A stretch of DNA of 64,000 nt from Anaeramoeba ignava BMAN (lineage: Eukaryota; Protista; Anaeramoebae): the NCBI GenBank assembly GCA_028826165.1, contig JAPDFW010000128.1, forward strand, positions 85,220 to 149,219. Reading direction: 5' to 3'. A model generated the notes under the pieces. That model was not told the DNA's origin. It saw only the letters and a list, made by a program, of their open reading frames with translations, and made no database searches. This document shows, in pieces, positions 1-64,000 of the stretch (its first letter is position 1; every line of letters starts with the position of its first letter). A program made the translations under genes and the position numbers.

Positions 1-3000
1 AAATTGCAATTCTAATTAATACTTTAATTGATTCAATGTTTTTAGGTTTAATTTCAGCTGTGCTTCTTAATAAAGTAAAGCTTGTTAATGATTTAACAAA
101 AATACTTCTTTCTAAATCCATATAAAATAATCCTGCAATTTTAATAGCATATCTAAAACCAGCAAGACATTCTTTAGCAATTTTTATATCATCAGTTTCT
201 TCAAGTATTGATGAAAAAGAAGCTAAAATATCTCTCCATGCAATTTCAAACATTGGTCTTGCATGAGCAACATGAGTTGCTGTATAAAATAAAGGATCAT
301 TAAATAATGTTTGTTGATTAAATAGTTCTTGAGATTTTTGGATCATTTTTTCACTTTCTTGAAGAAATAATTCAACTTTTTGTTTTGGAGTTAAAAATTC
401 TAAATAATTTATAAAAAAGAAAATATTAAATTTTTTGAAATTTGAAATTAGAAATTTTTTCTAAATTTTTCTACCATCTCTTTGAGAAAGATGAAATTCT
501 TTTTCATCACCATCCATTTTCATTTCAATAGAAATAACATCATCATAAATTTTAGAAAGAAATTCAGGAGGAAGATCATTTCCAGAATCAATTCCTCTAT
601 TATTAGAAATAAATTCTTCTTTTGTCATTTTATTCTTAATTCTAGAACTATGTGCATCAGTATGAAGCATAATAACAGCATAAGCCATTACATAAGCAGT
701 ATCTGCACTTGAAAAAATATGTGGATTATTTTGACAAAATTTCTCTGAAAATTTTTCCATTATTCTGTCTATTTTTTGTGATTCTCCTGGAAGTCGAAAT
801 CCTAATAAAAAGTTTCTTAACGCTGAATAAAAATCCATTCCTGTAAAATCTAATGTATCAACCCAATTATGTAAAACCTGTAAGCAAAAAGGATTTGGAT
901 TTCCTAAATATTCTCCTATTTGTAATTTGCTTAAACCTTCTGTGTTTCTCATAAAATTTGTAATTGCTTCAACTGTATTTTCTAATTGATTATTTTCAAT
1001 TAAAAATGCAATTCCCTTTTTTTGATTTGATTTGATTTTAAATAAATATTTTAATTTAATTAATTTAATTTAATTAAATTTACTCGTCGAGAAGAACGAT
1101 TAAACAATTCAATTCCTTGTTCAAATATTTTTTTATCTTCAAATTGTTTTTCAAGAGTTTCAGGTAATTTCACATTTAATTGTGATTTTTCTTTTTTTCC
1201 AATAAAACTTTTTAAATGATAAGAAGATAATCTAAGTTGAGAAGAAACCTTATTTTTAGCAATATGAACTTCATCATCATCATCAATATTAACATTATCA
1301 TCAGTAATTTTCTGATTTTCAAATTGAAATTGGTCTTCTTTGTCCTCATTTTGTGATTCACTTTGATGAGGTATTTGTATTTCAGAAAATTCATCTTCTG
1401 TAGTTGAAAAATCAGAAGGATGTTTTGGATCATTTAATTTTCCTTTTGATTTCATTTCATTTTCATTTAAACCCAAATCTTCACTCCAAAGCATTGTTGA
1501 TTTTGTAATTGTAAATAAAATTCTCAAACAAAATTTTCGGAGTGATGCATGTTGTTCATTTGTCATCCAATTTTCCATTTCTTGTCTATATATTTCACGA
1601 GACATTTTGGATAATATTTGAACTAATCGTTCAAAAATACTTGATGATATTGTTTTTGTTCCACAATCATAATTTACAAAGATATCAACGATATTTTGTG
1701 GATCTTTGCATATATTTAAAAAGGTTTTTAGTAAATATCCCTTTTGTTGATATGTACTATTTTTACTTTCAAGAATTTGAAGGAAATTATTCAAAAAAAC
1801 TCCAATTTCATTCTTTTTTTTTTAAAAAGAAATATTAATATTTAAATTAAAATTAAAATTAAAATTAAAATATTTTTTACTTTCAAATAATATCTAAAAA
1901 TATTGAATAAGGAATTGAAAAGAGAATAAACAATTTTAAGAACAGGAATTGTTGAAGAAACTCCATTTTTTAAAACAGAAACACATAATTCTTGTTTAAC
2001 TTTCAAAATGAAATCTTGAGATGAATGAAATTCAATACTACTATTCAATACCATTTGATTTAAAAGCTCCAAACTTAAAATTTTTCCACGAAGACTTTCT
2101 GAATTTGATTTTAAAGATTCTTTACAAAAATAAGAAAGAATTAAACCTCCATCTTGAATATCGTTTTGTGATATTTCTCTTGAATTATCTTGAATTAATT
2201 TATCTTTTTTTAAGTTATTTTTTTGATGTTTTTTAGTTTTGAGTTTAATATTTTTATCTTCATCAATAACTTGAGGTTTTGTTATTTGATTTTGATTTTG
2301 ATTTTGATTTTGATTTAAATTTTTTTCATTTTCATTTTCATTTTGATTTTCATTATTTTTTAAATTTTGATTTTCTTTCTTTTTTTGATTTTGATTTTGA
2401 TTTTGATTTATTTTTGTCATGCTTGGATCAAATTTTAAAACAGCATTTACTAATTGAACTAAAAGACCTTTTGCTGTTAATTGATTATTTTGATTTTTGC
2501 TTTGTGTATAAACTGCAAAAAATGTTTTTGTAATTTTTAATAAACTTTCTCCACGAATTTCAACTTTTTTATTTATAACAATTTCAAATAAAGTCTAAAA
2601 GAGAAAAATTTTAATAATTTTTAATAAATTTTTAATAAATTTTAATAATTTATTACTTGAATTGCTTTTAATTTTGTAATTTCATCTGATAAATTTGAAC
2701 AATGAATAATATCATCAATTGCAATATCAACAATTCGTTGAGAATTATTATCAGGAAAATAAAAATCTTGAGTAAAATAATTATAACTTGCCATTTTCTA
2801 AATAAAATGAAAGAAAAAATTTTTTTAAATTGATTTTTAAATTCAAATTCAAATTCAAATTGATTTTTAAATTCAAATTGATTTTCAAATTGATTTTTAA
2901 ATTAAAATTTTACATGAAGTGCATTAAGTGAAGCAGTAATAAATTTTGAGTTTTTGAAATTAATTGCTAAATGAAATGGTTCAAAAAAGAAATTATTTTT

Positions 3001-3467
3001 ATAATTTTTAATTTATTTCTGAAAATTTAAATAGAATTTATTTTAAAATTAAATTTTAAATTTTAAATTTTGGTTTTAAATTGATTTTTTTACTTGGTTT
3101 TTTGAGCAAAATCTAATTTTAAAAGAAAAAATTTTAATTTTAATTTTAATTTTAAATTTTAATTTTAATTTTAATTTTTACTTGGTTTTTTGAGCAAAAT
3201 CTAATTTTAAAAGAAAAAATTTTAATTTTAATTTTAATTTTAATTTTAATTTTAATTTTAATTTTAATTTTAATTTTAATTTTAATTTTAATTTTAATTT
3301 TAATTTTAATTTTTATTTTTATTCTCATTTTTAATTGAAAAATCAAAACAAAAAAAAAATTTTTTACCTAAAGCCTCTTTACAAGAATTTCTTAAAGGTT
3401 TAAATTTATTTGAATTTCCAGATTTTCCTTGAATTTCATTTAAAGCAATTTTAATAAAAGGAAGCAT
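1..3467 (-). CDS. BIG/Sec7-type large ARF guanine nucleotide exchange factor (multi-exon, 3' end runs off the window)
   Basis: ATG at 3467 (MLPFIKIALNE); DCB-like FEPFHLAINFKNSKFITASLNALH; HUS-like FVNYDC; Sec7 domain with FRLPGESQKIDRIMEKF and YAVIMLHTDAH; BIG-type ATHVAHARPMFEIAW. Hand-inferred exons 3467-3368, a 19-nt microexon (3200-3182 or 3112-3094), 3018-2914, 2797-2658, 2594-1881, 1812-1084, 1015-475, 399-<1. One junction near 3018 needs a 1-nt correction. Confidence 0.93.
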
Positions 3468-3640
3468 TTAAATTTAATTTAAAAAAAAAAATAAAGTAAA
3501 AAAATGAAAAATGAAAAAATAAAAATGAAAAAAAAAATATTTTTTGAAATTTTTTTAAATAAAAATACGTTTTTTCAATTTAAATTTTAAATCTAAAAAT
3601 CTAAAAATTAAGAATTGAAATTTTTAATTTGCAAAAATTT

Positions 3641-5609
3641 TTATTTTTTCATTTGAATTTTTTGTAAAGTTTCTTTGATTAATTTTGAATTTTGTTTGTG
3701 AAATTCAATTTGATTTGAAACAAAATCTTTTAAAGAATTTTGGAAACTACTTGCATGTTGAGTATGAAAAAAATCAATTTCTGTAAGAGAAATTATCAAA
3801 TTTTTTGCAAGTTTTGATTCCTTTTCATTAAATTGATTTTGATTAATGCTAATATTATTGATGATATTAATATTATTTTTGGATTCAATATTTTGAATTT
3901 TTTTATCATCATTTTCAATTGAAATTTTTGATAGATTTTCTTTTGATTCTTTTTCTTGTTTGATTTTCAATTCATTTCGATAATTTATGTGATATTTCTT
4001 CTCGAGAAATTGTGATATTTTATTTTTTTGTGAGTATTCCAAACTTTCTTGAATAACTTGTGATTCTTTTATATAATCCATAATTGGTTCAACAAAATTT
4101 TCAGTTTCATTTTTCATTTTATGTTTCCATAAATAAGATATTTTTTGGCAACATTCAGAAACCAAATTAAACATGTTTTTCCATTGTGTTTGTTCTTGAA
4201 TAGTGTTGATTTTCCAACAGAAATTTGTTTTATGGATTGAATCCAAAATTGTCCCTAATTTGTCAAAAAGGTGAAAAATTTCATCGTAGTGATTATTTGT
4301 CATTTGAGAAGCGAAATTCTCAAGAATGCGCATGTTTTTATCAAATGCAATATTGATTCTTTGGAATTGAAACAGCTCTTTTATTTGAGTTTCTTTTAGT
4401 TGAATATTTGGAGAAAAAATAACATGATCCAAAAATGGTTCCATATTTTTCATTTTTTTCCTAATTAAATTTTTCCCAATTTTCCAATTTTTATGATCAG
4501 GTGCATATATAAAATGAAGGAATATCGGTGATTTTTGTAAAACTGGATGAAGAGCAACTCTATTAAGAAATGATTCTAATTTTCGTCTTCTTTTGTTCAA
4601 AACTTTTTTCTCAAATCTTCCTCCAATTTGTTTTTCAGGTAAAACTGGAATTGGAATTAATTTATATCTTGTTTGCATTCTTTCTCTAATCCAAAGGAAA
4701 TGTTTAAATCTTTGTTTGACGATTACATCCTTATATTTATATTTTTTTAAAAAAATTATATTATTTTAAAATTATATTTATATTATTTTTTATTATTTTT
4801 TTACATCATGAATTATTTCATAAAGTGAAAATTTTTTTAATCCTTTATATTTTCCCATTTTTGTTGGTTCTTTAACTTTAAATATTTTTGATTTTTTTGA
4901 TGATAATTTTTTCCATTTAAAATTATCCTAATTTTGAAAATGTAAATTTTAAATAAATAATTAATTAAATTCAAATTAAATTCAAATTAAATAAAAATTT
5001 TTTACAAGAATTTCGAAATTTTGTTCTTTAAATTCAAATGTATATTCTTGAGGATTAGTTTGAATATGATGATGATCATCTAAAAGAAAATTTAAAAGGA
5101 ATAAAAATTTAAAATCAAAAAAGAAGAAAAAAATTACTTGAAATATTTGAAGTAATTAATTTTTGTTCGAATTGATTTTCATTTTGAATTTGATTTTCAT
5201 TTTGATTTTCATTTTGAATTTGATTTTCAATTTTATTTTCATTTTGATTTTCATTTTGATTTTCATTTTGATTTTCAATTTCATTTTGATTTTGATTTTG
5301 ATTTTGATTTTGATTTTGATTTTCATTTTGATTATTTTCATTTTCATTTTCAATTTGATTTTCATTTTCATTTTCATTTTCATTTTCATTATTTTCATTT
5401 TCATAATTTTCAAATAAAGGAAAATTTTCAAATTCTTTTAAATTTTTAACACAATCTTTTGGAAAAAAACCAACAACATCTTCTAATTCACCAATAAACC
5501 AACCAGAATCATGTTCTTTAAGGATTTTTACAACATCTCCTTTTTGAAGTGTCAGTTCATTTTCTTCTTGAGAAATAAATGGAAAAATTACAATTGCAAA
5601 AGAAGTCAT
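3641..5609 (-). CDS. SH3-PX-BAR sorting nexin (SNX9/18/33-like), 4 exons
   Basis: N-terminal SH3 (ELTLQKGDVV...GWFIG...GFFP); NE/NQ repeat linker; PX (QRFKHFLWI...IPIPVLPEKQIGGRFE...RRRKLESFLNRVALHPVL); helical BAR-like C-terminus. Exons about 5609-5138, 5079-5006, 4927-4805, 4729-3641. Confidence 0.85.
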
Positions 5610-5762
5610 CGTTAAATAATTAATAAAATAATTAATAAAATTAAAAAATGAAAAAAAATTTAGGAAAATAAAGAAAAGAGAAAAAAATGAAAAAAAAATA
5701 TTTGAAAAAAAAAATTTTTATTTAAAAAAAAAAGAGCAAAAAAAAAAAAAAATTTGGATTGT

Positions 5763-7278
5763 TTATTTTCTTTTTTTGTTTCTTTTTTTATTTTCTTGTT
5801 TTGTTTTCTTTTGAATTTTTTCTGTTTCATTTTCTTTTGTAGTTGTTGAATATTGAATTGCTTTTTCTTTTAATGTATCTAAAATTTTTGCAAATATGGT
5901 TACAACTTGTTTATAATATTTAGTTAAAAATTTTTCAATTTGTGGTTCATGATCATTTACAAATTTTGTAATTGGTTGAAAAACAAGATCAAGAATTTTT
6001 TCTGTTTGTTCATTTTGTTTATAAATCTTTAATTAAATTTAAATAAAAATAAATAAAAATAAAAAATTAGGGAAAATAAATTAAAATATTTGATGAAATA
6101 AATTAAATTGAATATTGAAATGAATATTAAATATTAAATTGAATATTGAATTAAATATTAAATTGAATATTGAATTGAATATTGAATATTGAATTAAATG
6201 AATATTGAATTAAATTGAATTGAATATTGAATATTGAATTGAATATTGAATTGAATATTAAATATTGAATTGAATATTGATTTAAATATTGAATATTGAA
6301 TATTGAATATTGAATATTGAATATTGAATTGAATATTAAATTCAATATTGAATATTGAATTGAATATTAAATATTGAATATTGAATTGAAGAATATTGAA
6401 TAAGAAATTGAATTGAATTGAATATTGAATTGAATATTGGAATGAATATTGAATGAATATTGAATATTGAATATTGAATTGAATATTGAATATTGAATTG
6501 AATTGAATATTGAATATTGAATATTGAATTGAATTGAATATTGAATTGAATATTGAATATTGAATATTGAATATTGAATATTGAATATTGAATATTGAAT
6601 TGAATATTGAATTGAAATTGAATTGAATTGAATATTGAATATTGAATTGAATATTGAATTGAAATTGAATGAATATTGAAATGAATATTGAATCGAAATT
6701 GAATTGAATATTGAATGAATCGAATTGAATATTGAATATTGAAATATTGAATTGAAATTGAAAATTGAATATTGAATATTGAAAAATTAAAAATTATTTG
6801 ATGAAATAATTGAAAAATTGAATATTGAAATAAGATTAAAATTAAAATAATTGATGAAATAATTAAAATTGAAATAATTGATGAAATAATTAAAATAATT
6901 GATGAAATAATTAAAATAATTGATGAATTAATTAAAATAAGATTTAAATTGAAATAATTAAAATAAATTGAGAATTAATTCAATTTAAAAAGTAATTGTT
7001 TTTATTTTTTGATTTTTTTATTTATAAATTCTTACAAAAAGTTCAATTGAAATAAGCATTATCATTAATGATTTTGCCCAAAAATAAAAGGGAATCCAAG
7101 CAATAAGTAAATCTCCAAATGTTTCTATTGCTTTAAATGATGAAAAAAAAACCCAATATTTAAATAAAACTGTAATTTTATCTTTTTGATTTGTTTGAAC
7201 ATTTTTAAGTGAAACATAAATAGGAATAAGCCAACCAAAAACAAAAATAAGTAATTTTGAAATTAAATGAGAAGCCAT
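5763..7278 (-). CDS. REEP/Yop1/HVA22 (TB2/DP1) ER-shaping protein, 2 exons
   Basis: FGWLIPIYVSLK...YWV...E..GD..IAWIPFYFWAK signature; exon 1 7278-7036, about 1 kb intron, exon 2 6026-5763 in frame (FVNDHEPQIEKFL), ending in basic NKKRK. Confidence 0.88.
6100..6960. repeat. Intronic satellite of AATATTG/AATTG units
   Basis: Directly visible tandem repeats filling the REEP intron. Confidence 0.95.
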
Positions 7279-7486
7279 TAAAGGAAAAAAAGGAAAAAAA
7301 GAAAAAAGGAAAATTTTAAAACAAAATTTTTAAAAAGGAAAAAAAAATGAAAAAAAAAATAATTTTTTTAAGTTTTTCATTTTTTCATTTTTTTTAATCA
7401 TAAAAAAAAATTTTGTTTTAATTTTTAATTTTTAATTTCTTCATTTTTTTTTTTAAACAACAAAAACGAAAAAATTTTTTTTAATT

Positions 7487-10039
7487 ATGAATCAAAATCA
7501 AAATCAAAATCAAAATCAAAATCAAAATCAAAATCAAAATCAAAATCAAAAAATTTTAATTCAAGAAAAAAATTCATTTAATACAAATTTAACTCATTTA
7601 GATGAAAATTTTTTGATAAGTTCAGATGATAATTTTCAAGAAGAAACATTTAATTTTGATGGAGAAGAACTTTTAAGTGATAATATTAATAATTCGAACA
7701 ATAAAATCAATGAAAATAATGAAAATAATGAAAATAATGAAAATATAAATGAACAAATTCAATTCAAAGAATTTGGAAAAAAATCAATTATTCAAAATAA
7801 AGATGATCAAATCAAAACAGAAGAAAAAGACCATCAAATTCAATCAAAAAGTAGTGAAAAAAAACAAGAAAATTTATTAAAAAGAAAAATGCAAAATTCT
7901 CCAATGAATTCAAGAATTAATTTGTCAAATCAAAAAGAATTTATTGAAAATCAACAATCAAATCCAAAACAAGAATATATACAGAATGAGCATTTAATTC
8001 ACAGTTATCATCATCAAGTTGAACCAACAGCACCACCTTTAGAAACAGAAAACCAAAATCAAAATTTCAAAATCAAAATCAAAATCAAAATCAAAATCAA
8101 AATCAAAATCAAAATCAAAATCAAAATCAAAATCAAAATCAAAATCAAAATCAAAATCAAAATCAAAATCAAAATCAAAATCAAAATCAAAATCAAAATC
8201 AAAATCAAAATCAAAATCAAAATCAAAATCAAAATCAAAATCAAAATCAAAATCAAAATCAAAATCAAAATCAAAATCAAAATCAAAATCAAAATCAAAA
8301 TCAAAATCAAAATCAAAATCAAAATCAAAATCAAAATCAAAATCTAAAATCAAAATTAAAATCAAAAAATCATTCAACAACCCCATTCTTATGAAAAACA
8401 TCACCCAAAATTTAATGGTAATTATCAAAGAAGAAATGTCTCTAGATCTCTTAATAAATCATTTTCAAAAAAAGGAAAAAAATCACAAAAGAAAAAAGAG
8501 ATCGAAGAAAAAAGCAATTTATCAACAATACAAAAACAAAAAGAAGCAGGAAAAATAATTGCAGATTCATTGCAACAAATCTTCACACAAGCAAAAACTA
8601 TTTATCCAAATGAAGATAATGAAAGTGAAACAGCACCAAAATATGATTTGCTTTATGTTAATGATCAATTAAATTATTTTGGATTCCAAACAATTCCAAA
8701 TGAATCATATCAAAATGAAAATGAGCAAAGAAAATGTCTTATTCAAAGATTAGTTGAGTTATTAGAGAGTTTGAAGCAAAAAGAAGAAAATATCCAACAT
8801 TTAAATCAAGAAAATTTTGGTATTCAACAAAAAATGGATGAATTAAACAAAATGAATCAACAATATATTCAAGAAAATCAAATGCTAAAAGATAAGATAA
8901 ATGATCTTGATAATGAGAATGAGAAATTAAAGAAAGAAAACCAAGAAATTTCTGAGAAATTAATTAAAAAAAAACAAGTAAAACAACAACAACAACAACA
9001 ACAATTACCCAATTTAGGAAGGAGATTATCAGTTCAAGAACAAGCCAAATATGATCAAGCACAAGTTCTTAAATCCCTTGTCAATTCTCAAAACTCTCCC
9101 AATTTACAAAATCAAAGAATTCGGGTTCTCAGTCAAAGTTTAAATGATCAACAATTATCACCTCGAAATTTCTTATCAAATATTTCTGCAATAAATTCCC
9201 AAGATTATCAATCAAATCAAGCAACAGAAATTTTGGAATCAGTTCAATCAAGTTTAAAAGTGAATGATTATTCCTTGATTATCCCCAAAATTAGCAAAAT
9301 GAAAAAGCAAGTTAGTGAACATGAAAAATTTCTTGATGAAGTTTTTTCATTGATTGAACCACTTGATTTTGATAATGAAAATCAAATGAATTTTTTCACT
9401 AAAAACTTATATCAGCAAAACACAAGTGTTTTTGATTACAAATCAAACCAAATCAAGCAAAGATTAAACAGTTGGCAAGAAGCAATTGCGAATATGAAAA
9501 AATTGAGAGATTTCCAACAAAAAGTTTCTAAAGAATTAAATCGAGCAAGTCTTTATGATGCAAATCAATTTTCAATTTTAACAAGTACAATTGAATCTTT
9601 TCAAAATTCATTTAGAGGACTTTTAAGAAATTCAAATCGAACAAAATCACAAGTTTCATTGGAAAAAATGATTAACCAAATTCGAGAAATTGTTGATTTT
9701 TATATTTCTCATTCCAAAATGAACCCAAATGAAAATCAATTTGAAAATCAACAGAATTTAAATTATTATAATCGTGATTCTTCTTTTAAACCTTCTATTC
9801 ATTCTTTTACTCGAGAAGCACAAATCATCAATCATTTCCAACAACTTTTTTCAATTTCTTCAATTGATGATGTTATTACTTCAATGAATAACTTATTTTT
9901 GGAAGTTAAAGAAGCAAATAGTAGATTACAAACTTTAAAGGAAACTTTAAGTCTTGATTCAAATTCTTCATTTAATGATTGTATTGAAGAAATTTATGAT
10001 TTGATTTATTACGCAAAAATTTCAAAAGAAAAAAAGTAA
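7487..10039 (+). CDS. CEP70-like coiled-coil protein; frame disturbed inside a (CAAAAT)n tract
   Basis: ORFs 7487-8347 and 8570-10039 share a frame and are separated only by TAA variants of the hexamer at 8345 and 8357. C-terminal HFQQLFSISSIDDVITSMNNLFLEVKEANSRLQTLKETLSLDSNSS resembles the CEP70 C-terminus (by eye). Confidence 0.6.
8050..8365 (+). repeat. (CAAAAT)n microsatellite, about 50 units
   Basis: Near-perfect hexamer array. Confidence 0.97.
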
Positions 10040-10267
10040 AAAAAAAAAACAAACAAATTAAGAAAAAGCAAAAAAAAAAAAATTAACTTCAAAGAAATTT
10101 TACAATTAAAAAAAAAAAAGCAAATAAAAAAAGTGGAACAAAAAAAAAATTTTTTTCTTTTTCTCTTTATTATTCTTATTCTTATTATTATAATAATAAT
10201 ATTAGTTAGTTTTAAATAAAAAGTAAAAAAAAAAAAAAGTGGAACAAAAAAATGGACAAAATATTTT

Positions 10268-12601
<2,334 letters not shown>

Positions 12602-12805
12602 TTTTTTTTATAACGAAAATAAAAGAAAAATAAAATAAGAAAACTTATTTGAATTAATAAATTGTTGGAAATTAAAAAATAAAGAAAAAAAATGAAAAAA
12701 TGATTTTTTAAAAAATAATTTTTGATTTAAGTTTTTTATTTGATTTTTTTTTTTTGGATTTTGAAAAGAAAAAAGAAACATTGCTTTTTTTTTTTAAAAG
12801 AAAAA

Positions 12806-14446
12806 TCAATTAGAAAAATCATTTTCATCTTCAAAATCATCATCATCATCAAAAAAAGGTTTATAATTTTTTGAATTTGATTTTGATTTTGATTTTGAAT
12901 TTGATTTTGTTTTCGTTTTCTTAAATGTTCGATTATTATTTTCTTTTGATCTTTTTTTATTTGGTTGTTTAACATGTTGTTCAATTTTCTCAACTCTTTT
13001 TAATAATTCTTCTTCTTTTGAAACGAAAGAAGAATCTGAATTGGAATCACTTTGTTCTAAAGGTGAATTTTTTGGATTTTCAAAATGTTCAATTACATTT
13101 TGTTGGAAATTTGTCATTAAATGTTTTGCAGTTAAAACTAAAGAATGAATATTAATAACTTGTTCGCTATTTAATGAATTTTTCAAATTATTTCCGTTGG
13201 AGAATCTCATAAGAATATTTCCAATATTTTCAAGTGAGAGATCAATTTTCTCCAGAACCATTTGTAACAGTTTCGTTTGGCTTTTTTCTTGTTCTTGAAG
13301 TTGATTTTCAAGTAAAGAAAGTTGTTTTTGTTGTTTGTTGATCTTTTTTTCTTGCATTCGTAGAATTGTTTCTTTTGGTGTTCTTGATTTCTGGTTTGAG
13401 AACCATCGCGACACCCTCTTCTTGTCCCATTTTAAATGTTCAGCAAGTGACTCTAGCTCCTTTTGTGTCGGATTTTGGTTCTTGACAAAAAATTGTTTCA
13501 GAAAATTTTTTTCTTGTTTTGTTGGCATTCTTCTTTGAGTTGCTCTTTTTTTCGTTGTTTTGTTGTCATCATTAGATATTGAAGTGGAGAAAGTGTTTTC
13601 ATTCAATGTGTTGTTTGCTGATACATTCGTGTTTTGGACTTTGGATTGTCTCTTTTTTGATTTTGTTGCCAAAGATGATTTTTCGATTTTTTGATGTTGA
13701 TCATTTTGTGAATTTTTTTGAACTAGCAAATTTTTATTTAATCCAAGAGGATCTGGAATGGAGAATCTTTTCTCAAGATTTTCTAAGTTTAAAGGTGTGT
13801 CTTTGCTGTTCAAATCTTCATTCCATTTTTCATTTTGAATTTGATTTTGAATTTCATTTTGAATTTGAATTTCATTTAAATTTTCATTTGAATTTTCATT
13901 TTGAGAAAAAGAATTTGGTAAAGAAAAATTTTTTCCTGGAAGGTTTTCTTGGGTTGTTTTGCTTGGATCATTACTCTGCGAGAAACTTGGATGCTGTTTT
14001 TGCGGATGAGTGTTTTTTGTTCTATTTGAAGAAATTATATAAAAAGGTGATTCGAGCAAAGGATCTTTGGGAAAAGATTCTTGAGATTGATTGAGATTTG
14101 GGGCATTAAAAGGAGCTAATTCTCGAGAGGATCGACGAAAGAGGAAGGATGAATCTTCTGAAGTAGGTTGTGTGGAAATTACTTGGGGCATGTGTGGTTG
14201 GATGTAGTTATGTTGTTGGGTATAAGACTGAGGATTAATAGGAACAAATTGCGAAGGATTGAAAAATTTATAAGAATTTTGATTTTCAAATTTTTCGTTT
14301 AAAGAATTGTTTATTTTTTTATTTGGTTCCATTTCCATAATTCTTGGTGTTGAAATTGGTGTTGGACATGTTGATTTTTGTGGACGATAATTTGATAAAA
14401 GTTCTTCTTCATTCATCAAAATTGCTTTTATACATAAAGTTTCCAT
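12806..14446 (-). CDS. Homeodomain transcription factor with coiled-coil
   Basis: RRMPTKQEKNFLKQFFVKNQNPTQKELESLAEHLKWDKKRVSRWFSNQKSR has homeodomain spacing with WFxN; single ORF. Confidence 0.85.
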   Translation of the reverse strand: METLCIKAILMNEEELLSNYRPQKSTCPTPISTPRIMEMEPNKKINNSLNEKFENQNSYKFFNPSQFVPINPQSYTQQHNYIQPHMPQVISTQPTSEDSSFLFRRSSRELAPFNAPNLNQSQESFPKDPLLESPFYIISSNRTKNTHPQKQHPSFSQSNDPSKTTQENLPGKNFSLPNSFSQNENSNENLNEIQIQNEIQNQIQNEKWNEDLNSKDTPLNLENLEKRFSIPDPLGLNKNLLVQKNSQNDQHQKIEKSSLATKSKKRQSKVQNTNVSANNTLNENTFSTSISNDDNKTTKKRATQRRMPTKQEKNFLKQFFVKNQNPTQKELESLAEHLKWDKKRVSRWFSNQKSRTPKETILRMQEKKINKQQKQLSLLENQLQEQEKSQTKLLQMVLEKIDLSLENIGNILMRFSNGNNLKNSLNSEQVINIHSLVLTAKHLMTNFQQNVIEHFENPKNSPLEQSDSNSDSSFVSKEEELLKRVEKIEQHVKQPNKKRSKENNNRTFKKTKTKSNSKSKSKSNSKNYKPFFDDDDDFEDENDFSN

Positions 14447-14864
14447 TTTTGTATTTCAATTAAAAAAAAAACAAAAGCAAATAATAACTGTAATAAAAAT
14501 AACAGAAATTAAAACAAAAAGTGAAAAAATTTGTGAAAGAAAAAAAAAAATAAAAGGAAAAAAATGAACTAAAAAAAATGAGTTTTTTTGTCATTTTTTA
14601 TTTTAAATGACTAATTTTTATTCCTTAAAAAAATGAGTTTTCTCCTTTTAATTCCAATTAAAAAATTTAAATCTAAATATAAAAATAAAAACAAAAATTG
14701 AAAATCAAGAACTTTCTCTTTTTATTTTTCAATTAAAAATCAAGAACAAAAAAACAAAAACAAAAAAACAAAAACAAAAACAAAAACAAAAACAAAAACA
14801 AAAACAAAAACAAAGAAGATTTATATCACAAAAATTTTAATTATTAAATGAATTATCAAATAAT

Positions 14865-16610
14865 TTGTTGATTAAATTATTAAATGAATTATTGATTAAT
14901 TTGTTAATTAATTTATTGATTAATTTATTGATTAATTTGTTAATTAATTTGTTAATTAATTTGTTAATTAATTTGTTGATTAATTTGTTAATTAATTTGT
15001 TAATTAATTTGTTAATTAATTTGTTAATTCATTTGTTAATTAAATTATTAATTAAATTATTAATTAATTTGTTAATTAAATTGTTAATTAAATTATTAAT
15101 TAATTTGTTAATTCATTTGTTAATTAAATTATTAATTAAATTATTAATTAATTTGTTAATTAAATTGTTAATTAAATTATTAATTAATTTGTTAATTAAT
15201 TTGTTAATTAATTTGTTAATTAAATTATTAATTCATTTATTAATTCATTTATTGATTAATTTGTTAATTAAATTGTTAATTAATTTGTTAATTCATTTAT
15301 TGATTAATTTGTTAATTAATTTGTTAATTAATTTATTAATTAATTTGTTAATTAATTTATTGATTAATTTGTTGATTCATTTATTAATTAATTTGTTAAT
15401 TAATTTATTGATTAATTTGTTAATTAATTTGTTAATTAATTTATTAATTAATTTGTTAATTAATTTATTAATTCATTTGTTAATTAATTTGTTAATTCAT
15501 TTATTAATTAATTTGTTAATTCATTTTATTGATTCATTTATTGATTAATTTGTTAATTCATTAATTTGATTCATTTATTGATTAATTAATTTGTTAATTA
15601 ATTTGTTAATTAATTTGTTAATTAATTTATTAATTAATTTGTTAATTAATTTATTGATTAATTTGTTAATTAATTTATTGATTAATTTGTTAATTAATTT
15701 GTTAATTAATTTGTTAATTAATTTATTGATTAATTTGTTGATTAATTTATTGATTAATTTGTTGATTCATTTATTGATTAATTTGTTAATTAATTTGTTA
15801 ATTAATTTGTTAATTCATTTATTGATTAATTTGTTAATTAATTTGTTAATTAATTTGTTATTAATTAATTTGTTAATTAATTTGTTAATTAATTTGTTAA
15901 TTAATTTATTAATTAATTTGTTAATTAATTTGTTAATTAATTTGTTAATTAATTTGTTAATTAATTTGTTAATTAATTTGTTAATTAATTTGTTAATTAA
16001 ATTGTTAATTAATTTGTTAATTAATTTATTGATTAATTTGTTAATTAATTTGTTAATTAATTTGTTAATTAATTTATTGATTAATTTGTTATTTGATTAA
16101 TTTGTTAATTAATTTGTTAATTAATTTGTTGATTCATTTGTTAATTAATTTGTTAATTAATTTGTTAATTAATTTGTTAATTAATTTGTTAATTAATTTG
16201 TTAATTAATTTGTTAATTAATTTGTTAATTAATTTGTTAATTAATTTGTTAATTAATTTGTTGATTAATTTATTGATTAATTTGTTGATTAAATTGTTAA
16301 TTAATTTGTTAATTAATTTGTTAATTAAATTGTTAATTAAATTGTTAATTAATTTATTGATTAAATTATTTGAAAATTGTTGATTAAATTGTTAATTAAA
16401 TTGTTAATTAAATTGTTAATTAAATTATTGTTTAATTTGTTGATTCATTTGTTAATTAATTTATTAATTAATTTATTGATTCATTTGTTAATTAAATTAT
16501 TAATTAATTTATTGATTCATTTGTTAATTAAATTATTAATTAGTTTATTGATTCATTTGTTGATTCATTTGTTGATTCATTTGTTGATTCATTTGTTAAT
16601 TCATTTGTTG
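14865..16610. repeat. 12-bp minisatellite (TTGTTAATTAAT)n, about 145 units
   Basis: Tandem array with TTATTGATTAAT and TTCAT variants; source of the spurious (LINL)n ORFs. Confidence 0.97.
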
Positions 16611-18220
16611 GATTAGATTGAAATAATTCAAGAGTTTTAAAATGATGAAAAATTCCACATTGAGATTTTTTAAGTTCTTTAAAGAATAATTTATAATAAA
16701 ATTGGATATTATTTTCTTTTAAATTTTTGCAAAAAAATTTTTTTTGTTGACCAATCCAAGGTCTTGTTTGATCATAAATTTGTCTTGGAGTTGCAAATAT
16801 AAATATATTAATATGTGAAGTATTTTTTATAAAATTTGAAAAATTTAAAATATCATCATTTTCATGTGGAAAAAGATGAGCATCTAACCAATAAAAAGAT
16901 ATTATTTTTTTTGAAAAATCAAACATTTTTGAAAATTTTGGATCTTTTTGATTTTTGTTTAGATAAGCAATTTCTTGAACCAATCTGAAAGAAAATTAAA
17001 ATTAAAATTTATTTTTAAAATTCATTTATATTTATATTTATATTATTTAAGTATTTATATTTATATTTATATTTATATTTATATTTAGATTTATATTTAT
17101 ATTTTAAATATTTATATTTATATTTTAAATATTTTTATTTTAAATATTTTGATTTATATTTATATTTATATTTATATTTATATTTTAAATATTTATATTT
17201 ATATTTTAAATATTTATATTTATATTTTAAATATTTATATTTATATTTATATTTATATTTATATTTATATTTATATTTATATTTATATTTTTATTTATGT
17301 TTATATTTATATTTTTGAACCAATCTGAAAATTAATATTTTTTAAAATATTTATGTTTTTAAAATATTTTATATTTTAAATATTTTTATTTTAAATATTT
17401 TTATTTTTTAAATATTTATATTTTAAATATTTATATTTATATTTATATTTATATTTTTATATTTATATTTATATTTATATTTATATTTATATTTATATTT
17501 ATATTTATATTTATATTTATATTTATATTTTATATTTATATTTTAAATATTTATATTTATATTTTAAATATTTATATTTATATTTTAAATATTTATATTT
17601 ATATTTATATTTTAAATATTTATATTTATATTTTAAATATTTATATTTATATTTATATTTTAAATATTTATATTTATATTTTAAATATTTATATTTTAAA
17701 TATTTTGATTTATATTAAAATTCGTTTATAAAATTAAAATAGATATCGAAAAACAACCTTTCAAGAACAACAGAACCTCTTGAAAAACCAATAATAATAA
17801 ATTGTTCAGGAAAATCAATCTTTAAAGATTTACAATAAAATAATAAAGAATTATAAAGAAAATTAAAAGCAATAATTTGATGTTTCTGATTTTTTTTTGG
17901 AGGAAGAAATTTTGAATAATCAGCAAAACCTTTAATAAGTTTAGGTCTTTTAAATATTTTAATTTTTTAATTCGTAATTTAATTTATGTTTTGAATTTAT
18001 TTTTCTTAATTTATTTTTTTATTGACTACTTTGGCATTAAAATATTTGAATCAGGAAATTTCTCTTTTAAAATTTTCATTGTTTTTTCAAGTGAATATTC
18101 TTCATAAATTCGTTCAATTTCATTTTGAAAATTTTGAATATCTCCTTGAAAATAAATAACTGTTGTTTTTGGATTTAAAATTAAATGAGAAAAAACTGGA
18201 AAAAATTCTTTTTGATTCAT
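16540..18220 (-). CDS. C2orf69/UPF0565-like putative hydrolase, 3 exons
   Basis: VIYFQGDIQNF, IIGFSRGSVVL, YWLDAH, ATPRQIYDQTRPWIG and HFKTLELF parallel C2orf69 motifs (YFPGDVQ, IGFSKGCVVL, YWLDGGH, VTPYQV.D.MR.WIG). Exons 18220-18030, 17946-17758, 16984-16540. Confidence 0.85.
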
Positions 18221-18298
18221 ATTAAAAAAAAAATGAAAAAATGAAAAAAAAAATTTTTAATTTAATTTTTAATTTAATTTTTAATTTAAATTTTTTTA

Positions 18299-18410
18299 AT
18301 CAGAAACTCAGTTATAAAAATATTGAGTAACGGTTATAATCAAAGATTAAATTAAATAATCTCATATGACCGTCGTGAATTTGTTACATTTTTTCTTCAT
18401 TGTTTCTGAT
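18299..18410 (-). ncRNA. Box C/D snoRNA, snR73/U35 (SNORD35)-type guide for LSU rRNA Cm2959 (yeast numbering)
   Basis: 9-bp terminal stem ATCAGAAAC/GTTTCTGAT; box C ATGAAGA (18400-18394); box D CTGA (18311-18308); D' ATGA (18365-18362); C'-like TGATTA; 11-nt guide TCACGACGGTC antisense to conserved LSU GACCGUCGUGA. The D'+5 rule lands on the first C of GACCG. Confidence 0.88.
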
Positions 18411-18425
18411 ATAATTTTTTAATTT

Positions 18426-18460
18426 AAAAAAATGAAAAAAATAAAAAAATGAAAAAAAAA
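18426..18460 (-). promoter_or_regulatory. Inr-like T(n)CAT(n) motifs upstream of the snoRNA
   Basis: Two minus-strand TTTTTTCATTTTTT copies 15-50 nt 5' of the snoRNA; the same motif precedes protein genes. Confidence 0.6.
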
Positions 18461-18536
18461 ATTATTTTTTTTAATTAAATTTTCTCCTTTTTTTTTCATT
18501 TTTTTTTTCTCCTTTTTAATTAATTTAAATTAAAAA

Positions 18537-20585
18537 ATGGATTATTATTGGATTCTTCCAAAAAGTAAATCACCTCCAATCAAAAGATTTGCACAAAGTG
18601 GAGTTATAATAGAAGATGATTTATATTTCTTTGGCGGTTTACAAATTCAAAACAATGAAATTCCTCTTAATGATATAGTTAAATATAATTTAAATGAAAA
18701 CAGTTGGAAAAGAGTTTTACCAAAAATTCCCAAAATGTCTTTCCATGGCACAGCTGAATACAACGGCAAACTGTTTATTTACGGAGGAGTTTCTAACAAC
18801 AACAGAAAAGTGAGCAACGTTTTCTCTGTTGATTTGAAAACATTTGAAATTCAAGAAATTTCTCCTCAAGAATACGGTATTTGGCCCGAATCTCGATCAC
18901 AACATGTCTTTATCGGCTATGATAACTGGGCCTATTTGCTTTGGGGAAATCACGAATACAAACTCATGGACCAAGTTTTCCGCTTCAATATGGACAGATG
19001 CAAATGGGAGTTGATATATGGAGATATTGATAAAAGCGAAAAAGCAATTCATGGCGTTCCAAATTCTGCCAATGTCACTTTGGAAAAGAGCTACTTTAGA
19101 TCTGGCTTTACTCCTAATTTGTTTGGTAATGATAATGACATTGATGATGAGAGAGATGATGAAAGAGATGACATTGATGACGAAAGTGACAGCAGAGAAG
19201 AAGACAATGATGATGAAAAAGAACTTGAAAAGGATGGCAATGACAGCGAGAAAAAAAGCACAAATCAGAAACCGATCGATAACAATTTTGATGAGCATAT
19301 TGTCAAGGATTTATCTCTGGAGACAAGAGTAAGACCAAAACCACGCATACTTTGCTCTTCTTCTATTTACAAAGACTCAATCGCGATATTCGGAGGATTT
19401 GAACCGGAAAGTGAAAAAAGTTTTAACGATTTTTGGTTCTTTCATTTGCCAGATCAAAAGTGGACCGAAGAGAAGGATTTCTATGGAATACCACCAACTG
19501 CGCGGAAGGGTCATCAAACAGCCGTTGTGAATGAGGACTTGATTCTCTTTGGCGGAACACTTGATACAACCAACTATAATGATCAATATGTTTGCGAGGT
19601 TTTCATCTTCAACTTCGAAAGCGAGACATGGAAGCGAGTGGAGGCAAGCGGATCAACACCTCAACCGCGGATGTTCCATTCGATGATGAGCTATCCAAGA
19701 CAAAACCAAGTTGTCGGATGTTTTGGACTTGGGATCAGTGGAGAACCGTTAAATGATGTCTTTTGCCTGCAACTTCCTGTTTCGTCCACACTTGTTAGTG
19801 ATCTCAAGAACTTGTTTATAAGGCAGGAATTGTGCGATGTTGTTGTCAAAAACGAAATAAAAGCGCATAGTTGCATTTTGAAGGCTAGAGTTGGAAACGT
19901 TGATAAATTTTTGAGAACTTGTTATCAAGTCGACGAAAATACAATAAAATCTCTTCTTATTTTTATCTATTCAGGCACACTTCCGTTATTTGATCAATCC
20001 GAAAGAAATGAAGTAATTGAACTGGCAAAAAAATTAGGTTTCAAAGTTAATACTTCAATTAGGGGGCAAAATGTGGAAAATTTAAAAAGAGGGCAAAATT
20101 TAAATATTCTTCATTTAAAACGGGATTTGAAGAAATTACTGCAAGGAAAAGTGCCAGATTGCGAGCCTGATTTTGAGCTGATTCCCGCACAGAACTCAGA
20201 CAAAGATTTGCAGAAAAAGCCTCAATCAATCAAGGTTCATAAACCGATCCTTGCAGCGCGATGTGATCTTTTTCAAGGCATGTTTGCATGCGTTCAATCT
20301 GACGAGAATTCAGCTCCAGATCTCAGCGGTCGCTCATATTTTTCCCTCAAAGCCTTTGTCAACTATCTCTATTCAGACTCTGTCATGCTTTATCTTAACT
20401 CAGATATCGCTCTTGATCTTCTCGATGCTGTTGAATTTTATGGATTGTCAAATAACTACTTGCGTTATCAATGCATTTCTTTTTTATATTCAAATATGAC
20501 AAAAGAAGATGTTCCAAAAGTTAGAGATTATGCTGATCGTTTTGAGATTAAAGAACTTCAAAATCGTTGTGCAAATTTTGATTAA
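18537..20585 (+). CDS. Kelch-repeat plus tandem BTB protein (LZTR1-like architecture)
   Basis: Kelch repeats (YFFGG, FIYGG, AIFGG, ILFGG with PxxR..H); two BTB segments (IKAHSCILKAR, IKVHKPILAARCDLFQGMF). Confidence 0.9.
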   Translation: MDYYWILPKSKSPPIKRFAQSGVIIEDDLYFFGGLQIQNNEIPLNDIVKYNLNENSWKRVLPKIPKMSFHGTAEYNGKLFIYGGVSNNNRKVSNVFSVDLKTFEIQEISPQEYGIWPESRSQHVFIGYDNWAYLLWGNHEYKLMDQVFRFNMDRCKWELIYGDIDKSEKAIHGVPNSANVTLEKSYFRSGFTPNLFGNDNDIDDERDDERDDIDDESDSREEDNDDEKELEKDGNDSEKKSTNQKPIDNNFDEHIVKDLSLETRVRPKPRILCSSSIYKDSIAIFGGFEPESEKSFNDFWFFHLPDQKWTEEKDFYGIPPTARKGHQTAVVNEDLILFGGTLDTTNYNDQYVCEVFIFNFESETWKRVEASGSTPQPRMFHSMMSYPRQNQVVGCFGLGISGEPLNDVFCLQLPVSSTLVSDLKNLFIRQELCDVVVKNEIKAHSCILKARVGNVDKFLRTCYQVDENTIKSLLIFIYSGTLPLFDQSERNEVIELAKKLGFKVNTSIRGQNVENLKRGQNLNILHLKRDLKKLLQGKVPDCEPDFELIPAQNSDKDLQKKPQSIKVHKPILAARCDLFQGMFACVQSDENSAPDLSGRSYFSLKAFVNYLYSDSVMLYLNSDIALDLLDAVEFYGLSNNYLRYQCISFLYSNMTKEDVPKVRDYADRFEIKELQNRCANFD

Positions 20586-20700
20586 AACTTTATTTCAAAA
20601 AACAAAAAACAAAAACAATCAAAAAATTTCCCAAAAAAAAAAAAAAATCTTTTTCTTTTTCTTTTTCGAAATTTGGAAAATAAAAGAATTAAAAAATTAT

Positions 20701-21930
20701 TTAAAAAAATCTTTGATTCAAAGTAATTGGAAATTTTTTAAAAGAAGTTAAATTAAAAGGAATTAAAGAAGAAAGAATATTTTTTGGATTTGAATTTGAA
20801 TTTTGATTTAAATTTGAATTTTTCTTTTTGGAATGAAAATGTTCAGAAAAATAATCAAGAGGATTAAAACTAGAATTTTCTTGATAATAATAAGGAGAAG
20901 AAAGAATAGAAATGCGAGAACCTTTTGATAAAGTTGAAGAAAGATAAAAAGAAGACATTTTTTGAGATAAAATTAATTTATAATGATCCCAAATTTCCAA
21001 AATCCATTCATATACAAAGTGAGAAATAATCGAAGAAGGAAGAACACTAAACAAACGAGATCCAAGACCCTTTATAAAGTATTTCACTCCGTTTTCTTGA
21101 TAAACAGTCTTAGCTGTTTGCATGATAGTTGAGTACTTCTTGTCCCCATTTTCTACAAGACGGCGAGTCTGCATTTTGGTTTTGATCACATCAACAGGAA
21201 TAGTCAAAGTAGTAGACATGATTGTTGCGGCAGAAACGGAGAGTATGTGTTTTATCGGATGAATTTTTTGGATTTTTTCTTTTTGATTTTTCAAATTTGA
21301 ATTCAATTTTTTATTTGATCCACTTTTTGGAAAATTTCTGATATAATCATAAGTAAACCAATAAACAGGGGTGGAAATAATGTCCCTCAGCAGATATGCA
21401 GAGTATCCTGTGAAGAGTTCGGAAATGCCATAATGGCGGTACAAATAGAGCAGTGTTTGCGATAACGTCATGTGAGGAATAAGTGCAGTTCGCTCAAGTT
21501 GCATTCTTTGTTTTGAAATTTCGATCGGGTTTCTAATCGACAAAACAATCATCCTTGCCAGTGCGGCATCTAAGAAGGGTCTTGAGTTAATGAGGAAGTT
21601 CTTAGCGTGGAGAAAAAGTCCATGGAAATGAGAATGATGAATGGGAAGAATATCTTCGTCAAAATTTTTGTATTGATTTTGAGTTTTCACATAATGATAT
21701 AGAAAAAACGATAATGCAGTACTTGGAACCGTTGACACCAAGCTTGCTAATATCCCTTTCATGTACCCCCGTGACTTTAAGTGACTTCCGTGAAATTGTA
21801 CTCTTGTTTTCATTGTGTCAAAAGGTGCTGTTAATATTACACTTACTATTCGGGACACTCCCCCTGCTATTAAATGTTTAATTGGTTCAAATTCTTTTTT
21901 TATTTCTTTTTCTTCATTGGTTTTATTCAT
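20701..21930 (-). CDS. Mitochondrial carrier family (SLC25) protein
   Basis: Three Px[DE]xx[KR] motifs: PFDTMKTRVQ, PIEISKQRMQ, PVDVIKTKMQ; about 90-aa Ser-rich C-terminal tail. Substrate not assignable by eye. Confidence 0.9.
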   Translation of the reverse strand: MNKTNEEKEIKKEFEPIKHLIAGGVSRIVSVILTAPFDTMKTRVQFHGSHLKSRGYMKGILASLVSTVPSTALSFFLYHYVKTQNQYKNFDEDILPIHHSHFHGLFLHAKNFLINSRPFLDAALARMIVLSIRNPIEISKQRMQLERTALIPHMTLSQTLLYLYRHYGISELFTGYSAYLLRDIISTPVYWFTYDYIRNFPKSGSNKKLNSNLKNQKEKIQKIHPIKHILSVSAATIMSTTLTIPVDVIKTKMQTRRLVENGDKKYSTIMQTAKTVYQENGVKYFIKGLGSRLFSVLPSSIISHFVYEWILEIWDHYKLILSQKMSSFYLSSTLSKGSRISILSSPYYYQENSSFNPLDYFSEHFHSKKKNSNLNQNSNSNPKNILSSLIPFNLTSFKKFPITLNQRFF

Positions 21931-21979
21931 TTCCTTTTTTGAAATTTTTTTGGAAAGAAAAAAAATGAAAAAAAATTAA

Positions 21980-23965
21980 AAAAAATAAATCAAGAATAAT
22001 AAATAATTCCATTTGAAATTAATTTTAAATAAGATTTTATCAATATTTATTTATTTAAAATTAAATAAAATTATTATAAATAATTAAATAAAATTAATAA
22101 AATATTTCAATTAAAAAATTAAAAAAAATAAATCAAGAATAATAAATAATTCAATTTAAAATCAATTTTAAATATTATTTTATTAACATTTATTTATTTA
22201 AAATTAAATAAAATTATTATAAATAATTAAATAAAATTAATAAAATATTTCAATTAAAAAATTAAAAAAAATAAATCAAGAATAATAAATAATTCAATTT
22301 GAAATTAATTTTAAATAAGATTTTATTAATATTTATTTATTTAAAATTAAATAAAATTATTATAAATAATTAAATAAAATTAATAAAATATTTTTAATTA
22401 GAAAAAAATTGAATTGAAATCAAGAATAATAAATAATTCAATTTAAAATTAATTTTAAAATAAGATTTTATTAATATTTATTTATTTAAAATTAATTAAA
22501 ACTATTATAAATAATTAAATAAAATTAATAAAATATTTTAATTAAAAATTAAATTGAAATCAAGAATAATAAATAATTCAATTTAAAATTAATTTCAAAA
22601 ATAAGATTTTATTAATATTTATTTATTTAAAAATTAAATAAAACTATTATAAATAATTAAATAAAATTAATAAAATATTTTAATAAGAAAAAAATTGAAT
22701 TGAAATAAAGAATAATAAATAATTCAATTTGAAATTAATTTTAAAATATGATTTTATTAATATTTATTTATTTAAAATTAAATAAAATTATTATAAATAT
22801 TTAAATAAAATTAATAAAATATTTTAATAAGAAAAAAATTGAATTGAAATAAAGAATAATAAATAATTCAATTTAAAATTAATTTTAAATATGATTTTAT
22901 TAACATTTATTTATTTAAAATTAATTAAAACTATTATAAATATTTAAATAAAATTAATAAAATATTTTAATAAGAAAAAAATTGAATTGAAATAAAGAAT
23001 AATAAATAATTCAATTTAAAATTAATTTTAAATATGATTTTATTAACATTTATTTATTTAAAATTAATTAAAATTATTATAAATATTTAAATAAAATTAA
23101 TAAAATATTTTAATAAGAAAAAAATTGAATTGAAATAAAGAATAATAAATAATTCAATTTGAAATTAATTTAAAATATGATTTTATTAATATTTATTTAT
23201 TTAAAATTAAATAAAACTATTATAAATATTTAAATAAAATTAATAAAATATTTTTAATTAGAAAAAAATTGAATTGAAATAAAGAATAATAAATAATTCA
23301 ATTTAAAATTAATTTTTTAAATATGATTTTATTAACATTTATTTATTTAAAATTAATTAAAACTATTATAAATATTTAAATAAAATTAATAAAATATTTT
23401 AATAAGAGAAAAATTGAATTGAAATAAAGAATAATAAATAATTCAATTTAAAATTAATTTTTAAAATATGATTTTATTAACATTTATTTATTTAAAATTA
23501 ATTAAAATTATTATAAATATTTAAATAAAATTAATAAAATATTTTAATAAGAAAAAAATTGAATTGAAATAAAGAATAATAAATAATTCAATTTAAAATT
23601 AATTTTAAAATAAGATTTTATTAACATTTATTTATTTAAAATTAATTAAAATTATTATAAATAATTAAATAAAATTAATAAAATATTTCAATTAAAAAAA
23701 AAATTGAATTGAAATAAAGAATAATAAATAATTCAATTTGAAATTAATTTTAAATATGATTTTATTAACATTTATTTATTTGAAATTTAATAAAACTATT
23801 ATAAATATTTAAATAAAATTAATAAAATATTTTAACAAGAAAAAAATTGAATTGAAATCAAGAATAATAAATAATTCAATTTGAAATTAATTTAAAATAT
23901 GATTTTATTAACATTTATTTATTTAAAATTAAATAAAACTATTATAAATATTTAAATAAAATGAA
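21980..23965. repeat. Intergenic satellite, 14 tandem copies of a 140-146 bp nearly pure AT monomer
   Basis: Anchor (C/A)AAGAATAATAAATAATTC at 21991, 22134, 22277, 22421, 22561, 22707, 22851, 22994, 23137, 23281, 23426, 23571, 23716, 23859. Confidence 0.96.
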
Positions 23966-24122
23966 AAAAATATTTTAATCAACTTTTTAATAACATTTTT
24001 AAATTAAAATTAAATTATTTAAAATTAAATTTGTTTCTTTTTTATTGATTTGAAGAATTTAATTTGATTGAAAGTAAATTAAAATAGAATTAAATTTTGA
24101 AAAAAAAGTTGAAAAAAAATTT

Positions 24123-26060
24123 TTAAATGAAATAAGTTTCAAGTTCATCAACAACCCAATTATCATAAGAACCAGCTAAATAACTTTTAGCTTCATTTGT
24201 TCCTTTTTGAATTCCCTTAGGAAGGTTATAATAAGTACCAAAAAGAGAATAACCAGATTGTAAATTAGAATTTAAATAAAAATCAGGATATCCAAAAAAT
24301 GGACCATTAGCTGGATTATAATAAATTGCATATTGTTCTTTCCATTTTTCAGTTGTAAACTTTTCTGGTTTCCTATCTCCTTTATCATTTCTTAATGAAA
24401 AAATAAATGCATTTGAGTCTTTAATATATCTTGAATCTCCTGTCATAAATCCAACTTGAGTAAATCCTCCAAAAATAAAATTATCTTTTGTTTTGATAAT
24501 AACTAATGTTCTTCCTCTATTATCAACTGTTGAATGCCATTTTTTACAATCAAATCCATCTCTTTTTGCTGAAAATCCTTTTTTCATTTTAGAATAAAAA
24601 TCATTATCATTTATCCATTCATTTAATTTCTTTGCATGTTCAATATCTCCAATAATTTTTGAATCTGAAAATTTAGGAAAATGTGTAACCATTTTGATTT
24701 TCTTTTTTTTTCTCTCAATTTTTGATTTCAATATTTCGTTTTCTTTACTTTTTTCCTTAATTTCTGATTTTATTTGATCATTTTCCCTGTTTTTCTCATC
24801 AATTTCAATATGCATTTGATCATTTTCTCTTTTCCATTTCTCTTCAATTTCCTTATTTATCTTTTGAACTTCTTGTTTTAATTGTCGATTTTCGAATTTA
24901 CTATCTCCAATTTTCATTTTCATTTTTTTATTTTCATAATATTTCTCTTCAATTTTTTTGTTTCTCTTGTCAATTTTTTTGTTTCTCTTGTCAATTTCCT
25001 TTTTTTTCTCATCAATTTCCCTTTTCAAATATTCATTTTCCTTATCTTTCTTTTCATTTTCCAATTTCATTTCATCAAGCTCTTTTTTCAATTTATCTTC
25101 AATTTCTTTTTGATTGCCTTGAATAACTTTGTTTTGAATATCAACTAAAAAAGATTTAGGAAAAATATCAAATTGTTTTAATTTATCAAAATCTTCTTTT
25201 GAAATTGAATCTTTATCAAATAATGAAAAAAAAGAATGAAATAATCTTTTCTTTGCATTCTCTTTGTGTTCATATTTCTTTAATTTTAATCTTTCATTTC
25301 TTTTTTCAATCCAATTACTTAAAAATTGGAAAAAATCAAATTGAAAAATTTCTTTTTTTTCTTGTTTAAATTGAATAAATTTGATAATTTCTTCTTTAGT
25401 TAAATTGAATAAATTTTCATTATTCTGAATTTGGGAAAAATTTTGATTTATTAATTCAAAACATTTTATTTCAATTTCATTTGATTTTAAATTTCGATTT
25501 TGGAATAAAAATTGGAAAAAATTTGAATAATTAATTGAATTTGAAATTTTTTTTTGAATAAATTCTTTCAATAAATTTAATTTAAAATAAATTGAAATTT
25601 CCAATAATTGGAGAAGATTTTCTTGATTCTCAAAAGAAATATTTCCATGATAAATATATTTCAAAATTGATTCCATTTCTTTTTTATTAAATTGATTTAA
25701 AAAAATCTTATCAATATGATTTTTCCCTTTTAAAAGTGCATTAAAAAAAGGAGATCTTGAATGTAAAATTGATTTATGAACTTTAATTTCAAAAGGATTT
25801 GATTCATTCTCAACAAAAATTGAAAAATCTTTAAATGAATTTCCATTTAAAAGGTTTGAATAATCTTTAATTAAATTTTTTGTTACTTTTTTTTCTAAAT
25901 TTTTCATTTTAATTTCATTTTCATTTTCAGTTTCAGTTTGAGTTTCAGTTTCTGTTTCAGTTTCTGTTTCTGTTTCAGTTTCTGTTTCATTTGAATTTGA
26001 ATTTGAATTTGAATTTGAATTTGAATTTGAATTTGAATTTTGATTATTATTATTATTCAT
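24123..26060 (-). CDS. BTB(-BACK) / coiled-coil / TLDc domain protein
   Basis: BTB (KDFSIF...IKVHKSILHSRSPFF...ILKYIYHG); TLDc (SAKRDGF...DNRGRTLVIIKT...IFGGFT...DSNAFIFSL...GPFFG...ELETY). Confidence 0.9.
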   Translation of the reverse strand: MNNNNNQNSNSNSNSNSNSNSNSNETETETETETETETETQTETENENEIKMKNLEKKVTKNLIKDYSNLLNGNSFKDFSIFVENESNPFEIKVHKSILHSRSPFFNALLKGKNHIDKIFLNQFNKKEMESILKYIYHGNISFENQENLLQLLEISIYFKLNLLKEFIQKKISNSINYSNFFQFLFQNRNLKSNEIEIKCFELINQNFSQIQNNENLFNLTKEEIIKFIQFKQEKKEIFQFDFFQFLSNWIEKRNERLKLKKYEHKENAKKRLFHSFFSLFDKDSISKEDFDKLKQFDIFPKSFLVDIQNKVIQGNQKEIEDKLKKELDEMKLENEKKDKENEYLKREIDEKKKEIDKRNKKIDKRNKKIEEKYYENKKMKMKIGDSKFENRQLKQEVQKINKEIEEKWKRENDQMHIEIDEKNRENDQIKSEIKEKSKENEILKSKIERKKKKIKMVTHFPKFSDSKIIGDIEHAKKLNEWINDNDFYSKMKKGFSAKRDGFDCKKWHSTVDNRGRTLVIIKTKDNFIFGGFTQVGFMTGDSRYIKDSNAFIFSLRNDKGDRKPEKFTTEKWKEQYAIYYNPANGPFFGYPDFYLNSNLQSGYSLFGTYYNLPKGIQKGTNEAKSYLAGSYDNWVVDELETYFI

Positions 26061-26125
26061 TTTATTTTTTGTGTTTTAAAAAAGAAAAAAATGAAAAAAA
26101 TATTTTTGCTTTTTTATTTTTTATT

Positions 26126-28108
26126 TTAAATTTTTTCTCTTTTATTTCCTAAAGTAACTGAATAACAAGTAATTGATTCTTGTTCAGTTTGAAAATTAAT
26201 TTGAGTTTTAGCAGGAATCAAAAAAACATCACCTTGTTTAATTTTGAAAAAAGAAAGATCATGATTTGAATCAATTTTCTCAGAAAGAGAAATATTTGCC
26301 GATCCAAAAAGAACAAGTAAAATGGATAAATTTTGATTTTGACGATAAGAATAAAGTTGATTTTTAGGAACAGAAATTTGGTGAACAATAAATTCTTCAA
26401 AAGAAGGTTCAAAAGAAGAAACAAAAGAATCAATTTGCTTTGGTTTTTGGATTTTTGAGTTTTGAGAAGGAGAATAGTCAAGCATTTCAATAAGAGTTTT
26501 CTTGTCTTGAAATTTGGGAGTAAGACCCGCTCTCACAACGTTATCAGAACGAGCCATGCATTCAATAATATCGCCTGAAATATAAGCATGACAAATATTT
26601 TCTTTGATAAAAACACATTCTCCTTTTTGTAAAAAAAGATGGTTCATAAAAAACGCCAAAAAAGCGCCTGAATCGTTTGGAAATTGTGTGTTGAGTTTAA
26701 TTGCTAATTTTTCTTCATCCGAAATTTCAATTCCTTTTTCTATTTTACTTTCAATTTCTTTCTTCATGTTTTCCAATTGATTTTTGATGATTTCATCAGA
26801 ACAATTTAAAAGGGAAGAAAAAACCAATTTCAAAACTTGTGATTTTTGATTCTCATCCGAATTCGGATCGTTAATAACTGTGCTGAATTGATTCGCAGCG
26901 TTTCCATCAATAACATTTTGCAAATAACTAAATTTTTGGATATTTTGATTGATTTGCTGCAATGGTTTAAATCCCATAATTGCTTCCAATCCAGAAATCG
27001 CAATCGCCAGTTCTGGCTTATGATTTGGATCCTTATAAATATCTGGGTAATTTTTGTGCAATTTTTGCGCAAGTTCTCGATCAGGATGTGCCTGAATAGA
27101 GAGTGTTTTGTTAATTGATAAAACTTTGAATAAAAATGGCAACTGATTTTTTGGATTGTTTCTTGATTCATTGAATTCCAAAATTTCTTCTCCTGTTTTT
27201 TCTTTGTTTTTTTCAATCCATTCTTCAAATTCAATTTCTTTTGAATTGGAATCCATAATTTTTGATGGTCCATTTGGATGATCTCCCATCCAAAATTCTG
27301 CGAATGGTTCTTTGTTGTTTGTAATTTCTTTATTATTATTTAATGACCATAATTTTGCGACTAAACTTTCTTGGCCTTGTTTTCCCCACTAAATCCAAAT
27401 AAATTTTAAATTCAAATCAATTTTAAATTCAAATCAATTTTAAATTCAAATTTTAATTTTAAAATGAATTTTAATTTTAATTTTATAAATGAATTTTAAT
27501 TTTATAAATGAATTTTAATTTTATAAATGAATTTTAATTTTATAAATGAATTTTAATTTTATAAATGAATTTTAATTTTATAAATGAATTTTAATTTTAT
27601 AAATGAATTTTAATTTTAATTTTAATTTTAATTTTTAATTTGATTTTAATTTTATTTTTATAAATGAATTTTAATTTTTATAAATGAATTTTAATTTTGA
27701 TTTTAATTTTAATTTTATAAATGAATTTAATTTTAATTTTGATTTTGATTTTAATTTTGATTTGATTTTAATTTTAATTTTATAAATGAATTTTAATTTT
27801 ATAAATGAATTTTAATTTTGATTTTGATTTTAATTTTTATTTTATAAATGAATTTTAATTTTAATTTTAATTTTAATTTTAATTTTAATTTTAATTTTAT
27901 AAATGAATTTTAATTTTAATTTTATAAATGAATTTTAATTTTATAAATGAATTTTAATTTAAATTTTTAATTTGATTTTAATTTTAATTTTATAAATGAA
28001 TTTTCATTTTATAAATGAATTTTAATTTTATAAATGAATTTTCATTTTAATTTGATTTTGTACAGCATAGTTTTGTGCAACACATTTCATTGAATAAATT
28101 TTGTTCAT
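26126..28108 (-). CDS. MPI: Mannose-6-phosphate isomerase type I, 2 exons
   Basis: Exon 1 28108-28064 (MNKIYSMKCVAQNYA) splices to 27388 (WGKQG...AEFWMGDHP); LPFLFKVLS..KTLSIQAHP, YKDPNHKPE, HAYISG..ECMARSDNVVRAGLTPK. Confidence 0.96.
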
Positions 28109-28117
28109 TTTAAAAAA

Positions 28118-28157
28118 TAAATGAAAAAATGAAAAAATGAAAAAATGAAAAAATGAA
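28118..28157 (-). promoter_or_regulatory. Tandem Inr-like T(n)CA motifs upstream of MPI
   Basis: Five tandem copies 10-50 nt upstream of the ATG at 28108; representative of the window-wide motif. Confidence 0.65.
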
Positions 28158-28200
28158 TTTAAAAAATTTTTATTTCGAATAAAAAAAAAAGAAAAAAAAA

Positions 28201-28782
28201 CTAATTAGAAATAATATGTTCCAAAACACCTTCACGAATTAAATTTTCAGCATCAACTCTTCTCAAAAACAACCTAGAATTTTTTTTCAATTCAACAATA
28301 CTTTGACCACCATCAATAAAAATCTGACCATAATCTTTAAGAACACGAACTTCAATATAAAGATCATTAGAAGGCGGTTGATGATCTTGAGTCAAATCAA
28401 GATCCAACGAATTCATATAGTCTTCTAATATTTGGCAATATTCATGATGAAAAGATTCCTCATTTTGAGTGATATTTTCCCGAATTTGATTTGGAATCAC
28501 TGATCCAAAATCCCATCTCATTTCAATCAGTTTTTTCCCTCTTTCTAAATGATATGATGTCAAGATTTGCTCGTTTCTTTCTATCATATAATTTAATATG
28601 TGGAGTTTTGTTTTCGAAATTGTGTCTTCGTATTTTTTTTGCTTCACCATTTCGTGAAGTTGTTCTTGCTTCCGATTAGTTTCTTCTATTACTTTTTGTA
28701 CTAATGATTGATCATATTTCGGTAATTGTTCAGTTGTTCGTTGAAGTTCTTTTAAAAGTTCAACTCCAATTTCTGTATTCAT
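28201..28782 (-). CDS. PSF1: GINS complex subunit Psf1
   Basis: ELLKEL...LPKYD...RN..L.YH.ER..L..RW.G..IP...E..F...Y...L..YM...LDLT.D.QPP..LYIEVRVLKDYG...LKKNS..FL.R.DAE.LIREGVLEHI matches the GINS1 pattern. Confidence 0.93.
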   Translation of the reverse strand: MNTEIGVELLKELQRTTEQLPKYDQSLVQKVIEETNRKQEQLHEMVKQKKYEDTISKTKLHILNYMIERNEQILTSYHLERGKKLIEMRWDFGSVIPNQIRENITQNEESFHHEYCQILEDYMNSLDLDLTQDHQPPSNDLYIEVRVLKDYGQIFIDGGQSIVELKKNSRLFLRRVDAENLIREGVLEHIISN

Positions 28783-29181
28783 TCATTCAAAAAAAAAATG
28801 AAAAATGAAAAATGAAAAAATGATTTTTTGAATTTTAATTTTAATTTTAATTTTAATTTTAATTTTAATTTTAATTTTGATTTTAATTTTGATTTTGATT
28901 TTAATTTTGATTTTAATTTTAATTTTAATTTTAATTTTAATTTTAATTTTAATTTTTATTTTAATTTTGATTTTTAATTTTGATTTTGATTTTAATTTTA
29001 ATTTTAATTTTAATTTTAATTTTAATTTTAATTTTAATTTTAATTTTGATTTTAATTTTGATTTTAATTTTAATTTTTAATTTTGATTTTAATTTTGATT
29101 ATTAAATTTAATTTTGATTTTGATTTTGATTTTATTTTTAATTTTTAATTTTTAATTTTAATTTTAATTTTAATTTTAATT

Positions 29182-32100
29182 TTAATTTTGATTTTGATTT
29201 TGATTTTGTTTTTGATTTCGTTTTCGATTTTGTTTTTGTTTGAGTTTTTTTTTTGGTTTTTGTTTTTGATTTTGATTTTGATTTTGATTTTGATTTTGAT
29301 TTTGATTTTGATTTTGAATTTGAATTTGAATTTGAATATGATTGGGTTTTTTGTTGGGAAGTTGGGTGCAAATTAATTCCCATTTTTGCGAAAGTTCTTG
29401 TGCTTTTTTTTGATTGGCTCGAAGAAAAATTTTTTTTTTGTTTTTTAAAGTTTGGTCTAGAAAAAAAAAGAGATGAAAATTGAGCAAAGATGAAAAATAT
29501 GAAAAAATTGAACAGAAACCTAAATTTTGGAAAAAAGACACCACAAGGTTGTTTTTTTCATTTGGATTTTGTTCCACATCATATGTTGAAATAAGAATTT
29601 TAATTCCTATAAATTTAAAAAATAGAAAGAATTCAAGTTTTGAATTAATTGATTTTTCAATGAAAGTTTTTTCAGTAATTTCTTAACTGTGAAAATCAAG
29701 ATCTCGTAAATTTGGCTTAAAGAGGATTTCATCTATTAATTTGAATGAAAAAAAAAAGTAAATAACAAAGAAAAGGAAATGAAAAAATTAAATAATATTT
29801 ACTCGGTTTTTCTTTTTGAAGGTTTTGTAAAATCTTTAATATATGCAATCGAAATTGGGTTGCTTGGAATTTCGTTTTTGGATCATCTTTCAGATTGGAA
29901 GAATTTGATCGATCAAGAATTTGAAAAATTATCCTAATTAGATCTAATTGAGGGGAAAAAGAAAAAATAAATTCATTTAAATGAATGAAGAAAAAAGAAA
30001 AAAATTGAACAGAAACCTAAATTTTGGAAAAGAGACACCACAAGGTTGTTTTTTTCATTTGGATTTTGTTCCACATCATATGTTGAAATAAGAATTTTAA
30101 TTCCTATAAATTTAAAAAATAGAAAGAATTCAAGTTTTGAATTAATTGATTTTTCAATGAAAGTTTTTTCAGTAATTTCTTAACTGTGAAAATCAAGATC
30201 TCGTAAATTTGGCTTAAAGAGGATTTCATCTATTAATTTGAATGAAAAAAAAAAGTAAATAACAAAAAGAAAAGGAAATGAAAAAATTAAATAATATTTA
30301 CTTAGTTTTTCTTTTTGAAGGTTTTGTAAAATATGCAATCGAAATTGGGTTGCTTCATTAATCAGATCTTTTTCATTTGTCATATAAAAAAAACGAGAAG
30401 CATCAAGAATTTGAAAATTTAGATCTATTGAATTTTGATCAAAAACTATTTGGAAGAGAGAAATTTATGATTGAATTTAGAAAGAAAGAAAAAAGAAAAA
30501 AATTGAACAGAAACCTAAATTTTGGAAAAAAGACACCACAAGTTTGTTGATTTTTTCATTTGGATTTTGTTCCACATCATATGTTGAAATAAGAATTTTA
30601 ATTCCTATAAATTTAAAAAATAGAAAGAATTCAAGTTTTGAATTAATTGATTTTTCAATGAAAGTTTTTTCAGTAATTTCTTAACTGTGAAAATCAAGAT
30701 CTCGTAAATTTGGCTTAAAGAGGATTTCATCTATTAATTTGAATGAAAAAAAAAAGTAAATAACAAAAAGAAAAGGAAATGAAAAAATTAAATAATATTT
30801 ACTCGGTTTTTCTTTTTGAAGGTTTTGTAAAATATGCAATCGAAATTGGGTTGCTTCATTAATCAGATCTTTTTCATTTGTCATATAAAAAAAACGAGAA
30901 GCATCAAGAATTTGAAAATTTAAATGGATTGGATCATCATGTTGAGTAAAAAAATCTTGGAAAAGATGAAATTTGGTTTGAGAGATTTTTTGTGAGAAAA
31001 GAAAAAGTAAAGGAAAAAAACAAAATCAAATCTGTTATTCAATATTCAATACCTTTGTTGTTGGAAAGGATTTTCTGAAAATCAAGTTTTGAAATCGATT
31101 GGTAGTTTATCGTTTCTTTGATTTTTTCTTTTTTGATCTCTTTGAGAATTCTCAATATTGAAATGAATAAGTTTTCTGTTGATTTACAAAAACCAAGAAA
31201 GTTAGTGATATTAATCGAAAATTGGGATGAATTTTGGAAAAAAAAGAATTATTTCTTTACTTTCTTCTACAATTAGAGAGTTTGTTTTTTTCAGTTCGTT
31301 GATGTGATTGTAAATTTCTTTTTTTGTTTTTGTAAACAAATAACGAAAATGAGATTAATGAAAGGTGGAGTTTATTTTTTGATATACCAAGAATAATTTC
31401 CTTATTGTATTCGAAAAAATAGCTTAAAAGAAATCCGGAGTTGAGTTGGAGTTGATCAAATTCTTGATTTCTGTTCAAGGTATTTGAATAATAAGCTGTT
31501 AAAATCATTTCAATTATTCCATCTGTTTGGAGAATTTTGTTTCGATTCTCTTTTTAGATTTTTAAGCAAAATTTCATGATTGAAGTGAAAAATGATTGAA
31601 AATTCTGAAAATAAATTGAAAAATACCTTTACTTTCAAAAGCAAGAGATCCTAAAAGATCAATACTTTTATGTTGAATTGTGAAATTATGAGGATGTTGT
31701 GAAATTGCATATACAAGACGTTCGATTACTCTATGTTGAAGGTTTTGACGTGTATTTTTTTCGACGTCGTCCTTTGTGTTGAGATTGAACCAATCTACCA
31801 TTCTTGAGTTTTCGGTGAACTTTGTTTGAAAAATATTTGAGGAAAATAATTTGGGAATTAAAATATTGTGTGAATGCGAATTTTTTGGTGATGAAGTTTG
31901 GAATTTGGAGGTATTACATGTTCTAAAATCAAAAAGAAACAAAATAATGAATTTGATTTGGTTTTATTGGAAAAGAATACTTGGAACGTTCCACAAGTTG
32001 TTTCTTAAAGCACGACATCCATTCTCTTGGATTTGCTCAATATTTGGGAAAGATATCATTGCTTTCATAATTAAGTCTATTCCTTTAATCCCAATTTTTT

Positions 32101-34207
32101 GGGACAATTCTTTTTCATGAAAAACCATAAATTAAATCATTGAAAAAGAAAAAGTGTTTTTGAGCATTTACCTGAACCTTTTTCTTTAAAGGAATTTTTC
32201 TTTCTAAAATTGTCATCAAAACAAATAATTCCTAAAAGACTGCAACTTTCTTGTTGAACTCCTTTATCATCCTCAAAAAATTCCATTGCTTTTTTCATTT
32301 TGGATATAAGTGCTTTGAGATCAGAGAAATGGTTGTTTTTGAATTCTTTGTAATTTTTTTCGGAAATTATTGAAAAATAGGAATGGAAAGAAAAGAAAAA
32401 TATAATTTTTGGAAATGTGAAATGTACCAGAATTTTTTTTGATGATTGTTTCTATGGCTGAAAATGCATTTGCCTGAATTTTTGGGTTTTGAGAAAATTT
32501 TTTGATTACTTTCACAATGAGATCGAACGATTTGCTTTGTTGATCTGAGATTTTCTTTAGGAATTCAGCTATCTGGTTACTCTTTTCTTCTTTATATGTA
32601 TTTGTTTATGTTTGATTTATTTTGGTAATAAAAAGTGAACAGGTCAGTTTTGTTATGAAGTGTTTTGATTACAAAATTTTACTTGTTTTTATACTTTTTT
32701 TCTGATTAAATTCGACTTCTTAAATCAAGGAAAAATAAAAAATCAAAGAAAAATCAATTTTGGTTTGTTTTTTGAAAAAAGGAAAATTACTTCTTGTATA
32801 ATACCAAAGACTCTCAAGTGCATCACATCCATATTCTTGTATTTTTGAATCCTTGGAATTTTTCGACATTGTGACATGTATTCGTTCGAAAACTGAGGGA
32901 ATATAATCTATCCATAATTTTTCAATCTTTGTTAATAGTTTTTCATTTTCTTTTTCTTTTTCTTTTTCATTTTCATTTTGATTTTGATTTTCATTTTGAT
33001 TTTGATTTTGATTTTCTTTTTTTTTTTCTTGTTGTCTATTGATTTTTTCTTTTATTTTTATGGAAGGTTAAAAATTTTTGATTACAAAATCAGGAAAAAA
33101 ATTACCAAAAAATGTGGAGATGATGATCAGTTGTTTGAAATGTGTTACTGCCAATTCGTTTGGCAGTTTCTGGAAGAATGATTCCAGAAATTTTTTCATT
33201 TCCTCACTCAAACCATCTAAAGCAGATCTTTCATCTTCAATTTATTGATTTTATTTTTGAATTTTTATGAAAGATGTATATGAATGAAATTTTTTTTGAA
33301 TATTCCAAATTACCTTCAGTAGTACTAATAATTAGAAGTGCATCAAAAATTGAAGTTAAAATTGAAGTTAAAATTCCATCTTGATTATCCTGAAAAATAT
33401 TAGAATTTGGTAAGGATTTGAGAATTTCTTTGAATTGCTGAATAACGAACTGACGAGTTTGTTGTTGTTCTTGTTTTTCTATGTTAATTTCGAAAAGAAA
33501 AATGAAAAAAATTATTCCATTTCAAATGATATCAAAAAATTTTTCAAACTTTTCAATTCTTCTTCTTTTTTTTCGGAAAAATAAGGAGGATTTTGCTCAT
33601 TATTTTTTGCACATTCACACAAGAACTTTATCACTTTGAGAGAAAATCGTTTTTCTTTCATCTCTTTTTTGAATTTTTCAACTTGAGTTTTGTTTGAATT
33701 GGTACATTTGTTTTTAAAAGTAGAAAGAAAAAAAGAATTGATCAATTTGTAAAAAAAGAATTTTTCAGTTATTGATTTTATTTTGCCTACTCAAGGGTTG
33801 AACGAGTTGTTTTATTTTGTTGATTTCTTGGTTTTGATTTTGATTTTGATTTTCATTTGAATTTTCATTTTCAATTTCAATTTCATTTTGATTTTCATTT
33901 GAATTTTCATTTTCAATTTCTTTTTCATTTTGATATGAAAATAAGGATTTAAGTTGAAATAAGAATGGAAATAAGGATGACGTATTTGTGTTGTGTTTAA
34001 CTTACTTAAAGAAAATATCTGATTCCTCCAACAGCTTTCCAATAAATCCTGAACAATGTTGTTTATTTTTTCTTGATTGAAACCAGAGATTTGTAATTGC
34101 AAATTTGAAATAGAGTCGCTTTCGGGTTGAATGTTTTCTTTAGTTTGATCCTCCTTCTGGTCTTGATTGTCATCCATTTCAATTTGGTGTTGAATGCTGC
34201 TGTTCAT
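29182..34207 (-). CDS. Multi-exon ARM-repeat protein (LRRK2-ARM/aardvark-like repeats); exon structure only partly resolved
   Basis: Repeated elements KIQEYGCDAL, QNPKIQANAFSAI, DDKGVQQESCSLL, EQIQENGCRAL, NFTIQHKSIDLLGSL in short exons flanked by GT/AG; triplicated 3' cassette. Confidence 0.55.
29502..30921. repeat. Triplicated cassette of about 500 bp period (29502-29865, 29997-30422, 30497-30921)
   Basis: Near-identical blocks starting AAAAAATTGAACAGAAACCTAAATTTTGG; duplicate ORFs at 30180 and 30681. Confidence 0.92.
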
Positions 34208-34290
34208 TCTTGTGTTTTTTTTTCTATCAATTTGAAAAGAAAAAAATGAATTTTAATTTTTCATTTTCATTCTTTTTCTTTTTTTTGAAA

Positions 34291-37200
34291 ATGAATTTTG
34301 AATTTTTCTCAATTTGCCAAAATTTAATTAAAGAAAATAAAATTGAATTAATTCAAGACTTTTTAAAAGAAAATCAATTAACAACAAAGCAACTTTCAAA
34401 ATGTTTAACAATTTCGTTAATAAACAAAAGAACTTCAATAGAAATTATCAAATTATTGATAAAATCTGGAGCAAATGTAAATTATAGAAATAGAAAAAGT
34501 CGAAGAACGGCTTTATTAACAGCAATATGTCATTCAAATTCAAATGAAGTGATTGATTTTCTTGTCAATTCAGGATCAAATTTGAATATAAAAGATTCAA
34601 GAGGAAAATCGATTTTATATCATATTATGAAATACATGAAATCTGATACTCGGCATTTAATGAATTCTGTTTTAGAAAGAGGAGTGGAAATCAATCAAGA
34701 GGATAGATCAACTCAAAATGTTCTTTTTTATGCAATTATCAATCAACAGCCTTTTGGAATGATAAAATTTCTAATTGAAAAAGGAGCAAATGTTGATAGA
34801 AAAAATCTTTACGGAGAAAATTTAATGCATATTTGTGCAAAATACAGCCCAAATATTGGGTTATTTCAGTTATTAATTGATAAAGGAATTGAAGTCAATG
34901 ATACACAGCAGCATTTCAAAACGCCTCTTAGTTATTTACTCTTGGATTATCAAAAAAATGTTGAACAAATTAAATTTCTTGTTTCAAAGGGAGCAAATGT
35001 TGGGAAGTCATTGTTCTCTTTTGTTATGGATGCAAAATATTTTGAAATTGCTAAATTTGCGTTTTCCATTGATTCAACCTCAATTAATGAAAAAAATCGA
35101 TTAAGTGAAACATTACTTCATCGGGCATGTCTCAGAAAGAACAACATCAAAAACATTGAATTGATTATCCAAAATGGAATTAATGTAAATGAAGTGGATT
35201 CCTTCGGGAGCACGGCTCTTCATGTTGCTTGCCAAAATAGATTAGAAAATGAAGTTATTAAATTACTCATTTCATCAGGAGTTGATCCATCAATTAAAAA
35301 TTACTTTTCTTATGCATTGGAGTATTTCCACAAATGGGATATTTATAAAGATCCAGAATTACCAGAAATAATGCTTCTTCTTTTCAAAGGAATTGGAATT
35401 GATTCGAGAAATCAAATTCGTTTATCTGAAACTGCGTGGAGAAATTTCCTTAGTAATATGCCTAAAAACAACAAAGAGCTAAGTTCTGAGATTATCAATA
35501 TTCTAGACACAATGATTAAATTGTCTTATCCGTATTCTCAGTCCTATCCCTTCAGAAGAGATACTCTAGAAGATTTAGCTTCATATTCCTATAAGAATCT
35601 TGAAGTATTCAAATTTTTGTTTGAAAAAGCTTTAGAGTTCAAATCCAAAATAAAATTCACAAACATTATCTATCATGTTTGCAACTATCCTGAAAGTTCT
35701 TCTCTGATCGTATATATTCTTGAATCGCTTCTAAAGCATCCTGACATCAATGTTGTTCTAAATCCATCATTTCTGAGTTTTTGCCATTATTCGCATGGAA
35801 TTGAAGAATTTAAATTATTTCTCAAAATGGGAGTAGATGTAAATTACAAAGATACTTACAAAATTACACCTTTAATGTATGTATGTAAATTTTCTCCATC
35901 TTTTGCAAATATATCTTTCCTTATTGAATCAGGTGCAGATGCTTTTGCAAGGGATACTAATGGAAACTCGATATTGCATCATTTCTGTCAATCAAGATCT
36001 TCGTCTCATAAACTTATTGATATTCCTGAATTGATGAAATTATTCAAATCAAAAGGATTAAGTATACATGATAAAAATAACCGAAATGAAGATGCGTTGA
36101 TTTGTAGTTGTTCAAATAAGTTCATTTCAGATCAACTAATTAGATATTTAATTGAAGATGGAGCAAATTTAAATTCAATTAATTTTTCAAATCTGTCCGC
36201 ATTTTCTTTATATTTACAGAACAAAAACCATTGTTTGGAAACAATTAAATTTTTTATTGAAAAAGGAATCAATCAAGAAAATATTGAATCAGGTTTTATC
36301 CATTGGATTCTTGATATCTACGCTATTCATGATTGCCATCATCTTGAAACATTTAAATTCTTTTTTGAAAACAATCTTTTGGAAAACAAACAAAAAATTT
36401 TATTTGAAAATTCTCAAGTTCTTCATTACTTTACTGATATTGGTTCGATAACAGAAAATGAACTGAATGATTTATTTGTTCTTTTTATTAATAATGGAGC
36501 TAATATTGAAATTAAAACTAATCAGAATGAAAATCTTCTTCATTCAATTTGTCTCAAACATCCTTCTTTCATTCAATTAACTAAATTTTTACTAAGTTTA
36601 AATTTGGATTTAAATGCAGTTACTAATTCTAAGCAAACTCCTTTATCAATCATTTGCGAATTTTCTAATTCGAAAGAATTAATTCCAATTTTACTTTCTA
36701 AAGGTGCAAATCCAAATTATCCACAAAATTGCATTGATTTAATAAAAAGAAATCATTTTTATTTTAAAAGTCAATTTAAAGACATAGAATATTTGTTTTG
36801 GTATGGAGCAGAATGGAAAAATCCACCAGTAATATTTCCTCAATTTATCACCAAAATTTTTTTCAAATTAAATTAAATTAAATTTTTATTAAAAAAAAAA
36901 CAAAGTCAAAAGGTTCTATTCATATGAAAATAAATCAATTATTCCTTAAAACATATAAAAGTTATCAAGAAGATTTTTTAAATTTATTCAAAAGACAAGA
37001 ATTAACTGATTATAAAATTCAATGTAAAGATGGATTCATTTTAATTCATAAATTAATTCTTACTTCAAGATTATATTTAGAAAATGAATCAGAACAAGAA
37101 ATTTTACAAAAATTCTTAAATTTTGCTTTTCAAGCATCAAAAACAGAAATGGAAATTATTGTTGAATTTCTTTATTCAGGAATCATTGAAATGAGCAATT

Positions 37201-37670
37201 ATGAAAATGATTTCAAATTTCTTGAAAAATTTGCTCAAAATTTAGGTTTTCCTAAAAATTGGATTATTCAAAAATCAGGAAAAATTGGATTAATTCATGA
37301 TTTAGAAAAACTTTATCAAGATGAAAAATCAAAAGATTTCACAATTATTTTTCAAGATGAAACAACAATTAAAGTTCATAAATTAATTTTAATTGCAAGA
37401 TCTAATTTATTTAGAGGAATGTTTCTCAGTGTTGTTGATAATTCCAATCAAGTTCATGATTACAGTGAAATTCCTTCAAAAACAATGAAAAATTTAATTG
37501 GTTTTCTTTATTTAGATTCATGTTCTTCATTTGAAAATTCTGAAATTGAATATTTTCAAAAAGCAAAAGATTATTTCCAATTAAATGAAAATTGCTCTTT
37601 AGATTTATTTTTTTCTCAACCTTCATTAGCAAATCAATATTTTAATGATGAATATCTCAATAGAAAATAA
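34291..37670 (+). CDS. Ankyrin-repeat plus tandem BTB protein, 2 exons
   Basis: Many ankyrin repeats (GANVN..., TALHVAC, TPLMYVC); phase-0 intron 36829-36905 (GT..AAG) joins ORFs 34210 and 36924; C-terminal BTBs (IHKLILTSR, VHKLILIARSNLFRGMF). ATG at 34291 follows a TCATTTT motif. Confidence 0.88.
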
Positions 37671-37738
37671 AATCAAAAAAGAAATTAATTTTGATTTTGA
37701 TTTTAATTTTGATTTTGATTTTAATTTTGATTTTAATT

Positions 37739-39484
37739 TTAATTTTGATTTTGATTATTAAATTTTTTAATTAATAAATCAAATAAATTTGGATTTGTTT
37801 GATTTAATTGAAAATAATCAATTCCTCTTTCTAATTCATTAATTATTTCTTTTGTAATTTTAATTCCTTTTTTAATTTGATTTGAATAAATCCAATATTC
37901 TAATATTTGAAATGATTTATTACTTAATTCACTATAATCTGTAACTTTATTTGAAGTATCTTCTGTTACAGATAAAAACATTCCTCGATATAATTCACTT
38001 CTCATTATTAATATTAATTTGGGAAATTTATATTGTTTTTCTTTTCTTTCAATAATAAAATCTTTTTCATTTTCATTTTCATTTAAATAAATTCTTTTCA
38101 TTGTTTCTTCAATTTTTTCATTAGAATTTATAATTTCTTTAATTTCATAATATAATTTTGGATTTATTATTCTATTTGAATAAATCATTTCAAATATTTG
38201 ATTTGATTCTTTAATTGATTTTTTTGAAATAATTTCTTGAAGTTTTTCAATTTCATTTTCATCTTGATTTAATCTATATTTCAATATTAATTTATGAGCT
38301 TCAATTATTTCTCCATTTTCTGTTTTAAATGAAATATCACAAAATTCTTTTCTTTTAAATAGTTTTATCAAATCTTCTTCAAGATTGGAAAAAGGAGGAG
38401 AATAATAATAAAGAAATGAATTATTATATCCACAAGAAATATGATAATTGAAAATATCTCCATTAAATCTTAATTCAGGAAGTTCAATTTGAATTGGAAT
38501 TGATTGTGTATTTGTATCTCCAGTTCCTAATTGACCATATAAATTACTTCCAAATGAAATAAATTTTTCATTGTATGTCAAGATCAAAGTATGATAACTT
38601 CCAACAGAAAAATCAAGAATATTATCATTTTCAAATAAAGGTGATTTGATTTCAGTAAATTCATAAGTATATTCATCTTCTTTACCAAGTCCATTATATT
38701 GATAATATCCACATGAATAAAGTTTTCTTTTTTCATCTTCATTTTCATCTTCAATCAACATTATTGAATGATTAAAACCACATTGAATATCAATTATTTT
38801 ACCTTTTGGAATATTTTGGATTTTGGTTAGATTTTGGATTTTTCGTCTTCTTATCCCTAACCCAAGTTGACCTTCATTATTATTTCCGCATCCAAATAGT
38901 TCTTGATTTGAATTTAAAAGGAAAACAGAACTTGAAGAATTTCCTGAAAATATTTTAGAAACATTTTTCATCATTAAAATAGGGTTTCTTGTTCTTTCAA
39001 GTGTTTTAGAATCAAAACCAAGTTGTCCCTGGTAATTTTCGCCAATTCCATAAACATTTTGATTTGAAGTTAATAAGTAAATTGAATTAAATCCAGAAAC
39101 AATATCTTGAATTATTCTATCATTTTTATCTTCAATTAATGATGAAATATTGATAAATTTATTTGGATTTTGAGGATTTATATCTCTTCCTTTGGCAAAC
39201 ACATTTCCTTCTTTTGTTAAAATAGTTTCATCTTCAAAACCACTTGATACTTTTTGAATATTTTCAAATTTGGAAATGATTGAATAATATGAGTTGTCAG
39301 TCGCTTTGCAATTTTCAAAGAGGAAAATTGTTGTTGCTTTTCCTGTTGAAATTTGTTTAATTTGTTTTTCATTTTCATTTTCATTTTCAAATTTAAATTG
39401 AATAGGCTTTATTACTCTTTCTTCTCGTTCATTTTTGATAAGTTTTGGATATGAATTTTGACCAAAAAATATAATTTCATTCAT
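37739..39484 (-). CDS. RCC1-repeat plus BTB protein, paralog 1
   Basis: RCC1 blades (G.N..GQLG, CG.NHS, VGSYHT); BTB (EIIEAHKLIL, RSELYRGMF). Confidence 0.92.
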   Translation of the reverse strand: MNEIIFFGQNSYPKLIKNEREERVIKPIQFKFENENENEKQIKQISTGKATTIFLFENCKATDNSYYSIISKFENIQKVSSGFEDETILTKEGNVFAKGRDINPQNPNKFINISSLIEDKNDRIIQDIVSGFNSIYLLTSNQNVYGIGENYQGQLGFDSKTLERTRNPILMMKNVSKIFSGNSSSSVFLLNSNQELFGCGNNNEGQLGLGIRRRKIQNLTKIQNIPKGKIIDIQCGFNHSIMLIEDENEDEKRKLYSCGYYQYNGLGKEDEYTYEFTEIKSPLFENDNILDFSVGSYHTLILTYNEKFISFGSNLYGQLGTGDTNTQSIPIQIELPELRFNGDIFNYHISCGYNNSFLYYYSPPFSNLEEDLIKLFKRKEFCDISFKTENGEIIEAHKLILKYRLNQDENEIEKLQEIISKKSIKESNQIFEMIYSNRIINPKLYYEIKEIINSNEKIEETMKRIYLNENENEKDFIIERKEKQYKFPKLILIMRSELYRGMFLSVTEDTSNKVTDYSELSNKSFQILEYWIYSNQIKKGIKITKEIINELERGIDYFQLNQTNPNLFDLLIKKFNNQNQN

Positions 39485-39583
39485 TTTCTATTTTCTATTT
39501 TCTATTTTCTATTTTTTATTTTTTTGAAAAGAAAAAAAAAATGATTTTTGATTTTCATTTTTTTCATTTTTTTCATTTCAAAA

Positions 39584-41371
39584 ATGAATGAAATTATATT
39601 TTTTGGTTTAAATAAATATCCAAAACTTTTCAAAAATAAATCAAAAAAAATAATAATAAAACCAATTCAATTTAAATTTGAAAATGAAAATAAAAATGAA
39701 AATGAAAATGAAAAACAAATTAAACAAATTTCTTCAAGTTATTTTTCAACAATTTTCCTTTTTAAAAATGGAAAAGCAATAGAATATTTAGAATATTCAA
39801 AACAAAATCCTCAAAAAATCCAAATTGAAGAAAATATTCAAAAAGTAACTGTTGGTTTTGAAGATGAAGCTATTTTAACAATAGAAGGAAATGTATTTGC
39901 CAAAGGATTTAATATTAATCCAAAAAATCGAAAAAAATTTATCAATATTTCATCATTAATTGAAGATACAAATGATAGAATAATTCAAGATATTGTTTCT
40001 GGAAGAAATTCAATTTACTTATTAACTTCAAATCAAAATGTTTATGGAATTGGTTCAAATCATTATGGCCAATTTGGTTTTGATTCTAAAACACTTAAAG
40101 AAACAGAAAAACCAATTTTAATGATGAAAAACGTTTCTAAAATATTTTCAGGAAATTCTTCTGAACATATTTTTCTTTTAAATTCAAATCAAGAACTATT
40201 TGGATGCGGATATAATTATGATGGTCAACTTGGATTAGGAAAATCAAGAAAAGAAGAAAAAGAAATCCAAAATTTAACCAAAATCCAAAATATTCCAAAA
40301 GGCAAAATAATTGATATTCAATGTGGTTTTAATCATTCAATAATGTTGATTGAAGATGAAAATCAAAATCCAAAAAGAAAACTTTATTCATGTGGTTATC
40401 ATCAATCTAATGGACTTGGCAAAGATGAAGATGAATATACTTATGAATTTACTGAAATCAAATCATCTTTATTTGAAAATGATAATATTCTTGAAATTTC
40501 TTTTGGATGTGATCATACTTTGATTTTAACTACCAATGAAAAATTAATTGGATTTGGATATAATGAATATGGTCAATTAGGAACTGGAGATACAAAATGG
40601 CAATTAATTCCAATTCAAATTGAACTTCCTAAATTAAGATTTAATGAAGAAATTTCTAATTATCATATTTATTGTGGATACCACAAATCATTTCTTTATT
40701 ATTCTCCTCCTTCTTTTTCCAATCTTGAAGAAGATTTGATAAAATTATTTAGAAGAAAAGAATTTTGTAATATTTCATTTAAAACAGAAAATGGAGAAAT
40801 AATTGAAGCTCATAAATTAATATTGAATTATAGATTAAATGATGAAAATGAAATTGAAAAACTTCAAGAAATTATTTCAAAAAAATCAATTAAAGAATCA
40901 AATCAAATATTTGAAATGATTTATTCAAACAGAATAATAAATCCAAAATTATATTTTGAAATTAAAGAAATTATAAATTCAAATGAAAAAATTGAAGAAA
41001 CAATTAAAAGAATTTATTTAAATGAAAATGAAAAAGATTTCATAATTGAAAGAAAAGAAAAACAATATAAATTTCATAAATTAATATTAATAATGAGAAG
41101 TGAATTATATCGAGGAATGTTTTTATCTGTAACAGAAGATACTTCTAATAAAGTTACAGATTATAGTGAATTAAGTAATAAATCATTTGAAATATTTGAA
41201 TATTGGATTTATTCAAATCAAATTAAAAACGAAATTGAAATTACACAAGAAATAATTGATGAAATTCAAATTGGAATTGATTATTTTCAATTAAATCAAA
41301 CAAATCCAAATTTATTTGATTTATTAATTAAAAAATTTAATAATCAAAATCAAAATCAAAATCAAAATTAA
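39584..41371 (+). CDS. RCC1-repeat plus BTB protein, paralog 2
   Basis: Same architecture; the likely start MNEIIFF at 39584 matches the paralogs. Confidence 0.92.
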   Translation: MNEIIFFGLNKYPKLFKNKSKKIIIKPIQFKFENENKNENENEKQIKQISSSYFSTIFLFKNGKAIEYLEYSKQNPQKIQIEENIQKVTVGFEDEAILTIEGNVFAKGFNINPKNRKKFINISSLIEDTNDRIIQDIVSGRNSIYLLTSNQNVYGIGSNHYGQFGFDSKTLKETEKPILMMKNVSKIFSGNSSEHIFLLNSNQELFGCGYNYDGQLGLGKSRKEEKEIQNLTKIQNIPKGKIIDIQCGFNHSIMLIEDENQNPKRKLYSCGYHQSNGLGKDEDEYTYEFTEIKSSLFENDNILEISFGCDHTLILTTNEKLIGFGYNEYGQLGTGDTKWQLIPIQIELPKLRFNEEISNYHIYCGYHKSFLYYSPPSFSNLEEDLIKLFRRKEFCNISFKTENGEIIEAHKLILNYRLNDENEIEKLQEIISKKSIKESNQIFEMIYSNRIINPKLYFEIKEIINSNEKIEETIKRIYLNENEKDFIIERKEKQYKFHKLILIMRSELYRGMFLSVTEDTSNKVTDYSELSNKSFEIFEYWIYSNQIKNEIEITQEIIDEIQIGIDYFQLNQTNPNLFDLLIKKFNNQNQNQNQN

Positions 41372-41658
41372 AATTAAAATTAAAATTAAAATCAAAATTA
41401 AAATTAAAATCAAAATCAAAATCAAATTTAAAATTAAAATTAAAATTAAAATCAAAATTAAAATTAAAATTAAAATTTAAAATTAAAATTAAAATTAAAA
41501 TTAAAATTAAAATTAAAATTAAAATTAAAATTAAAATTAAAATTAAAATTAAAATTAAAATTAAAATTAAAATTAAAAATAAAATTAAAATTAAAATTAA
41601 AATTAAAATTAAAATTAAAATTCCAAAAATCATTTTTTTCATTTTTTTCTTTTCAAAA

Positions 41659-43452
41659 ATGAATGAAATTTTATTTTGGGGTGAAAATGAATATCCAAAA
41701 ATTTTAAAACATGAACCAAAAATAATAAAAAAACCAATTCAATTTAAATTTGAAAATGAAAATGAAAATGAAAATGAAAAACAAATTAAACAAATTTCAT
41801 CATCAAATTCCTCAACAATTTTCCTTTTTGAAAATGGAAAAGCAATAGAATATTTAAAATATTCAAAACAAAATCCTGAAAAAATCCAAATTGAAAATAT
41901 TCAAAAAGTAACTGTTTGTTGTGAAGATGAAACTATTTTAACAAAAGAAGGAAATGTATTTGCCAAAGGATATGATATTAATCCAAAAAAATCTCCAAAA
42001 GAATTTATCAATATTTCATCATTAATTGAAGATACAAATGATAGAATAATTGAAGATATTGCTTCTGGATTTAAAACAATTTATTTATTAACTTCAAATC
42101 ATAATGCTTATGGAATTGGTTCAAATCATTTTGGTCAACTTGGTTTTGATTCTAAAACATTTAAAAAAACAAGAAAACCAATTTTAATGATGAAAAATGT
42201 TTCTAAAATATTTTCAGGAAATACTTCACAATTTGTTTTTCTTTTAAATTCAAATCAAGAATTATTTGGATGCGGATATAATGCATATGGTCGACTTGGA
42301 TTAGGAGAATCGATAAGAGAACCAAAAATTCAAAAATTAACCAAAATCCAAAATATTCCAAAAGGCAAAATAATTGATATTCAATGTGGAAATTTTCATT
42401 CAATAATGTTGATTGAAAATGAAAATGAAAATAAAAATCCAAAAAGAAAACTTTATTCATGTGGATATTATGAATGCAATGGACTTGGAAAAAATCAAGA
42501 AGATACTTATGAATTTACTAAAATTAAATCATCTTTATTTGAAAATGATAATATTATTGATTTTTCTGTTGGATACAACCATAATTTGATTTTAACTTCT
42601 AATTCAAAACTGATTGGATTTGGAAATAATAAACATGGTCAATTAGGAACTGGAAATACAAAAAATAAAAAAATTCCAATTCAAATTGAACTTCCTAAAT
42701 TAAGATTTAATGAAGATATTTCTAATTATCATGTTTCTTGTGGATCTTTTCATAATTCATTTCTTTATTATTATCCTTCTTCTTTCTCTAATCTTGAAGA
42801 AGATTTGATAAAACTATTTAGAAGAAAAGAATTTTGTGATATTTCATTTAAAACAGAAAATGGAGAAATAATCAAAGCTCATAAATTAATATTGAAATAT
42901 AGATTAAATCAAAATGAAAATCAAATTGAAAAACTTCAAGAAATTATTTCAAAAAAATCAATTAAAGAATTAAATCAAATATTTGAAATGATTTATTCAA
43001 ACAGAATAATAAATCCAAAATTATATTCTGAAATTAAAGAAATTATAAATTTAAATGAAAGAATTGAAGAAACAATGAAAAGAATTTATTTAAATGAAAA
43101 TGAAAAAGATTTCATAATTGAAAGAAAAGAAAAGAAATATAAATTTCCCAAATTAATATTAATAATGAGAAGTGAATTATATCGAGGAATGTTTTTATCT
43201 GTAACAGAAGATAAATCTAATAAAGTTACAGATTATAGTGAATTAAGTAATAAATCATTTGAAATATTTGAATATTGGATTTATTCAAATCAAATTAAAA
43301 ACGGAATTCAAATTACACAAGAAATTATTGATGAAATTCAAATTGGAATTGATTATTTTCAATTAAATCAAACAAATCCAAATTTATTTGATTTATTAAT
43401 TAACAAATTTAATAATCAAAATCAAAAAAAAGAAAATTGTTTCATTTTTTAA
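41659..43452 (+). CDS. RCC1-repeat plus BTB protein, paralog 3 (C-terminal CaaX-like CFIF)
   Basis: Same architecture; ends KKENCFIF. Confidence 0.92.
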   Translation: MNEILFWGENEYPKILKHEPKIIKKPIQFKFENENENENEKQIKQISSSNSSTIFLFENGKAIEYLKYSKQNPEKIQIENIQKVTVCCEDETILTKEGNVFAKGYDINPKKSPKEFINISSLIEDTNDRIIEDIASGFKTIYLLTSNHNAYGIGSNHFGQLGFDSKTFKKTRKPILMMKNVSKIFSGNTSQFVFLLNSNQELFGCGYNAYGRLGLGESIREPKIQKLTKIQNIPKGKIIDIQCGNFHSIMLIENENENKNPKRKLYSCGYYECNGLGKNQEDTYEFTKIKSSLFENDNIIDFSVGYNHNLILTSNSKLIGFGNNKHGQLGTGNTKNKKIPIQIELPKLRFNEDISNYHVSCGSFHNSFLYYYPSSFSNLEEDLIKLFRRKEFCDISFKTENGEIIKAHKLILKYRLNQNENQIEKLQEIISKKSIKELNQIFEMIYSNRIINPKLYSEIKEIINLNERIEETMKRIYLNENEKDFIIERKEKKYKFPKLILIMRSELYRGMFLSVTEDKSNKVTDYSELSNKSFEIFEYWIYSNQIKNGIQITQEIIDEIQIGIDYFQLNQTNPNLFDLLINKFNNQNQKKENCFIF

Positions 43453-43464
43453 AAAGAAATTACT

Positions 43465-43600
43465 AATGAAATTCAAATTGGAATTGATTATTTTCAATTA
43501 AATCAAACAAAACCAAATTTATTTGATTTATTAATTAAAAAATTTAATAATCAAAATCAAAAAAAAAAGAAAATTGTTTCATTTTTTAAAAAGAAATTAT
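43465..43600 (+). repeat. Tandem duplicate of the last about 130 bp of RCC1-BTB paralog 3
   Basis: ATGAAATTCAAATTGGAATTGATTATTTTC...GAAAATTGTTTCATTTTTTAAAAAGAAATTA repeats 43331-43465. Confidence 0.9.
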
Positions 43601-43675
43601 TAATAAATTTAATCAAAATTAAAAATAATTTTTTTCATTTTTTTCTAATTTTGTGGTTTTTTTTTGAAATAACTT

Positions 43676-44791
43676 ATGGAAAACGAAATTCCATCAATTG
43701 TAATTGATAATGGAACTTTTTCAATTAAATCAGGAATTTCAGGAGATGATCATCCCAAAAAAATTTTTCATTCAATAGTTGGAAGACCAAAAACAAACAA
43801 TGAAATGATCAAGTTCCGAAACAAAGAATATATTGGTGATGAAGCACAATCACAAAGAGAAGTATTATCGTTATCATATCCAATCAAAAGAAGAATAATT
43901 AGGAATTGGGATGATATGGAAAAGATTTGGAATTATACCTTTTTTAATCAATTAAGAATTCCTCCTGAAGAACACGCAATTTTATTAACTGAGCATCCCT
44001 TGAATCCAAAAGAAAACCGAGAAAAAACAACCCAAATTATGTTTGAAATATTTAACACTCCAGCTTTTTATATTATCAATCAGGGAACATTATCACAATA
44101 TGCTTCAGGAAGAAATACAGGATTTATTGTTGATTTCGGACATGAAGAAATCTTTTTTGCTCCTAATTATAGTGGCACAATTCTTCCCCATTTGGTCACA
44201 ACTTTGGAACTTGGAGGAAAGGATTTAACTGATTATTTAATGAAAATATTGAATGAAAAAGAAATCCAATTTCAAATTTCCGAAACAGAAATTGTTAGAG
44301 ATATTAAGGAAAAATTGAGTTATGTTGCTGATGATTTTAATCAAGAAATGAATAAAGAAGAAAAATTAATCCAAAAAAATTATGAACTGCCTGATGGAAA
44401 AATTATGACATTTGGGAATGAATTATTTAAGTGTCTTGAACCTTTGTTCCATCCTTCTCTTATTGGATTAGAAAAACCAGGAATATCTGAAATAATTTTT
44501 AATACTATTAAAAGATCTGATAATGATATTCAAAAAGATTTTTCTGCTAATATTATTTTATCAGGAGCTTCCTCAAATTTTCCTGGGATTGCAAATCGAC
44601 TTCAGAAAGAAGTTTCCCAATTATCTTCCTCTGTAATGAGGTTCAAAGTGATTCCACCACCTGAAAGAGAATATTCAGTTTGGATTGGAGGATCTATTTT
44701 AAGTTCATTATCTACTTTTGAAAATATGTGGATTTCTAAAGAAGAATATCAAGAAAATGGCGCATCTATTGTTCATAAGAAGTGTTTTTAA
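43676..44791 (+). CDS. Divergent actin / actin-related protein
   Basis: IVIDNG, IVGRP, YIGDEAQ, NWDDMEKIW, LLTE.PLNPK.NREK.TQIMFE, GG.DLTDYLMKIL, YELPDG, PPER.YSVWIGGSIL.SL.TF, IVH.KCF. Confidence 0.95.
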   Translation: MENEIPSIVIDNGTFSIKSGISGDDHPKKIFHSIVGRPKTNNEMIKFRNKEYIGDEAQSQREVLSLSYPIKRRIIRNWDDMEKIWNYTFFNQLRIPPEEHAILLTEHPLNPKENREKTTQIMFEIFNTPAFYIINQGTLSQYASGRNTGFIVDFGHEEIFFAPNYSGTILPHLVTTLELGGKDLTDYLMKILNEKEIQFQISETEIVRDIKEKLSYVADDFNQEMNKEEKLIQKNYELPDGKIMTFGNELFKCLEPLFHPSLIGLEKPGISEIIFNTIKRSDNDIQKDFSANIILSGASSNFPGIANRLQKEVSQLSSSVMRFKVIPPPEREYSVWIGGSILSSLSTFENMWISKEEYQENGASIVHKKCF

Positions 44792-45005
44792 AAAAGATTA
44801 ATTAGGGGAAAGTTAACTTTTTTCTTTTGAATTTTTGAATTTTTTTGATTTAAATAAAAAATTACTAAAAAAAAATAAAAATTAGTAATTATGATGAATC
44901 AAACAATATATAAGAAGTGAAATGGGAAGTAAAAAAAAAATAATTCATTTTTCTCTTTTTATTTTTTTATTTTTTTATTTTTTTATTTCAATTTTCAATT
45001 TAAAA

Positions 45006-47222
45006 ATGTGTGGAAGAACAGCACATACTTTAACAAGAGAACAATTAATCCAAAGATTTCAATCTTCTCAATTTCTTCAAGGAGAAAGACATTCACCAAG
45101 TTATAATGCTTCACCAAGAGATTTTTTACCAATATTATTTAACCCAACTACAATGAATATAAGATCAAATCAAAATTTAAATGAAAATCCAAATCAAAAT
45201 TTAAATGAAAATTTAAATCAAAATTCAAATGAAAATCCAAATCAAAATTTAAATGAAAATTCAAATGAAAATTTAAATCAAAATCCAAATCAAAATTTAA
45301 ATGAAAATTTAAACCAAAATCCAAATGAAAATTTAAATCAAAATTCAAATCAAAATTCAAACCAAAATCCAAATGAAAATTTAAATCAAAATCCAAATCA
45401 AAATTCAAACCAAAATCCAAATGAAAATTTAAATCAAAATCCAAATCAAAATCCAAATGAAAATTTAAATGAAAATCCAAATCAAAATCCAAATCAAAAT
45501 TTAAATGAAAATTTAAATGAAAATTTAAACCAAAATTCAAACCAAATTAAAGATGAAAAACCAAAATTATTAAATGTTAAAAAACAATCTTCACAAGTTT
45601 TACAAGATCAACAATCTCAAAATTCTCAACAAATTAATAAAAATCGTATTTTTTCTTCAATGAGATGGGGATTTGAAGGTTCATTTCAAAACCTTATAAT
45701 TAATTGTAGATCTGAAACAATGACTGAAAAATTTACTTTTAGAAATTTATATCAACATAATAGATGTATTATTGTTGTTGATGGATATTATGAATGGGAA
45801 AAAAAAGGAAAACGTAAAATTCCTAATTTTATTAAAAGCAAAAATAGTGATGTCTTATTAATTGCTGGACTTTATTCATCAGAAACAGATTCATTATTTA
45901 ATTTTGTAGTAATAACAACAAAAGCATCTCTTAGACTTAAACATATTCATGATAGAATGCCTGTATTACTTGATGAGGAAAATATTGATTTATGGCTTGA
46001 TCCAAATTATGATATTCAAAGTGATCCAAAAGGATTATTATCACCTTTAGATATTCCTCTTGAATATTATCAAGTTTCAACTCATGTTAATAATATTATT
46101 AATAAAGATAAGAAATGTATTGAACCTGTAAAATCAAATATCAAACCTTTATCAAGTTATTTTCAAATTGCGACAAAAAAGGAACAAAAACTCAATGAAG
46201 ATCAAAATCAAAATCAAAATCTAAATCAATTAAATCAAAATCAAAATCAAAACCAATTAAATCAAAATCAATTAAATCAAAATCAAAATCAAAATCAAAA
46301 TCAATTAAATCAAAATCAAAATCAAAATCAAAATCAAAATCAAAATCAATTAAATCAAAATCAAAATCAAAATCAAAATCAAAATCAAAATCAAAATCAA
46401 AATCAAAATCAATTAAATCAAAATCAAAATAAATTAAATCAAAATCAAAATCAAAATCAAAATCAAAATCAAAATCAAAATAATAATGAACAACTTGAAC
46501 AAAAATCTAAATTATCAACAGAAAATCAAAAATCAAAAACTTCAATAATTGATTCTTCAGAAATTCCTCATCAAAATTTACAACTTACTCACAAATCAAT
46601 AAAAGAAAAAGGCATTAGTCAAAATTTAATAACTCAAAAAATCTCTGTTAATAATATTGTAGTTAGAATTGAACAAAACCAATTATCAAAACCTAAAAAA
46701 TTTTTTAATCAATTTTCTGAATTTCCAATCCTTTCATCATTACCAAATTCACCAAAAAAAGAAACAAATTCAAAAACAAATAATTTAAATCCAGATACCA
46801 ATTATCAAAATTTAAAATTTAAATCAAGTCATTCTTTAGACTCAATTCCTTTTGCAATAAATCAAAAACAAAATCCAAACGTTACAAATTTAAAAAATCT
46901 TAAAAATCAAGTTTTATCAAATCCTATTCAAAAACCAAATTATGAAAATGCACAAAATTATTCAATGACTGAATTTATGTCACAAAATAAAAAACCAAAT
47001 CCTTTTTTGAATTATCTAAGAACTCAATCCAAAAGCAATGAAACTATTATCAATCCAAATCAAAATCCAAATCAAAATTTTAATAATAATCAAAATTATA
47101 AACCTTTTGAACATTTTAAATTTAAAAAATTTAATCAATTACATGAAAAAAGAAAACCAAATTCAGATTTAAATTCTTTTCAATATTCTTTATATGAAAA
47201 AGAAAGAAGAAAAATTATTTAA
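45006..47222 (+). CDS. HMCES: HMCES/SRAP abasic-site protecting protein
   Basis: Start MCGR at 45006 places the catalytic Cys at position 2; YNASP, MRWG, INCRSET, RCIIVVDGYYEW, IAGL, HDRMP motifs; long Asn/Gln insertions. Confidence 0.93.
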   Translation: MCGRTAHTLTREQLIQRFQSSQFLQGERHSPSYNASPRDFLPILFNPTTMNIRSNQNLNENPNQNLNENLNQNSNENPNQNLNENSNENLNQNPNQNLNENLNQNPNENLNQNSNQNSNQNPNENLNQNPNQNSNQNPNENLNQNPNQNPNENLNENPNQNPNQNLNENLNENLNQNSNQIKDEKPKLLNVKKQSSQVLQDQQSQNSQQINKNRIFSSMRWGFEGSFQNLIINCRSETMTEKFTFRNLYQHNRCIIVVDGYYEWEKKGKRKIPNFIKSKNSDVLLIAGLYSSETDSLFNFVVITTKASLRLKHIHDRMPVLLDEENIDLWLDPNYDIQSDPKGLLSPLDIPLEYYQVSTHVNNIINKDKKCIEPVKSNIKPLSSYFQIATKKEQKLNEDQNQNQNLNQLNQNQNQNQLNQNQLNQNQNQNQNQLNQNQNQNQNQNQNQLNQNQNQNQNQNQNQNQNQNQLNQNQNKLNQNQNQNQNQNQNQNNNEQLEQKSKLSTENQKSKTSIIDSSEIPHQNLQLTHKSIKEKGISQNLITQKISVNNIVVRIEQNQLSKPKKFFNQFSEFPILSSLPNSPKKETNSKTNNLNPDTNYQNLKFKSSHSLDSIPFAINQKQNPNVTNLKNLKNQVLSNPIQKPNYENAQNYSMTEFMSQNKKPNPFLNYLRTQSKSNETIINPNQNPNQNFNNNQNYKPFEHFKFKKFNQLHEKRKPNSDLNSFQYSLYEKERRKII

Positions 47223-47256
47223 AATCGGAAAAAAAAAATTAACTTTTAATTTTAAA

Positions 47257-47291
47257 TTTTTTCATTTTTTCATTTTTTTCATTTTTTTTTT
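47257..47291 (+). promoter_or_regulatory. Triple Inr-like T(n)CAT(n) motif upstream of the hairpin RNA
   Basis: Separate from the Raptor cluster at about 47480-47513; no ORF follows it. Confidence 0.55.
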
Positions 47292-47362
47292 GTTAAATAA
47301 AAATATAAAAAAAAAGAATAATAATAAAAAAATTTTATTTAAAATAATTAATAATAATTAAA

Positions 47363-47428
47363 AGCTCTTTAGATACCTGTTTGATTAATAAGTTAAATTT
47401 CAAACGGACAGATACAGAGCTGAGATTT
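47363..47428 (+). ncRNA. Single-hairpin H/ACA-like (AGA box) guide RNA; candidate scaRNA for U2 snRNA pseudouridylation
   Basis: Lower stem AGCTCT/AGAGCT; pocket TTAGATAC / ACAGATAC; upper stem CTGTTTGA/TCAAACGG; apical TTAA-TAAG-TTAA; AGA at 47423, 15 nt from the pocket top. The 3' pocket is antisense to U2 GUAUCUGU. Confidence 0.65.
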
Positions 47429-47557
47429 ATATTTTATTATTTTTTATTTTTTAATTTTTATTTTTTTTAAATAAAAAATTTTTTTTCATTTTTTTTCATT
47501 TTTTTCCATTTTTCTTTCTCTTTTTTTTATTATTATTATTATTATTCATTATTCATT

Positions 47558-50500
47558 ATGAGTCAAAATAATTTTACTTCTAATTCTTTAAATTCAAATG
47601 AAATAAAAAATAATTCAAATTCAAATTCAGATTTAAATAAAAATGAAAATAAAAATGAAAATCAAAATCAAAATGAAAATAATGAAAATGAAAATTCTCA
47701 ACCAAAAGTTTATTTAGAAAATAAAATTGAAATGAAACAAAACAATAAATTTTTAGAAGAAATGAAAGAAGTTTCACATGAAAGTTGGAAAATACAAAGC
47801 AGAGTAAATTGAAAGAAAAAATTGAATTTAAGAATTTAAAAATTAAAAATTAAAAATTAAAAATATTTAAAAGAAAAAAACAAAAAGTGCCATTTTGAAT
47901 TTATGTTTAAATATTGGAGTTGATCCTCCTGATGTTGAAAAACCTGATCCTTGTTCAATTCTTGAATGTTGGATAAATCCACTTTCTTTAAATGAACAAA
48001 AAGCACTTTCTGCAATTGGTGATACACTTGAAGAACAATATAAAAGATGGCAATCTAAAGTATAATAATTTAAAAATTATTTATAAAATTAAAATTAAAA
48101 ATTAAAATTAAAATTAAAATTAAAATTAAAATTAAAATTAAAATTCATTTATAAAATTAAAATTAAAATTATTTATAAAATTAAAATTAAAATTAAAATT
48201 AAAATTAAAATTAAAATTAAAAATCAAAATTAAAATTAAAATTAAAATTAAAATCAAAATTAAAATTAAAAATTAAAATTAAATTTAAAATTAAAATCAA
48301 AATTAAAATTATTTATAAAATTATTTATAAAATTAAAATTAAAATTAAAATTCATTTATAAAATTAAAATTAAAATTAAAATTAAAATTAAAATTAAAAT
48401 CAAAATTAAAATTAAAATTAAAATTAAAATTAAAATTAAAATTAAAATTAAAATTAAAATTAAAATTAAAATTAAAATTAAAATTAAAATTAAAATTAAT
48501 ATTAAAAGATTCGATATGAACAATTACTTGATCCATCAGTAGATAACCTTAAAAAAGCATGTATTCAACATCAAAGATTATCCCAAAACGAAAGAATATT
48601 ATTTCATTTCAATGGACATGGAGTACCAAAACCAACAAAAAATCGAGAATTATGGTTTTTCAATCAAAATTACACACAATATATACCAGTATCAATATAC
48701 GAAATATTAACATGGCTTGGGAACTCAGCAATTTTAGTATTAGATTGTGCAAAAGCAGACTTACTTGCACCAGCATTTTTATCAAAAGAAAACACAATTT
48801 TAAATTCAGTTAATAGTGAAGAAGAAAAAGATTACATTTTACTAGCACCATGTCAAAAAAAGCAAGATTTACCAACAAATCCAAGATTCCCAGCTGATCT
48901 ATTCACAAGTTGTTTAACAACACCAATTAAAACCTCACTTCTTTGGCATACTCACTCAAATATCTATTCAAAAACTTTATTGAACAACATTCATGTCGAA
49001 GATCTTGATAAAATTCCTGGACGTTTGATGGAAAGACACTCCCCATTGGGTGAGCTCAACTGGATATTCACATCAATAACTGACATGATAGCTTGGAGTT
49101 CTTTTTCAAATCGTTTATTCAAAAAGTTATATCGAGAGGATCTTCTAGTTGCAGCAATTTTTCGGAATTTTTTACTTGCAGAAAGAATCATGAAATCAAT
49201 GAATTGCACACCATTTTCTATTCCGCAGCTTCCCTCCACAGATCAACATCCGTTGTGGAAAACCTGGGATCTTGCTGTTGATATCTGCATATCTCAGCTA
49301 CCTGAATTCCTGTCAGATTCTTCATATGTTTTTAAATCAAGTACTTTTTTTAGAGATAATGTTATTGGTTTTGAAAATTGGCTTCTTTCAGGTACTCAAG
49401 CTAAATATGGTGTAGATCTTCTCCCAATTCTATTACAATTACTTCTTAGTCAAAGCTATAGAAAACATGCTCTTCATTTAATTGCTAAATTTATGGATCT
49501 TGGTTCTTGGGCTGTTCATAAAGCTTTGACTGTTGGTATTTTTCCTTATATGCTTATGCTTCTTTCTACTCATGAATTGGAAATGAAATTGATTTTGGTT
49601 TCAATTTGGGGAAAGATTTTACTTTTTGATAAAGTACAAATCAAACAAAATTTAATTAAAATTCAAATTAAAATTAAAATTCATTTCGAAATTAAAATTA
49701 AAATTAAAATTCATTTCGAAATTAAAATTCATTTCGAAATTAAAATTAAAATTAAAATCCAAATTAAAATTAAAATTAAAATTAAAATTATAATTAAAAA
49801 TTAAAATTAAAATTAAAATTAAAATTCATTTCGAAATTAAAATTAAAATTAAAATTAAAATTTATAATCAAAATTAAAATTAAAATTAAAATCAAATTTA
49901 AAATCAAAAATTAAAATTAAAATTAAAATTAAAATTAAAATTAAAATTAAAATTAAAATTCATTTTAAAATTAAAATCCAAATTAAAATTTTAAAATTAA
50001 AATGAAAATTAAAATTAAAATTAAAATTAAAATTCAAAATTTATTTGAAAATTTATTTGAAAATTTATTTGAAAATTCATTTGAAAATTAATTGTTAAAA
50101 GTCTTGCCAAGCTGATATTGTAAAAGAAAAAAGTTATATACATTTTATAGACTTATTAGCTTCTTCTGAAATTTCACATGATCATGAATCTGCTGCTGCT
50201 TTCGTTCTTTCTTTAATTCTAGATCATTCTCATGAAGCACAAATAGGTTGTTTAAATTCAAATTTACTTCCAATTTGTTTATCAAAATTGGGAGAAAAAT
50301 CAGAATCTCGAAAATGGTCTTGTTTATGTTTATCAAAATTATTAGAAGGATTTGAAGAAGCAAAAAAACAAGCAGTTGCAGCAGGAATTTCAGATAAATT
50401 ATTCAAATTACTTAAAGATCCAAATCCAATTATTAGAGCTTGTGTAATTTATGGATTATCAAATACAATTAGTGAAAATAATGATCAAGAATCAAGAAAT

Positions 50501-53200
50501 TCAGAAGAATTTAGTATTAGTATTTCATTACTAGGAACAGCAAATGATGGAAGCCCTATTGTTAGAAGAGAATTACTTGTTTTTTTATCAAAATTAATTT
50601 GTCTTCATGAAGGTTGAAATTTGATTTTGATTTCAATTTAAAATATTTTAATTTTAATTTTAATTTTAATTTTAAATAATTTCATTTTAAATAGAAAAAG
50701 TTCAAAAAGTTGCTATGGATATAGATGAAGAATTATCACAATTTAAAACTGAATCTATTGAAGATGAAAACTCAGATCATCATTCTGCAATATTTTCAAT
50801 GTGGTGGAACACTTTAATGCAATTTAGTTCAGATCCTTATGATGAAATCAAAGAATTAGCAGATGATTTTATTAATAAATTAAGAAATCATTGGAAACCA
50901 ATTGAATATATTGATTCAGAAGAAACAGAAAATTCAACATTAAAAAAACAAAAACAAAAACAAACAAGAAAAGGATCATTGAATAAAAATCACAATAGCG
51001 CACTCGGTTTATTAAGAAATCGAAGTGATAAATCCTTATTCGCTGAAGCTGTTGATACCAAAAAACATTCCAAAAGCTTTGCTTTCTCAAATTCACCAAC
51101 TAAAAATAAAATGGCTACACATAAAATATTAAAAGGAATTCAGGATCAAACAATGGAAATGGAAAGTTGTCCATTAAATAAAAATGAAAGCGATGTTTCA
51201 AATTTAAAACCAAGAGGAAGCTCAAAAAACCTTCAAAAAGAATCAAGAAGTAAAATCAGTCAGGAAACAAAAGAAACCGAAAAGGAAGAAAAAATGGTTC
51301 CTTTACAATCAACTCTATTTGATTTGTGTGTTGATTCTTATTCTCCTCCTGAAGATTTTCAAGCAAATAACTCGGTTTCAATCTCAATTTCCATGTCTTT
51401 TCCAATATCTTCGCAAATCTCAGAATCAAACAATCAGCACAAAGCATGGAGAATAAGAGAAATTGAAAAAACAAAAAGATCAATGATCCAAAATGTCAAA
51501 GAATCATCAATCCAAAAAGCAAAAATCCAACTCAACGATCAACGCGCAGTTATTGATAACCAAACAGCAAAGGTTACCTCAGTTGTTTTCCATCCATATG
51601 AATCAATGCTTGTTTGTTCCGATGGTGAAGATGAAATTTTTGTTTGGGATTGGGTCGAAAATTCAGGCAAATTACTTCATCATTTCCATAACGGAAATTC
51701 GGGACAATCAAGAATTTCTTATTTGTCTTTAATGAATGAATTGACTGCAAATCCTTATGTTATTTCTGGAACAACAAACGGAGTCGTGAAAATTTGGAAG
51801 AATTGCTTTATTCAAAACCAAAACAAGAATGAAAATGAAAATGAAAATGAAAATGAGAATTATAATCATCACGAAAAAAATGAAAACCAAAATGAAAATG
51901 AAAATGAAAACCAAAATGAAAATCAAAATCAAGAAATTTTAAATCAAGATATTAACAAATCAAAAGAAAAACCCAGTTTAGTAACAGCATGGGCAATGTT
52001 CCCATCATTTGAGAACAAAGGAAACATTGCAGATTCCAATTCTGTTTTTGATTGGAATCCAAATAATGGAATTGTATCAGGATTTGGAGCAAATCGCATG
52101 ATTCGACTTTGGAATGTTGAAACAGAAAATCAACTACAAACTTTGCCAACAAATAGCGAACGTGGTTTAAGTTGTTTGAATCACGATCCAAAAAATTCTA
52201 ATATTCTATTTGGTGGATCTTATAATGGAAAACTTTTAGTTTATGATATTCGTGTAAAACCTGCTATGTCTCTTGTTCAATGTTTAACTGAGCATAAGAA
52301 TCAAATTATTAATTTTAAAAAGCAATTTGATTCAGAAGAAGTTTTGATTTCTGGTTCTGTTCAAGGTGATGTTAAGTTTTGGGATTTGCGAAAGCCTTAT
52401 GCTTTAAAAACATTAACACCTTATCAAGGTTTGATGACTGCACTTGAGATACATGATTATTGTCCTTTAATTGCTTGGTAATTTTGAATTGATATTTTAA
52501 TATTTAATTTAATATTTATTTTAATATTTAATTTAATATTTATTTTAATATTAATTTTAATATTTATTTTAATATTTAATATTTAATTTAATATTTATTT
52601 TAATATTAATTTTAATATTTATTTTAATATTTATTTTAATATTTATTTTAATATTTATTTTAATATTTATTTTAATATTTATTTTAATATTTATTTTAAT
52701 ATTTATTTTAATATTTATTTTAATATTTATTTTAATATTTAATTTAATATTTATTTTGGAATATTTATTTTAATATTTAATTTAATATTTATTTTGGAAT
52801 ATTTATTTTAATACTTAATTTAATATTTATTTTAATATTTATTTTAATATTTATTTTAATATTTATTTTAATATTTAATTTAATATTTAATTTAATATTT
52901 ATTTTGGAATATTTATTTTAATACTTAATTTAATATTTATTTTAATATTTATTTTAATATTTATTTAGTGGTTCTAATATTTATTTAGTGGTTCATTTTA
53001 ATAATCATTCTAATAATCATTCTGTAAAGATTTTTAATACAAATGGAGATTTATTGAATATTATTGGATATTATGATTCTTTTATTGTTCAAAAACTTGG
53101 AATGGTTCATGCAGTTTCATTTCATCCATATCAAATTTATTTAGCAGCAACAGCAGATTCATTAATTTCTGTTTTTATTCCATCATATTTAAAAAATTAA
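47558..53200 (+). CDS. RPTOR: Raptor/Kog1 (TORC1 subunit), 6 exons
   Basis: LCLNIGVDPPD, LFHFNGHGVPKPT, FPADLFTSCLTTPIK, PLGELNWIFTSITD.IAW, REDLLVAAIFRNFLLAERIM, HEAT and WD40 repeats. Exons 47558-47803, 47874-48059, 48509-49633, 50102-50612, 50695-52477, 52969-53200. Confidence 0.96.
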
Positions 53201-53349
53201 AATAAAAAACAAGAGAAATTTCAATTTTAAATGTTTTTTTTAATTTTAATTTCAATTTCAAATGTTTTTTTTTTTTGACTTTTCCAATTTTTTAATTTTT
53301 CATTTTTTCATTTTTCATTTTTCTAATTCCATTTAAAATAGAAAAAAAA

Positions 53350-55148
53350 ATGAAACAAAATTTGCTAATTTACATAATAGGATTTCTATTTCTATTTCAA
53401 TTAATTCACACACATCCAAAAGTAATAATAAACAACATAACAGCAGAAGAAATCTACAGCAAAACAGAAACAGAAATAGGAGGATTTCGAAGCTACAGTG
53501 GATACATTACAACAAACGAATCATCAGGAGCAAATATGTTCTTTATCTTTGTTCCATCAATGGATGAATCTGCTCCTGTTGAATTGATAATTGCTGGTGG
53601 ACCAGGATGCGCATCTGAACCTAGTCTCTTTTTGACAATTGGTCCTACAATCCTTCAATCTGATGGATCTTTTATTCCAAATCGTTATCCTTGGACTGAT
53701 ATGCTTAATTTGCTTTATATTGATAATCCTGTTGGTGCTGGTTATTCTTATATTGATGATCCTGATGGTAATCCTATTAATGAAACTTTGGTTGCTCAAC
53801 AACTCTATAATGCTTTGTCTGTCTTCTTTGATAAGTTTCAGATTTATAAAAATAATGATTTTTATATTTATGGTGCTAGTTATTGTGGAAAATATATTCC
53901 TGCTATTGGTTATAAGATTATGCAAGAGAATTTTGTAATTCCTTTAAAAGGAGTTGTTATTGGTAATATTAATTTAAATATCAATTTAAATATCAATTTA
54001 AATATTAATTTAAATATTAATTTAAATATAAATTTATATATTAATTTAAATATTAATTTAAATATTAATTTAAATATTAATTTAAATATTAATTTAAATA
54101 TTAATTTATATATTTTATTTAAATATTAATTTAAATATTAATTTAAATATCAATTTATATATCAATTTAAATATTAATTTATATATTTTATTTAAATATT
54201 AATTTAAATATTAATTTAAATATCAATTTATATATCAATTTAAATATTGATTTTTATTTTTAATTTATATATTAGGTGATGGATTAACAGATCCTTATAG
54301 TCAAATGAATTATTCATATTATGCATATGCAACTGGATTAATTGGAGTTAATGAATATCCAACAATTTATGCAAGAGAACTTGAATGTAAAAGTTTAATG
54401 CAAAATGAAAGTTGGTACAACGCAACAACTTGCATGATTTCTATTTGGCAAGATGTTGTTAACATGTCAGGAAATGTGAGTTTGTATGATATAAGAGTAT
54501 ATGGAGAGTATAATATGTCAGTTCTAAACGATTTTATGGAATCAAATTCAACAAAAGAAGCTTTTGGAGTTGATCCTAATACAACTTGGTATAATTGTAA
54601 TGGACCTCCAATTCATTACCTATATGAAGATATGTCTAAATCAGTTAAACCAGAATTTGAAGCTCTTTTGGCTAATGGAACTAAAATTTTATTATTTACT
54701 GGTCAATATGATTTAATAATTGATTTAATGTCAACTCTTGGTTTATTAAATGCTACTAATTGGGAATATATGAATGATTTTAATAACTCAACTCGAATTA
54801 TTTGGAAAGTTGATGGAAAAGTTGCTGGATATACTAAAAATTATAAGAATCTTTGGTATATTACACTTATTGGTGCTGGACATGGAGGGTAATTTTAACA
54901 ATTAAAAATTAAACAATTTAAAAATTCAAAATTAAACAATTAATTCTTTTTTCTTTTAAAACAAAATAGAGTTGTAAAATTTTTTTTAATTTTAAAAAAA
55001 AAAACAAAGAAAATAATTATCAAATTTATATTCTTTTTTAAATTTATTTTATTATAATAAATATAAATAATAATAATAATAGATTGATCAACCCGAAAAT
55101 ACATATGATTTAATGTATCGTTTCATTAACGATCTTCCTTTCGATTAA
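53350..55148 (+). CDS. Serine carboxypeptidase (S10 family), copy 1, 4 exons including a 4-nt microexon
   Basis: Signal peptide; SYSGYI, GGPGCAS, LLYIDNPVGAGYSY, GASYCGKY (Ser), GQYDLI (Asp), GAGH (His). Exons 53350-53962, 54276-54888, 54970-54973, 55083-55148. Confidence 0.92.
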
Positions 55149-55376
55149 AATTCCCTTTTTTTTTCAATTTCAATTACTTTCACTTTTACTTTTAATTTCA
55201 CTTTTACTTTTAATTTCACTTTTACTTTTACTTTTACTTTTTTGATAAAAACGATAATCCAAAATTCAATTCAAAAAATTTTATTTTAAATTTCCAAAAA
55301 ACAAACAAAAAACAAATTAATTACAAAATTTAAAATAATAATTTAAAATATTATTTCTTAATTAATTTAATTTAAT

Positions 55377-55798
55377 TTAGAATTTTACATTATTATTGTT
55401 ATTATTGTTATTATTTTTATTTTGAGAAGATAATCCTTTATATTCATTAATTTCAGATAAAAGTTCTTTATAATGTAAACTTCTTAAAAATCTATAATGA
55501 AGAATTTTATCAGATATTAAACTTGAATGAACAATTTTTAAAGCTTCATAAAAAAGAGTTGCAACTGGATTTTCTCCCATTTGATTTAATTGTGATAAAA
55601 TATTTTGTTGAATTTCTTGAGGAATATTAATTGTATTCTGTGAATCTTCTTTAAGAAAATTATTAATTATATATTCAGCATGAATTTTTGCAATTGAATC
55701 TTCCCATAACAAACAAAATTGTTGATAATTATGAACATGAAACCAGAAAAAATGATTTGCTTTTAATGAAGAATATTTTTCAAGATTTTGTGATTTTA
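55377..55798 (-). pseudogene. Orphan 3' fragment of the RGS-domain gene carried along by tandem duplication
   Basis: Near-identical to 58223-58645; no in-frame ATG upstream (the track ORF begins at a TTG) and homology ends at about 55797. Confidence 0.8.
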
Positions 55799-55897
55799 AA
55801 TGAAATTCGAAATTCCAATTTTTAAGGATTTAATTGCTTCGATATTCCAATTTTTTCATTTTTCATTTTTCTAATTCCATTTAAAATAGAAAAAAAA

Positions 55898-57994
55898 ATG
55901 AAACAAAATTTGCTAATTTACATAATAGGATTTCTATTTCTATTCCAATTAATTCACACACATCCAAAAGTAATAATAAACAACATAACAGCAGAAGAAA
56001 TCTACAGCAAAACAGAAACAAAAATAGGAGGATTTCGAAGCTACAGTGGATACATTACAGCAAACGAATCATCAGGAGCGAATTTATTCTTTATCTTTGT
56101 TCCATCAATGGATGAATCTGCTCCTGTTGAATTGATAATTGCTGGTGGACCAGGATGCGCATCTGAGCATACTCTCTTTTTGACAATTGGTCCTTCAATC
56201 CTTCGATCTGATGGATCTTTTATTCCAAATCGTTATTCTTGGACTAATATGCTTAATTTGCTTTATATTGATAATCCTGTTGGTGCTGGTTATTCTTATA
56301 TTGATGATCCTGATGGTTATCCTATTAATCAAACTTTGGTTTCTCAACAAATTTATAATGCTTTGTCTGTCTTCTTTGATAAGTTTCAGATTTATAAAAA
56401 TAATGATTTTTATATTTATTGTGCTAGTTATTGTGGAAAATATCTTCCTGCTATTGGTTATAAGATTATGCAAGAGAATTTTGTAATTCCTTTAAAAGGA
56501 ATTGCTATTGGTAATATTGATTTAAATATCAATTTATATATTAATTTATATATTTATTTAAGTATTAATTTAAATATTTATTTAAATATTAATTTATATA
56601 TTAATTTATATATTAATTTATATATTTATATATTTATTTATATATTTATTTATATATTTATTTATATATTAATTTATATATTTATTTAAATATTAATTTA
56701 TATATTTATTTAAATATTAATTTAAATATTAATTTATATATTGATTTATATATTAATTTATATATATATATATATTTATTTATATATTTATTTATATTTA
56801 ATTTATATATTAATTTAAATATTAATTTAAATATTAATTTAAATATTTTATAATTTTATATTTATTTTTATATATTTATATATTTATTTAAATATTAATT
56901 TAAATATTAATTTAAATATTTATTTAAATATTAATTTATATATTAATTTAAATATTTTATTTATATATTTATTTATATATTTATTTAAATATCAATTTAA
57001 ATATTAATTTATATATTTTATTTAAATATCAATTTAAATATTAATTTAAATATTAATATATTTTATTTATATATTAATTTAAATATATTAATTTAAATAT
57101 TAATTTAAATATATTGATTTATATATTAGGTGATGGATTAACAGATCCTTATAGTCAAATGAATTATTCATATTATTCATATGCAACTGGATTAATTGGA
57201 GTTAATGAATATCCAATAATTCATGAAAAAGAACTTGAATGTAAAAGTTTAATAAAAAATGAAAGTTGGCACAACGCAACAGCTTGTATGCTTTCTCTCT
57301 GGGATGAAATTGTCAACATGTCAGGAAATGCAAGTATGTATGATATAAGAGTATATGGAGATCCATATAACATGACAGAATTAACTAATTTTATGGAATC
57401 AAATTCAACAAAAGAAGCTTTTGGAGTTGATCCTAATACAACTTGGTATAATTGTAATGGACCTCCAATTCATTATTTATATGACGATATCTCTAAATCA
57501 GTTAAACCAGAATTTGAAGCTCTTTTGGCTAATGGAACTAAAATGTTATTATTTACTGGTCAATATGATTTAATAATTGATTTAATGTCAACTCTTGGTT
57601 TATTAAATGCTACTAATTGGGAATATATGAATGATTTTAATAACTCAACTCGAATTGTTTGGAAAGTTGATGGAAAAGTTGCTGGATATACTAAAAATTA
57701 TAAGAATCTTTGGTATATTACACTTATTGGTGCTGGACATGAAGGGTAATTTTAACAATTAAAAATTAAACAATTTAAAAATTCAAAATTAAACAATTCA
57801 TTCTTTTTTCTTTTAAACAAAATAGAGTTGTAAAATTTTTAATTTTAAAAAAACAAAGAAAATAATTATCAAATTTATATTCTTTTTTAAATTTATTTTA
57901 TTATAATAAATATAAATATTAATAATAGATTGATCAACCCGAAAATACATATGATTTAATGTATCGTTTCATTAACGATCTTCCTTTCGATTAA
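55898..57994 (+). CDS. Serine carboxypeptidase (S10 family), copy 2
   Basis: Tandem paralog; exons 55898-56510, 57130-57745, 57826-57829, 57929-57994; Ser motif CASYCG. Confidence 0.92.
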
Positions 57995-58222
57995 AATTCC
58001 CTTTTTTTTTCAATTTCAATTACTTTCACTTTTACTTTTAATTTCACTTTTACTTTTAATTTCACTTTTACTTTTACTTTTACTTTTTTGATAAAAACGA
58101 TAATCCAAAATTCAATTCAAAAAATTTTATTTTAAATTTCCAAAAAACAAACAAAAAACAAATTAATTACAAAATTTAAAATAATAATTTAAAATAATAT
58201 TTCTTAATTAATTTAATTTAAT

Positions 58223-61200
58223 TTAGAATTTTACATTATTATTGTTATTATTGTTATTATTTTTATTTTGAGAAGATAATCCTTTATATTCATTAATTTC
58301 AGATAAAAGTTCTTTATAATGTAAACTTCTTAAAAATCTATAATGAAGAATTTTATCAGATATTAAACTTGAATGAACAATTTTTAAAGCTTCATCAAAA
58401 AGAGTTGCAACTGGATTTTCTCCCATTTGATTTAATTGTAATAAAATATTTTGTTGAATTTCTTGAGGAATATTAATTGTATTCTGTGAATTTTCTTTAA
58501 GAAAATTATTAATTATATATTCAGCATGAATTTTTGCAATTGAATCTTCCCATAACAAACAAAATTGTTGATAATTATGAACATGAAACCAAAAAAGAAG
58601 TTGATTTGCTTTTAATGAAGAATATTTTTCAAGATTTTGTGATTTTGATTCATAATCTTGTTCATATTCATTAACAGTAAAATTAAGTAAATGTTTTATA
58701 TAAAGATTGATAAAAATTGTAATTTTACAAGTCGAACTGTTTCACTTTCACAATTTTTGCTTTTCATATTATTAAAAATCATGAACAGTTACTGATTCTG
58801 AATGTGATAAAGAATTTCTAAGAATTCTATTTCTATTTCTCTTGTTTCCACTTCCTTGGAAAAATCTTACTAAAGCTACATCTTTTTTGGATTTACTTTT
58901 TGGATTTTCTTTGTTTTTATTTTTAGTTCGATTTTGTTGACTAGTTAAATCAATTTCGTTGTTTTCTTTTTTATTGTGAAATTTTTTTATATCAAAATCG
59001 GATCTATTTTTATTAGAATCAATTTCTAATGAATCAATCATATTTTTAAAATCAAAGGAAACTACTGTTCTTTCAGGAAGAGAATGAGGTGAATGTGAAC
59101 GTTTTTCTTTTGAATTTTGTTTTTCTTTTTCTTTTGATTTTTGTTTTGAATTTTGTTTTTGTTTTTCTTTTTCTTCATTAAATAATGAATTTTTTGGATC
59201 TAAATCAAAATCTGATTCAAATATTTGAGAATTAAATAAGGAATTTATAAATTCTTCTTTAATCATTTCTTGTTTGTTAAATTCTTCATCTGATTCAAAA
59301 GTTGGAAAATAACCTTCAAATTGTGTTGAAATATTTGAATTTGTTTCTTCATTTTTAGGTAAAGAATCATTTTCAGAAAAATCACTTGATTGAATTTCAT
59401 TTTGTTGAGAATTATTTTGATTACTTAATTAAGAAATATTAAAAATGAATGAATAAAGAAAAACAATTTTAATTTTTTAAAATTTGGATTAATTTATTTT
59501 ATATTATTTTATATTTATATTTATATTTATATTTATTCTTACTTATTTGAAGGAGGAGTATTTTTAAAGCCAGGAGAATCAGGAATAACCCAATCATCTT
59601 CATCTTCATCTTCAACTTCAATATTTTCATTTTGAATTAAATTTATATTTTCATTTTGAATTAAATTTATATTTTCATTTTCATTTTGAATATTTTCATT
59701 TTCAATTAAATTTATATTTTCATTTTCATTTTCAACTTCTTCAAGTTCTTGTAAAAGTTTCTCAATCTTTGTTTGATTTTCAATATTCAATTTAGATAAT
59801 CTATCAATCTCAATTTGAAGTTGAGTATCTGATAAATTTTGGAACATATTAACATTAACATTAGCATTTTTATTTTGTTCAATTTTTCTTGGTGTTCCAA
59901 ATAAAAGTTTAGTTTGAAAATCAATTTCTGGTTCCATTTCACCACCACTTCCCAATTCTGTACCTAATCCTAATCTGAATTCTGTTTCTGTTCCTAAATC
60001 AATTTCTGTATCAATATTCTCATCTGTGTCATTTTGAGCTGATTTATTTCCTGTTTGTGATTCTGTTAATGAACGAGAAAGTGAATCGGTTTTTGATTCT
60101 GATTTTGATTCTGATTTTGAATCAACAATATTATCAAATTCAAATAAAACTTCATTTTCTGTAAATTCTCCTTTCTCAAAATCAATATTAGCAAATCTTT
60201 TTTCTAAATTTGCAAATGGTGTATTATTTTCACCATCTGGTTCAAATAATAAATCTAAATTTGCCTCTTTATGTCGATCAATTAATACTTTCAAAATTTC
60301 TTCATTACAATATTTTGTTGCAACATGAAGAACATTTCGTCCTTTTTTTGTTTTCTTTTTTTAAAAAAAAAGATTATAATCCAAAAACAAATAAAAATTA
60401 TAATAAAAATTATAATTATAATTATAATTAAATATTCAATCTAATTTACTTGACTGTAATCAAAATGATATTTTGCTAAATTTTTGATAATTTCAATTTT
60501 CAATTTATGTTGCTGTTCATCAATTTCAATATATTTCATCAATTTTAATGCTGTATGAAAAGCATTTTCTCCTTTAGAATTTTGAATATTTAATAATTTT
60601 GAATTTGCTGATAATCTTCTTAATAAAACTTTTGAATAATAAAAAACATAAATAAAAGCAAACACAATTAAGAATATAAATTAAAAAAATTTTCTTTTTC
60701 TATTTCTAAAATAATTTGGAAAAGAAATACTTTCAACAGAATTATAATTTCTTGATAAAATTGCACAATGTAATGGTGTATTTCCTGTATTTATTGATTT
60801 AATCATAATACTTCTAAGTGGTCTTTTATTTAAATAGTCTGTAAAAATTTCATCATATGGAAAAATAGAGCAAACCCAAGCTATTTTTATATAAATTTTC
60901 AATCATTTTAATTCTCATTTCCTTTTCAAAAATATAAATATTATTTTAATTACGATTTATAAATTCAAAAAAATTTATTAATAATGGAATAAGATGTATT
61001 TTAGCTGAATTTTCAAGAGTTGCTAATCCTTGATTCATTAAAAGATTTTGAACCCAATTTTGAATATTTTCTTTTTGTTAAATTTGATTTATTTTTGAAT
61101 TCTTTTTGTTTTTGAGTTAAATTTTTAATTTAAATTTTTCAATAAATTTTTACTTTTTGAATATCTTTTGCCAGTTTTCGTAATTCAGTAAAACTATGAA

Positions 61201-61438
61201 TTGTATTCCAAGCTGCAAATTTAATAAATATTGTAATTTCATAAAATTTTTCTTTTTGATTTCTTTTTCTTTTTAAATCCTTTTTAAATTGAAAAATTAT
61301 TTTTAAATTTTGTTTTTATTATTTTTCTTTTTATTTATTTACATTTGGGGTTTTTGTTGTAGAATTAACAGTTATATTTATTATTAATGAAAGTATTCTA
61401 AAAATTGAAGGTGGAATTCTCTCAATTTGATCATTCAT
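58223..61438 (-). CDS. Ankyrin-repeat plus RGS-like domain protein (multi-exon; junction near 58690-58790 unresolved)
   Basis: Ankyrin motifs GNTPLHCA, GENAFHTA, GRNVLHVA; acidic linker; RGS-like NQLLFW...AEYIINNFL...TINIP...LFDEAL..V...YRFLRS..Y. Could be two genes. Confidence 0.6.
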
Positions 61439-62079
61439 TTGTTTTTAATTTTATTTATAATTTTGATTTGTTTTCGTTTTTATTTTTATTTTATTTTTGA
61501 TAATTGAAAAAATAATAAATCAAATAAAGAAAATATATTTAAAAGAAAAAAGAAAAAAATAGAAAAATTTAATTTTGAAAAATATTTTTAAAAATCAAAA
61601 AATTAAAATAAAAAGTGGAACAAAATTTTCAAAATCAAAAAAATCAAAATCAAAATTAAAATCAAAATCAAAATTAAAATTTAAATAAATTGAAATAAAA
61701 AAATTTAATTAAAATTGAAATCAAAAAAAATCAAAAACAAAAAAAATTTTGAAATTTAAATTAAAATCAAAAATAAAAATCAAAAATTAAGCAAAATTTT
61801 TAAAATCAAAAATCAAAATTAAAATCAAAATCAAAATTAAAATTAAAATCAAAATTCAAATTTAAATAAATTGAAATAAAAAGTGGAACAAAAATTTTCA
61901 AAAAAAAAAAAGAAAAGAAAAAATCAAAAAAAATAAAAATCAAAAAAATCAAAATTAAAATCAAATCAAATAAAATCAAAATAAAAATAAAATAAAAATT
62001 TCAAATCAAAATCAAAATTAAAATCAAATCAAAATCAAATCAAAAAAATTAAAATCAAATCAAAAAATCTAAATCAAAA

Positions 62080-62643
62080 TCAAAATCAAATTTTCCTAAA
62101 TCAATTTTGAGTTTTAAAATAAAATAAAAACATGACCAATTTTTCAATTTCATCTAAAATACATTCTCTAATTAATAAATAATTAGAAAAATGTTTTTCA
62201 AAATCAAAATCAAAATCAAAATTTGTTTGAATTAATTCTAAAAAGAAGAAATTGTTCCAAGAAAAATCTATTCCCAATTTTAGATTTAAAACAAATATTT
62301 AAAATTATTCATTTGTAATTGATATTTATCTAAAAAAATAATTAAAAATTTCTTCATAAATAGATAAAAATTTTGATAAATTCCCTTCAAATTGTAACAT
62401 TAGTTTTCTTAATTCATAAAGTAAATTTTCTATTGATTTAATTTGATTTGAAATTAAATCGTTTTTAATATTTGAAAATCCTATTAAAATTCCATAACAT
62501 TTTCTTTAAAAAGTGATGTTCTTGAAGAAATATCAAGAATTTTTCAATAATAAGTTTTGAATAATCATTTACTTCTTTCCAATCTTCAAAAACTTGATTA
62601 ATTTTTTTATAAAAAGATTGAAATTTTTAAAATGTTTTTCCAT
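62080..62643 (-). CDS. Frame-broken small helical protein, possibly C1orf109/At5g43822-like
   Basis: Pieces MEKHFKNF / YKKINQVFEDWKE / ILDISSRTSLF / CYGILIGFSNIKNDLISNQIKSIENLLYELRKLM join if single bases are restored in homopolymer runs. Family resemblance is by eye only. Confidence 0.35.
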
Positions 62644-62902
62644 TTTTGAAAAGAAAATAAAAAGAAAAATGATTTTAATAAATTATTTGATTTAATTAGA
62701 AAAAGGGGGTTTTGATTTAAAAGGAAATTTTTAATTATTATTATTTAAGAAATAGAAAAAGAAGAAAGAAAATAAAATTTTTATTTGGAAAAATTATTTT
62801 ATTTTTCATTTTTCTTTTTCTTTTTCATTTTTAAAAACAAACAAATAATATTTTCACTTTTTGTGTTTTTAATTAATTAATTAATATTTTAAAAAAAAAA
62901 TA

Positions 62903-64000
62903 ATGACAAATATTCCAGATTTTCTTAATCCAAACAAAGAAAAAATCGAAAAAAATAACGAAATTGAAACAAATATTATTCAAACACCAAAATTGAACAA
63001 GAAAATGATTTTATTATTCCTATACCATCATTTGGAGAAGTTGAAAATAAATCAAATCAATCAAATAAATTAGAATCAAACAAAGAAAATCAAAATATAA
63101 AAGAAATTAAAAGTAAAATAATTAAAAATTAAAACAAAACAAAACAAAACAAAAGAAATAATAAAAATTTTTGTTTTTGCTTTTTCTTTTTAAAAATAAA
63201 TATATAAATATAAAAGAAAAGAAACAAAAGAAACTAATTATAATAAAATTTATCAAACAAAGAACCCAGAAATACAACCACAAATAACTTCAGGGAATTA
63301 TCAAAAGGTATTTATAATTTGTAATTCATTTATAAATTTAAAATTCATTTATAAAATTAAAATTATTTATAAAATTAAAAATTAAAATTAAAATTAAAAT
63401 TAAAATTAAAATTCATTTATTAAATTAAAATTAAAATTCATTTATAAATTAAAATTAAAATTGAAATTAAAATTCATTTATAGAAAAATAAAAATAAAAA
63501 TTAAAATTAAAATTAAAATTTTTAGATCTTTGATGATTTAAACCAATTAAAAAGAGCACATCTGTTCAAAGTAAAAACTTTGAAATTGAAAAGAAATCAA
63601 ACAATTAGATCAAAAATCGTACTTTTAATCAAAAATCGAATTACATTAAACGAAGTACAAATATCGAACATAGAAGATCAAGAAGAAAAAGTAATATCAA
63701 TAAAAGATGAGAGAGTAAGGATCAATACAGTGGATTATTCCATTTAATGTATCACATGCCTAAGTATAGCGACAGTAACAAGATATGTGAATCCCGGCGA
63801 ATGTGAAAAATTACTTCAAATTGTGATGTTTACAATTTATGGAAAATCATTATGATCAAAGAGAAGAAAAATTACTGCTTAATTTATTTTTGAACTTGCA
63901 CTTTATTCTGAGTTTAAAAATCTTGCACACATACTAATACTTATTGAGAGCAAAATAATTACAATTACAGAGTTATTTATTTATACCAGGAAGAGGTCCT
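62903..64000 (+). pseudogene. Frame-broken or degraded multi-exon gene of unknown function (runs off the window)
   Basis: ATG 62903 after a TCATTTT motif; MTNIPDFLNP... with a frameshift near 62990; GT-AG intron about 63309-63525; the following exon has in-frame stops. Confidence 0.35.

What the first reader, a model, noticed from the sequence alone, without database searches (positions are those of the whole stretch)
47363..47428. Stand-alone single-hairpin AGA-box guide RNA with a CAB-like loop, predicted to pseudouridylate U2 snRNA
Seen: a GC-containing island in AT-rich intergenic DNA folds into a 6-bp lower stem, an 8x8 internal loop, an 8-bp upper stem (a G-U pair favours the + strand), an apical UAAG tetraloop, and AGA+UUU 15 nt below the pocket top. 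It has its own triple Inr-like motif upstream. Known: H/ACA guides place the target 14-16 nt from the H/ACA box; single-hairpin AGA guides occur in trypanosomes and Euglena; scaRNA CAB boxes are ugAG in apical loops; U2 contains GUAGUAUCUGUUCUUAUCAG. Inference: the 3' pocket ACAGAUAC pairs 8 bp with U2 GUAUCUGU, and GAUA in the 5' pocket pairs with UAUC, pointing to Psi43/44 (human numbering) beside the branch-point recognition region. A minimal, independently transcribed, one-hairpin scaRNA would be unusual.
Basis: partly seen in the sequence, partly recalled or inferred. Interest (0 to 1): 0.8.

Follow-up and report, generated by a model that had tools for sequence, protein, structure and literature searches.

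The report
One-hairpin guide RNA for U2
In the anaerobic amoeba Anaeramoeba ignava, the RNA that in animals marks splicing RNA U2 at two places (SCARNA8) appears as two separate half-size genes of a one-hairpin type known as a system only from trypanosomes and Euglena; this is predicted from DNA, and no RNA has been seen yet.

Summary
Real and more than chance. The genome is Anaeramoeba ignava BMAN. The 66-nt element matches the 3' hairpin of SCARNA8/U92, the U2 Psi43/44 guide. It and its allelic-type copy are the only genome-wide matches to that Rfam family, though weak (22 bits). It pairs 8+7 bp around U44 of the amoeba's own U2 (0 of 150 shuffles reach this), and the 5' pocket has co-varied with a change in that U2. 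No partner hairpin lies upstream. The missing half, a U2-Psi34 guide, is a separate lone AGA hairpin on contig C136; an SSU-1191 guide (C66) and a fourth candidate (C96) share the build. One-hairpin AGA guides, also for snRNA, are known in trypanosomes and Euglena. New here: a metamonad, a split SCARNA8, stand-alone genes, CAB-like loops. The scan noted a similar candidate before (s1-703153).

The parts
47363..47428 (+). Predicted mature single-hairpin H/ACA-like guide RNA, counterpart of the SCARNA8/U92 3' hairpin (5' end not mapped)
47363..47368 (+). Lower stem, 5' arm (pairs with 47416-47421, 6 bp); an A lies 1 nt upstream
47369..47376 (+). 5' pocket strand; 47369-47375 pair 7 bp (one G-U) with native U2 46-52; co-varied relative to the Rfam SCARNA8 consensus
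47377..47384 (+). Upper stem, 5' arm (8 bp with 47400-47407); an alternative base of C-G, C-G and a bulged U is possible
   Evidence: alternative read from the sequence, compare S. pombe guide in PMC5473140
47385..47399 (+). Apical loop; CAB-like UAAG at 47389-47392, aligned to the UGAG of the SCARNA8 consensus
47400..47407 (+). Upper stem, 3' arm
47408..47415 (+). 3' pocket strand, 8 bp with U2 36-43; same 8-mer as the conserved pocket of vertebrate, fly and S. pombe guides
47416..47421 (+). Lower stem, 3' arm
47423..47428 (+). AGA box, 15 nt from the pocket top, at the ACA position of the SCARNA8 alignment, plus 3-nt tail
47260..47285 (+). Three TTTCATTTT repeats, a motif that in this genome mostly lies just before gene starts; probable initiator region of the guide's precursor
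44922..47222 (+). Upstream neighbour: SRAP/HMCES-domain gene, stop 140 nt before the hairpin (context only)
47558..47804 (+). Downstream neighbour: probable first exon of an intron-containing gene, no Pfam match (context only)

Best explanation
A stand-alone gene for a ~66-nt single-hairpin pseudouridylation guide, the counterpart of the 3' hairpin of SCARNA8/U92. Shown from DNA: the fold, the box position, bipartite pairing with the native U2, absence of an upstream partner hairpin, and a separate lone-hairpin gene for the other SCARNA8 target (U2-34). Inferred: Pol II starts at the motif cluster ~80-100 nt upstream, the leader is trimmed, one set of Cbf5/Nop10/Nhp2/Gar1 binds the hairpin through the AGA box, and Cbf5 converts U2 U44 (probably also U43 by an alternative pairing) beside the branch-point recognition region. 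The UAAG loop may recruit a WDR79-type protein. Sub-odds: U2-44 guide 0.93; mature one-hairpin form 0.85; own promoter 0.65; working CAB box 0.55.
For: Fold z -3.67. Only Rfam match is SCARNA8, with a 13-nt identity across the upper-stem base and 3' pocket; the only two genome-wide matches at E<=10 are this element and its copy. 15-bp pocket pairing at U2 U44 is the best target among U2, SSU and LSU; 0 of 150 pocket shuffles reach it, maximum 13. All three native U2 genes carry the same target and differ from human at 47-50; the guide's 5' pocket has changed to match. Upstream 70-120 nt: 1-5% GC, fold z -0.5 to 1.3. Target-based patterns found a U2-34 guide on C136 (7- and 10-bp stems, z -4.78, box at 14 nt, nothing folding on either side) and an SSU-1191 guide on C66 (6+6 bp, box at 15 nt, found with the box left open as A-A/C/G-A). 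Both U2 guides have N-A-A-G in the apical loop, the rRNA guide has none; background 4%. Two intact-looking Cbf5 genes. Anatomy fits the trypanosome consensus.
Against: The SCARNA8 score is far below the gathering cut-off (22 vs 53 bits; genome-wide E 0.94). No homologue from another species was found, so no covariation across relatives. The C45 copy is part of a >10-kb duplicate at 90-99% identity and is not independent. Only four guides were found; a generic search gave chance-level counts, so the genome-wide rule rests on few loci. C66 has a weak downstream stem (as stable as 7% of AT-rich windows). WDR79 could not be searched.
Confidence: 0.8

Rival explanations
1. A real U2-43/44 guide, but one hairpin of a longer two-hairpin H/ACA RNA whose second hairpin is made almost only of A and U and escapes folding tests, or whose mature form keeps the 5' leader.
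For: A/U-only stems can be drawn on either side. C66 has a downstream stem with G-C pairs. The motif cluster lies 80-100 nt upstream, enough room for a hairpin. Earlier notes mention longer H/ACA-type RNAs in this genome (s1-692454, s1-707811; unchecked).
Against: Upstream folding is at background level and 1-5% GC. The box is not followed by the A that an H box (ANANNA) needs. The natural partner hairpin exists as its own gene on C136, with no fold on either side. The C96 candidate has no fold on either side.
Confidence: 0.11
2. A non-functional relic (pseudogene) of a SCARNA8-like RNA, with U2-43/44 now made by a stand-alone enzyme such as Pus1.
For: AGA instead of ACA and loss of a hairpin would cripple a yeast or vertebrate guide (general knowledge). 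Pus1 can make Psi43 in other species (PMC5473140). No expression data.
Against: Both stems are intact, the pocket tracks the amoeba's own U2 sequence, and the same AGA build recurs in unrelated guides, which decay would not produce.
Confidence: 0.05
3. A chance hairpin, or a 3'-end or promoter element of the flanking genes.
For: It lies in a 335-nt gap between two same-strand genes; the Rfam score is sub-threshold.
Against: 15-bp bipartite match to U2 at a known modified site with the right box distance; none of 57 chance pattern matches in metagenomes has this anatomy.
Confidence: 0.04

Closest known systems
SCARNA8/U92 (Rfam RF00286); Xenopus pugU2-34/44; Drosophila scaRNA:PsiU2-35.45
   Same: 3' pocket 8-mer and upper-stem base, 15-nt box distance, target U2-44 (43), CAB-like tetramer at the aligned loop position.
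   Different: No 5' hairpin or H box; AGA not ACA; intergenic not intronic; the U2-34 function sits in a separate gene on another contig; 5' pocket changed with the local U2.
S. pombe pugU2-43/44 (SPNCRNA.1709)
   Same: Same 3' pocket; encoded downstream of a protein gene; a U that can bulge from the upper stem in the Psi43 configuration (PMC5473140).
   Different: Described as a box H/ACA RNA with an ACA box and the guide loop in its 3'-terminal pocket.
Trypanosomatid and Euglena single-hairpin AGA (H/ACA-like) guides
   Same: One hairpin, 57-91 nt, stem I 5-8 bp, A before the stem, 1-3 nt to the AGA box, 13-16-nt rule (PMC2613932); snRNA targets are known and need MTAP/WDR79 (PMC6698659).
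   Different: Different supergroup (Metamonada); genes stand alone rather than in polycistronic clusters; canonical long pairing with U2, whereas trypanosome snRNA pairing is called non-conventional; the term CAB does not occur in that trypanosome paper.
Archaeal single-hairpin H/ACA sRNAs
   Same: One hairpin, one protein set (PMC7991803).
   Different: Archaeal guides carry a K-turn or K-loop for L7Ae (general knowledge); none is evident here; the target is a spliceosomal RNA.
Isolated single-hairpin ACA RNAs of Giardia (candidate 16) and Entamoeba
   Same: One-hairpin form outside Euglenozoa has been suggested (PMC1950533; PMC3542256).
   Different: Those have ACA boxes, target rRNA, and in Entamoeba are thought to be cut from two-hairpin precursors.

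Membership tests
H/ACA-type pseudouridylation guide | Hairpin with internal pocket between two stems | tested here: met
H/ACA-type pseudouridylation guide | Bipartite pairing leaving target U-N unpaired, 14-16 nt from the box | tested here: met
   8+7 bp at U2 U44, 15 nt
H/ACA-type pseudouridylation guide | Expressed RNA ending 3 nt after the box and bound by Cbf5 | not testable with these tools
Canonical two-hairpin box H/ACA RNA | Hairpin-hinge (H box ANANNA)-hairpin-ACA | tested here: not met
   no significant upstream hairpin; terminal box AGA; DNA-level test only
SCARNA8/U92 (RF00286) | Score at or above gathering cut-off 53 bits | tested here: not met
   22 bits
SCARNA8/U92 (RF00286) | 3' hairpin guiding U2-43/44 with the conserved pocket | tested here: met
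SCARNA8/U92 (RF00286) | 5' hairpin guiding U2-34 in the same RNA | tested here: not met
   found as a separate gene on C136
Single-hairpin AGA guide (trypanosome/Euglena type) | Size 57-91 nt, stem I 5-8 bp, A before stem, 1-3 nt spacer, AGA, perfect stem II base, loop >=5 nt | tested here: met
   against the consensus
Single-hairpin AGA guide (trypanosome/Euglena type) | Destabilised on Cbf5 knock-down | not testable with these tools
   experiment needed
Single-hairpin AGA guide (trypanosome/Euglena type) | Encoded in polycistronic snoRNA clusters | tested here: not met
   all four loci stand alone between genes
scaRNA | CAB box (UGAG, A3G4 crucial) in the terminal loop | tested here: inconclusive
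   UAAG aligned to UGAG; AAAG in the C136 guide; none in the rRNA guide; few loci
scaRNA | WDR79/TCAB1 binding and Cajal-body location | not testable with these tools
   no family model or tool-given query for WDR79 was available

The most novel reading that the evidence does not exclude
All modification-guide H/ACA RNAs of Anaeramoeba are stand-alone single AGA hairpins, with CAB-like loops marking the snRNA guides. If parabasalids or other metamonads share this, either the one-hairpin AGA form is ancestral in eukaryotes and two-hairpin RNAs such as SCARNA8 arose by fusion of older single guides, or the same reduction with the same ACA-to-AGA switch happened twice.
Probability: 0.45. Interest if true: 0.75.

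Novelty: new variant of a known kind. Interest (0 to 1): 0.58.

Why it matters
Two-hairpin build is treated as the eukaryotic rule, with trypanosomes and Euglena as the exception. A second supergroup with one-hairpin AGA guides makes the question of ancestral versus convergent form testable. Both SCARNA8 halves are still recognisable by sequence as separate genes, which gives a direct case of fission or fusion of a guide RNA and dates guided modification of U2-34 and U2-44 deep in eukaryotes. A 66-nt natural guide with a CAB-like loop is also a minimal model for how one Cbf5 set works without a partner hairpin.

Tried and rejected
Slip: the pattern was modelled on the C66 and C136 guides, but its tail also covers 47425-47434 and matched there, against the operators' note; I did not repeat it and take nothing new about those places from it (the C96 candidate came from that list). 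The tail was box plus six W but could not match the window element. Rfam at gathering threshold: nothing. Metagenome pattern: 57 chance matches, none with both stems and a box. Patterns for two LSU guides were too loose and their lists were cut: uninformative, not negative. Generic stem patterns gave chance-level counts and three candidates rejected on folding or coding-like flanks. SRAP homologue search for synteny in sister species found nothing; exact-protein look-up found nothing. Intronic location considered: GTTAAA occurs upstream but was 1 of 18 rough donor sites, and no acceptor AG follows before the next gene's start; not favoured.

Full report
Organism and setting. The genome has 42,843,398 bases in 147 contigs, exactly the figures for Anaeramoeba ignava BMAN in Table S1 of PMC11550330, a free-living anaerobic metamonad. 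The element lies in a 335-nt gap between a SRAP-domain gene (44922-47222) and an intron-containing gene starting at 47558, both on the + strand.

Observation. The 66 nt fold into a 6-bp lower stem, an 8x8 loop and an 8-bp upper stem, z = -3.67. The box starts 15 nt below the pocket top. The UAAG tetraloop is a near-optimal fold, not the best one. A second identical copy on C45 belongs to a duplicate of more than 10 kb at 90-99% identity and adds no independent evidence.

Identity. Rfam finds nothing at gathering level. At a loose threshold the only match in the 401-nt region is SCARNA8, E = 0.037, aligning the element to the 3' hairpin with 13 identical bases across the upper-stem base and 3' pocket, UAAG under UGAG, and AGA under ACA. 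Searched over the whole genome, that family returns only this element and its copy (22 bits, E 0.94). The score alone is weak. SCARNA8's 3' loop makes U2 Psi43 and Psi44 (PMC8763049; PMC5473140), and the latter paper gives the same 3'-pocket word as highly conserved across species.

Target. The genome has three U2 genes of two types, identical over the target. Using human numbering, the 3' pocket pairs 8 bp with 36-43 and the 5' pocket 7 bp with 46-52, leaving U44-C45 free: the textbook geometry for Psi44. Psi43 is possible with 7+7 bp, three free bases and 14 nt to the box. The 15-bp match is the best among U2, SSU and LSU, and no pocket shuffle reaches it (0 of 150, maximum 13). The guide's 5' pocket differs from the Rfam consensus in just the way needed to keep pairing; in this register it would give 1 bp with the human sequence. 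This is guide-target covariation from one comparison.

One hairpin or two. The 70-120 nt upstream are 1-5% GC and fold no better than shuffles. To test whether this is the organism's habit I searched the genome by target. A pattern for the U2-34 pockets gave 26 matches, one of which (C136, about 117192-117255, +) has a 10-bp upper stem flush with both pockets, a 7-bp lower stem, AGA at 14 nt, z = -4.78 and 10% GC flanks with no fold. Its pairing (7+3 bp) is not significant by itself (44 of 150 shuffles); the anatomy carries the case. This is the counterpart of SCARNA8's 5' hairpin, on another contig. A pattern for the SSU site equivalent to yeast 1191, with the box left open, gave a lone hairpin on C66 (about 214101-214034, -) with 6+6 bp and AGA at 15 nt (6 of 150 shuffles); only 100 of 194 matches were listed. 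A structure filter over 193 kb of held DNA passed six boxes: these two guides, two antisense readings of one, and two chance cases. From that rate I estimate under 1% chance that either pattern list would contain such a hairpin. A fourth candidate on C96 (180900-180817, -) has a 6-bp lower stem, AGA at 15-16 nt and an extended 5' side; its target is uncertain (U2 position 10 in both U2 types, or LSU). For C66 a second, downstream hairpin is not excluded (7% of AT-rich windows fold as well).

CAB-like loop. [quoted passage not shown] Both U2 guides and the C96 candidate have N-A-A-G in the apical loop, the rRNA guide does not, and such a word occurs in 4% of AT-rich 9-mers. This is suggestive on few loci. 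WDR79 could not be searched.

Transcription. TTTCATTT-type motifs lie within 110 nt before 10 of 19 gene starts, against 3 of 21 after stops and 3 of 19 in reverse (small, rough sample). The triple cluster at 47260-47285 has no ATG for 280 nt, and the next gene has its own cluster, so it probably starts the guide's precursor; a leader of 80-100 nt would need trimming. It could instead belong to the SRAP 3' end. No RNA data were reachable.

Mechanism. Shown: fold, box position, target pairing, missing upstream partner, separate U2-34 gene, two Cbf5 genes with DKCLD, TruB and PUA domains, 75% identical. Inferred from established H/ACA biology: one protein set binds one hairpin and isomerises U44, likely also U43, next to the branch-point helix.

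Comparison and novelty. It works like the SCARNA8 3' hairpin but fails membership of the two-hairpin family. It meets the structural consensus of trypanosome AGA guides (PMC2613932) but not their clustered organisation. Single-hairpin guides for snRNA are published for T. brucei and called unique to these parasites in their dual use (PMC6698659); a review lists trypanosomes as the exception to the two-hairpin rule (PMC7991803). Isolated one-hairpin ACA RNAs were suggested in Giardia and Entamoeba. I found no report of snoRNAs in Anaeramoeba or of AGA single hairpins in metamonads, but the library is partial and parabasalid H/ACA RNAs were not covered. Verdict: new variant of a known kind.

I worked beside them afterwards, except for one slip: the tail of the pattern also covered 47425-47434 and matched there. 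It was not repeated; statements on the box and tail rest.

Noticed in passing
L052 (G000:C136 about 117192-117255, +): Lone AGA hairpin predicted to guide U2 Psi34, counterpart of the SCARNA8 5' hairpin, downstream of a nitroreductase gene; AAAG in its loop.
   Followed up: yes
L042 (G000:C66 about 214101-214034, -): AGA hairpin predicted to guide the SSU site equivalent to yeast 1191 (snR35/SNORA13 counterpart); weak possible second stem downstream.
   Followed up: yes
L115 (G000:C96 180900-180817, -): Fourth AGA hairpin candidate with a small extra stem on the 5' side of the pocket; 3' pocket could pair with the differing 5' ends of both U2 types around the same U.
   Followed up: partly
L118 (C86:303669 region) and L119 (C114:147230 region): Two Cbf5/dyskerin paralogues, 75% identical, both with the catalytic motif; most eukaryotes have one (general knowledge). 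They might divide rRNA and snRNA guides.
   Followed up: partly
L001 (C13) versus L002/L003 (C57, C67): Two distinct U2 snRNA types, identical around the branch-point region but different at the 5' end, in stem IIb and in the 3' half.
   Followed up: partly
upstream of all four guide loci, e.g. window 47283-47299: A pyrimidine run followed by GTT(A/C)(A/G) lies 20-120 nt upstream of each guide; a pattern made after the fact occurs in 3% of AT-rich windows. Unexplained: processing signal, promoter element or weak splice donor.
   Followed up: partly
window 18299-18410, - strand: C/D snoRNA candidate with an antisense element to the LSU peptidyl-transferase region and its own TTTCATTT cluster just upstream; stand-alone snoRNA genes look normal for this genome.
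   Followed up: partly
window about 42700-53100 versus G000:C45: Duplicate of more than 10 kb at 90-99% identity, probably a second haplotype.
   Followed up: partly
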